A stretch of DNA of 24,431 nucleotides. Origin: a virus (taxonomy: Duplodnaviria > Heunggongvirae > Uroviricota > Caudoviricetes). The position numbers were made by a program, and so were the translations under genes. This document shows, in pieces, positions 1 to 24,431 of the stretch. The stretch lies in the IMG/VR virus record IMGVR_UViG_2663762939_000013, one strand, 5' to 3'. The notes below the pieces were generated by a model. It had not been told where the DNA came from, made no database searches, and saw only the letters and a list, made by a program, of their open reading frames with translations. How positions within the stretch are numbered: position 1 is the stretch's first letter; every line of letters begins with the position of its first letter.

Positions 1-1236
1 CTACGATAACCGCGCATTCAACATGGCTATCTGTTCGTCGTTCATGTCATCAATCCACATACCGTAAATTTCATACACCATCTGCGCAGTTTCATGCCCC
101 ATTTGGCTGGCTATAAATGCCGGGTTCGCTCCTGCCGTCAACAGCCAGCAGGCAAAAGTATGCCGCGTATGGTACGGATTACGGCGGCGAATACCAGCAC
201 GTTTTACTGCTGCATTCCACCTTGCCCCCAAACTGCTTACCGAGTAATAAGGTTTTTGTTTTCCGTTACACACCCTGGGCATGAAAACAAAATGCAGTTT
301 TTGCTTTTCGGTTCTGCCGTACTCCCGATGATAAAAGGTGATTTCGCTTTTGCGATGATGCCCGGTCAGTTTGTATTGCTCCTTCAGTGCTTCAAGAGCA
401 GGCTGCAGTAGTGTTACTGTTCGGATCCCGGCATTTGTTTTTGGGGGACCGAACATATCAAGTATCGTCAGGTTTCTTCTGACATTCACTATTCCCTTTT
501 CGAGATCCACATCCTCCCACGCCAGAGCTGCCAGTTCCCCGTGACGAAGTCCTGAGTAAACGGCAAATTTCCACAAGTTCTGGCTCTGTCCTTTTTCACT
601 TTCCATTAATGCATTGAATTCTGTTTTAGATAACGGATCAGGCTTTATTCTGTTTCGCTGTAATTTTTTTACTCCTTCAAATGGTTTGGTTGATATAAAT
701 CCCGACTGATACGCAAAACGCAACAGCGAACAGAGCAGGGCGATATAGTTATCAACTGTGCGCACGGTTCTTCCTTTTTTGTTGGATCTTGGATTATCCA
801 GGTAAAGCGTTTCTCCATGCAGCAGTTCATTCCGGTAGTTTAAGATATCGCTATAACGAATATGTGATATCGGGGTACTTTCACAAATTATTATTCTGAG
901 TGTTTTTAATTGTGATTTCGTTTTCTTCATTGTGTTTGTTGTTAACTCTGTCTCTTTAATTTTTGTCCAGATATCACAAAGCTCTCCGAACGTTTTTATG
1001 ACTCTCGTTGTCACCATTTTTGCCCCAGTGCTGGACTGGGGAAAACGTCTTAAATACTCAAATTCACCGGAGTTTATTTCATGAACTATCAGCGCTCTTA
1101 AATTTCCGGCCTTTTTAATATTACTGTTTGTAATCTCCCAGCCTTTTAATGTTTCCCGACATCGTTTTCCTCGAAACATGAACCAGATGCGAATGTATCT
1201 ACCTCTAATCTCGACACCTGTTGGTAATTTAGACAT
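1..1236 (-). CDS. intR: Phage integrase, tyrosine recombinase (Rac-type IntR), 411 aa
   Basis: Complete 411-aa ORF; C-terminal tyrosine-recombinase signature residues visible (LRHGEL, HTRHTFA, VYEIYG); N-terminus MSKLPTGVEIRGRYIRIWF matches my recollection of Rac IntR; start codon 1 nt from stop of the xis-like gene. Confidence 0.9.
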   Translation of the reverse strand: MSKLPTGVEIRGRYIRIWFMFRGKRCRETLKGWEITNSNIKKAGNLRALIVHEINSGEFEYLRRFPQSSTGAKMVTTRVIKTFGELCDIWTKIKETELTTNTMKKTKSQLKTLRIIICESTPISHIRYSDILNYRNELLHGETLYLDNPRSNKKGRTVRTVDNYIALLCSLLRFAYQSGFISTKPFEGVKKLQRNRIKPDPLSKTEFNALMESEKGQSQNLWKFAVYSGLRHGELAALAWEDVDLEKGIVNVRRNLTILDMFGPPKTNAGIRTVTLLQPALEALKEQYKLTGHHRKSEITFYHREYGRTEKQKLHFVFMPRVCNGKQKPYYSVSSLGARWNAAVKRAGIRRRNPYHTRHTFACWLLTAGANPAFIASQMGHETAQMVYEIYGMWIDDMNDEQIAMLNARLS

Positions 1237-1237
1237 A

Positions 1238-1453
1238 TCATGAGTCTTTGATAAACTGATTTATCTTTGGATAGTTGTACCAGATAATCCCTCGTTTGCT
1301 GTCTGGCTTACCTAAAGGAGATACTCGTTTGAAGTGGAAGCCCTCCACCCAACAGTTCTGGCGGTATGCTTCAATTTGTCTGGCCCCCAGACCAGTGCGA
1401 AGCATCAGGCCGTATTCAACCATCCACTCTTCATTAAAGATTACTTGTGCCAT
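1238..1453 (-). CDS. ydaQ: Excisionase-like small DNA-binding protein (YdaQ/XisR-like), 71 aa
   Basis: 71-aa ORF from ATG at 1453 ([15 protein letters not shown]...), immediately upstream of the integrase in the classical xis-int arrangement; alternative upstream TTG start at 1477. Confidence 0.8.
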
Positions 1454-1531
1454 CGCATCACCTCTGGCAGGCGCCAATGTTAGACTGAAATTGACGCCCG
1501 ATGTTGATTATTAATAATCAGCTATGAAGTT

Positions 1532-1741
1532 TTAATTTGAATACAATGCAATTCTCGAGGACTGAAGTTTCTCGCAATTAAAATTTATCAGTTTTACTTT
1601 CTGCTCTCTGGAAACGCCTGCTTCTTTTTTACCTGAGAGCATTTTTTCGCATTCTGATTTCGTTAGTTTAGATTTTGAATATCTTGTCCAGTTAGTAGGA
1701 GTGCCACCTTCCTTTTCAATAGTGGCGGTAATTTTATACAT
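1532..1741 (-). CDS. ydaC: Rac prophage small protein YdaC-like, 69 aa
   Basis: ORF with ATG at 1741 (MYKITATIEKEGG...), overlapping the 3' end of ralR by 8 nt; position between ralR and ydaQ as in K-12 Rac. Longer in-frame starts exist up to 1813. Confidence 0.65.
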   Translation of the reverse strand: MYKITATIEKEGGTPTNWTRYSKSKLTKSECEKMLSGKKEAGVSREQKVKLINFNCEKLQSSRIALYSN

Positions 1742-1928
1742 GAACACCTCCATTATTATTTCCAGTGGTTCGTTTATTCCATCTTTCGAGTGCTTCTTTT
1801 TCACTTCCACCATAACCGGTTCGGGATTCGCATCCGTTACACTTCGCTCGGTAATATCCTGAAATGGCTTTCACCGTTACTGATGGACAACCACAAAATG
1901 GACATGGTTTAACATTGTCATATCTCAT
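1734..1928 (-). CDS. ralR: Restriction alleviation protein Lar/RalR (also a type I toxin DNase), 64 aa
   Basis: MRYDNVKPCPFCGCPSVTVKAISGYYRAKCNGCESRTGYGGSEKEALERWNKR; cysteine-rich zinc-ribbon-like motif (CPFCGC...CNGC); sits immediately downstream of recT as in Rac. Alternative start at 1940. Confidence 0.85.
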   Translation of the reverse strand: MRYDNVKPCPFCGCPSVTVKAISGYYRAKCNGCESRTGYGGSEKEALERWNKRTTGNNNGGVHV

Positions 1929-1984
1929 AATTTTTCTCATAAAAAATATTTCAAGTTGGCGGTGCATTACACCGCCAGGCTGAA

Positions 1985-2794
1985 TTATTCCTCTGAATTA
2001 TCGATTACACTGTATTCCCCGGTTAATACAGAGGAATCTGCAGGATCGATTGTCAGTGGTTCCTTTTCATCCATTGATACTGCACGCTGGATCTCAATTG
2101 ATACGGGCAGATATTTGAACAGGCGACGAATAGCCGTTTTCTTTGCCATTTCTTCCCAGTGAGTTACCCACGGCCCGTTATTACCAGCTTTACTCAGGCT
2201 GCGCACCAGCTCAATCTGTTTGCGCGTCATAACTTCAAACTGAGTACCTCCGTCTTTCAGTCTTGCGACAGCATAGACGTGGGTAACCGGGGCATCTTCG
2301 TTTTCTCCCGGGCGGTGTATTAACTTTTCATCAAGGCCAAATTCGAAGCTAAACTCGTCACCTTCACGGACAACACGGGCTGACAGGCTGGCGATTTGAC
2401 CAGAACGGCGAGCCAGATCAATCATGCCGCGATAGCCAATGATTAGCTGAACGTTCTTTTTACCGCTCTTTTCGTTTTTATTACCAAAAGGCAGTAAATA
2501 TGCATGACCGAGGGCGCTACCTGGCTCAAGTCCGAGCTGTGAACACTGTACGATCGCACTGACAAAACTCATAGTGTCACAGTTTCCTAACGCCGGAACT
2601 TTACGAATTTCTGTAGTGGCGATACGGATCATACGTTCAGCCGTCATATGGCGTGGAAGAGCTGCTGCCAGTTGCTCTTTCATTGATGGCTGGTTAATAA
2701 AACTAATCACGTCGCTATTTTTAACTGCTGCTGGTGCACGGTTTCCCTGAGTTTTTTGCAGATCGGCTTTTGCGATTGGTGGTTGCTTAGTCAT
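1985..2794 (-). CDS. recT: RecT single-strand annealing recombinase, 269 aa
   Basis: Protein from [35 protein letters not shown]... recognised as RecT; start overlaps recE 3' end by 8 nt (translational coupling). Confidence 0.95.
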
Positions 2795-5387
2795 TTGCAT
2801 ATTCCTTAGCCCAGCGGGGCAGTGATAATGTCTTAATAGCTGGCCATTCATCGGTATTCAGGCAGTCAGACAGGGTTCGCAGATTGCGGTGATATTCCTG
2901 TTGACCTGCCAGTTTTGCTTCTTCGCCCATCATGAAAATTTCAACCGGATAACGTCCGCATTCAATAGTTGTGCTGGCAACCAGAAAAACGAAAGTTGGC
3001 TGCACTCCAAACAGTGCTTCATAACCGTCACTGTAGAATGCATCCTGAACGTGATAGCGGTAGTCGTAATAAGCGGTTTTGAATCGTTGAATATCCGCCG
3101 TAGTTTTCACGTCCATGATCCAGTGAAATTCAGGGATAATTTTGTCCGGACGGCACCGACACAAAATTCCTGTTTCAGGATCTTCCCAGTAAATTGATGA
3201 TTCAGCGTGTCCGGCGCTTTCAACAAGCCATTGCCCCAGCGGCAAAGCCATAACGCTTTGATACATGAGTTCAATTTTCCGGCCTTCTTCCGCAGTGATA
3301 ACCGTTTTTCCTGTGCTTGCGCATTCCATCAGAAACGCTTTCTCTTCTTCTTTTCCGGCGTTTGTACGGCGGTTAAATTCAGGTGCTACGATAAAGCGGT
3401 TACTGAATTCTTCCGGTTCAAGTACCCGGCAGTGGAAAGCAGTTCCTAAATCGAGCGTTTTTGTCTTTGTGGTGTCCACGGGGGCATTTTTACGCCACAA
3501 ATATAGTGCCGGAGTATCAGCAATGTCATCGAGCTGAGACTTACTGATACCGGGACCCGCGTGGTAATTCTCATTCGAAATTCCGTAATAAATACCTGGC
3601 TCTATGTCTTCTACGATTACGGGATCTGCGACTTCGCCAGTTTCATCACTGCAATCGTGATGCGGATCGCTGCCAGCATTCTCATTGTGCGGATGTTCAG
3701 CGCCTTCCATTTCCTCCGGATCATTTTCCTTAGCTTCAACCTGACTCTCTTCATCGAATGTTTCCTGGTATGTTGCGTCGCCCATCACCGCACCACAGTC
3801 AGGGCAGTTATCCCCGCCAGTCTGGCCGCAGGCATTGCAGGCTATTTCCGGTTCCTGTTGCACTACTGGCTCAGGTTGATTCATATCTGGGCTGGTTTTT
3901 TCCGTTTCTGGCTGGTTCTGGTACACACAATCGCGAGTCTGGATCCCCTTTACCCATTTCGGATCGTTCGGGTCGCTAATTCCGTCAACAAATTCACCAC
4001 GTGATGCAGCAAGCAATTTATCGGCATCGACAGGATTTTTTGATGGAATGTTTTTCCGGGCTTCATGGAGTTCTGCCCGCAGTTCCTGATATTTCGCATC
4101 AACAGAATTTACCTGTGACTGAGCATCCAGCGGCTGCGTGTCCTGATGATGTTCAGTTGCGTCCGGTTCCATTGTTTCAGCCTCTCCCTGTTCAACTGCC
4201 GTTGTTCCAGATGGTTGCGGTTTTTCTTCATCATCCTGTTTTCCTTCTTCTGTTACTCGCTGCGGCATCGGGGCAGAGGAGCGACTGCAGGCAATATCCA
4301 CGATTTCCGGATCAGGGTTGGCATGATCGGTTTCAGTCAGTACTTTGTTCAGATATTCAGTGACGTGCGCGGGGATGACCTCGATCCCAATTGGTGCTTC
4401 TTTTACGGACGCAACCACGATGGCGCGGGAATAATCCAGCCCGCCAGGCATGGTGATGAATTTGTCGCGGAAAACAGAAAAGGGCGGTTTATTTTCAGCG
4501 ATAATTTCCTCAATGCGTTTAGCGTGTGCCGGATGAAGGTTATAGATGTCCAGATCCATTGAACGGGCCAGTACGCCAGTGGCTACGTCGCGCGCCAGTG
4601 ACGTCAGATCGTGTACGAAACCTTCGCCGCGATCGGTGAGGTTTCCGCCGCCAGCATTAGCACCGGAAGCCGTGCGAGTGATGTGTGAAACACGATTACC
4701 CTTCATCCACTCTTTTGTCAGCAGTCCTCGATCGGTGTAGTCAGCGTTCAGGTATGCTTCGAAAAAAGCAGTTATCAGTCCCAGGTTTGAATTACCAGGA
4801 TTAGGGAAAACTTTGTCAGTGTCACGAACCAGTTTGTGGAGTTCGCGAATTTCCAGCGGGTCGAGCAGGCTGGTTTTGTGGGAAACAGCCAGGGCAGTAA
4901 CAGCCGGTAGTTCTTCAGCCCGAGCAATGTGTAATGCCTGGAGTCCGTCGCGTGAAACGTGCGTTACCGGTTTTTCGCTGCCGTGTTGAGCAAGCCAACG
5001 AATGGGCAGTTCCTGGCCAGAAATTGGGAGTAGCATATTCTCCTCAATCTCAGTCATGTCTTCGCCGTTGACGTTGGTATTGCCTTGATAATGAGCGTTG
5101 TCTGGTGCTGCTCCCGGTTTTAGTTCCCATGTCATGGAGTCTTTGCTGAGTTGATAGCGTTCACTCCAGGTAAAATCGATCTCACCTTCAGCGGGCAGGT
5201 CATTAACGACAGGAAAATTCGTGGCAACAGCTTTAAAATAGCTGCTCAGTTTTTTACCTGACTTAACGATCAGGTAGTCCAGAGTGGCACAGGTCGATTC
5301 AAAATCGTTGCTTGCCCACAGGACGACGTCAGGTTCACCGGATGATTTTTTCGCTTTCCGTAACAGGAAGAGTGGTTTTGTGCTCAT
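2787..5387 (-). CDS. recE: RecE exonuclease VIII, 866 aa
   Basis: 866-aa ORF ([30 protein letters not shown]...), length and sequence as I recall for Rac RecE; acidic low-complexity middle region, exonuclease domain at C-terminus; upstream of and overlapping recT. Confidence 0.95.
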
Positions 5388-5488
5388 TGTTTTTTAACCT
5401 CAACTCAGATTAAAATTCGTTTTGTTCAGTGAATGATCTTGCCGGATACACACTGTTCATAGCCTGCGCCATACGCAGGCTATTTCTT

Positions 5489-5764
5489 TCAGATTTCACC
5501 TTTTAATTTCATTGCAATTAGAGTTGCCAGAAATTCGGCTTTTTTTTCTGCGGGCAGATTCTTTCCGATATGCACCAGGCACATTTTTTTGACACCTTCA
5601 TCAAGTGTTTTTACGTTGCCTGATGGACCATCGATATCAACCACAGTGAATGGGGTTTCTTTATTTTCTGTTTTAATTACGTAGCCAATGCGCTTTCCTT
5701 CCAGATTCACCTCGTGAACAATGTCATCGGTAGTTACAACAGTGGCTTCATAATTGGTAATCAT
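5489..5764 (-). CDS. racC: RacC small protein, 91 aa
   Basis: ATG at 5764 preceded by GGAG; protein MITNYEATVVTTDDIVHEVNLEGKRIGYVIKTENK...; located directly upstream of recE as in Rac. Confidence 0.8.
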   Translation of the reverse strand: MITNYEATVVTTDDIVHEVNLEGKRIGYVIKTENKETPFTVVDIDGPSGNVKTLDEGVKKMCLVHIGKNLPAEKKAEFLATLIAMKLKGEI

Positions 5765-5838
5765 GTTTTTCTCCTTAATTAAGGTTGAGCGAATACCTGC
5801 CATTTCTGGCATAAATTCAGTTTCGAATAGTCAATTAA

Positions 5839-6005
5839 TTAAAGTTCATGTGCCATCTGGTCTTTTTCGGCACAAGCTTCACTGCAATATTTTCTCGGTT
5901 CGTCTTTTGATAAAATCCCGTGCATGAAGTGAAGCATTCTTTCAATAGCTTTGCTTTCTTCAACGTCTTTTTTGCAAAGGTGGTAAGCACATTTTATTTT
6001 CTTAG
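5839..6005 (-). pseudogene. ydaE: 5'-truncated ydaE-like zinc-binding small protein; start codon lost at the IS5 junction
   Basis: Minus-strand frame ...KKIKCAYHLCKKDVEESKAIERMLHFMHGILSKDEPRKYCSEACAEKDQMAHEL-stop (stop at 5839-5841) runs open into the IS5 terminal repeat with no start codon; Cys/His spacing suggests zinc binding. Gene symbol is a positional guess (racC-ydaE order in K-12). Confidence 0.5.
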
Positions 6006-7200
<1,195 letters not shown>

Positions 7201-7767
7201 ATAGGTATGTATGACTTGCATGGAAGTTTTATTCATTCGTTTTTTCTTGCCAGCTCCATGCTCACTGATAATGGTTTAGCTACGCAGGATTATGCAAGTT
7301 GGCCCACGCACACGATAGTGTTTTTGCTGTTGTCAAGTTTCTTTGGGGGATGTATAGGTTCAACTTGTGGTGGAATTAAGTCACTTCGATTTCTTATACT
7401 TTTCAAACAAAGCAAACACGAGATAAATCAGCTTTCTCATCCCAGAGCGTTGTTGAGTGTAAATGTAGGAGGGAAGATAGTTACAGATCGTGTAATGAGG
7501 TCTGTATGGAGTTTCTTTTTTCTTTATACTCTCTTCACGGTGTTTTTTATACTGGTGTTAAATGGTATGGGATATGATTTTCTTACATCATTTGCAACAG
7601 TGGCTGCATGTATTAATAATATGGGATTAGGTTTTGGGGCTACTGCATCGTCATTCGGAGTGCTTAATGACATTGCAAAATGTTTAATGTGCATAGCTAT
7701 GATTCTTGGTCGCCTTGAAATTTATCCTGTTATTATATTGTTTTCAGGTTTTTTTTGGCGCTCCTAA
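7201..7767 (+). pseudogene. trkG: 3' fragment of trkG (Trk K+ uptake protein, TrkH paralogue), C-terminal 188 codons only
   Basis: Frame opens exactly at the IS5 boundary; membrane-protein translation with the GGCIGSTCGGIK motif typical of TrkH/TrkG; visibly AT-rich; no N-terminal part present. Confidence 0.8.
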
Positions 7768-7853
7768 TATATGGCTGATTTATAATTGTGAGTTTAATAT
7801 TATGTTGACTCACTCATTGATCCAATACCTAACTTTACCAGCAACACCTCCGT

Positions 7854-7889
7854 CCCCAGTAGCACTGGCTGCTGGGGTGCGTTTTATTC
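7854..7889 (+). terminator. Rho-independent terminator-like hairpin downstream of the trkG fragment
   Basis: CCCCAG (7854-7859) / CTGGGG (7872-7877) stem with 12-nt loop, followed by TGCGTTTTATTC. Confidence 0.45.
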
Positions 7890-7904
7890 ATAAAGCAAGG
7901 CTGT

Positions 7905-8696
7905 ATGAGCGAGAAATTAAAGATAGTCTATCGCCCATTACAAGAATTGTCACCGTATGCGCACAACGCCAGGACGCACAGTACTGAGCAGGTGGCACAA
8001 CTGGTAGAAAGTATTAAGCAATTCGGCTGGACTAATCCGGTGCTGATTGACGAAAAGGGCGAAATTATTGCGGGTCACGGTCGTGTTATGGCGGCTGAAA
8101 TGCTCAAAATGGATTCTGTTCCGGTCATTGTTCTGTCTGGCCTGACGGATGAGCAGAAAAAGGCGTACCGCCTGGCAGATAATCGCCTGCCGATGAATGC
8201 TGGCTGGGATGAAGATCTGTTGCGGATGGAGCTGTCGGACCTAATCAATGCTGATTTTGATGTCTCCCTGACAGGCTTCATCCCGACAGAAATTGATGAA
8301 CTGTTGACGGATGTTTTGCCCGGTACAGGAAATGAGGAGGAGCCGTATACGACGAAAATTGATACGCCTGTTTATGAGCCGTCGGGCGGTAAACCGGATA
8401 TCAGTGAACTGTACGACGATACGAAAACTCAGGAGCTGATCAGCCGGATACGTTCGGCGTCCCTTGAGCCTGATATTGAGAAATTCCTCCTGTGTGCGGC
8501 AGAACGTCACACGGTGTTTAATTTCAGCAGAATTGCGGACTATTACGCTCACGCCCCCTCTGAAATTCAGTGTTTTTTCGAGGAGTCGGCGCTGGTGATC
8601 ATTGATTATCAGCAGGCTATTGAAAATGGATTTGTCCGGATGACGCAGCGCATGGTGGAGATCATGCATGGTGGTGAGGAGGAGGAATATGCGTGA
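7905..8696 (+). CDS. ParB-like nuclease domain protein (ParB/Srx N-terminal domain), 263 aa; positional equivalent of K-12 Rac ynaK
   Basis: N-terminus KIVYRPLQELSPYAHNARTHSTEQVAQLVESIKQFGWTNPVLIDEKGEIIAGHGRVMAAEMLKMDSVPVIVL is a classic ParB N-terminal domain pattern; stop codon overlaps start of next gene (ATGCGTGA). Confidence 0.8.
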   Translation: MSEKLKIVYRPLQELSPYAHNARTHSTEQVAQLVESIKQFGWTNPVLIDEKGEIIAGHGRVMAAEMLKMDSVPVIVLSGLTDEQKKAYRLADNRLPMNAGWDEDLLRMELSDLINADFDVSLTGFIPTEIDELLTDVLPGTGNEEEPYTTKIDTPVYEPSGGKPDISELYDDTKTQELISRIRSASLEPDIEKFLLCAAERHTVFNFSRIADYYAHAPSEIQCFFEESALVIIDYQQAIENGFVRMTQRMVEIMHGGEEEEYA

Positions 8697-9621
8697 TGAT
8701 TTTTGCGCCTTTATTCTGACTCACGGGCGACCGGACAAAGTTCTGACTTACCGGACGTTGCGTCGTGCTGGCTATACCGGGAAAATTTTTATCGTTGTTG
8801 ATGATGAAGATAAGACACGGCATCAGTACATGGCTGAATTTGGTGAACAGGTGCTGGTGTTTTCCAAAGCCGATATCGCCAGTCGTTTTGACGAAGCCGA
8901 TAATTTCTGTGACCGCCGCTCAATTTTTTACGCCCGTAATGCCTGTTTCGACCTGGCAAAACTGGTCGGGTGTAAATACTTCATTCAGCTCGATGATGAT
9001 TATCACGAGTTCCAGTTTCGGGTGGATCGCAACTATGACCAGGCCTATTTTCCGATAAGGAAACTGGATGCGATCCTTTCTGAAATGCTGGCGTACTACG
9101 AATCAATACCTGCTCTTTCCATCGCTATGTCGCAGGGCGGGGATTTTCTTGGTGACAATGGCGGCCATGCTTCGTGGGTGAAACGCAAGGCAATGAACAG
9201 CTTTATCTGTTCGGTTGATCGACCGTTCTCATTCATGGGGCGCATTAACGAGGATGTGAATACGTACACGAATCTCGGTCGCTGTGGTGAATTGTTTATG
9301 ACGATCGGTGCTGTCCAGTTAGGGCAGAAACAGACGCAGAAAAACAGCGGCGGAATGACCGAGCTGTATCTGGATTCCGGAACCTACGTTAAAAGTTTTT
9401 ACTCCGTCATGTATGCGCCGTCGTGCGTAAAAATCTCACTGATGGGTGCCAGCCATAAACGCATTCACCATCAGGTCACCTGGAACAACGCTGCAGTAAA
9501 AATCCTTCACGAAAAATACAGGAAGAAGACACCCTGCATATCAATGGGGGTGACAAATGATTCCGTATTCGAAAGTCGAGTCTCTGGCAGCGTGCCGGAT
9601 GACTGCACAACAAATCGCTGA
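8689..9621 (+). CDS. Uncharacterised 310-aa protein, translationally coupled to the ParB-like gene; possible GT-A-like transferase (tentative)
   Basis: ATG at 8689 preceded by GGAGGAGGAA; motifs FILTHGRPDKVL, IFIVVDDEDK and YFIQLDDDYHEF spaced like the N-terminal strand / DxD signatures of GT-A fold enzymes. No fold assignment was possible here; function unknown. Confidence 0.7.
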   Translation: MRDDFCAFILTHGRPDKVLTYRTLRRAGYTGKIFIVVDDEDKTRHQYMAEFGEQVLVFSKADIASRFDEADNFCDRRSIFYARNACFDLAKLVGCKYFIQLDDDYHEFQFRVDRNYDQAYFPIRKLDAILSEMLAYYESIPALSIAMSQGGDFLGDNGGHASWVKRKAMNSFICSVDRPFSFMGRINEDVNTYTNLGRCGELFMTIGAVQLGQKQTQKNSGGMTELYLDSGTYVKSFYSVMYAPSCVKISLMGASHKRIHHQVTWNNAAVKILHEKYRKKTPCISMGVTNDSVFESRVSGSVPDDCTTNR

Positions 9622-9808
9622 CGTTCTGGATGTTGATCTGAACCGACTGAAAGAAAATCGGGAAGCAATGACAGATTTTTATGCGGCCATCCGTAAGGGC
9701 AGAGCGAAAGGTGAAGCCGAGTTACGAGCGGCATTGTTTAAGCTTGCCAGAAAAGGGGATGCCTTTGCTCTGCGCGAACTACTCAGGGTGGATAAAAATC
9801 AGGACTAA
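9557..9808 (+). CDS. Small helix-turn-helix-like protein, 83 aa (possible packaging or regulatory DNA-binding protein)
   Basis: ATG at 9557 preceded by GGGGGTGA; sequence ...MTAQQIADVLDVDLNRLKENREAM... resembles an HTH; overlaps 3' end of the upstream gene by 65 nt (alternative start at 9599 gives a 23-nt overlap); stop 3 nt before TerS start. Confidence 0.5.
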   Translation: MIPYSKVESLAACRMTAQQIADVLDVDLNRLKENREAMTDFYAAIRKGRAKGEAELRAALFKLARKGDAFALRELLRVDKNQD

Positions 9809-9811
9809 CTG

Positions 9812-10906
9812 ATGAGCAGACCGGACTGGGGGGCGTTGCAGCAGGAGTATATTGCTGAATACACCCGCTCCGGTATATCTCCGGTGGCATGGTGTGAAGC
9901 AAGGGGACTGAATTACGCAACAGCCCGTCGTTACATCAAAAAAACTCCGAAAAATGCGCAGACAGAAATGTGCAAAACTGCGCAAAAAAGTGCGCAGAAA
10001 AAATCTGCGCAGACTGCACAAAAGCGGAACGAAAAATCTCAGGAAAAAAAGCCAGTATTCGATGCGGGCCTGAATGAGGGCGACGCGGAGGAATTTTCGT
10101 TCTGTCCCGATGAATTCGGCATTTCTGACCAGCAGGCTAAGTTTGCGATGCTTGTTGCTCAGGGTAAAAAGCCGACAGAGGCGTACCGACTAGCCGGTTA
10201 TGAGGGGCAAGGTGCGACAGCTAATAGCAACGCCAGTCGTATGCTTAGAAATGCCAGGGTTTTTCGCGCTATCAGCTACTTCCGCAATCAGTACCAGAAA
10301 CGCTATACCGCAGACCTGGATTTACTAGTGAGTCAGTTGATGGCCATTGTCCTGGCCGACCCCAATCAGCTTGCACAATTTCGCCGTGTTAACTGCCGTT
10401 ATTGCTGGGGCGAGAATCATCTCTACCAGTGGCGCGATATAGCAGAATTCGACAAGGCAGCGGCGCAGGCTTCCAGAGATGGCAAACCCGAACCGGAATA
10501 TGGAGGCCTCGGCTTTGTTGATAACGCCATACCCAATCCGGACTGCCCGAAGTGCTGCGGTGAGGGAACGGGACAGCTTTATATGGCTGATACCACTCTG
10601 CTTGATGGGGATGCGCGGCAATTATATGCAGGGGCAAAATTCGGAAAATTCGGCGTTGAGATCCTGCTGGAGGATAAGGCTGCCGCCCGGCGTGAATTGT
10701 TGCGTTTGCTTTCTGCTGGCGGGGCTTTATGTGCAGATAAGCGGCTACAGGAACTGGAAATTGAACGGCGCAGAATGGAAAACCAGAAGCTGCGCAAAGA
10801 GATCGAAACGGTGGAAGATAATGAACATCCCCAGCCTGTGGCGATCAATATTAATGTGGTTGATGCCAGAGTAAGGAGTGATGAAGATGATCTCTCCGAC
10901 GCTTAA
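9812..10906 (+). CDS. Terminase small subunit (Terminase_2/P27-like core) with N-terminal extension, CxxC...CxxC zinc ribbon and C-terminal coiled coil, 364 aa
   Basis: Core QQAKFAMLVAQGKKPTEAYRLAGYEGQGATANSNASRMLRNARVFRAI matches the conserved terminase small subunit pattern; NCRYCWGENH...DCPKCCGEG zinc-ribbon-like cysteines; immediately upstream of and overlapping the large terminase. Confidence 0.8.
   Translation: MSRPDWGALQQEYIAEYTRSGISPVAWCEARGLNYATARRYIKKTPKNAQTEMCKTAQKSAQKKSAQTAQKRNEKSQEKKPVFDAGLNEGDAEEFSFCPDEFGISDQQAKFAMLVAQGKKPTEAYRLAGYEGQGATANSNASRMLRNARVFRAISYFRNQYQKRYTADLDLLVSQLMAIVLADPNQLAQFRRVNCRYCWGENHLYQWRDIAEFDKAAAQASRDGKPEPEYGGLGFVDNAIPNPDCPKCCGEGTGQLYMADTTLLDGDARQLYAGAKFGKFGVEILLEDKAAARRELLRLLSAGGALCADKRLQELEIERRRMENQKLRKEIETVEDNEHPQPVAININVVDARVRSDEDDLSDA
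9955..10020 (+). repeat. Array of six TGCGCA/TGTGCA/TGCACA palindromic hexamers inside the TerS gene (candidate pac/TerS-binding repeats; also encodes an AQK peptide repeat)
   Basis: Hexamers start at 9955, 9969, 9979, 9991, 10006, 10015 (spacing 9-15 bp); protein here reads NAQTEMCKTAQKSAQKKSAQTAQK. Confidence 0.5.
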
Positions 10907-12188
10907 TGTGCCTCAGGCGCGATTTCTTTCAATGCCCCATAAATTTAAAGCCTATATTGCTGGTTTTGGCTCGGGCAAAACATGGGTTGGGTGTGGCGGC
11001 ATATGCAAGGGGATTTGGGAGCATCCAGGTATAAATCAGGGATATTTTGCGCCAACGTATCCCCAAATTCGCGATATTTTTTACCCTACAGTGGAAGAAG
11101 TTGCTGCTGACTGGGGATTGAACGTAAAAATTAATGAGGGAAATAAAGAGGTTCACTTTTATTACGGACGCCAGTATCGGGGAACCACTATCTGCAGATC
11201 GATGGAGAAGCCACAAACGATCGTCGGTTTCAAAATTGGTAATGCGTTGGTGGATGAACTGGACATTTTGCCGAAGGAAAAAGCCAGAACGGCGTGGCGC
11301 AAGATAATTGCACGTATGCGTTATAAGATTGATGGACTTCGCAACGGTATTGACGTTACAACCACGCCGGAAGGATTCAAATTTGTCTACGAGCAGTTTG
11401 TTAAAGCCGTGCGTGAAAAAACAGAGCTGGCCTCACTGTATGGTCTGGTGCAGGCATCTACTTTCGATAATGAAAAGAACCTGCCAGCAGATTACATTCC
11501 TTCGCTTCTTGAATCATACCCTCCAGAGCTGATTAAAGCCTATCTTCGAGGACAGTTTACTAACCTGACAAGTGGTACTGTTTACCATCAGTTTGACCGG
11601 AAACTGAATAATTGCGAAGAAGTGGAGCAGCCAGGGGAGCCGATTTATATTGGGATGGATTTTAACGTTGGAAAGATGGCGGGAATCGTCCATGTGCTGC
11701 GTTTGGGGCTTCCATGTGCGGTAACTGAAATCATCAATGCCTACGATACGCCGGATATGATCCGCATCATTAAAGAACGCTTCTGGCTGTATGATGGGAA
11801 TGATTACCGGAAAGTGAGGGAAATTTATATTTATCCAGATGCTTCCGGGGATTCCAGAAAATCAAGTAACGCAAGTACGACGGATATAGCCCAGCTTAAG
11901 CAGGCTGGTTTTAACGTTGTGGTGAACAGCTCGAACCCGCCAGTAAAAGATCGCGTTAACTCAATGAATGCAATGTTCTGCAATGCCAATGGTGAGCGTC
12001 GCTATAAAGTTAATGTGAAGCGTTGCCCGTTATATGCCGAATCTCTGGAGCAACAGGTCTGGGATGAGAAGGGGGAGCCTGATAAAAAATCTGGCAATGA
12101 TCACCCGAATGATGCCGGAGGTTATTTCATCGTTAAGCAATTCCCTATTGTCAAACCGACCGGAAGAGTCACATCACTTCGGATTTAA
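10887..12188 (+). CDS. Terminase large subunit (ATPase/nuclease)
   Basis: Walker A motif AGFGSGKTW near N-terminus; ATG at 10887 has AAGGAG 8 nt upstream (in-frame GTG/ATG at 10878/10881 also possible); follows TerS; about 430 aa. Confidence 0.9.
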   Translation: MISPTLNVPQARFLSMPHKFKAYIAGFGSGKTWVGCGGICKGIWEHPGINQGYFAPTYPQIRDIFYPTVEEVAADWGLNVKINEGNKEVHFYYGRQYRGTTICRSMEKPQTIVGFKIGNALVDELDILPKEKARTAWRKIIARMRYKIDGLRNGIDVTTTPEGFKFVYEQFVKAVREKTELASLYGLVQASTFDNEKNLPADYIPSLLESYPPELIKAYLRGQFTNLTSGTVYHQFDRKLNNCEEVEQPGEPIYIGMDFNVGKMAGIVHVLRLGLPCAVTEIINAYDTPDMIRIIKERFWLYDGNDYRKVREIYIYPDASGDSRKSSNASTTDIAQLKQAGFNVVVNSSNPPVKDRVNSMNAMFCNANGERRYKVNVKRCPLYAESLEQQVWDEKGEPDKKSGNDHPNDAGGYFIVKQFPIVKPTGRVTSLRI

Positions 12189-12190
12189 TT

Positions 12191-13597
12191 ATGGCTGATA
12201 TATCAACACCCAACCTCGACTATAACGATATGCTGGAGGCGTGGGATATTAACGACGCACTGATGGGCGGTACGCTTGAAATGCGCAGGCAGGGGGAAAA
12301 TTATCTCCCAAAATGGCCTAACGAAGATGAAGACGCTTATAAAAAACGCCTGTCTGTGGCTACGCTACTTCCTGTGTATGAAGAAAGCATCAAGCAAAAT
12401 ATTGGGCGCATATTTGCAGAGCCGACAGTATTGAGTGAGGAAACGCCGGCAAAAATCAGGGAATATGCAGAAAATATCGACATGGAGGGGAGCCGACTGG
12501 ATGTGTGGGCGCAGCAATTTTTCAGCCTCGCATTTCAGTATGGTGTGGCACATGCGCTGGTGGACTATCCACGAACGGATATGAAAGAGATTCGGACAAA
12601 AGCCGATGAAAACGCGGCCGGTGGTCGTCCGTACGTTACGATGCTGAATCCACGCCAGGTTATTGGATGGAAATCGAAAGTTGAAAAAGGGAAAGTTGTT
12701 CTCACTGATTTGCGTATAAAAGAGGTCATCATTATTGATGGTGATGATTTCGGGCAGAAGAAGGTGGAGCAGATCCGCCATATTATGCCCCGTCGAGTTG
12801 AAATTTATCGACGTAGCGAAGGCACTAATGGCGAATCTGTCTGGACGCTTCATGAGTCATGGAATACCAGCCGTGATGATATTCCTCTGGTAACACTGTA
12901 CACGAAGAAAACAGGATTTATGCGTGGTACACCGCCATTGCTTAATCTTGGCTTGCTGAATATCAAGCACTGGCAAAGCCAGAGCGAGCAGGACAATATT
13001 CTTCATGTTGCCCGCGTTCCATTGCTGGTGGCCTACGGGCTGGACAGGAATGAAGAACTGACGGTTGGTGCATCCACCGCTACGATTTTTGAGGACAGAA
13101 CAAAAAATGGCCTCGAATATGTTGAACATAGTGGCGCAGCGATAGAATCTGGCGAAACATCACTTGAGAAGCTGGAAAATCAGATGCGTCATGCCGGCGC
13201 TAAACTTCTGCGTGCTGAAAATACATCCACCAAATCTGTTGATCAGACTAATGAAGAGCGAATGCAGGAAAACTCGCCGCTTTATACAATGGCGAACTCC
13301 CTCGAAGATGCCCTCGATAATATTCTCCAGATAATGGCGGAATGGATCGGAGAGAGTTGCGGTGGCAATGTGGATGTGCGCACTGAACTGGATGTATCTG
13401 CCCAGGTGTTTGACTCATCCTCCGCGCTGGCTGTTCAGTCATTGCGTCAGGGCGGTGATATACGTCAGATTGATGCGGTTCGGGTGTTGCAGGCGTTGAA
13501 ATTTATCGATCAGGATTCCCGTCCAGAGGAAGTGATCGATGAATTAAAAAATCAGAGTGTAATGCTGATGGAAATCAATGATGCAAACCGTGAATGA
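12191..13597 (+). CDS. Portal protein, 468 aa
   Basis: Large ORF immediately after terminase large subunit (start 2 nt after its stop); size and position typical of portal; no domain-level confirmation. Confidence 0.75.
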   Translation: MADISTPNLDYNDMLEAWDINDALMGGTLEMRRQGENYLPKWPNEDEDAYKKRLSVATLLPVYEESIKQNIGRIFAEPTVLSEETPAKIREYAENIDMEGSRLDVWAQQFFSLAFQYGVAHALVDYPRTDMKEIRTKADENAAGGRPYVTMLNPRQVIGWKSKVEKGKVVLTDLRIKEVIIIDGDDFGQKKVEQIRHIMPRRVEIYRRSEGTNGESVWTLHESWNTSRDDIPLVTLYTKKTGFMRGTPPLLNLGLLNIKHWQSQSEQDNILHVARVPLLVAYGLDRNEELTVGASTATIFEDRTKNGLEYVEHSGAAIESGETSLEKLENQMRHAGAKLLRAENTSTKSVDQTNEERMQENSPLYTMANSLEDALDNILQIMAEWIGESCGGNVDVRTELDVSAQVFDSSSALAVQSLRQGGDIRQIDAVRVLQALKFIDQDSRPEEVIDELKNQSVMLMEINDANRE

Positions 13598-14693
13598 ACG
13601 GCTGCGTGATGAATCAATTGCTCATGCAGTCTGGATATCCCGCTATAGCACTGGCGTGGCTGCCAGAATGGTGAAAATACTGAATGACAGCGATGCGGAA
13701 CTTACTGCTCGCCTGCTGATAGCACTGGACAGCCTCGATCCAGGTAGTTTTACCGTTAAGCGCCTGGAGTCACTTCTGGCGAGCGTCAGAGAGGTTAACC
13801 GCACTGCTATTAACAGCATGTTTACCAGTCTCTCCGGAGAGCTGAACGAGCTGGCAATTTATGAGGCTGGTTATCAGTTAAGTCTGTTTGATTCTATGCT
13901 ACCTGATTTTGTTGCTGATGTTCACCCTCTGGTTGGTATCTCTCCTGATGCACTTTATGCCGCTGCAATGGCGCGACCATTCCAGGGACGACTGCTCAGT
14001 GAGTGGGCCTCAGATCTTGAAGCGGATCGGCTCAGACGCATAACAAATACAGTGCGTCAGGGTTTTTTGCTGGGGGATACCAATGAGCAGATCGCAAGAA
14101 AAATTCGGGGACATGTCAGTAAGGGATTTCAGGATGGTGCATTGCAGATGAGCCGGGCTAATGCGGCCAGCATTGCAAAAACAGCGGTTGGACATCTTGC
14201 TGCTACTGCCCGTGAGAGTTTTGCCAGCGCGAATAATGATTTGATTAAGGGTAAGCAATGGTTATCAACGCTTGATAATCGTACTACGCCACAATGTCGA
14301 ATCAGGGATCGCCTCAAATATACGCTGAATAATAAACCTGTAGGTCACAGCGTGCCTTATTTGCAGGGGCCGGGAAAAATTCATTTCTGCTGCCGCTCAA
14401 CGGAAACGTTCATTCTGAAATCAGCGAAGGAACTGGGTATTGATGTTCGCGATATTTCCCCGGCTGAGCGGGCCAGCATGGATGGCGTGGTGGCCGGAGA
14501 TACAACCTACAGGGAATGGTTTTTGCGTCAGCCTTACACCAGACAAAAACAGATTGTGGGGGAAACCCGAGCAAAGCTGATTCGGGATGGTGGTATGTCG
14601 CCAGATGAATTTTACACCGATAAAGGCGAATGGCTGACGCTGAAGCAGCTCCGTGAGCGTGATGCACAGGTATTCAGAAAAGCAGGGATTTAA
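13578..14693 (+). CDS. Head morphogenesis / minor head protein (SPP1 gp7 or Mu F-like by position), 371 aa
   Basis: Overlaps portal 3' end by 20 nt; position portal-then-minor-head-then-scaffold-then-capsid is typical of protease-less head modules. Confidence 0.6.
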   Translation: MMQTVNERLRDESIAHAVWISRYSTGVAARMVKILNDSDAELTARLLIALDSLDPGSFTVKRLESLLASVREVNRTAINSMFTSLSGELNELAIYEAGYQLSLFDSMLPDFVADVHPLVGISPDALYAAAMARPFQGRLLSEWASDLEADRLRRITNTVRQGFLLGDTNEQIARKIRGHVSKGFQDGALQMSRANAASIAKTAVGHLAATARESFASANNDLIKGKQWLSTLDNRTTPQCRIRDRLKYTLNNKPVGHSVPYLQGPGKIHFCCRSTETFILKSAKELGIDVRDISPAERASMDGVVAGDTTYREWFLRQPYTRQKQIVGETRAKLIRDGGMSPDEFYTDKGEWLTLKQLRERDAQVFRKAGI

Positions 14694-14712
14694 ATAAATC
14701 ATTTATTACAAC

Positions 14713-14740
14713 AGGCTACCTTCGGGTGGCCTTTTTTATT
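14713..14740 (+). terminator. Rho-independent terminator after the head morphogenesis gene
   Basis: AGGCTACC-TTCG-GGTGGCCT hairpin (one G-U pair) followed by TTTTTTATT, 20 nt after the stop codon. Confidence 0.7.
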
Positions 14741-14797
14741 GCTGCGATCCGGATGGTGAGCAGCGTAACTGTCGGAAGACTTAAACCAGGTACTAAT

Positions 14798-15562
14798 ATG
14801 AAACTGAAAACGGTCGAGATTAACGGAAAACAATACGCAGAAATTGATACTGCTGGCCTGCCAGTTTATGTGCACGACGATGGTAAAGAAATTGGCTTCG
14901 ATGCACCGCTGGCGACAAAAAAAATTACAGAGCTTAATGGCGAGGCAAAAAATCATCGCCTGGCTAAAGAAGCTGCAGAGGAAAAACTGGCTAAGTTTGC
15001 CGCTATCGAAGACCCGAAGAAGGCGATCGAGGCACTGGAAATGCTGTCAAAAATCGACCAGAAAAAGCTGCTCGATGCGGGACAGGTTGACCAGGTTAAG
15101 GCAGAAATTACGAAAAATTTTCAGCAGCAATTAGATGAAGAAAAGCAACGCTCTCAGATGCTGGAGAAGCAGCTTTACGATTCTATGATTGGCGGTAGTT
15201 TTGCGGGTTCAAAATATATTGCCGATAAAATTGCGATCCCGGCAGATTTATTACAAGCCCGCTTCGGGCAGGCATTCAAAGTGGAAGAAGGGAGGATCGT
15301 TGCTTATGACGCTTCCGGCAACAAAATTTATTCCCGCGCGAAGCCTGGCGAACTGGCGCAGTTTGATGAGGCGCTGGAGTTCCTTGTCGAAAATTACCCT
15401 CAGAAAGACTACATCCTGAAAGCCAGTGGCAACAATGGCGGCGGCTCCCGTCCGACACAGCATGATATTGGTCAGAAAACGATGAAACGCTCTGCTTTTG
15501 ATGCACTGGATGTTGCAGGTAAGCAAAACGCATTGAAAGACGGTATCACAATCGTTGATTAA
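14798..15562 (+). CDS. Scaffolding protein (putative), 254 aa
   Basis: Highly charged, alpha-helical-looking (K/E/A/Q rich) protein immediately upstream of the major capsid gene; ATG at 14798 chosen after the terminator. Confidence 0.65.
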   Translation: MKLKTVEINGKQYAEIDTAGLPVYVHDDGKEIGFDAPLATKKITELNGEAKNHRLAKEAAEEKLAKFAAIEDPKKAIEALEMLSKIDQKKLLDAGQVDQVKAEITKNFQQQLDEEKQRSQMLEKQLYDSMIGGSFAGSKYIADKIAIPADLLQARFGQAFKVEEGRIVAYDASGNKIYSRAKPGELAQFDEALEFLVENYPQKDYILKASGNNGGGSRPTQHDIGQKTMKRSAFDALDVAGKQNALKDGITIVD

Positions 15563-15660
15563 CACATTTGTCAGCTTCCGGATGGGAGCTGGTGTCAGGG
15601 CTGGATAGCTCATTACTCCATCTATTCACAATTACGCAAATTTTTAAGGAATATTTAATT

Positions 15661-16800
15661 ATGGCTGGAAATACCCTGACCGGGTTGATCCCGACTATTT
15701 ATACCGCCCTGGATGTTGTATCCCGTGAGCAGGTAGGTTTTATCCCTGCGGTAGCAAAAAACGCAAAAGCTGACGCCGCAGCAAAAGATCAGACGGTAAC
15801 CGCGCCAGTTGCGCCTGAGGCGAAAACCGAAGATATCGTACCGGGGCCGTCAGCTCCGAATACCGGTGATCAAAATATTGGCACTGTTGATGTAAAAATT
15901 ACTAAATCCAAAATGGCACCGGTTAAATGGAATGGTGAAGAACAACTGGCTCTTGGCCCTTCAGGGACTTACAACACCATTCTGGCTGATCAGTTCAAGC
16001 AGGCTTTTCGCGCCCTTGCAAACGAGGTTGAGGCTGATCTTGGTGCGTTGTATTTCGGTGCTTCCCGCGCCGTGGGAACCGCAGGGACAACGCCGTTTGG
16101 TGTTAAAGATGATCTTTCTGATGCTGCTCTGGCTCGTCAGGTTCTGGAGGATAACGGCGCACCGACAACCGATCTGCAGATGGTGCTTGGCTCCACTGCC
16201 ATTGCTAATTTGCGCGGAAAACAGTCTGTATTGTTTAAAGTGAATGAATCCGGCACTGAACAGCTACTGCGTGAGGGCGTGTTGGGGCGTCTGGAGGGAT
16301 TCAATATTCACAGTTCGGCAGGTGTGAAACGAGCGCCAAAGGTTGCTGCAACTGGTTATCTCGTGAATGGAGAGAAAAAAGAAGGCGATGTTCTTATTTC
16401 CATTGATACTGGTTCGGGGAGTATTTCTGCAGGTCAGATTGTTACGTTCGCTGGTGATCCGAATCAGTATGTTGTGGCAGCAGCGACCAGCAATCTGATT
16501 ACTCTTGCAGCGCCCGGACTGCGTCAGGATCTGGCCGATGATACTGCCATCACAGTTGTTGGGGCCTTTACTGCAAATATGGCGTTTGATCGCAACGCGT
16601 TTCTGCTGGCATCCCGTACTCCGGCAATGCCGGAAGGTGGCGATAATGCTGATGATGTAATGAATGTTACGGACCCGATTTCAGGGATTACGTTCCAGAT
16701 TGCACTGTATCGTCAGTATCGCCAGGTGCGCTATGAAGTTGGACTGGCATGGGGTGTTTCATCAGTGAAGCCGGCACATGGTTGTCTGATTCTTGGTTAA
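15661..16800 (+). CDS. Major capsid (coat) protein, 379 aa
   Basis: ATG at 15661 with AAGGAA upstream; about 380 aa, G/A/T-rich composition typical of coat proteins; followed by a strong terminator hairpin. Confidence 0.75.
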   Translation: MAGNTLTGLIPTIYTALDVVSREQVGFIPAVAKNAKADAAAKDQTVTAPVAPEAKTEDIVPGPSAPNTGDQNIGTVDVKITKSKMAPVKWNGEEQLALGPSGTYNTILADQFKQAFRALANEVEADLGALYFGASRAVGTAGTTPFGVKDDLSDAALARQVLEDNGAPTTDLQMVLGSTAIANLRGKQSVLFKVNESGTEQLLREGVLGRLEGFNIHSSAGVKRAPKVAATGYLVNGEKKEGDVLISIDTGSGSISAGQIVTFAGDPNQYVVAAATSNLITLAAPGLRQDLADDTAITVVGAFTANMAFDRNAFLLASRTPAMPEGGDNADDVMNVTDPISGITFQIALYRQYRQVRYEVGLAWGVSSVKPAHGCLILG

Positions 16801-16810
16801 ACATTCAAAC

Positions 16811-16830
16811 GGGGCTTCGGCCCCATTTTT
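16811..16830 (+). terminator. Rho-independent terminator after the capsid gene
   Basis: GGGGC-TTCG-GCCCC hairpin followed by ATTTTTAA, 11 nt after the capsid stop codon. Confidence 0.7.
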
Positions 16831-16842
16831 AATGGGGGGCAT

Positions 16843-17019
16843 ATGGCCGGATTAACTAAAGAGCAAAGAGCACAGCGTGAAGCCGCACAAAAAACGCAAA
16901 TTGAGTTAGTGGTTATGGTGACCGATTATCAGATGTTTCCCGGCGCACCAACTATCGCTAATGTTCATCCTGATGAAGTTGACAACTGGAAGGCTATGGG
17001 CTGGAAAACTCAGGAGTAA
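16843..17019 (+). CDS. Small hypothetical protein, 58 aa
   Basis: ATG at 16843 downstream of GGGGGG; ends at TAA 17017-17019, 3 nt before the next gene start and overlapping its CAGGAG Shine-Dalgarno; below the size cutoff of the supplied ORF track. Confidence 0.35.
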   Translation: MAGLTKEQRAQREAAQKTQIELVVMVTDYQMFPGAPTIANVHPDEVDNWKAMGWKTQE

Positions 17020-17022
17020 CAC

Positions 17023-17418
17023 ATGATCACTTACGTGACCTGTGATGACGTTGATAATGCGTTTGGGAACGCCTGGACGAGTGAGAACGCTAAAAATAAA
17101 GCTGTTTTAATGGCTAATGCCTGGCTTAATGGCTTCAACCTGAAAATTAACCCATCCCGTATTCCGGAAGAGGTAAAACTTGCGGGAGCATATGCAGCCA
17201 GAATTGCCTCATTCGGTAAGTTGTTTCAGCAGAAAAATGATTCTGGCGTTGTTATCAGTAAAGCCGTGTCGGCTGACGGGGTCAGTGTATCGAAATCATT
17301 TTCTGAGTTGCCAGCAAACAGCACTGCATTGCTTGAACCCGATTTACAGCTTGCGATAGCACTGCTGAAACAGTACGGACTTAGTCGCTCACAAGTCAGG
17401 GTTGTGAGGGGGGGATAA
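17023..17418 (+). CDS. Head-tail connector / adaptor protein (gp6-like by position), 131 aa
   Basis: Strong RBS CAGGAG; stop overlaps start of next gene (TAATG); position after capsid gene. Confidence 0.6.
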   Translation: MITYVTCDDVDNAFGNAWTSENAKNKAVLMANAWLNGFNLKINPSRIPEEVKLAGAYAARIASFGKLFQQKNDSGVVISKAVSADGVSVSKSFSELPANSTALLEPDLQLAIALLKQYGLSRSQVRVVRGG

Positions 17419-17715
17419 TGGGGCTTCGTGAAGAGATTCAGTCAGAGGTTGCCGCTGCTTTTGATGAGGATTTAGCGGACGCCGTGAGTGATTTTTCTGG
17501 TTCTTACGTTACGCACCGGCACTGGGATCCTGTGACGGAAACTGGCGGCGAATCCACCGCAATCTATACCGGGCGAGGCGTGTTGACACGTTATAAGCTG
17601 GGCAGAATTGATGGGATTAATATTTTGCATGGTGACCTTAAATTAACCGCTCTGGTATGCGAGGTTACGGATAAACCAGCTGTCGACCATATTATTGAGA
17701 TTTATGATCCTGTAT

Positions 17716-17720
17716 CAAGG
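17716..17720. repeat. IS2 target-site duplication, left copy (CAAGG)
   Basis: 5-bp CAAGG immediately left of the IS2 end at 17721; identical copy at 19052-19056. Confidence 0.9.
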
Positions 17721-17731
17721 TGGATTTGCCC

Positions 17732-18637
17732 CTATATTTCCAGACATCTGTTATCACTTAACCCATTACAAGCCCGCTGCCGCAGATATTCCCGTGGCGA
17801 GCGATAACCCAGCGCACTATGCGGATGCCATTCGTTATAATGCTCGAACGCCTCTGCAAGGTTCTTTGCTGCCGTTAACCCGTCTGGTTTGGGCATGATA
17901 CTGATGTAGTCACGCTTTATCGTTTTCACGAAGCTCTCTGCTATTCCGTTACTCTCCGGACTCCGCACCGCCGTGTTCTTCGGTTCAAGTCCCAACATCC
18001 GGGCGAACTGGCGTGTTTCATTAGCCCGGTAGCATGAACCATTATCCGTCAGCCACTCCACTGGAGACGACGGAAGATCGTTGCCGAAGCGGCGTTCCAC
18101 CGCTCCCAGCATGACGTCCTGTACTGTTTCACTGTTGAAGCCGCCGGTAGTGACCGCCCAGTGCAGTGCCTCACGATCACAGCAGTCCAGCGCGAACGTG
18201 ACACGCAGTCTCTCTCCGTTATCACAGCAGAACTCGAACCCGTCAGAGCACCATCGCTGATTGCTTTCTTTCACGGCCACTCTGCCTGTATGTGCCCGTT
18301 TCGATGGCGGTACAGCAGGTTTTCGCTCAAGCAACAGCGCATTCTGGCGCATGATCCGGTAAACACGTTTGGCATTGATCGCAGGCATACCATCAAGTTC
18401 TGCCTGTCTGCGAAGCAGCGCCCATACCCGACGATAACCATACGTTGGCAGCTCTCCGATAACATGGTGTATACGGAGAAGCACATCCGTATCATCAGTG
18501 TGACGACTGCGGCGGCCATCCATCCAGTCATCGGTTCGTCTGAGAATGACGTGCAACTGCGCACGCGACACCCGGAGACAACGGCTGACTAAGCTTACTC
18601 CCCATCCCCGGGCAATAAGGGCGCGTGCGCTATCCAC
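17732..18637 (-). CDS. insD: IS2 transposase InsD (orfB), 301 aa
   Basis: Translation [37 protein letters not shown]... ending ...NRCLEI recognised as IS2 InsD; overlaps insC, consistent with the frameshift fusion arrangement. Confidence 0.95.
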
Positions 18638-18960
18638 TTTTTTGCCCGTCCATATTCAACGGCTTCTTTGAGGAGTTCATTTTCCATCGTTTTCTTGCCG
18701 AGCAGGCGCTGGAGTTCTTTAATCTGCTTCATGGCGGCAGCAAGTTCAGAGGCAGGAACAACCTGTTCTCCGGCGGCGACAGCAGTAAGACTTCCTTCCT
18801 GGTATTGCTTACGCCAGAGAAATAACTGGCTGGCTGCTACACCATGTTGCCGGGCAACGAGGGAGACCGTCATCCCCGGTTCAAAGCTCTGCTGAACAAT
18901 TGCGATCTTTTCCTGTGTGGTACGCCGTCTGCGTTTCTCCGGCCCTAAGACATCAATCAT
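18595..18960 (-). CDS. insC: IS2 InsC (orfA) HTH protein, 121 aa
   Basis: [56 protein letters not shown]... recognised as IS2 InsC. Confidence 0.95.
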
Positions 18961-19051
18961 CTGTTCTCCAATGACTAGTCTAAAAACTAGTATTAAGACT
19001 ATCACTTATTTAAGTGATATTGGTTGTCTGGAGATTCAGGGGGCCAGTCTA

Positions 19052-19056
19052 CAAGG
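19052..19056. repeat. IS2 target-site duplication, right copy (CAAGG)
   Basis: 5-bp CAAGG immediately right of the IS2 end at 19051. Confidence 0.9.
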
Positions 19057-19137
19057 CAGTTACAACGATACGAGGTAATTACAGCAAGTGTAGATCCTTC
19101 CGCATCAGTTTACTCTATCCAGTTAAGGAGAGCGTAA

Positions 19138-24431: not shown

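What the first reader, a model, noticed from the sequence alone, without database searches (positions are those of the whole stretch)
1491..1967. RalR/Lar toxin gene with a candidate antisense promoter on the plus strand (possible RalA-type sRNA antitoxin)
RalR (1734-1928, minus strand) is, as I recall the literature, both a restriction-alleviation protein and a type I toxin DNase countered by the antisense sRNA RalA. On the plus strand there is a sigma70-like promoter (TTGACG at 1491-1496, about 15-17 bp spacer, TAATAAT around 1512-1518) pointing into the antisense of ydaC and the ralR 3' end, with no plus-strand ORF to serve. That is where an antitoxin sRNA would be expected.
Basis: partly seen in the sequence, partly recalled or inferred. 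Interest (0 to 1): 0.45.

Follow-up and report, generated by a model that had tools for sequence, protein, structure and literature searches.

The report
Known RalR/RalA toxin-antitoxin of Rac prophage

Summary
The window is the left end of a K-12-type Rac prophage (window x = NC_000913.3 x+1,411,999). ralR is at 1734-1928 (-), as stated. The motif TTGACG-16-AATAAT (1491-1518) is present and is the best sigma70 match nearby (10/12), but matches this good are no more frequent in the window than chance.

It predicts a start near 1525. Three lines of evidence place the real start about 30 nt downstream:
- Primer extension puts the RalA 5' end at G1557, using RNA from a plasmid that lacks 1491-1518.
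- Remapped dRNA-seq lists a single ralA start, at 1554.
- That start is 7 nt past a TACAAT hexamer (1542-1547), which is TACAAT or TATAAT in all 20 distinct homologous upstream sequences. TTGACG is lost in 7 of the 20, beyond a mosaic junction near 1503.

So the sRNA interpretation is right and already known; the promoter assignment is probably wrong.

Side observations: rcbA/ydaC, antisense to RalA, evolves as a real protein gene. The 16-nt RalA-ralR pairing is not conserved outside the K-12-type lineage.

The parts
1734..1928 (-). ralR (lar): 64-aa Lar-family restriction-alleviation protein, published as the DNase toxin of a type I toxin-antitoxin pair
   Evidence: ORF; K-12 annotation; NCBIfam NF007260 166 bits and Pfam PF14354 53.5 bits; function from PMC4041452
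1557..1735 (+). ralA: 179-nt sRNA antitoxin as annotated. The 5' end was mapped by experiment; the 3' end was only predicted
   Evidence: Rfam RF02694 225.1 bits, model positions 1-179 of 179; RefSeq ncRNA b4714 at 1413556-1413734; primer extension and terminator prediction
1554..1557 (+). RalA 5' ends: 1554 from dRNA-seq (Thomason 2015 data remapped) and G1557 from primer extension and from an extracellular RNA fragment
   Evidence: PMC7967276 supplementary table 1 gives ralA TSP 1413553; exRNA 5'-GAGGACTGAAGT; PMC4041452
1542..1547 (+). TACAAT: most likely -10 hexamer of the ralA promoter (-12 to -7 relative to the start at 1554). No good -35 lies at a 16-18 bp spacing (CAGCTA, AGCTAT and TCAGCT each match 2 of 6 by my reading)
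   Evidence: Sequence. TACAAT in 12 and consensus TATAAT in 8 of 20 distinct homologous upstream sequences. Lies inside the 1532-1928 plasmid insert that still produced RalA. The assignment as -10 is an inference
1504..1518 (+). A+T-rich tract TTGATTATTAATAAT, which includes the palindrome ATTATTAATAAT (1507-1518). It sits at -50 to -36 of the 1554 start, where an UP element would lie (inference)
   Evidence: 79% A+T over 1501-1553; nearly invariant among homologues, and the conserved block begins at about 1504
1491..1496 (+). TTGACG: the finding's candidate -35. It lies at -63 to -58 of the mapped start, on the variable (xisR) side of a mosaic junction
   Evidence: Replaced by a 3-of-6 hexamer in 7 of 20 distinct upstream sequences
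1513..1518 (+). AATAAT: the finding's candidate -10. It is conserved, but no start is recorded 5-9 nt downstream of it
1619..1634 (+). RalA nt 63-78, TGCTTCTTTTTTACCT: the published 16-nt region that pairs with ralR mRNA
   Evidence: 15 of 16 positions pair, one of them G-U; mutagenesis in PMC4041452
1791..1806 (-). Target of RalA in ralR mRNA (CDS nt 123-138, AAGTGAAAAAGAAGCA)
   Evidence: PMC4041452 Table 1
1702..1735 (+). Predicted RalA terminator: short G+C-rich stem (5 bp in the paper, 6 bp in my fold), 14-nt loop, tail GUAAUUUU. Weak and not mapped by experiment
   Evidence: prediction only; hairpin seen but not in the minimum-energy fold with more 3' context; no terminator-like site in the scan; no Term-seq 3' end in the held supplement
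1532..1741 (-). rcbA (ydaC), DUF1187 protein gene. It contains all of ralA except ralA's last base on the opposite strand, and overlaps the ralR 3' end by 8 nt
   Evidence: Pfam PF06688 131.7 bits; dN/dS 0.04-0.18 with third-position bias
1468..1474 (-). Divergent xisR transcription starts (1468 and 1474), 80-86 bp from the ralA start. The xisR promoter must therefore overlap the region that holds the finding's motif
   Evidence: PMC7967276 supplementary table 1; xisR reported as RpoS-induced
1238..1453 (-). xisR (ydaQ), the Rac excisionase
   Evidence: Pfam DUF1233; PMC4632033

Best explanation
The region is the published RalR/RalA type I toxin-antitoxin locus of a K-12-type Rac prophage. ralR (1734-1928, minus strand) encodes a Lar-family protein that acts as a DNase toxin when over-produced. 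RalA (1557-1735, plus strand, antisense to rcbA/ydaC) is a poorly expressed, Hfq-dependent sRNA. Its nt 63-78 pair with nt 123-138 of the ralR coding region and block RalR synthesis; these functional steps are shown in the literature and were not tested here. RalA most likely starts at 1554-1557, from a weak promoter whose -10 is TACAAT (1542-1547). That promoter has no good -35 and may be helped by the A+T-rich tract 1504-1518 acting as an UP-like element (inference). The finding's TTGACG-16-AATAAT motif is a near miss. Its '-10' is part of that A+T-rich tract, and its '-35' lies in the variable DNA that carries the divergent xisR promoter. It is probably not the source of RalA.
For: - Identity of the locus: 100% match to K-12 records over 1200-2100; RefSeq annotation of ralR, ralA, rcbA and xisR at the matching coordinates; Rfam RalA 225.1 bits, full length; RalR equivalog and Lar family hits; the 16-nt pairing reproduced, 15 of 16 positions.
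- Start site: primer extension at G1557; dRNA-seq remapping lists a single ralA start at 1413553 = window 1554; an extracellular RalA fragment begins GAGGACTGAAGT = 1557.
- Geometry: TACAAT ends exactly 7 nt before 1554.
- Independence from the motif: the plasmid that gave both the primer-extension product and the antitoxin activity carries only window 1532-1928.
- Conservation: TACAAT or TATAAT in all 20 distinct upstream sequences, with 8 changed towards consensus. The conserved block starts at about 1504. TTGACG is lost in 7 of the 20. L097, a more diverged Rac-like locus, keeps TTGATTTTTAATAATCAGCTAT and TACAAT but not TTGACG.
Against: - The 1554 start comes from a secondary re-analysis. 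I could not see read counts or the original Thomason table, because the paper is not held.
- RalA is so poorly expressed that a second weak start near 1525 could go unrecorded.
- In the plasmid, vector DNA replaces everything upstream of 1532, so a vector-derived -35 or read-through followed by processing cannot be excluded for that experiment.
- G1557 lies 10 nt past TACAAT, which is longer than usual.
- The AATAAT hexamer at 1513-1518 is as well conserved as TACAAT. This is compatible with a promoter role, although equally with an UP element or the xisR promoter.
- The UP-element role is pure inference.
Confidence: 0.75

Rival explanations
1. The TTGACG-16-AATAAT motif is a genuine second ralA promoter, conditional or weak. 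It would start near 1525 and give a 5'-extended RalA of about 211 nt, in tandem with the TACAAT promoter.
For: Best sigma70 match in the region, 10 of 12. AATAAT is conserved in 19 of 20 distinct sequences and is TATAAT in the other one. TTGACG is present in the majority lineage, 13 of 20. pBAD-ralA, which gave full antitoxin activity, included 124 bp upstream of RalA and therefore this motif. Low expression and H-NS-type silencing of Rac could hide a start in standard conditions.
Against: No start near 1525 in the dRNA-seq-derived table, which lists several starts for many other genes. The -35 is lost in 7 of 20 distinct sequences, which still keep RalA at more than 210 bits. In the predicted fold, a 1525 start replaces the 5' stem-loop that the paper credits with stabilising RalA. 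Matches this good are no more frequent in the window than chance.
Confidence: 0.12
2. The motif is the real and only ralA promoter. The primary transcript starts near 1525, and the 1554/1557 ends are processing products.
For: Primer extension cannot tell primary ends from processed ones. The consensus match is better than that of the TACAAT promoter, which lacks a -35.
Against: dRNA-seq and Cappable-seq enrich triphosphorylated ends, and they report 1554. The same 5' end arises from a plasmid that lacks the motif altogether. TACAAT sits at the canonical distance from 1554 and shifts towards consensus in variants.
Confidence: 0.05
3. Plus-strand transcription here is a low-level antisense by-product of an A+T-rich divergent promoter region. 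The stretch is conserved because of the rcbA/ydaC protein gene, and the antitoxin effect of RalA appears only on over-expression and is specific to the K-12 lineage.
For: - rcbA is under strong purifying selection: dN/dS 0.04-0.18, with substitutions mostly at third codon positions. It is a Pfam family, DUF1187, at 131.7 bits.
- RalA's fold is no more stable than shuffled sequence, z = -0.19.
- Rfam scores fall to 35 and 29 bits in Citrobacter-type loci.
- The 16-nt pairing falls to 6-8 of 16 in six diverged lineages, and the K-12 helix is not above shuffles, p about 0.10.
- Two natural contigs delete RalA nt 59-70 yet keep an intact RalR.
- RalA was detected in only 61 of 3,376 data sets.
Against: Published genetics: ydaC start-codon and stop-codon mutants still neutralise RalR. 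Point mutations in the 16 nt reduce antitoxin activity and a four-base change abolishes it, while nearby mutations do not. RalA supplied in trans from pBAD rescues. Hfq is required and binds RalA. The TACAAT hexamer is conserved and drifts towards consensus, which suggests selection on the promoter.
Confidence: 0.15

Closest known systems
RalR/RalA type I toxin-antitoxin system of E. coli K-12 Rac prophage (Guo et al. 2014, Nucleic Acids Res 42:6448; PMC4041452)
   Same: It is this system. The sequence is identical over 1200-2100, the gene order is the same (intR-xisR-rcbA/ralA-ralR-recT-recE), the RalA coordinates are the same, and so is the 16-nt complementarity.
   Different: Nothing differs in the locus itself. 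The window has four substitutions relative to MG1655 in recT/recE, outside the locus. The finding adds a promoter proposal that the paper does not make and that the available start-site data do not support.
Unconventional, divergently or trans-encoded type I antitoxins with short complementarity (TisB/IstR-1, ShoB/OhsC, ZorO/OrzO)
   Same: The antitoxin sRNA is encoded next to the toxin gene without overlapping it, and acts through a short imperfect duplex of 16-21 nt. This comparison is made by the RalA authors.
   Different: RalR is a soluble 64-aa DNase / restriction-alleviation protein, not a small membrane peptide. RalA pairs inside the coding region and needs Hfq. RalA is also fully complementary, in cis, to a neighbouring protein gene, rcbA.
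Lar / Ral restriction-alleviation proteins (Pfam PF14354, TIGR03655)
   Same: RalR matches both family models.
   Different: The family is defined by alleviation of type I restriction. The toxin role, and the partnership with an sRNA, are documented only for the Rac copy.

Membership tests
RalA sRNA (Rfam RF02694) | Covariance-model score at or above the curated gathering threshold, over the full length | tested here: met
   225.1 bits against a threshold of 170, model positions 1-179 of 179, window 1557-1735 (+)
RalA sRNA (Rfam RF02694) | Encoded next to ralR on the opposite strand, within the ydaC/rcbA reading frame | tested here: met
   RefSeq annotation of NC_000913.3 mapped onto the window; ORFs
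RalA sRNA (Rfam RF02694) | 16-nt complementarity of RalA nt 63-78 to the ralR coding region | tested here: met
   15 of 16 positions pair (14 Watson-Crick, 1 G-U), 11 of them contiguous and perfect, with ralR CDS nt 123-138. Not statistically unusual on its own
RalA sRNA (Rfam RF02694) | Hfq-dependent antitoxin activity | not testable with these tools
   Published only (PMC4041452)
RalR toxin / Lar restriction-alleviation family | Sequence match to the RalR equivalog model and to the Lar family models | tested here: met
   NF007260 166 bits (cut-off 113); TIGR03655 55.3 bits (cut-off 39.6); PF14354 53.5 bits (cut-off 28.6)
Type I toxin-antitoxin system | A protein toxin whose synthesis is blocked by a base-pairing RNA antitoxin | not testable with these tools
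   The components and the complementarity are present. Toxicity and translational block are from PMC4041452
Functional sigma70 promoter at 1491-1518 (the finding's candidate) | Match to the -35 and -10 consensus at a 16-18 bp spacing | tested here: met
   TTGACG / 16 / AATAAT, 10 of 12. Such matches occur at chance frequency in the window
Functional sigma70 promoter at 1491-1518 (the finding's candidate) | A primary transcript 5' end 5-9 nt downstream of the -10 (about 1523-1527) | tested here: not met
   The only plus-strand ralA start in the remapped dRNA-seq/Cappable-seq table is 1413553 = window 1554; primer extension gives 1557. Caveat: secondary source and a low-abundance RNA
Functional sigma70 promoter at 1491-1518 (the finding's candidate) | Required for production of the downstream RNA | tested here: not met
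   RalA, with its 5' end and its antitoxin activity, was obtained from a plasmid insert covering only window 1532-1928 (literature evidence)
Functional sigma70 promoter at 1491-1518 (the finding's candidate) | Both hexamers conserved among loci that keep the RNA | tested here: not met
   -10 kept in all 20, but -35 reduced to 3 of 6 in 7 of 20 distinct upstream sequences. Homology breaks at about 1503
Functional promoter with -10 TACAAT at 1542-1547 (alternative) | Start at the canonical distance, hexamer conserved, and located inside the minimal active fragment | tested here: met
   Ends 7 nt before 1554. TACAAT or TATAAT in all 20. Lies within 1532-1928. No mutational test exists

The most novel reading that the evidence does not exclude
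In its native single-copy setting RalA may act mainly as a cis-antisense RNA against a ralR-rcbA bicistronic mRNA: 179 nt of perfect complementarity to the rcbA part, with the two reading frames overlapping by 8 nt. rcbA/ydaC would then be a genuine, selected protein gene, contrary to the original paper's statement that it is not translated. The 16-nt trans pairing, and hence the 'type I TA' behaviour, would be a recent overlay specific to the K-12 lineage. The locus would be a three-part module (RalR, RcbA protein, RalA RNA) and not a simple toxin-antitoxin pair.
Probability: 0.2. Interest if true: 0.35.

Novelty: already known. Interest (0 to 1): 0.1.

Why it matters
It matters little as a discovery. 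RalR/RalA was described in 2014, is annotated in RefSeq and has its own Rfam family, so the scan has rediscovered a textbook-level K-12 feature from raw sequence.

The useful results are two:
- A correction. The strongest consensus promoter match in the intergenic region is not where the sRNA starts. The likely ralA promoter is a '-10-only' element (TACAAT, 1542-1547) behind an A+T-rich tract, and it has never been tested by mutation.
- Two caveats about the published model that follow from comparative data. The gene antisense to RalA evolves as a protein-coding gene, and the RalA-ralR pairing is not conserved outside the K-12-type Rac lineage.

These points are of interest to people who work on Rac or on type I toxin-antitoxin systems, but they open no new question of general reach.

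Tried and rejected
- Independent start-site tables. The held supplements of the Cappable-seq paper (PMC4782308), SMRT-Cappable-seq (PMC6131387) and in vitro run-off ROSE (PMC10301672) contain nothing in the 14134xx-14135xx range, probably because the files were truncated when stored. Thomason et al. 2015 itself is not held. The 1554 start therefore rests on one secondary re-analysis.
- RalA 3' end. The Term-seq supplement of Adams et al. 2021 has no 3' end at 14135xx or 14137xx, so the 3' end stays unverified.
- RIL-seq or Hfq-interactome literature on RalA: no paper found.
- Primer table of Guo et al. 2014 (to see whether qRT-PCR probed upstream of +1): the supplement is not held.
- Full-length RNA duplex energies between RalA and ralR mRNA were uninformative, because long forced duplexes gave values no different from shuffles. 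I replaced them with position-wise pairing and a longest-helix test.
- A first version of that script timed out.
- I tried to assign -10 and -35 hexamers to the xisR starts at 1468 and 1474. Nothing convincing emerged: TAACAT at 1482-1477 is the best -10-like hexamer, and its spacing is poor. I make no claim about the xisR promoter.
- An extended -10 (TGn) for TACAAT was considered and rejected, because the TG at 1538-1539 is one base out of register.

Full report
WHAT THE WINDOW IS. The first 5.4 kb carry, all on the minus strand, intR (1-1236), xisR (1238-1453), rcbA/ydaC (1532-1741), ralR (1734-1928), recT (1985-2794) and recE (2787-5387). Window 1200-2100 is 100% identical to many E. coli records, including K-12 MG1655 derivatives, and matches are found in 1,930 of 5,426 complete E. 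coli genomes. Window coordinate x equals NC_000913.3 coordinate x + 1,411,999. The first 4 kb differ from MG1655 at only four positions, all in recT/recE. This is the left end of a K-12-type Rac prophage.

CHECK OF THE OBSERVATION.
- ralR is at 1734-1928 (-). It matches the RalR equivalog model (166 bits, cut-off 113) and the Lar restriction-alleviation family.
- On the plus strand, TTGACG (1491-1496), a 16-bp spacer and AATAAT (1513-1518) give a 10-of-12 sigma70 match, the best in 1200-2200.
- No plus-strand ORF of 25 aa or more follows it.

The match is not statistically remarkable. The whole window has 3 sites of this quality on both strands, against 4.6 +/- 2.1 in Markov simulations. The '-10' sits in a 79% A+T stretch. 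It is also half of a palindrome, ATTATTAATAAT, which produces a mirror-image promoter-like hit on the other strand.

THE sRNA IS REAL AND KNOWN. Rfam's RalA model (RF02694) matches 1557-1735 (+) over its full length at 225.1 bits, against a gathering score of 170. It is the only Rfam hit in the window. RefSeq annotates ncRNA ralA (b4714) at exactly these coordinates. Guo et al. 2014 (PMC4041452) showed the following:
- RalR is a DNase toxin.
- The DNA of ydaC neutralises it as an RNA, not as a protein.
- RalA acts in trans when supplied from a second plasmid.
- A 16-nt region of RalA (nt 63-78) pairs with the ralR coding region.
- Hfq is required.

I reproduced the complementarity. RalA 1619-1634 (TGCTTCTTTTTTACCT) pairs with ralR CDS nt 123-138 (AAGTGAAAAAGAAGCA) at 15 of 16 positions, one of them a G-U pair. 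It is also already in the databases.

THE PROMOTER ASSIGNMENT IS PROBABLY WRONG. The candidate promoter predicts a start at about 1524-1527. Four lines of evidence point about 30 nt further downstream.
1. Primer extension placed the RalA 5' end at G1557.
2. The RNA for that experiment came from pCA24N-ralR-ralA because chromosomal expression was too low. That insert runs only from the ralR start codon to the ydaC stop codon, window 1532-1928, so it lacks the candidate promoter entirely. It still produced the RNA and the antitoxin activity.
3. Kiselev et al. 2021 (PMC7967276) remapped the Thomason 2015 dRNA-seq and Ettwiller 2016 Cappable-seq reads onto NC_000913.3. They list one start for ralA, 1413553 = window 1554, and two for the divergent xisR, at window 1468 and 1474. 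Nothing is listed near 1525. An extracellular RalA fragment also begins at 1557.
4. A TACAAT hexamer at 1542-1547 ends exactly 7 nt before 1554, the canonical distance. It also lies inside the minimal plasmid insert.

COMPARATIVE TEST. I fetched 167 loci that encode RalR relatives (many contigs were fetched twice). Of these, 154 carry a recognisable RalA with 100 nt of upstream sequence, which collapse to 20 distinct upstream sequences.
- The hexamer at 1542-1547 is TACAAT in 12 and the perfect consensus TATAAT in 8. The variation is confined to the one non-consensus position.
- The conserved block starts at about 1504. Upstream of it a group of loci carries unrelated sequence, a mosaic junction with a different xis-side module.
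- At the -35 position, 7 of the 20 have a 3-of-6 hexamer in place of TTGACG. RalA in one such locus (L090) still scores 219 bits.
- A more diverged Rac-like locus, L097, keeps TTGATTTTTAATAATCAGCTAT and TACAAT but not TTGACG.

The AATAAT hexamer is conserved too. Relative to the 1554 start it sits at -41 to -36, inside the A+T-rich tract 1504-1518, where an UP element would lie. That role is my inference. No hexamer at 16-18 bp from TACAAT resembles TTGACA, so this is a weak, '-10-only' type of promoter. [quoted passage not shown]

WHAT REMAINS OPEN ON THE PROMOTER. The start-site evidence is second-hand, and I could not see read counts. The primary paper is not held, and three other start-site or run-off supplements contained nothing for this region. 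A weak or conditional second start near 1525 cannot be excluded, and I give it about 0.12. The idea that 1525 is the only primary start, with 1554/1557 as processed ends, gets about 0.05. It conflicts with enrichment of triphosphorylated ends and with the plasmid result.

THINGS NOTICED ABOUT THE PUBLISHED MODEL.
(a) rcbA/ydaC, which the 2014 paper concluded is not translated, behaves as a protein-coding gene in evolution. The ORF stays open at 62-69 codons in all six diverged lineages. dN/dS is 0.04-0.18, and substitutions concentrate at third positions, for example 4, 8 and 26 by codon position between L008 and L093. It belongs to Pfam DUF1187 at 131.7 bits.
(b) Outside the K-12-type lineage the RalA model scores only 35 and 29 bits. 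In four of the five Citrobacter-type loci compared (L008, L009, L092, L093) the sequence upstream of the RalA-equivalent 5' end lies inside another gene's coding region, with no TACAAT. In the fifth (L094) it is an unrelated A+T-rich stretch that carries neither hexamer.
(c) The 16-nt pairing falls to 6-8 of 16 in six diverged lineages, and no alternative helix exceeds shuffled controls. Even the 14-bp K-12 helix is matched by 10% of shuffles, because a U-rich RNA faces a purine-rich mRNA. The pairing therefore rests on the published mutagenesis and not on conservation.
(d) RalA's predicted fold is no more stable than shuffled sequence, z = -0.19. Its terminator is weak and was only predicted: a 14-nt loop and four U residues. 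No terminator-like site was found by the scan, and no Term-seq end appears in the held supplement.
(e) Two natural contigs carry a 12-nt in-frame deletion (window 1615-1626 = RalA nt 59-70) that removes half of the pairing site, including the T63 and G64 that the paper found important, while RalR stays intact.

None of this overturns the genetics of Guo et al.: ydaC start and stop mutants still protect, point mutants in the 16 nt lose function, and RalA rescues in trans. It does suggest that the RNA antitoxin is a young overlay specific to one lineage, lying on top of a conserved ralR-rcbA gene pair.

VERDICT. The feature is already known (published 2014, in RefSeq and in Rfam). Interest is low.

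Noticed in passing
window 1532-1741 (-); L008, L009, L092, L093, L094 and L097 at about 1688-1900: rcbA/ydaC, which the RalA paper says does not encode a protein, is under strong purifying selection as a coding sequence: dN/dS 0.04-0.18, third-position bias, ORF kept at 62-69 codons, Pfam DUF1187 at 131.7 bits. RalA lies fully antisense to it.
   Followed up: yes
window 1619-1634 and 1791-1806; diverged loci L097, L093, L092, L008, L094, L009: The 16-nt RalA-ralR complementarity (15 of 16 in K-12) drops to 6-8 of 16 in diverged RalR/YdaC loci, with no compensating helix elsewhere. The K-12 helix itself is matched by about 10% of shuffled RalA sequences.
   Followed up: yes
window 1615-1626; L015 (= L126) and L024 (= L135): Two independent viral/prophage contigs carry a 12-nt in-frame deletion that removes RalA nt 59-70, half of the published pairing site, while keeping an intact 64-aa RalR. 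This is a natural test of how essential the pairing is.
   Followed up: partly
window ~1503 (junction); L060, L068, L085, L088, L090 group: Homology to the K-12 sequence stops abruptly about 50 bp upstream of the RalA start in a subset of Rac-like prophages. This is a mosaic junction between the ralA/rcbA module and a different xis/int-side module.
   Followed up: partly
window 1555: A common T1555A polymorphism creates a stop codon that shortens RcbA from 69 to 62 aa. It lies between the two mapped RalA 5' ends (1554 and 1557), so it could also change the initiating nucleotide.
   Followed up: no
window 1507-1518 and 1468-1474 (-): The palindrome ATTATTAATAAT lies between divergent starts only 80-86 bp apart (xisR at 1468/1474, ralA at 1554). 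xisR is reported to be RpoS-induced, but I could not assign convincing xisR promoter hexamers. The palindrome might be a shared regulatory site.
   Followed up: partly
L008 1868-2245 and L009 1895-2287: In Citrobacter-type loci a 125-130-aa cysteine-rich ORF follows the ydaC homologue directly (start and stop overlap in L009). It occupies the place of the K-12 A+T-rich intergenic region, so the ralA promoter region appears to be absent there.
   Followed up: no
window 2110, 2615, 3013, 3658: Four single-base differences from MG1655 within recT/recE. The window is a K-12-like Rac prophage but not the MG1655 reference sequence itself.
   Followed up: no
L005 (contig CALWLV010000260.1): A 2.9-kb contig binned as a 'Roseburia sp.' MAG carries an E. 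coli-identical ralR/ralA locus. This is almost certainly a binning contaminant.
   Followed up: no

Follow-up and report, generated by a model that had tools for sequence, protein, structure and literature searches.

The window analysed here, a stretch of 24,431 nucleotides taken as a whole, carries an IS5-disrupted, defective prophage of the Rac type in which two overlapping genes, encoding a ParB-like protein (ORF A) and a putative glycosyltransferase (ORF B), form the beginning of the packaging module. The features of the locus, in window coordinates, are as follows.

6006-7200, no strand assigned: IS5 (inverted repeats and Pfam matches to its transposase)
7186..7767, no strand assigned: 3' fragment of trkG abutting IS5 (Pfam match to TrkH positions 306-500 only)
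7854..7887, plus strand: terminator-like hairpin with T-tract between the trkG fragment and the ParB gene (consensus scan only)
7905..8696, plus strand: ORF A, ParB-like partner, 263 aa, ATG start
8689..9621, plus strand: ORF B, TAGT-family GT-A glycosyltransferase (predicted), 310 aa, preferred start at the ATG at 8689
9557..9808, plus strand: small ORF of 83 aa (70 aa in RefSeq) between the glycosyltransferase gene and TerS (phrog_309, E 8e-23)
9812..10906, plus strand: TerS, terminase small subunit, directly downstream (Pfam)
10878..12188, plus strand: TerL, terminase large subunit, directly downstream (Pfam)

Taken as a mechanical ORF, ORF B begins at 8668. We set its start at 8689 because this ATG is preceded by what reads as a Shine-Dalgarno stretch, GAGGAGGAGGAA, and because ORF B homologues likewise open with MR(D/E)DF. 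The stop/start overlap pointed out in an earlier sequence-only reading of this DNA is present: the stretch ATGCGTGA at 8689-8696 holds both the start of ORF B and the stop of ORF A (TGA, 8694-8696), and through this overlap ORF B is presumably coupled translationally to ORF A. The same reading placed the pair directly upstream of the terminase, where it is indeed followed by the 83-aa ORF, TerS and TerL. The small ORF resembles part of a small terminase subunit (phrog_309) and is kept 3' of the pair in 14 related loci (our cluster c3), being annotated also in ETEC H10407, and the TerS/TerL region (9812..12188) matches PF03592, PF03237 and PF17289. On the other side of the pair, the hairpin at 7854..7887 is probably the terminator of the trkG moron, and a consensus scan returned no promoter-like site between this hairpin and the two genes.

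The intact prophage of ETEC H10407 at 862-903 kb, in which the pair lies 3' of the Q antiterminator and lysis genes, serves to define what the present prophage has lost, namely its immunity, replication, antiterminator and lysis genes. With the regulatory, replication and lysis genes on the IS5 side missing, this copy of the pair is left without its normal late-transcription context and, the prophage being defective, it may be silent in this strain. Both reading frames are intact and identical to those of complete prophages and isolated phages. Truncated or fused versions of the pair occur in many E. coli genomes. The K-12 Rac counterparts had been described as short remnants, which is accurate for the ParB gene, since ynaK preserves the first 85 codons of ORF A (with 99.9% DNA identity up to window position 8158) and the rest is lost, but not for the glycosyltransferase gene, which is wholly absent from K-12 Rac as a result of a 12.9-kb deletion (window 8159-21054). 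A second K-12 candidate, ydaY, was rejected as an unrelated gene of the tail region.

ORF B is a member of the TAGT glycosyltransferase family

By profile comparison, ORF B is a clear member of the TET-associated glycosyltransferases (TAGT). It matches PF20691 with 122.3 bits against a cut-off of 27.5 (E 3.4e-35), residues 8-222 aligning to profile positions 4-205 of 205, and phrog_842 with an E-value of 6e-104; PF20691 is likewise carried by all listed ORF B homologues. The TAGT family was reportedly defined by Iyer et al. in 2013. The AF2 model of ORF B adopts a GT-A fold (pLDDT 78, rising above 90 across most of residues 1-150), and Foldseek searches with this model give TAGT proteins as the best BFVD matches (E 5e-26, TM 0.76-0.83). 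The best PDB matches, weak at a TM of about 0.45, are all GT-A enzymes and include peptide GalNAc-transferases and S-glycosyltransferases. Querying PDB sequences with the glycosyltransferase profile returned nothing at E <= 1 and, by this test, no member of the family has a solved structure. NCBIfam contains no model matching the glycosyltransferase, and neither does PADLOC, so that it is not a catalogued defence protein.

An R...DDD...ED(Y/F) site has been described for phage GT-A DNA glycosyltransferases and for the trypanosome JGT (Pyle et al.), and R14, D102-D104 and E188-D189 of ORF B conform to this catalytic signature. R14, D102-D103-D104, K167, D189 and H260-H261 are invariant among 12 diverse homologues (27-83% identity), and E188 is near-invariant among 47 closer ones. 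The sequence-only reading had proposed a GT-A nucleotide-sugar transferase on the strength of two acidic motifs spaced like DxD signatures. The fold and the invariance of D102-D104 bear out the proposal, and no structural assignment to a family devoid of transferase chemistry emerged. Both motifs are present (IFIVVDDEDK at residues 33-42 and YFIQLDDDYHEF at residues 97-108), but only the second one is the DxD. The first, in which D38 and D41 are invariant in the 47 closer homologues and D41 is near-invariant in the 12 very diverse ones, is probably a nucleotide-binding acidic loop. Nor, at the level of its family, can the transferase be called uncharacterised, as it was then, because PF20691 is a curated family that includes metavirome DNA glycosyltransferases tested experimentally. 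Taken together, sequence and model support the prediction that ORF B transfers a sugar from a nucleotide-sugar.

Beyond the Pfam model, the ORF B subfamily, which comprises about 700-1500 clusters at 50% identity, shows a conserved C-terminal region of ~65 residues with the invariant His-His; a Pfam scan of the C-terminal 93 residues of ORF B (E <= 5) turned up nothing above noise. ORF B ends in a tail of ~25 residues that is specific to E. coli and runs into the following ORF. The protein as a whole is mildly basic, and relatives are found fused or adjacent to putative tailoring domains, namely SAM methyltransferase, sulfotransferase, P-loop kinase-like and second TAGT domains.

ORF A combines a ParB N-domain with a conserved linker and C-terminal domain

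ORF A starts, as had been noticed from its sequence, with a ParB N-domain (ParB_N, PF02195; 29.3 bits against a cut-off of 26.3), and phrog_620 covers its whole length (E 1e-90). The AF2 model (pLDDT about 90 for residues 11-90) and the profiles outline an NTP-binding ParB_N domain (~1-135), a linker (~137-169) and a helical C-terminal domain (CTD, ~170-255). The "nuclease domain" label that had been attached to the protein reflects the old name of ParB_N. Among solved structures, the N-domain comes closest to CTP-binding clamps, namely Noc, ParB and Spo0J (E 1e-12 to 1e-9; with M. xanthus ParB as the ParB, E 2e-12 to 3e-10 over residues 3-134), whereas the match to the archaeal "ParB domain protein nuclease" 5k5d is far weaker (E 7e-5). 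Moreover, phage DNA methyltransferases carry an N-domain of this subtype as a fusion (PADLOC MTase_II, E 1.5e-38; phrog_498, E 9e-51). Given these clamp relatives and methyltransferase fusions, a role of ORF A in NTP binding or enzyme loading seems more likely than nuclease activity.

At the positions of Q52, E93 and E126 of M. xanthus ParB, ORF A aligns N21, H58 and D92. A canonical partition ParB was considered and rejected (TIGR00180, 38.1 bits against a cut-off of 58.45); neither the window nor the H10407 prophage contains a ParA-like gene, and no HTH or any other Pfam domain follows residue ~135. The protein is strongly acidic (pI 4.5), an observation that does not sit easily with a loader. 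Its full-length homologues reach viruses of Lactobacillus, Nocardia, Porphyromonas and Haloarcula at 25-42% identity.

The linker is predicted to be disordered, yet both linker and CTD are conserved across 46 distinct ORF A sequences. Its motif reads Y148-T149-x-K-I-x-x-P155-x-Y157-E-P159, with Y148 retained in 45 of the 46 partners and Thr or Ser at position 149 in every one. Ser/Thr160 of YEP[ST]G was evaluated as a conserved glycosylation acceptor and discarded, since Lys takes its place in 14 of the 46 partners and in Vibrio phages. Scanned against Pfam at E <= 5, linker and CTD gave only noise, and the CTD appears to be a previously undescribed domain.

The two genes travel and diverge together

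That the two genes might form a conserved pair upstream of terminases was part of the sequence-only reading, and the survey of related loci agrees with it. In virtually all of the roughly 150 loci examined the two genes are neighbours, and they lie almost always just 5' of the terminases, which belong to at least five unrelated terminase clusters. In the near clade, a ParB-family ORF is found upstream of the transferase in 87 of 87 loci and adjacent to it in 86, the exception (our L081) having it about 3 kb upstream. In a clade only 27% identical, the ParB ORF is adjacent in all 68 loci with room upstream, including four whose called ORFs overlap by over 60 nt, which an automatic distance filter had rejected and which were counted as adjacent. 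Overlapping pairs occur in Lactobacillus phages c5 and phi jlb1, Nocardia phage NTR1, a Porphyromonas phage and halovirus HHTV-2. Escherichia phage vB_EcoS-673R7 and Salmonella phage SPF_0923 likewise have an intact pair. The cassette spans phages of Proteobacteria, Firmicutes, Actinobacteria and Bacteroidota as well as a haloarchaeal virus, crossing between bacterial and archaeal viruses at about 40% identity, and it is present in 867 of 5426 complete E. coli genomes (match over at least 80% of the 2.2-kb query).

The two proteins co-diverge under purifying selection: their divergences are correlated over 125 distinct pairs (Mantel r 0.92), and omega lies at about 0.07-0.27 for the pair genes among E. 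coli variants, a set that leaves out several ParB comparisons mis-registered by a one-codon indel. Omega was taken from these closer variants because dS against relatives outside E. coli is saturated.

The CTD appears to be the part of ORF A that is specific to the transferase. T4-like phages of Vibrio, in which the pair is placed within the replication module, carry only linker and CTD beside the transferase, with no ParB NTP-binding domain, and a tblastn search with the CTD retrieved 28 phage records, all 28 of which also contain the transferase. A fusion of ParB and transferase was not found among the best 150 family representatives, where the long proteins are methyltransferase, sulfotransferase, P-loop-kinase-like or tandem-TAGT fusions. 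A 2026 survey (NAR) counted solitary TAGT homologues in 288 of the 753 phage genomes encoding a transferase, their function being described there as unknown. The subfamily described here is not solitary, being tied to a ParB-like partner through the CTD.

No source of a hydroxymethylated acceptor is apparent

To our knowledge, phages glycosylate their DNA only where 5-hydroxymethyl- or 5-hydroxy-pyrimidines have been made beforehand, and the characterised DNA-directed TAGTs all take a 5-hydroxymethyl-pyrimidine or a sugar hydroxyl as acceptor. The window revealed no TET/JBP dioxygenase and, as far as general Pfam matches and annotations show, no pyrimidine hydroxymethylase. The intact H10407 prophage and the complete phages c5 and phi jlb1 contain neither a TET_JBP match nor an annotated dioxygenase, and TET/JBP is absent from five metagenomic places with precomputed Pfam annotation. 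Among about 150 neighbour ORFs there was again no TET_JBP match and no annotated dioxygenase, although for a batch of 125, in which the best 25 of 65 families were considered, weak matches cannot be strictly excluded. In Vibrio phage pv27, a thymidylate synthase gene is annotated beside DHFR some 43 kb away from the pair, and the first 50 kb include no annotated hydroxymethylase. Hence, as no enzyme making a 5-hydroxymethyl-pyrimidine was found, the acceptor would differ from the hydroxyl of 5hmC or 5hmU.

Discussion

The best explanation for these observations is that ORF A and ORF B constitute one functional module, and of the roles that had been listed for the pair from sequence, DNA modification is the best supported. 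We put at about an even chance the interpretation that this is a late-expressed module glycosylating phage DNA before packaging, with the ParB-like protein as loader or activator. ORF B would be a Mn/Mg-dependent GT-A glycosyltransferase and ORF A its dedicated partner, whose CTD, probably together with the conserved linker motif, would bind the transferase. The NTP-binding domains would dimerise to form a nucleotide-gated clamp, and this clamp would keep or activate the mildly basic transferase on double-stranded phage DNA. Because ORF A is acidic and devoid of a DNA-binding domain, it is presumably the clamp that holds the enzyme in place. Co-transcription with the late genes would then lead to a sugar being added to concatemeric phage DNA shortly before or during packaging, and this sugar might shield the injected DNA from the nucleases of the next host. 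Relatives could methylate, sulfate, phosphorylate or extend the sugar further. Only tentatively, and as a proposal that we hold to be rather doubtful, can this be taken one step beyond, to an undescribed form of glycosylation in which a sugar is placed post-replicatively on a canonical, host-methylated or otherwise non-hydroxymethylated DNA site, with no prior oxidation and with a ParB-fold clamp docking the enzyme via a new adaptor domain.

A different target is conceivable. The transferase might glycosylate a protein, be it the partner itself (at the linker Tyr-Thr), the terminase, the portal, or a virion or host protein, with ORF A as substrate or adaptor. GREB1, another TAGT-domain protein, O-GlcNAcylates the oestrogen receptor; the disordered linker of ORF A preserves Y148 and T/S149 almost throughout, and no hydroxymethyl-pyrimidine source was found. 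Fusions with sulfotransferases and methyltransferases, moreover, are a widespread feature of glycan tailoring. Peptide GalNAc-transferases and S-glycosyltransferases figure among the best PDB folds, but these matches are weak and reflect the generic GT-A fold. We nevertheless consider a protein target unlikely, as the N-domain of ORF A is of the type encountered in DNA methyltransferase fusions and DNA-dioxygenase activators, position 160 of the linker motif is not conserved, and in one phage group that carries a cluster of four GT2 genes after the capsid gene the ParB-TAGT pair still resides at the terminase.

The near-constant proximity to TerS and TerL of many types could also mean that the pair serves packaging and not protection, the ParB-like protein marking or organising the pac/cos region or the concatemer, and the transferase providing a local mark or a structural element. 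In keeping with this, the ParB gene of the cos phage c5 starts 90 nt from the cos end, and earlier authors have proposed that ParB proteins guide modification machinery to particular sites while DNA is being packaged. The pair is accessory, however, being absent from most phages with these terminase types; the Vibrio phages have it in the replication module and without the NTP-binding domain; the invariant catalytic residues argue for an enzymatic and not a structural use, and the partner is acidic and has no recognisable DNA-binding domain. A packaging role thus seems quite improbable. It is very unlikely, too, that the window copy is an inert relic, its frames intact in a decaying prophage but of no present use to the cell. 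The regulatory, replication and lysis region has given way to IS5, a terminator-like hairpin but no promoter-like site directly precedes the pair, and the truncated versions in many E. coli genomes, culminating in the near-complete loss in K-12, point the same way, but both frames are intact and identical to those of complete prophages and isolated phages, and the low omega holds across E. coli variants. In any case, this explanation concerns the local copy and not the nature of the module.

The prophage enzyme TarP modifies teichoic acid, and the pair might by analogy modify the cell envelope or another non-nucleic-acid glycoconjugate, leading to lysogenic conversion or superinfection exclusion. 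TarP is the top solved structural neighbour of phage GT-A enzymes (Pyle et al.), the GT-A fold is common to envelope glycosyltransferases such as TarS and SpsA, and weak GT9-like and MptE-like genes adjoin the pair in two enterobacterial loci, but the idea is most improbable, because the pair occupies a late packaging operon and not a moron position, has no membrane or Gtr-type partner, is present in the apparently non-lysogenic phage c5 (no integrase annotated), in the replication module of T4-like Vibrio phages and in an archaeal virus with a chemically unrelated envelope, and because an envelope target gives no rationale for strict coupling to a ParB-fold protein.

To return to the preferred interpretation of DNA glycosylation by a ParB-assisted enzyme, what is new here is a large TAGT subfamily locked to a ParB-like partner through an apparently undescribed domain, and a two-gene cassette travelling before unrelated terminases in bacterial and archaeal viruses. 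The pair had been considered effectively unstudied; this is justified insofar as the TET-less pair has no characterised member, but the literature does link ParB proteins to phage DNA-modifying enzymes and glycosyltransferases in general. The results hint that common E. coli prophages and dairy Lactobacillus phages may bring about a new modification of DNA (or protein). If the tentative notion of an undescribed glycosylation were true, an unrecognised DNA modification would exist in temperate phages of E. coli, lactobacilli, actinomycetes, Bacteroidota and haloarchaea, and any DNA-directed activity would bear on restriction evasion, Type IV restriction, DNA-glycosylase defences, sequencing artefacts and enzyme tools.

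Relationship to characterized systems

The beta-glucosyl-HMC-alpha-glucosyltransferase of T2/T6 has been assigned to PF20691 (2026 NAR paper) and is the founding member among those characterised. It resembles ORF B in family, in GT-A fold and in being phage-encoded, and the PHROG match of ORF B bears its name. The T-even enzyme, in contrast, adds a second glucose to glucosyl-5hmC, the 5hmC being made prior to replication by a dCMP hydroxymethylase encoded next door, whereas neither a hydroxymethylase nor a first-step transferase was found here. In T6, the transferase neighbours uvsX and gene 42, with no adjacent gene for a ParB/CTD partner. An hhalign comparison of the ORF B subfamily profile with the T6 enzyme was not significant, aligning only the ED motif, and must be set, like the lack of ParB-transferase fusions among the best 150 representatives, on the negative side. 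Parallels exist also with the GT-A enzymes of metavirome C5-methyltransferase/5mYOX (TET) clusters (Burke 2021; Pyle 2024), which share the R...DDD...ED signature and the fold and are often near ParB-like genes, terminases and tailoring enzymes (O-methyltransferase, kinase, second transferase). Their substrate is 5hmC generated by a neighbouring methyltransferase and TET, whereas no TET/JBP was found at the examined ORF B loci, and the ORF B subfamily is set apart by its extra ~65-residue His-His region and by the obligatory partner CTD. Among eukaryotic TAGT-domain proteins, trypanosome JGT glucosylates 5hmU in DNA and depends on JBP hydroxylases, while the animal family member GREB1 glycosylates protein, an observation that runs against a role on DNA; the sequence similarity is very remote (about 9% identity) and has only been inferred by others from structure.

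On the side of the partner, E. coli K-12 YnaK (b1365) is identical to the first 85 residues of ORF A, but it is an 87-aa truncation without box III of the NTP domain, linker or CTD, and the gene for its partner is deleted. Overexpression of YnaK was reported from a screen to raise the MICs of six antibiotics, a result that says nothing on the intact module. ParB_N-fused DNA methyltransferases of phages and prophages share the N-domain subtype (E 1e-38 to 1e-51 over ~140 residues) and are also common in prophages near packaging genes; there the domain is covalently fused, whereas ORF A is a separate polypeptide with its own adaptor domain. A precedent lies in the ParB activators that switch on phage thymine dioxygenases on dsDNA, as shown experimentally for 5mYOX176/ParB176 (O'Toole et al., PNAS 2026), likewise a two-gene system of a ParB-like protein and a DNA-modifying enzyme. 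Activators of this type consist of an NTP-binding domain, an unstructured linker and a CTD, lack a DNA-binding domain, and show substitutions of Q52 to N, E93 to H/D and E126 to D, to which N21, H58 and D92 of ORF A correspond. ParB176 pairs are cognate-specific, and ORF A/ORF B pairs co-diverge. The likeness of the two proteins is one of domain layout and of the substituted positions; the linker, highly conserved in ORF A, is described as non-conserved in the ParB176 type, and the client there is a dioxygenase, whereas that of ORF A would be a glycosyltransferase with no adjacent dioxygenase found. The pair analysed here thus offers a second, independent client enzyme for the mechanism of ParB as activator.

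Organization of the gene pair

The genes analyzed here lie directly ahead of the terminase region, downstream of an IS5 and a trkG fragment.

Features of the window in and around the gene pair
6006-7200: IS5, with its inverted repeats found
7186..7767: 3' fragment of trkG (last 193 codons)
7854-7887: terminator-like hairpin (10-bp stem and T-tract), 18 nt ahead of the ORF A start
7905..8696, + strand: ORF A, the ParB-like partner (263 aa)
8689..9621, + strand: ORF B, the glycosyltransferase (310 aa); a longer mechanical ORF begins at 8668
9557..9808: small ORF (83 aa) overlapping the final 65 nt of the ORF B gene
9812..10906: TerS, downstream of the 83-aa ORF
10878..12188: TerL, downstream of TerS

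The ATG of ORF B at 8689 is preceded by the ribosome-binding stretch GAGGAGGAGGAA, and its homologues all begin likewise with MR(D/E)DF. The ORF A stop falls within ATGCGTGA (8689-8696), so that translation of ORF B is coupled to that of ORF A, in agreement with a previous sequence-only reading. The 83-aa ORF, which precedes the 364-aa TerS, looks like the middle of a small terminase subunit (phrog_309), and 14 related loci have it 3' of the pair as well. TerL is followed by portal, Mu-F-like, scaffold, P22-type coat and tail genes. The upstream hairpin is probably the terminus of the trkG moron, and no promoter-like site was found between it and ORF A.

The glycosyltransferase

ORF B can be assigned to a curated family, Pfam PF20691 or 'TET-associated glycosyltransferase' (TAGT; E 3.4e-35, with 122 bits where the threshold is 27.5), and in the family sense is not the uncharacterised protein it had been taken for. 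It also matches PHROG 842 (E 6e-104), annotated as T2/T6 beta-glucosyl-HMC-alpha-glucosyltransferase, while its RefSeq labels are 'hypothetical' or 'GREB1-related'. The AlphaFold2 model (pLDDT 78) adopts a GT-A fold, which together with the Pfam match upholds the nucleotide-sugar transferase of this fold predicted by the sequence-only reading. The closest viral structural neighbours of the model are TAGT proteins (E 5e-26); comparison with the PDB returned generic GT-A enzymes with weak scores, and sequence search retrieved no solved structure of any relative.

Residues R14, D102-D103-D104, K167, D189 and H260-H261 are invariant in twelve homologues spanning 27-83% identity, and they reproduce the R...DDD...ED signature known from phage GT-A DNA glycosyltransferases and from trypanosome JGT. 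The second of the two DxD-like motifs noted earlier is therefore the true DxD; the first (VVDDEDK), conserved among closer relatives, would by its position instead lie where GT-A enzymes bind the nucleotide. ORF B, which is mildly basic (pI 8.0-8.5), is a GT-A enzyme of the DNA-glycosyltransferase family and keeps its catalytic residues intact.

The ParB-like partner

The very acidic ORF A (pI 4.5) is composed of an N-terminal NTP-binding domain (NBD, residues 1-135, confidently modelled), a 30-residue linker predicted by AlphaFold to be disordered, and a helical C-terminal domain (CTD, low-confidence model). Among solved structures, the NBD is closest to Noc, ParB and Spo0J, all CTP-dependent clamps; the 'ParB nucleases' match far more weakly. 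The name 'nuclease domain' given to it in the sequence-only reading is a legacy label, and nuclease activity is not supported. ORF A falls below the canonical partition-ParB model and shows no HTH, and alignment places N21, H58 and D92 at the Q52, E93 and E126 positions of the M. xanthus ParB CTP site. Phage DNA methyltransferases begin with an NBD of this subtype (E 9e-51 to phrog_498, E 1.5e-38 to PADLOC MTase_II).

Linker and CTD belong to no Pfam family. Among 46 distinct partners, the linker motif Y-T-x-K-I-x-x-P-x-Y-E-P...P...L-x-D (window 8346-8420, residues 148-171), probably a docking peptide, is nearly invariant; in the CTD, R201, A211, Y214 and D234 are invariant and H202 and E226 nearly so. 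By tblastn, linker and CTD were found in 28 phage records, all 28 of which also encode the transferase. In Vibrio phages (pv27, L007 6459-7888, and five related phages of ~191-196 kb), the gene directly upstream of the transferase encodes linker and CTD only: a 139-aa protein, devoid of NBD, that shares 52% identity with residues 136-244 of ORF A. The Vibrio pair is part of the replication module, where primase/exonuclease and helicase genes flank it, and is not located at the terminase. As read from these sequence patterns, linker and CTD would constitute a transferase-binding adaptor.

Conservation and spread of the cassette

Transferase homologues were identified by tblastn in Lactobacillus delbrueckii and L. 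gasseri phages, Nocardia phage NTR1, halovirus HHTV-2 and T4-like Vibrio phages (39-47% identity), and in Porphyromonas phages (27%). The Lactobacillus phages phi jlb1 and c5, together with HHTV-2, NTR1 and the Porphyromonas phage, carry a full-length ORF A homologue immediately 5' of the transferase, its stop overlapping the transferase start. In all of these save HHTV-2, where ~3 kb intervene, the terminase comes right after the pair; c5, a cos phage, has the pair as its first genes after the cos end.

Pairing was counted in two samples of IMG/VR loci, a near clade and a distant clade for which the Porphyromonas protein served as seed. A ParB-family ORF lies upstream of the transferase in all 87 near-clade loci and is adjacent in 86, the remaining one (L081) having it ~3 kb upstream. 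It is likewise adjacent in 68/68 distant-clade loci with room upstream, counting as adjacent four that fell outside the automatic distance filter only through a >60-nt overlap of called ORFs. The TerS/TerL genes 3' of the pair fall into at least five unrelated sequence clusters, with head types including P22-like and HK97-like. Partner and transferase distances are strongly correlated (Mantel r 0.92 for 125 distinct pairs; 0.75 and 0.93 inside the two clades), and purifying selection acts on both genes (E. coli variants give omega 0.07-0.27; further out, synonymous sites are saturated). The ParB-fold protein is an obligatory, co-diverging partner of ORF B, of a subtype used with DNA-modifying enzymes. 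An exhaustive profile search yielded 1502 clusters at 50% identity, 719 of them at E <= 1e-30.

Of 5426 complete E. coli genomes, 867 match the 2.2-kb query over no less than 80% of its length, and 1619 contain a fragment or more. The copy in the window may be silent because its prophage is defective: IS5 directly links the trkG fragment to the recE/racC side of the Rac-type prophage, a junction present in none of the 5426 genomes, and the repressor/immunity, replication, antiterminator and lysis genes of the intact relative in ETEC H10407 are missing. K-12 Rac (L006) is 99.9% identical to the window through 8158 (ORF A codon 85) and picks up again at 21055, a single 12.9-kb deletion (window 8159-21054) having removed the rest of ORF A, the transferase, the terminase, the head genes and most tail genes. 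This corrects the sequence-only reading, which spoke of short remnants at the corresponding K-12 positions: of the pair, K-12 retains no more than 85 codons of ORF A (ynaK), the transferase gene is wholly deleted, and ydaY is a tail-region gene. The 87-aa YnaK stump reportedly raised the MICs of six antibiotics in a 2026 overexpression screen (PMC12924614). Many E. coli records show ORF A residues 1-~165 (window ~8400) or transferase residues 1-~232 (~9385) fused to tail-fibre, Lom, NlpC/P60 or terminase fragments (P0021-P0036, P0193-P0235, P0245; loci L045, L048, L077), which suggests repeated deletions that have one endpoint within the pair.

Acceptor and proposed mechanism

In all characterised cases, DNA-directed TAGTs act on a hydroxyl supplied by a TET/JBP dioxygenase or a hydroxymethylase, or on a sugar already attached. 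No TET_JBP match or annotated dioxygenase was found in the window, in the intact H10407 prophage, in the complete phages c5 and phi jlb1, in five metagenomic places (precomputed Pfam) or among ~150 neighbouring ORFs (for one batch, among the best 25 of 65 families). The pair is surrounded by ordinary recombination/replication genes, N6/N4 DNA methyltransferases and HNH endonucleases. In the first 50 kb of pv27, an annotated thymidylate synthase stands beside DHFR; it maps to 25.4 kb in that record and is separated from the pair by ~43 kb.

Some transferase relatives are fused to a class I SAM methyltransferase (N- or C-terminal), to Sulfotransfer_2 or to an N-terminal P-loop kinase-like domain (MIYLIVGxSCAGKS), or are tandem-duplicated (P0247, P0254, L081 7001-8719; P0264; P0286; P0265, P0289, P0300; P0263, P0273), a hint that the sugars may be methylated, sulfated, phosphorylated or extended. 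In enterobacterial relatives, in at least two loci, weak GT9-like, weak MptE-like and Methyltransf_23 genes lie just 5' of the ParB gene (L047 3912-6017; also L053, L056). These fusions and neighbours suggest an elaborable glycan. In one phage (L095 17837-20316, L096 8659-11138), four consecutive GT2-family genes come after the capsid gene and the ParB-TAGT pair is at the terminase; the GT2 run may form a cluster of its own that modifies the virion or a glycan.

On this evidence we regard the chances that ORF B glycosylates DNA as about even, and its specific form, post-replicative glycosylation without prior base oxidation, as a tentative and rather doubtful proposal. A protein acceptor, for which the analogy with GREB1 speaks, seems unlikely. 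A role in packaging itself strikes us as quite improbable, and an envelope glycoconjugate as acceptor as very improbable. The pair opens the packaging operon, and in the intact H10407 prophage the Q antiterminator and lysis genes precede it. In the proposed mechanism, the partner would dimerise through its NBDs and/or CTDs, linker and CTD would dock the transferase, and the NBD would be a nucleotide-gated module added to this adaptor. The partner would keep or activate the transferase on double-stranded phage DNA, with DNA contacts coming from the transferase, as proposed for ParB176/5mYOX176. Sugar would be added late, before or during packaging, and the injected genome would thereby be protected.

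Comparison with known systems

Both protein families, TAGT and the ParB NTPase fold, are known. In the literature searched we found no description of a strict dioxygenase-less ParB-TAGT cassette (Iyer et al. 2013 may mention the association), of the dedicated adaptor domain of the partner, of the cassette's spread over bacterial and archaeal viruses, or of its prevalence in E. coli. Published work does describe 'solitary' TAGTs of unknown function in many phages and, in general terms, ParB genes and glycosyltransferases adjoining phage dioxygenase clusters, and a ParB has been shown to activate a DNA dioxygenase. The ParB activators of phage thymine dioxygenases lack a DNA-binding domain and combine an NBD with a CTD through an unstructured linker; ORF A has this layout and, at the Q52, E93 and E126 positions, the same substitutions.

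Follow-up and report, generated by a model that had tools for sequence, protein, structure and literature searches.

A Rac-type prophage small terminase with a zinc-type insertion in its core and a candidate packaging site in its linker-coding DNA

We analysed a stretch of viral DNA of 24,431 nucleotides (the window) and found that one 364-aa ORF is, judged by its profile matches and gene position, a genuine small terminase (TerS) of a common E. coli Rac-type lambdoid prophage. This TerS is probably a three-module mosaic, in which an N-terminal cassette, an SF6-like core with a zinc-type insert, and a C-terminal helix and tail are combined, and in which an array of short DNA motifs would serve as the pac site. 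The recurrence of such arrays in related phages, and their constraint at the level of DNA, are observed directly; their role in packaging is the part of the model that we propose.

Results

Identity and spread of the gene

The small terminase gene and the large terminase (TerL) gene that follows it are as follows:

9812 to 10906 (stop codon included), + strand: terS ORF, 364 aa, ATG start, from the ORF list
10878 to 12188, + strand: TerL gene, with GTG at 10878 in the ORF list and the RefSeq start at 10887; matches Terminase_6N (3.7e-33) and Terminase_6C (3.4e-10)

The product matches Pfam Terminase_2 at 35.1 bits (gathering cut-off 26.1, E 2.4e-8) and, along its full length, PHROG 51 'terminase small subunit' (E 2.4e-76), and the RefSeq entry for the same product (WP_000089448.1) is named 'terminase small subunit'. 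Together these bear out the identity proposed in an earlier note on this DNA. The gene is also placed as a small-terminase gene should be, its 3´ end (10906) overlapping the TerL start, with portal, MuF and coat genes downstream. DNA of the terS region is 100.0% or 99.8% identical in 10 phage records, and among 5,426 complete E. coli genomes, 906 (~17%) had terS DNA matches of at least 80% identity. Since the prophage copy in the window is degraded by IS elements, the function of terS is deduced from the identical copies in other genomes.

The earlier note had called the protein atypically long. This holds against the solved phage TerS structures, which are of 15-21 kDa (PMC9611059), but not within its own family, where the Zn insert is standard, lengths have a median of 256 aa, and 28 of 135 representatives (~20%) have the N-terminal extension. 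A long ORF might also arise as an annotation or fusion artefact that joins an HTH gene to a TerS of ~250 aa; indeed, for Rac-SA53 the annotation reads 'gpOterS; fusion of two genes by deletion', PHROGs 29114 and 32222 match fragments, and the majority of the family is without the N-terminal part. However, the SA53 annotation concerns a deletion derivative, another form than the 364-aa TerS, while the 363-364-aa form dominates the clusters (1423, 414 and 357 members). Moreover, in all 29 divergent IMG/VR loci (L055-L083; 40-55% aa identity in 28 of them, 62% over aa 97-302 in L070) a single uninterrupted ORF of 330-380 aa encodes this architecture, and Klebsiella phages likewise show HTH and core in frame. 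An artefact is thus effectively refuted, and we reject an explanation that has hardly any probability left.

A zinc-type insertion in an SF6-like core

The core and its insertion comprise these features:

10124 to 10249, + strand: HTH-2, Terminase_2-type HTH DNA-binding domain, aa 105-146
10253 to 10354, + strand: long helix aa 148-181, counterpart of the first SF6-type oligomerisation helix (AF2 pLDDT 95-98; alignment with the SF6 chain extends to residue 103)
10367 to 10597, + strand: putative Zn-binding beta-rich insertion, aa 186-262, with putative ligands C195, C198, C245 and C248
10394 to 10396, 10403 to 10405, 10544 to 10546 and 10553 to 10555, + strand: codons of the putative ligands C195, C198, C245 and C248, in this order
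10625 to 10669, + strand: beta-hairpin aa 272-286, common to SF6-type TerS (AF2 strands 272-278 and 281-286; aligns to 3zqp residues 117-153)

Two alignments place the insertion. Pfam Terminase_2 aligns aa 122-321 with profile positions 19-129 (111 profile positions), and this stretched match implies ~90 additional residues inside the domain. The family profile aligns with SF6 TerS (3zqp) in two pieces, profile 9-92 and 187-223, between which there are ~95 profile positions in the TerS family vs 14 residues in SF6. The Pfam and 3zqp matches confirm the Terminase_2 core that had been claimed, and the HTH DNA-binding domain of the product has the G1P fold; the architecture is nevertheless a variant, differing from the compact ~140-165-aa protomer with a short inter-helix hairpin that is standard for Terminase_2. 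As aligned, the Zn module is an insertion of ~80-95 residues at the 14-residue site of SF6.

The motifs on which the proposal of an embedded zinc ribbon was based, NCRYCWGENH (aa 194-203) and DCPKCCGEG (aa 244-252), are both present in the product. Among 149 representatives, drawn from 50%-identity clusters in a family of >1,200 clusters, 147 have C195 and likewise C198, 135 have C245, 136 have C248, and 135 have all four together, so that the Cys cluster is no product of chance. C195, R196, C198, G200, C245, C248, G250 and G252 are invariant across 86 sequences at 27-52% identity, and again in a 45-sequence alignment of the Zn domain. The cluster thus stands as two conserved CxxC pairs, a feature of zinc ribbons and knuckles, with four near-invariant Cys, but not as the 'CxxCC' first described, whose fifth Cys, C249, is conserved in only 16 of the 149 representatives and was rejected as a ligand.

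The AF2 model of the Zn region has a pLDDT of 95-98 within the whole protein and of 93.9 when the domain is modelled alone. Pfam and NCBIfam scans of the insert gave no match, and comparison with folds in the PDB gave no neighbour and no similarity to a described Zn-ribbon family. With respect to the DnaJ-type zinc finger, the pattern CxxCxGxG is matched in full by the second knuckle (CPKCCGEG) but only as far as CxxCxG by the first (CRYCWGEN), and the insert has no Pfam match to the DnaJ_CXXCXGXG profile. We infer that the insert holds a metal, most likely Zn, via a tetra-Cys site of two knuckles (CRxCWG and CPxCxGEG), and that it is, in this reading, what defines a large TerS subfamily.

An N-terminal HTH and a motif array in the linker-coding DNA

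Upstream of the core the gene encodes a second HTH and a linker:

9824 to 9946, + strand: HTH-1, N-terminal accessory HTH, aa 5-45, putative recognition helix ...YATARRYIKK (AF2 model, tblastn)
9947 to 10105, + strand: basic disordered linker with 'AQK' repeats, aa 46-98 (pLDDT <50 at aa 64-71 and 76-87)
9950 to 10023, no strand assigned: motif array, with the palindrome TGCGCA at 9955, 9979, 9991 and 10006 and TGCACA at 10015, candidate pac recognition boxes

The HTH-like extension was recovered as three confident AF2 helices (6-20, 24-30 and 35-38, pLDDT 88-95), and tblastn detected homologues at the TerS N-terminus in 220 phage records, including the Stx phages 933W and VT2-Sakai. The lone match in an NCBIfam scan of the N-terminal part was the IS66 TnpA HTH, below threshold. 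The 'AQK' low-complexity linker is also present, with pLDDT <50 within aa 64-87, but its coding DNA is a motif array: four copies and one variant of the unit aaaaCTGCGCAaaa between 9955 and 10020, of which the 'AQK' peptide is the translation.

Several observations point to the array as a feature of the DNA. The TGCGCA boxes are embedded in A-runs (consensus aaaaaaCTGCGCARaaa), and four of the 15 copies in the whole 24.4-kb window lie within 57 bp. An unbiased 6-mer scan along the full length of the window gave no denser cluster. When synonymous codons were resampled, 2 of 20000 resamplings of the window reached the observed TGCGCA count. In each of 14 IMG/VR relatives, at the pPE4 locus (L003) and in the window itself, between 0 and 5 of 20000 equalled the counts observed there, and 933W (L084) was weaker with 155 of 20000; these per-locus counts are optimistic, as the motifs were chosen post hoc as the commonest k-mers, and recent slippage would give repeat units with common codons even in the absence of selection. 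Scans of 9400-11000 for inverted and direct repeats yielded, the linker array excepted, short chance-level pairs only.

Arrays recur in relatives at 40-55% identity, with 4-7 motif copies at the same position, and often hold most or every one of the copies found in 7 kb (6/6 in each of L057, L073 and L074); the short-form relatives F116 and Bcep22 have no array of this kind. The motif is lineage-specific, being TGCGCA, TGCGAATTCGCA, GTACGC or GTTTCCAC/GTGGAAAC, and across relatives its copies fall in three reading frames and encode AQ, L/M/V-R-x, CA, VR or GTQ. These data show that the arrays are DNA-level features and that they recur. In being a clustered short motif within terS, constrained at the DNA level, the array resembles pac sites of the P1 or P22 kind that are built of short repeats, and it may be read as a pac-site cassette.

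The tract could instead lack any cis function and be a slippage-prone, low-complexity sequence kept purely as a flexible basic tether, the motif being a recent duplication of the unit. A basic tether is expected to be rich in Lys and AAA, TRF reports an imperfect tandem repeat with periods 12 and 36, and close relatives differ in linker length and repeat number, all as this explanation would have it. It is nonetheless improbable, given that the hexamer is exact whereas spacers, spacing and flanking codons vary, that the use of three reading frames gives different peptides, and that TGCGCA is retained in lineages of just 40-55% protein identity. In addition, pPE4 carries its motif both as GTTTCCAC and, inverted, as GTGGAAAC, a pattern that slippage does not yield, and the observed counts are rarely or never reached by synonymous resampling.

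If the array is a pac site, HTH-1 would be the domain that binds it. The HTH helix ARRYIKK accompanies TGCGCA at 9/9 loci (one ARRHIKK and one ARRYIKN variant counted), and AKRYIK[IV] accompanies TGCGAATTCGCA at 7/7. As this covariation is carried by two clades only, it could be a clade marker. In phage pPE4 a near-identical core is combined with another HTH and another array, so that here the cassette was exchanged as a unit. The earlier note had suggested extra DNA-recognition functions; these are plausible, the strongest hint being that the motif array in the linker-coding DNA co-varies with the extra HTH.

The same covariation bears on whether the array could be a cis site for another purpose, such as an operator for autoregulation of the late/packaging operon, a site for the small HTH protein encoded directly upstream (9599-9808), or a target of ParB-like or glycosyltransferase DNA modification. 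The neighbourhood lends itself to such roles: a TerS-like HTH ORF lies directly upstream (PHROG 309, E 8e-23), ParB_N and TAGT genes adjoin, and TGCGCA includes GCGC, a common methylation target. Yet in 933W, pPE4 and Klebsiella phages the array accompanies HTH-1 within one ORF, all without those neighbours, and the identity of the motif follows the HTH-1 sequence. The upstream ORF, of 69 aa, is restricted to close relatives, where its phage homologues are found, and has no relative in the PDB. We therefore give these other purposes only a small chance and continue to favour a pac site bound by HTH-1.

A further question is whether the additional DNA-recognition element is the Zn insertion and not the N-terminal HTH, which would make the insertion a zinc-finger-like pac reader by analogy with herpesvirus pUL28/pUL56. 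The invariant R196 between the first two Cys, together with a consensus RR at 191-192 just upstream, could suit such a role, the TerS-like subunits of herpesviruses use Zn fingers (PMC9611059), and the majority of the family has this insert alone, without HTH-1. Against this, the insert resembles known DNA-binding Zn modules in neither fold nor sequence, its strong conservation across phages of widely differing hosts is unlike that of a specificity determinant, and it is 100% conserved in close relatives whose N-terminal cassette is swapped. We consider this possibility doubtful as an account of pac reading, and take HTH-1 as the likelier reader, although the Zn domain could touch DNA or TerL itself beyond a structural role.

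The C-terminal module

The C-terminal module follows the hairpin and ends with the gene:

10676 to 10903, + strand: long charged helix aa 289-337 and disordered acidic tail aa 338-364 (AF2; tail pLDDT ~50)

A coiled-coil tail had been proposed on the basis of the string LQELEIERRRMENQKLRKEIETVED, which is found at aa 312-336. A long helix of 49 residues (aa 289-337) is indeed predicted, but this does not demonstrate a coiled coil, the a/d enrichment of its heptad pattern being equalled in 1070 of 5000 shuffles and thus not significant. Pfam and NCBIfam scans of the tail gave no match. The C-terminal module is exchanged at ~10696, and each of the two variants of the tail goes with its own TerL type in 39/39 distinct pairs. 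The module is probably TerL-docking, with the tail as the part that would bind TerL, and it should be noted that the pairing is also predicted by the plain physical adjacency of the two genes.

Discussion

In the model that we propose, the ORF encodes the working TerS of a lambdoid prophage of the Rac type and combines three modules. In the N-terminal cassette (aa 1-98), a flexible basic tether carries an additional HTH. The tether-coding DNA has 4-5 copies of aaaaCTGCGCAaaa spaced by about one helical turn, and these would be the pac boxes, recognised by the additional HTHs of a TerS ring into which the protein presumably assembles. The 'AQK' peptide repeat would then be incidental to a DNA site that acts in cis, and HTH and array would travel together as a specificity cassette. 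The core (aa ~99-295) is like SF6/SPP1 G1P in its HTH, oligomerisation helix and beta-hairpin, with the short SF6-type hairpin loop replaced by a beta-rich domain of ~80-95 residues, which one tetra-Cys metal site would staple; this insert is most likely a rigid, metal-stapled decoration on the TerS ring. Finally, the helix and acidic tail (aa 296-364) would dock the cognate TerL, encoded by the overlapping gene.

Compared with SF6/SPP1 G1P TerS (PDB 3zqp and 2cmp; Pfam Terminase_2, PF03592), with a chain of 164 aa in 3zqp vs 364 aa here, the protein has in addition the tetra-Cys beta-rich domain, ~100 aa of N-terminal HTH and linker, and a longer C-terminal helix. Also related are the PHROG 51 TerS of F116, Bcep22, BcepIL02, PEp14 and Klebsiella temperate phages, which have the Zn-insert core in common at 32-52% identity and are all annotated as TerS. 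F116 and Bcep22 have a short form of 259-271 aa, without HTH-1 and without the motif array, whereas Klebsiella and Yersinia phages have the long form seen here. The TerS of 933W/VT2-Sakai (PHROG 370) carries a homologous N-terminal HTH (~40% identity), followed in 933W by a short peptide-repeat linker that is coded by a 4x GATCAT array of 12-nt period, but its core is unrelated, with no Terminase_2 match, no Zn insert and another DNA motif.

A recognition signal inside the TerS gene, as proposed here, has precedents in P22 pac, within gene 3, the terS of that phage, and in P1 pac, within pacA, which consists of seven hexanucleotide repeats (PMC11260489). Those sites were mapped by experiment, while the array described here is a candidate site and, unlike them, codes for an inter-domain linker right after the proposed reader HTH. 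Herpesvirus pUL28/pUL56 are genome-recognition terminase subunits with zinc fingers (PMC9611059), but these are all-alpha proteins of ~85 kDa, unrelated to Rac-type TerS in sequence and fold. A 2022 review of TerS mentions zinc fingers for the herpesvirus subunits only (PMC9611059), and our literature search returned nothing relevant on Zn in phage TerS, on TGCGCA and pac, or on a 933W pac site. There are >1,200 TerS sequence clusters with the conserved tetra-Cys domain, for which neither a solved structure nor a Pfam model exists.

How small terminases recognize pac is a long-standing open problem: in vitro, TerS binds DNA weakly and for the most part without specificity, few pac sites have been mapped (PMC9611059), and that of ES18 is still unknown (PMC11260489). 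The TerS family studied here supplies a candidate site together with a candidate reader domain encoded beside it, and natural specificity swaps are at hand (TGCGCA, TGCGAATTCGCA, GTACGC, GTTTCCAC and GATCAT). More tentatively, and at somewhat less than even chances, we suggest that the cassette is portable and 'self-addressed': an HTH would be encoded upstream of its own binding sites in the same ORF, the sites being translated as its tether, and the whole would be swapped between unrelated TerS cores (Rac-type Zn-insert, pPE4 and 933W/Stx), re-targeting headful packaging, with the tetra-Cys insert as a new metal-stapled, ring-decorating fold. The relevance for gene transfer lies in the phages concerned, since Rac-type prophages occur in ~17% of complete E. 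coli genomes, the LT-II toxin phage Rac-SA53 has the Zn-insert core and Stx phages have the HTH and array cassette. If the suggestion is true, every exchange of the cassette would re-target headful packaging, and hence lateral or generalised transduction.

An annotated terS gene in a damaged prophage

The small terminase protein (TerS) of the window is already known and its gene is common. The protein matches Pfam Terminase_2 (35.1 bits, threshold 26.1) and, end to end, PHROG 51 'terminase small subunit' (E 2.4e-76), the name also given by RefSeq entry WP_000089448.1. DNA of the region (window 9500-11000) occurs at 100.0% or 99.8% identity in 10 phage records, and close matches (at least 80% identity) are present in 906 of 5,426 complete E. 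coli genomes. On this evidence the TerS call of the earlier note is correct; its coordinates and length were matched exactly, and every peptide string it quoted was found. The features concerned are:

6152-7168, minus strand: DDE_Tnp_1 transposase, abutting truncated trkG
7186-7767, plus strand: truncated trkG, with the C-terminal 193 aa left compared with the full gene in E. coli 7/2
7905-8696: ParB_N-domain gene, preceding terS
8668-9621: TET-associated glycosyltransferase gene, preceding terS (Pfam TAGT; PHROG 842 'beta-glucosyl-HMC-alpha-glucosyltransferase')
9557/9599-9808: small ORF directly 5´ of terS, 83 aa, or 69 aa with the RefSeq start at 9599
9812-10906, plus strand: terS ORF, ATG start, 364 aa
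10878-12188: large terminase (TerL) gene, Terminase_6N/6C, overlapped by the terS 3´ end
17732-19005, minus strand: IS3-type pair (HTH_Tnp_1 and rve ORFs), interrupting the head-tail gene block

Portal (DUF4055), MuF-like and P22-type coat genes follow the large terminase gene, and integrase, recT, recE, an IS transposase and truncated trkG lie 5´ of the terS region. Judged by gene content, integrase, recT, recE and truncated trkG, together with an annotated E. coli match (trkG, ydaY), identify a Rac-type lambdoid prophage. Because the transposase abuts truncated trkG and the IS3-type pair interrupts the head-tail block, this copy is degraded; terS is intact.

The ParB_N and TAGT genes immediately 5´ of the packaging genes may together be a module for hypermodifying DNA; neither a TET/JBP gene nor a methyltransferase gene was seen near them. 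Separately, the small ORF matches PHROG 309 'terminase small subunit' (E 8e-23, profile positions 145-218 of 319), which points to another TerS-like protein, free-standing and of helical or HTH type; no PDB relatives were found for it, and phage homologues were found in close relatives only.

A cysteine insertion shared across a large TerS subfamily

The protein had been described as atypically long, and so it is beside solved phage TerS proteins of 15-21 kDa (PMC9611059), but an insertion found throughout the family and a recurrent N-terminal cassette account for its length. The Terminase_2 match is stretched over aa 122-321 although it spans 111 profile positions only. A profile built from 86 family members hit SF6 TerS, a solved Bacillus phage small terminase (PDB 3zqp), in two pieces (profile 9-92 to residues 21-103, 187-223 to 117-153), so that about 95 profile positions stand for 14 SF6 residues. 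When aa 95-364 were used as query in an exhaustive HMMER search, 1,641 clusters (made at 50% identity) passed E <= 1e-3, and 1,203 of them also passed E <= 1e-10. The top 149 representatives have a median of 256 aa; C195 and C198 are retained in 147 of them, C245 in 135 and C248 in 136, with all four kept in 135. In 28/135 the protein is extended N-terminally by 60 aa or more. Curated alignments (27-52% identity) show C195, R196, C198, G200, C245, C248, G250, G252 and G274 to be invariant and give the signature RRxNCRxCWGxxHxYQW...GGxGF...PNPxCPxCxGEG. Since cysteines and signature are conserved across representatives, the insertion is a hallmark of a large TerS subfamily and no peculiarity of this gene.

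The protein has nine cysteines (28, 54, 98, 195, 198, 245, 248, 249 and 307). In the CxxC...CxxCC cluster proposed from the sequence, the first four are near-invariant, but the fifth, C249, is retained in only 16/149. Conservation thus makes a strong case for a putative tetra-Cys metal site; the embedded 'zinc ribbon' holds as a conserved domain, but not as an established fold class. An AlphaFold2 model with an 86-sequence alignment as input (mean pLDDT 85.9; 95-98 over aa 100-300) predicts:

aa 6-38: HTH-1, the N-terminal accessory helix-turn-helix, three short helices
aa 64-87: disordered segment (pLDDT <50)
aa 106-146: HTH-2, Terminase_2-type
aa 148-181: long helix
aa 188-193: strand
C195/C198: first knuckle
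aa 210-222: helix
C245/C248: second knuckle
aa 253-258: strand
aa 272-286: beta-hairpin
aa 289-337: helix
aa 338-364: acidic tail, disordered

Where a C-terminal coiled coil was also proposed, a long charged helix is predicted, with a heptad signal no better than that of shuffles (1070/5000 reach it). A 2022 review mentions zinc fingers for herpesvirus subunits alone (PMC9611059). A large TerS subfamily with an uncharacterised, putatively metal-binding fold is descriptively new.

One ORF with swapped ends

HTH, linker and Zn-core lie in one ORF of 330-380 aa in 29/29 divergent IMG/VR loci (40-55% aa identity in 28; 62% over aa 97-302 in L070), which argues against an artefactual fusion of two genes. 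We rejected that possibility; among protein clusters the form of 363-364 aa predominates, and the Rac-SA53 note of a 'fusion of two genes by deletion' concerns a derivative with different first ~50 residues. Three clusters (P0006, P0029, P0033; 565-616 aa) join TerS to a tail-fibre protein or the 5´ TAGT glycosyltransferase, and probably result from frameshifts, assembly errors or faulty gene calling.

Among close relatives, aa ~99-295 are essentially identical, and the N-terminal ~98 aa and C-terminal ~69 aa are swapped; the DNA junctions bounding this core, near 10106 and 10696, are recombination junctions. The part right of 10696 is perfectly linked to TerL type: it comes in two variants, and throughout 39 distinct TerS/TerL pairs each variant goes with its own one of two TerL types (436 and 442 aa, 67% mutual identity). 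This fits a TerL-docking tail, as established for several TerS proteins, and simple linkage would give the same pattern. As the Zn domain hardly varies from host to host or among close relatives whose other modules are swapped, we favour a structural or assembly role, in which it would be a metal-stapled decoration of the TerS ring, over a role in specificity. Direct contact with DNA or TerL is possible, given the invariant R196 and conserved basic positions 191-192.

A motif array in the linker DNA

The 'AQK' linker is coded by an imperfect DNA repeat (9950-10023) that contains:

9955, 9979, 9991, 10006: palindromic hexamer TGCGCA
10015: variant TGCACA

The whole 24.4-kb window has 15 copies of TGCGCA, and the linker ranks first in it in an unbiased scan for clusters of any 6-mer. 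The codon preceding each Ala-Gln always ends in T, though the residue varies (N, T, S, S, T). Relatives at 40-55% identity carry 4-7 motif copies at the corresponding position, often all or most of those within 7 kb. The motif depends on lineage: TGCGCA in one group (consensus aaaaaaCTGCGCARaaa, modal spacing 12 nt), a 12-bp palindrome, TGCGAATTCGCA, coding ANSQ in another, and GTACGC in relatives with a second HTH type. Such an array is missing from short-form members without HTH-1 (F116, Bcep22), and a Klebsiella phage of the long form has 8 copies.

We held the linker protein fixed and drew synonymous codons from each locus's own usage (20,000 rounds) for the window, 14 IMG/VR relatives and phage vB_Apl-pPE4 (16 loci). 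Expected copies were 0.07-0.83 against 4-7 observed, a count reached in 0-5/20,000 resamplings per locus, with motifs selected post hoc. Part of the signal could come from slippage and clade effects; against pure slippage stand the persistence of motifs across lineages and their diversity of orientation and frame. The 47 TGCGCA copies are read as xxT-GCG-CAx (AQ; 36), xTG-CGC-Axx (L/M/V-R-x; 4) or TGC-GCA (CA; 7), and GTACGC as GTA-CGC (VR) or xGT-ACG-Cxx (G/S-T-Q). Interpreted in this light, the peptide repeat is mainly a side product of an element at the level of DNA. This array, concealed in coding sequence, is descriptively new as a candidate packaging (pac) site; the literature searched, largely outside subscription journals, described neither such arrays nor a Zn site in phage TerS, and an earlier description is possible.

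A candidate packaging signal

Array and HTH-1 covary. The putative recognition helix ARRYIKK accompanies TGCGCA at 9/9 loci (with the variant ARRHIKK at one and ARRYIKN at another), and AKRYIK[I/V] accompanies the 12-bp palindrome at 7/7. In pPE4 (2707-3798 of its locus), a terS core with 93.6% DNA identity to that of the E. coli prophage is joined to an N-terminal HTH of another kind and to a GTTTCCAC/GTGGAAAC array, with GTTTCCAC twice and its reverse complement GTGGAAA(C/G) twice. This phage is recorded from Actinobacillus pleuropneumoniae; either genes were exchanged between families very recently or the recorded host is doubtful. Likewise, protein P0041, which is 95% identical, bears the label 'MAG: Varibaculum sp.'.

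In 933W and other Stx phages (220 phage records), TerS begins with a homologue of HTH-1 but is otherwise unrelated, with a different core. The 933W linker KIDHEIDHKTDHEIDHD (~2639-2683 of its locus) is encoded by four GATCAT copies at an exact 12-nt period, which give IDHE repeats; resampling support is weaker (155/20,000). These motifs contain Dam sites and are reminiscent of the TGATCA/G hexamers in the P1 pac site.

In P1, seven hexanucleotide repeats make up the pac site; in P22, pac lies inside terS (PMC11260489), as does the candidate array here. Given these precedents, and since the array travels with the HTH and matches its sequence type, we propose that the array may be the pac site read by HTH-1; HTH and array would then form an exchangeable specificity cassette.

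Follow-up and report, generated by a model that had tools for sequence, protein, structure and literature searches.

A Hexamer Array Within the Small Terminase Gene of a Rac-type Prophage Is a Candidate Pac Site on a Variant of the P1 Plan

What are the short repeats inside the small terminase subunit (TerS) gene of this tailed phage genome for, and are they there for the peptide that they encode or for the DNA itself? The gene lies in a stretch of 24,431 nucleotides from a virus of the Caudoviricetes (IMG/VR record IMGVR_UViG_2663762939_000013), the whole of which is referred to here as the window. It occupies 9812-10906 on the plus strand and encodes 364 amino acids. An earlier sequence-only reading placed six TGCGCA-type hexamers in it, starting at 9955, 9969, 9979, 9991, 10006 and 10015, and direct reading and a pattern search confirmed these coordinates exactly. 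The array extends from +143 to +208 relative to the TerS ATG, and no strand is assigned to any of the boxes. Four are perfect TGCGCA: box 1 (9955-9960; codons AAT GCG CAG, N-A-Q), which is kept in all E. coli alleles of A1, box 3 (9979-9984; ACT GCG CAA, T-A-Q), box 4 (9991-9996; AGT GCG CAG, S-A-Q) and box 5 (10006-10011), the centre of a 10 bp palindrome, TCTGCGCAGA (10004-10013). Boxes 4 and 5 together form an 8 bp inverted repeat, TGCGCAGA/TCTGCGCA. The other two are degenerate copies that each differ by one transition, TGTGCA in box 2 (9969-9974) and TGCACA in box 6 (10015-10020). Most E. coli alleles have a perfect TGCGCA at both places, the counterpart of box 2 being read as ATG CGC AAA (M-R-K), and boxes 2 and 6 are derived transition variants of TGCGCA. 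An origin by deamination was considered for the two, as it would give these transitions at the inner C of GCGC, but was dropped because two sites prove nothing.

Two further features attributed to the array hold only in part. Its spacing had been described as about one helical turn, which is approximately true of the mean (12 bp), but the start-to-start distances of 14, 10, 12, 15 and 9 are irregular and give no clean helical repeat; thus, the array is not helically phased. The AQK peptide repeat said to be encoded by the same DNA exists for the five in-frame boxes (N-AQ-T, T-AQ-K, S-AQ-K, S-AQ-T, T-AQ-K), but box 2 is read in another frame, as ATG TGC AAA (M-C-K). Across the window the hexamer is no commoner than chance would have it, with 25 TGYRCA against about 31 expected, so the clustering is the unusual part. 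Six TGYRCA fall within 66 bp, compared with a maximum of four among 1000 dinucleotide-preserving shuffles of the window (four being reached in 2 of the 1000), three when only the TerS gene was shuffled, and four in 5000 local shuffles of 121 bp. When the peptide was fixed and synonymous codons were redrawn with the window's own codon usage, six TGYRCA arose in 2 of 20000 draws and four TGCGCA in 3 of 20000 (p ~1e-4 for the box count). Such clustering far exceeds what chance would give, whether or not the peptide is kept constant.

TerS is assigned to PHROG phrog_51 (E 2e-76) and scores 35.1 bits against Terminase_2 (PF03592; gathering score 26.1) over residues 122-321, a domain present in all close homologues; here the body also has a Cys-rich insertion. 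The Terminase_2 match begins only at residue ~105-122, and residues 45-92 (9944-10087, plus strand) are a K/Q/A-rich segment that is predicted to be disordered (AF2 pLDDT <50), within which residues 48-70 are the stretch encoded by the boxes. Residues 1-44 (9812-9943, plus strand) have a three-helix helix-turn-helix (HTH) fold. The model of full-length TerS is poor (mean pLDDT 55) and was used for domain boundaries only. Since the Terminase_2 match starts so late and is preceded by the disordered segment, TerS reads as an extra HTH and a linker placed before a conventional body, and is shown by these profile matches and predictions to be a chimera in which a PacA-type HTH (1-44) is followed by a linker predicted to be disordered (45-92) and then by the Terminase_2 body. 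The large terminase subunit (TerL) gene follows at 10878-12188 on the plus strand, its Terminase_6N/6C product being the presumed nuclease and motor partner, and the portal gene is at 12191-13597. A sequence search of solved structures gave no match for TerL and only a marginal one for TerS. The closest named relatives of TerL are in Kagunavirus and Jersey-like siphoviruses (43-51% identity), which have been described as headful packagers.

The window is a Rac-type lambdoid prophage with genes for an integrase, RecT, RecE, an IS5-type transposase, a truncated trkG, a ParB_N (ynaK-like) protein and a TAGT-family glycosyltransferase, followed by the packaging and head genes. Despite the TAGT-family glycosyltransferase, no methyltransferase or TET gene was found in the window. 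No immunity, replication or lysis genes are recognizable between recE and the trkG fragment, so that this copy of the prophage is probably defective; with these genes missing and two boxes degenerate, this copy of the array is probably inert. The locus itself is common. Of 5426 complete E. coli genomes, 915 have a match to the 5′ 439 bp of the TerS gene (9812-10250, boxes included). The window also matches "phage" records named vB_EcoS-..., but these are prophages predicted in silico.

The N-terminal domain points to phage P1. An hhalign comparison of a profile of 18 diverse N-domains with the PacA N-termini of P1 and D6 gave a probability of 98% (E 1.7e-13) over 44 columns; a pairwise BLAST of TerS to P1 PacA alone is weak (E 0.044). 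The domain also matches TerS proteins of Stx phages, e.g., that of VT2-Sakai (40% identity, E 9e-10). Outside the N-domain, TerS is not PacA-like. By the profile alignment, residues 1-44 are homologous to the P1 PacA N-terminus. The proposal that the boxes are a pac site is strengthened by this homology together with the location of the P1 pac hexamers, which are at the equivalent place in pacA, and the comparison thus supports what had been put forward from the letters alone.

To collect homologous loci, we searched viral contigs and species-representative genomes with a query limited to residues 1-44 of TerS. The query is free of the repeat, so the finding of boxes in the homologues is not circular. 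The species-representative genomes yielded 66 loci. All intact loci with an ARR[YH] helix contain 3-7 TGCGC boxes at about +120 to +235, in hosts that include Escherichia, Shigella, Klebsiella, Enterobacter, Citrobacter, Serratia, Pantoea, Xenorhabdus, and others. The 52 distinct linkers, which come from many Enterobacterales, Aeromonas and Vibrio, contain 248 boxes, a density of 41/kb versus 1.8/kb in the flanks (~23-fold), and 239 of the boxes end in A. The common spacings are 7, 9, 12 and 14. The boxes are read as x-Ala-Gln (190), [Val/Leu/Met]-Arg (46) or Cys-Ala (12), and two or more frames are used in 46 of 53 loci. Within the linkers, the alanine of AQ dipeptides is encoded by GCG in 90% of cases, versus 54% elsewhere in the same loci, and the wobble base that precedes it is T in 93%, versus 34%. 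The Fisher p-value for this codon bias, linker versus elsewhere (4e−64), overstates the independence of sequences that are related, but the effect is unambiguous in both direction and size. The residue before AQ can be T, S, A, N, P, I or D. Polymorphism within E. coli is too shallow to reveal any added constraint on the boxes: in a set of eight alleles, variable positions number 4/36 in boxes versus 7/40 in spacers, and boxes are not detectably less variable. One locus (L030) in which the boxes are kept in a shifted frame probably reflects a homopolymer sequencing error and was left out of the evidence.

The sequence-only reading had left it undecided whether the repeat is driven by the protein, by the DNA, or by both, and had pointed to the synonymous positions in homologues as a way to tell. 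These are strongly conserved. With synonymous positions fixed and boxes independent of frame, the repeat is DNA-driven and not protein-driven, and we conclude from the homologues that the array is conserved by selection on the DNA itself.

The type of box varies with the N-terminal domain. An ARR[YH] helix 3 occurs with TGCGCA in ~50 genome loci, in Aeromonas phiARM81mr, in Vibrio phage douglas 12A4 and in 38 distinct viral linkers. A second set, class B, has the helix AKR[YH]IK[IVA] and TGCGAA boxes, often as a 12 bp palindrome, TGCGAATTCGCA, and was found in nine genome loci, Yersinia phage vB_YenM_210.17 and five viral linkers; its codons are just as fixed (GCG 38/39, wobble T 37/39, AAT 38/39). 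Stx phages have an ARTRIK helix and four CGATCAT boxes 12 bp apart, and P1 has ARRYLR and TGATCA. P1 thus combines an ARRY helix with TGATCA boxes, and helix 3 alone does not set the specificity. Box type is independent of the TerS body, since three box types occur with one body cluster (clusters were made at stricter coverage, as single linkage at loose thresholds had merged all bodies), and also independent of TerL, the classes of which include Terminase_6N/6C, Terminase_3/3C, the Stx type and PacB. The HTH module occurs in combination with at least four TerS bodies and several TerL types, and the joints lie 3′ of the boxes. Less than 100 bp separates the HTH region from the boxes, however, so plain linkage alone predicts a perfect association between them, and the split between class A and class B may be a single evolutionary event.

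A search in the reverse direction, in which viral contigs were scanned for three TGCGCA with short gaps, led back to the same domain. Among the matches listed there are at least 121 TGCGCA clusters, and 73 of the 121 adjoin a PacA-like HTH; all 73, again among the matches listed, have the same orientation and a first box at +130 to +173. The other clusters listed are mostly tandem coding repeats, GC-rich intergenic arrays and contig-edge cases, so that TGCGCA clusters also occur in unrelated contexts. One of these others (L167) has a more divergent HTH followed by TGCGCA boxes.

The explanation that we consider most likely, at somewhat better than even odds, is that the boxes make up the recognition part of a P1-like pac site and that their reader is a PacA-type HTH fused to a Terminase_2 body. 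Several HTHs of a TerS oligomer, held on flexible linkers, would bind cooperatively to the cluster of boxes in concatemers of the phage DNA. The box-bound TerS would then recruit TerL (Terminase_6N/6C), which would cut nearby, and headful packaging would start. Because the array lies inside the coding sequence of a disordered linker, the DNA signal could dictate the codons, and with them an AQK-rich peptide, at little cost to the protein. Reader domain and site would stay physically linked as one cassette that can be joined to several TerS bodies and TerL types. A broader proposal, which we hold more tentatively and rate slightly below an even chance, is that tailed phages of Gammaproteobacteria share a portable packaging-specificity cassette, i.e., a PacA-type HTH of ~44 residues plus its own palindromic hexamer array in the linker coding sequence, that has been grafted and re-set repeatedly. 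Its recipients would be at least four unrelated small-terminase bodies, together with several TerL families, and its carriers would be P1, Stx/933W phages, Rac-type prophages and Klebsiella, Yersinia, Aeromonas and Vibrio phages. Its specificity would have been re-set several times (TGATCA, CGATCA, TGCGCA, TGCGAATTCGCA), and the switch from class A to class B may be linked to as little as R39K plus K44I/V in the recognition helix.

Several other explanations of the boxes were weighed against the pac reading. A low-complexity AQK linker grown by slippage, with the boxes as a mere footprint, would agree with the x-A-Q encoded by five of the six boxes, with the K/Q/A-rich and disordered character of the linker, and with a weak periodicity of 12 and 36 nt (TRF). 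It is nonetheless very improbable: boxes occur in all three frames, encoding AQ, [VLM]R or CA, their synonymous positions are nearly fixed despite deep divergence (the GCG and T preferences given above, and 38/39 in class B), and the box count is rarely reached with the peptide fixed. The frame and codon data rule out an origin from the peptide alone. A role in RNA, either as mRNA hairpins that tune TerS translation or stability or as terminators of antisense transcription on the opposite strand, is improbable too, though less so. The fold of 9935-10050 is strong (−29.8 kcal/mol, z = −4.7), and the minus strand has two terminator-like hairpins followed by T runs (10011-9991 and 10022-10004), but any self-complementary hexamers separated by A runs would fold in this way automatically. 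Compensatory changes would also be tolerated in a structural RNA, whereas from Vibrio to Escherichia the exact hexamer does not vary, class B switches wholesale to another palindrome, box number and spacing vary freely, and there is no Rfam match. The boxes might instead be mainly a recombination hot spot that offers short homology at the junction where HTH modules are swapped among terminase genes. The many TerS bodies and TerL types joined downstream of the boxes would fit, as would phage Rac-SA53, in which terS has been fused to another gene by a deletion with its end a few bases past box 1, a single case that hints at breakage or recombination near this box. But recombination leaves unexplained the exact hexamer, its 3′ A, the multiplicity of boxes within lineages and the co-variation of hexamer and HTH class, and joints need not fall in boxes; as the main role of the array we give it hardly any weight.

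The most serious competitor, although still an unlikely one, is that the boxes bind the TerS HTH or another protein for a role other than packaging, such as autoregulation of terS/terL through an intragenic operator, or a roadblock. Conservation at the DNA level and association with an HTH fit any role in sequence-specific binding, palindromic hexamers and the 12 bp class B palindrome resemble operators for dimeric HTH proteins, and TGCGCA arrays are also intergenic in unrelated viral contigs. What speaks for packaging instead is that the homologous domain and arrangement in P1 are an experimentally defined pac site, that small terminases, of many body types, are the only proteins found with the module, always at their N-terminus, and that no promoter-like site was found near the array. 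A different reader is also conceivable within the pac reading, as the Terminase_2 body's own DNA-binding region could be the one that recognizes pac. In the papers searched, neither packaging ends or cleavage sites nor footprints or gel shifts were found for the TerS family with a PacA-type HTH and TGCGCA boxes; none of them links TGCGCA to a phage terminase, and we found no prior description of the TerS box array. The Yersinia phage paper gives no termini, and terL comes first in the Stx phage record PV189402 only because the record was re-oriented.

How small terminases choose viral DNA is still poorly understood, and the well-studied ring-shaped TerS proteins show little sequence specificity in DNA binding. 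The family with a PacA-type HTH would offer a case that can be read from sequence, with a separate HTH reader and an adjacent hexamer cluster, and it holds natural, swappable variants of specificity (TGCGCA, TGCGAATTCGCA, GATCA). The array is widespread in E. coli prophages, and homologous modules occur in Shiga-toxin phages. If the pac site is validated, the start points of lateral and generalized transduction would become predictable, it would help to explain which satellites and plasmids can be mobilized, and it would provide short, portable packaging signals for phage-based DNA delivery. Should the cassette proposal be true, the pac sites, and with them the packaging or transduction starts, of a large share of enterobacterial prophages could be read from sequence and reprogrammed. 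The locus also illustrates clearly how a DNA signal dictates the amino acid sequence of a protein linker.

The phages first offered for comparison with this locus were P22, SPP1 and Sf6, which are less apt than P1. P22, Sf6 and ES18 are headful packagers with a pac site embedded in the terS coding sequence, as is the candidate in the window, but their TerS families differ from the one described here. The P22 pac is a single asymmetric sequence of ~22 bp, whereas the window has an array of hexamers. In lambda, the non-coding cosB, which serves cos cleavage, has 16 bp R elements bound by the winged HTH of gpNu1 as well as an IHF site. It resembles the proposed array in having several boxes, recognized by the N-terminal HTH of a small terminase and adjoining its gene; it differs in its 16 bp R sites, IHF site, non-coding location and cos cleavage, and we found no relation in sequence or family. 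In SPP1, the pac site, located in or near the TerS gene, contains repeated boxes (pacL and pacR, bound by G1P). SPP1 and SF6 share with the window a TerS body of the Terminase_2 type, but their DNA-binding HTH is the Terminase_2 protein's own N-terminus, while in the window an extra PacA-type HTH precedes Terminase_2. For SPP1/SF6-type proteins, one study describes DNA binding as largely sequence-independent (PMC4737164). In the window's family, unlike the SPP1/SF6 arrangement, box type tracks the extra PacA-type HTH.

P1 is the closest comparison. Its pac is a 161 bp site inside pacA with seven hexamers that contain Dam sites, and with IHF and HU (PMC10028697; for the classical work, Sternberg and Coulby, 1987, and Skorupski et al., 1994, as cited there). 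In the annotated P1 genome (NC_005856), the TGATCA/G hexamers are at +193 to +236 of pacA (four) and +324 to +352 (three), with the pac cleavage sites at +275 to +284 and the IHF site at +255 to +267. Like the window array, the P1 hexamers are inside the small terminase gene, directly 3′ of the homologous segment that encodes the N-terminal HTH, and are repeated palindromes in mixed reading frames at irregular spacing (7-15 bp in P1). They also matter as DNA, as the array in the window appears to: synonymous recoding of the P1 hexamers lowered the titre ~9-fold (PMC10028697). The two differ in the hexamer, which in P1 contains GATC and makes cleavage subject to Dam, and in the window is TGCGCA, without GATC and with no obvious Dam control; the boxes of the Stx-phage relative, unlike those of the window, contain GATC. 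The layout differs as well, with four plus three hexamers that flank the cut in P1 and one cluster of six in the window. We rejected a P1-like bipartite layout with an IHF site, as neither a second box cluster, absent within several hundred bp of the array, nor a match to WATCAANNNNTTR with at most one mismatch (9750-10350, both strands) was found; P1 has an IHF site and the window has none in that interval. Methylation control as in P1 was rejected too, as there is no GATC in the boxes and no methyltransferase gene in the window. Further differences are in the terminases (PacA and PacB in P1; a TerS with a Terminase_2 body and a Terminase_6N/6C TerL in the window) and in the host element, a P1-like plasmid prophage versus a Rac-type lambdoid siphovirus prophage. 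The window array is not a strict member of the P1 pac family but most likely a variant of the P1 pac plan.

A second specificity class of TerS and its boxes exists, marked by an AKRYIK[IVA] helix in the protein. In these genes TGCGCA is replaced by the 12-bp palindrome TGCGAATTCGCA together with TGCGAAT/TGCGAAA boxes, which encode the peptide ANSQK and show near-complete fixation of their synonymous positions. The boxes lie at +120 to +260 from the TerS start (position 2501) in eight of the compared loci (L017, L019, L023, L025, L033, L041, L044, and L045), and at positions 1620–1700 in a further locus, L160. TGCGCA arrays are also found in other places in viral contigs. In one of these contigs (L167:1900–2250), five or six TGCGCA boxes, not all in one frame, come after the segment for an N-terminal HTH that has diverged further (…ESTLRKRIASGGW). 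The clusters in the other contigs (L195, L205, L280, and L263) are intergenic arrays of 4–7 boxes each.

On the minus strand, opposite terS, window 9991–10022 contains two hairpins with T runs that resemble intrinsic terminators, one formed by boxes 4 and 5 and the other by boxes 5 and 6. Box 5 is the center of a 10-bp palindrome, TCTGCGCAGA.

The terS of Escherichia phage Rac-SA53 (KU052037; L010:1112–1260) is annotated as "gpOterS; fusion of two genes by deletion," and its terS similarity starts a few bases past the position of box 1, which places the deletion end-point inside the box array. Many ORFs in the protein database (P0121–P0240) are 44–79 residues long and consist of the HTH and part of the linker; thus, TerS frames are often broken in the A-rich linker. 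Either sequencing errors in homopolymers or true frameshifts could explain these breaks. In two loci, L030 and L123, the boxes are kept and the reading frame is shifted.

Directly 5′ of the terminase genes (window 7905–9621), a ParB_N (ynaK-like) gene runs into the start of the next gene, which matches Pfam TAGT (TET-associated glycosyltransferase) and is named "GREB1-related protein" in RefSeq. The window has neither a TET dioxygenase nor a cytosine methyltransferase. A small ORF of 83 aa (69 aa in the RefSeq version; window 9557–9808) lies immediately 5′ of TerS and partially matches phrog_309, a PHROG annotated as small terminase, at profile positions 145–218. This ORF might encode a second packaging accessory that binds DNA, or it might be a remnant. 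Farther upstream, an IS5-type transposase (window 6152–7168, minus strand) adjoins a C-terminal fragment of trkG (window 7186–7767). The region at 5489–7767 lacks the genes for immunity, replication, and lysis that a Rac-type prophage should have between recE and trkG, and its transposase/trkG-region junction has no match among the complete E. coli genomes of the collection. Thus, this copy of the prophage is probably defective and specific to its strain.

Boxes of another type follow a homologous N-terminal HTH (40% identity) in the terS of Enterobacteria phage VT2-Sakai (L158:1501–1800; AP000422 30131-). Four CGATCATGAAAT-type boxes, spaced at 12 bp, lie 3′ of the HTH and encode the peptides IDHE/IDHK/TDHE/IDHD, and TGTGCA and TGCGCA occur ~60 bp beyond them. 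This array may be a so far unrecognized pac site of 933W-type Stx phages. It resembles the pac site of P1 in that every one of the four boxes contains a GATC Dam site.

Follow-up and report, generated by a model that had tools for sequence, protein, structure and literature searches.

A simple IS2 insertion in the predicted head-closure gene of a Rac-type cryptic prophage of Escherichia coli

The gal operon and the ampC fusion promoter, the latter reportedly described by Jaurin and Normark in 1983, are the classic cases of insertional polarity and activation by IS2. The termini of the element comprise imperfect inverted repeats of 41 bp (IRR) and 42 bp (IRL), with the IRL promoter designated P-IRL, and transposition proceeds via a minicircle equipped with a junction promoter, Pjunc (PMC3299598). 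IS2 fusion promoters have been documented at ampC, acrEF and neo (PMC9330008); their outward -35 element resides in IRR, as does the minicircle junction promoter Pjunc (PMC9330008, PMC3299598).

Hc1, the head-closure protein or stopper, seals the portal channel once packaging is complete and offers the surface on which the tail docks. The SPP1-like 'Type 1' necks of siphophages are defined by the gene order Ad1-Hc1-Ne1-Tc1 (PMC4362835); in stoppers, a β-barrel core bears a flexible loop by which the channel is plugged (PMC9701221). The stretch of DNA analysed here, hereafter the window (24,431 nucleotides), contains a neck module of this type in which the predicted Hc1 gene is interrupted by a complete copy of IS2 (Table 1). 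At least three further disabling lesions are present in the surrounding prophage, and the IS2 insertion, which would inactivate Hc1, therefore almost certainly represents one episode in the neutral decay, within one E. coli lineage, of a cryptic prophage.

Table 1. Window coordinates of the interrupted neck module, the IS2 copy within it and neighbouring features.
Feature	Position	Strand	Remarks
IS5	6003-7200		Flanks TTAG (left) and ATAG (right); not a duplication
Ad1 head-tail adaptor	17023..17418	+	PHROG 493, E=1.1e-47; stop overlaps the Hc1 start
Predicted Hc1/stopper gene, 5' part, codons 1-101	17418..17720	+	Identical to WP_000524260.1 codons 1-101
Fusion ORF, 129 aa	17418..17807	+	101 native residues, followed by 28 read from the IRR of IS2
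CAAGG target-site duplication, left copy	17716..17720	.	Present once in empty-site genomes
IS2, complete	17721..19051	-	1331 bp; transposase genes run antisense to the late operon of the phage
IS2 IRR, 41 bp	17721..17761	-	IRL/IRR alignment; leftmost part of the element in window coordinates; outward is leftward, antisense to Hc1
IS2 orfB, 301-aa frame	17732..18637	-	DDE/rve catalytic part of the OrfAB transposase
A6G (AAAAAAG) slippery site	18637..18643	-	-1 programmed frameshift, orfA to orfB
IS2 orfA, 121 aa	18595..18960	-	Regulator/repressor
IS2 IRL, 42 bp	19010..19051	-	Contains the inward-pointing transposase promoter; abuts the downstream phage genes
CAAGG target-site duplication, right copy	19052..19056	.	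Direct sequence reading
Predicted Hc1 gene, 3' part, codons 102-127 plus TAA	19057..19137	+	Cut off from its start codon
Tail completion/Neck1 (Ne1)	19138..19518	+	PHROG 169, E=2.6e-55
Tail terminator (Tc1)	19515..19907	+	PHROG 179, E=9.7e-41; Pfam PF13554
Tail tube gene	from 19934		Pfam match
Tail assembly chaperone	20945-21406		PHROGs match

The identity of the element, called a 1331-bp IS2 in an earlier note made by reading the sequence, is confirmed by several lines of evidence. The IS2 copies of E. coli K-12 match it at 100% identity over all 1331 bp. The orfA and orfB reading frames occupy the 0 and -1 frames and are joined at the A6G site, and their products score above the cutoffs of the NCBIfam models for (i) the IS2 repressor TnpA (NF006928; 276.4 bits, cutoff 229) and (ii) the IS2 transposase TnpB (NF006918; 727.6 bits, cutoff 597). 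Pfam rve matches the called transposase gene, and RefSeq attaches the label 'programmed frameshift' to the IS2 transposase. The termini are imperfect inverted repeats that align with a single gap and preserve the inner block ATCACTTAA. The copy is full-length, no visible defects were seen in it and, having the same sequence as active copies, it appears to be active.

The closest full-length relative, a prophage located beside ttcA in strain GN02461 (locus L003), served as the reference and displays the empty site. Positions 7201-17720 of the window align with reference positions 27342-37861, and positions 19052-23826 with reference positions 37857-42631; the two alignments share exactly 5 bp, CAAGG, which occurs as a single copy in the reference. 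The repeat in the window is exactly 5 bp long, with base 6 differing on each side. A 5-bp match between flanks has by itself a chance of about 1/1024, and the empty site provides stronger evidence for a true insertion. Rearrangement alongside the insertion was rejected because the flanks are colinear with the empty-site prophage and differ from it by 3 SNPs in 15.3 kb. In many genomes the flank match spans exactly 1865 bp (3201 - 1336), and a 300-bp probe finds the empty site uninterrupted in 733 of the 5,426 complete E. coli genomes, including 613 at ≥99% identity; a 300-bp probe for the left junction matches none of the same 5,426 genomes. No sequence evidence contradicting a simple IS2 insertion was seen. 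The alignment against strains lacking the insertion, proposed in the earlier note as a check, thus upholds its description of a simple insertion flanked by perfect 5-bp CAAGG repeats, with colinear flanks, an overlap of exactly 5 bp and one CAAGG in the empty site.

The insertion is typical for IS2: five further copies each measure 1331 bp and are accompanied by a 5-bp duplication, with target sequences that are unrelated and motif-free. For some IS2 copies located in fimbrial genes, megablast matches extend 27-36 bp into the flank of the Hc1 insertion; this likeness is weak, an AT-rich stretch of about two-thirds identity, and was put down to matches extending by chance, IS2 sites numbering in the thousands. 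The left CAAGG copy ends at a codon boundary, as had been noted (17418..17720 comprises 303 nt, i.e., 101 codons), and the right copy starts off a codon boundary; such placement has a 1-in-3 chance and carries no evident significance. As a member of the IS3 family, IS2 would have integrated by the copy-out/paste-in pathway via a minicircle, a staggered 5-bp cut at CAAGG having let it into the predicted Hc1 gene of a Rac-family prophage next to ttcA. The insertion splits the gene after codon 101 and leaves a 129-aa fusion product.

Removal of IS2 and one copy of CAAGG joins 17418..17720 to 19057..19137 and yields a 384-nt ORF encoding 127 aa, with its TAA at 19135-19137 directly preceding the start codon (ATG, 19138) of the gene downstream, precisely the reconstruction that had been proposed. 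The rebuilt protein is identical at 127 of 127 positions to the intact homologue WP_000524260.1, the comparison that the earlier note had singled out as the one capable of revealing further rearrangement, and the intact protein is also found at 100% identity in deposited phage records, e.g., vB_EcoS-473R12. At the other end of the gene, the ATG overlaps the stop codon of the upstream gene (TAATG, 17416-17420). Because of this overlap and of the TAA/ATG junction, the three genes are tightly packed when intact, as in translationally coupled phage late operons. The fusion protein lacks the last 26 native residues, corresponding to two predicted C-terminal β-strands (residues 103-113 and 119-126); with a barrel missing two strands, the truncated Hc1 would be unable to work as a stopper.

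The head-closure assignment draws on three sources. First, the rebuilt protein matches PHROG 161, 'head closure Hc1', with E=1.5e-28, residues 1-127 aligning to positions 1-120 of the 120-position profile. Second, the neck genes of the window follow the order Ad1-Hc1-Ne1-Tc1 and are located between the capsid and tail tube genes. Third, an AlphaFold2 model, made on a 98%-identical homologue with a 36-sequence alignment (mean pLDDT, 81.7), comprises an N-terminal α-helix and six β-strands, residues 60-71 forming a disordered loop. The best fold matches retrieved from the PDB with Foldseek are almost all neck or connector chains, including the Pam3 neck, phiXa, the T1 stopper, the lambda neck, the R4C stopper and SPP1 gp16, and they are moderate, with E values of 3e-4 to 1e-2 and a TM of about 0.5. 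The rebuilt protein matches no Pfam family at E≤0.01, PF05521 included, and no NCBIfam family, and the search of PDB sequences returned nothing beyond chance-level matches to designed repeat proteins. The call rests on profile, gene order and fold class because a Pfam match is lacking and the fold matches are moderate; together, these three sources support, at the level of family and fold, the view, also taken in the earlier note, that the interrupted gene is a head-closure gene.

The window starts at intR, its own attachment site being outside view, and is colinear with the full-length GN02461 prophage next to ttcA at 99.9% identity. The genes common to both comprise intR, xisR, rcbA, ralR, recT, recE, racC, ydaE, trkG, ynaK and ydaY, and the prophage is assigned on this sequence to the Rac family of lambdoid elements, of the ttcA-sited type. 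In addition to the IS2 insertion, the prophage displays the following lesions: (i) at IS5, the 15.3 kb between reference positions 12005 and 27342 are missing from the window, a block that comprises kilR, sieB, the repressor region, the ydaS-V replication genes, the antitermination and lysis genes and the 5' part of trkG, and whose deletion would be explained by recombination between two IS5 copies; (ii) the tail tube gene contains an amber codon (CAG-to-TAG at 20789-20791, Q286*), with the loss of 34 residues, a codon also present in the independent scaffold L006; and (iii) an IS3-family element, which continues to the end of the window, interrupts the tape-measure gene with one of its ends at 23826/23827, about 650 of the 1077 codons preceding the break. 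The prophage is defective, and the IS2 insertion is one of at least four disabling events. The IS2 insertion did not in itself put a working phage out of action; it could have come first among the four lesions. The claim of an inactivating insertion in the virion assembly pathway is supported, with the caveat that the prophage is also defective through the IS5-associated deletion, the amber codon and the tape-measure insertion.

The late region of the same prophage has received IS2 or IS2-like insertions in three other strains, located in the tube gene (025542-1), in ydaY (M18) and in the spacer between ydaY and the tape-measure gene (TUM9868). In all four late-region insertions the transposase is antisense to the operon. 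The recurrence of independent insertions in the same region and orientation is what would be expected if the insertion had been selected for silencing, by polarity, the virion genes of a domesticated Rac-like prophage, or if IS2 displayed a regional or orientation preference. This reading is nevertheless very improbable: four of four insertions in one orientation have chance odds of about 1 in 8 and are not significant, the duplicated targets share no common motif, and the prophage is disabled anyway by the large deletion. Neutral decay remains the preferred explanation.

The consequences of the insertion for the downstream neck and tail genes can be read from the arrangement of the reading frames. 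The gene end is now 1.3 kb away from its start, the TAA-ATG junction no longer follows a translated frame, and translation ends at 17807, leaving 1.3 kb before the next start codon at 19138. A late transcript entering IS2 antisense to its genes would remain untranslated for about 1.3 kb, which would expose the neck and tail genes beyond the element to polarity. An untranslated stretch of transcript is the standard condition for Rho-dependent polarity. For the tail genes, polarity is more likely than activation, which is not expected, because the outward -35 element resides in IRR, here facing upstream and antisense.

The earlier note had suggested instead that outward-reading sequences of IS2 might alter the expression of the downstream tail genes. 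As a mobile promoter, IS2 would drive or modify the expression of the neck and tail genes beyond it; the element is intact, and the formation of fusion promoters by IS2 at ampC, acrEF and neo (PMC9330008) gives the proposal a precedent. The orientation of this copy speaks against it: IRR (17721-17761), with its outward -35 element, is directed leftward into the 5' fragment of the gene, in antisense, where the best flanking -10 candidate at 17-bp spacing is CTTGAT, with three of six matches and no A at position 2; towards the tail genes the element presents IRL, and the IRL promoter is directed inward. A consensus scan of positions 17300-19300 likewise found no sigma-70-like promoter site on the + strand. 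Promoter activity of IS2 on the tail genes is thus very unlikely.

The fusion protein is on record as KME64538.1/WP_075288400.1, retrieved by exact-protein look-up, and is encoded on 14 contigs, among them two NCBI assemblies, GCA_001032735.1 (scaffold KQ088931.1) and GCA_964300605.1, and several ENA metagenome assemblies; one of these contigs, according to its cluster record, measures 4.6 Mb. The contigs carrying the fusion protein are 99.97-100% identical to the window. The independent NCBI scaffold L006 contains both junctions at 100% identity, and the left junction is present in several independent metagenome contigs; exact-junction scans of the GTDB representative genomes and of the JGI metagenomes did not find it. 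The insertion allele is thus already present in public databases. Since it is found in several assemblies, it is fixed in a lineage represented in more than one sample, and is no laboratory event. The estimate 'probably recent' fits the identity of the element to other IS2 copies, the 3 SNPs in 15.3 kb of flank and the absence from all 5,426 complete genomes (0/5,426), 'recent' being a relative term for an allele common to several assemblies. Short-read assemblies are commonly broken or mis-joined at IS elements, and the junction occurs in none of the 5,426 complete genomes, yet an assembly artefact, with a repeated IS misplaced by the assembler, has a practically negligible probability given the perfect 5-bp duplication of a sequence that is single-copy in empty-site genomes, the L006 scaffold with both junctions and the several metagenome contigs with the left junction.

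The locus represents ordinary prophage decay, with no new kind of element, and combines known IS2 behaviour with known siphophage neck architecture. Its importance beyond annotation is small, as a textbook case of IS-mediated prophage decay. In practical terms, (i) the appropriate annotation for the 129-aa product of 17418-17807 is that of a disrupted head-closure gene, not of a separate protein; (ii) the name 'glutamate 5-kinase', widely given to this protein family in public databases, is wrong, the family being one of phage head-closure (stopper) proteins; and (iii) the insertion could be used as a lineage marker of the E. coli clone harbouring the IS2 allele.

Compared with IS2 of E. coli K-12 (IS3 family), the present copy shares the sequence, the inverted repeats, the orfA/orfB arrangement, the A6G site and the 5-bp duplication, and differs solely in location. 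With the classic cases of IS2 polarity and activation, the gal operon and ampC, it shares the placement of IS2 within a polycistronic operon; unlike in the classic activation at ampC, the -35 element of IRR faces away from the downstream genes. Compared with the full-length Rac relatives at ttcA, the window has lost the kilR-to-lysis block through the IS5-associated 15.3-kb deletion, whereas, relative to the Rac prophage of K-12 as usually described, it keeps the terminase-to-tail module. The predicted Hc1 protein shares with the stoppers SPP1 gp16, lambda gpFII and T1 stopper the PHROG 161 profile and the Ad1/Ne1/Tc1 setting, and its model shares their small β-rich fold and flexible loop; it differs from the solved stoppers in sequence, with 9-18% identity and a TM of about 0.5, and in that the present gene is broken after codon 101.

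Beyond the IS2 insertion in the head-closure gene, comparison of the window with L003, the near-identical full-length Rac-like prophage of strain GN02461, discloses a large deletion, located at the position of an IS5 copy. At this position, ~15.3 kb of the full-length prophage are absent, equivalent to L003 12006-27341 and comprising kilR, sieB, the repressor region, the genes for replication and lysis, and the 5' part of trkG. The IS5 copy is flanked by different sequences, TTAG on the left and ATAG on the right, and the loss looks like either a deletion next to IS5 or the product of recombination of one IS5 copy with another. This loss is by itself enough to render the prophage non-inducible.

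Features of the window and of related loci in other E. coli strains
Feature	Location	Remarks
IS5 copy	window 6003-7200	at the site of the ~15.3-kb loss
Portal gene	window 12191-13597
Tail tube gene	window 19934-20896	320-aa protein in the reference prophage
Tape-measure gene	window 21878 onward
IS3-family element, end only	window 23827-24431	transposase on the minus strand; terminal sequence TGAACCGCCCCGGG...
IS2 or IS2-like insertion, strain 025542-1	L001 5175-6505	tube gene
IS2 or IS2-like insertion, strain M18	L012 3534-4864	ydaY
IS2 or IS2-like insertion, strain TUM9868	L013 3942-5272	ydaY-tape measure spacer

The late region carries further differences. The tape-measure gene is interrupted after ~650 of its 1077 codons by the end of an IS3-family element, which contains the C-terminal rve part of a transposase and may resemble the end of IS629/IS1203; since the window terminates within this element, the interruption may be either a simple insertion or a deletion. 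In the tail tube gene, a nonsense change with respect to the reference prophage, CAG to TAG at 20789-20791 (amber, Q286*), shortens the protein by 34 residues, and the same amber codon occurs in the independent scaffold L006. The portal gene displays one missense difference at 13359, with residue 390 being Cys in the window and Tyr in the GN02461 prophage, one of just three SNPs across the 15.3 kb of late region common to both.

Immediately upstream of the window IS2, a stretch of 27-36 bp (17685-17720) bears a weak, AT-rich resemblance to the sequences that flank IS2 in the fimbrial genes of other strains (L004 and L005), probably a product of coincidence, given the thousands of sites, or of a slight preference for target structure. 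Just beyond IRR, still within native gene sequence, lies a promoter-like site on the minus strand (17691-17718; TTGATA, 16-nt spacer, AATAAT; 10/12 matches), antisense to the 5' fragment of Hc1; such sites occur in the region at chance level.

Most NCBI and UniRef entries of the 127-aa phage head-closure family (P0009-P0134), to which the protein encoded by window 17418-17720 + 19057-19137 belongs, are named 'glutamate 5-kinase', as is the truncated IS2 fusion product WP_075288400.1; no NCBIfam or Pfam model backs this name, which appears to be a propagated misannotation.

Finally, in three other E. coli strains, IS2 or IS2-like elements have independently entered this prophage's late region, each copy comprising 1331 bp with 5-bp duplications, and in all three the transposase is antisense to the late operon, the orientation also adopted by the IS2 of the window.
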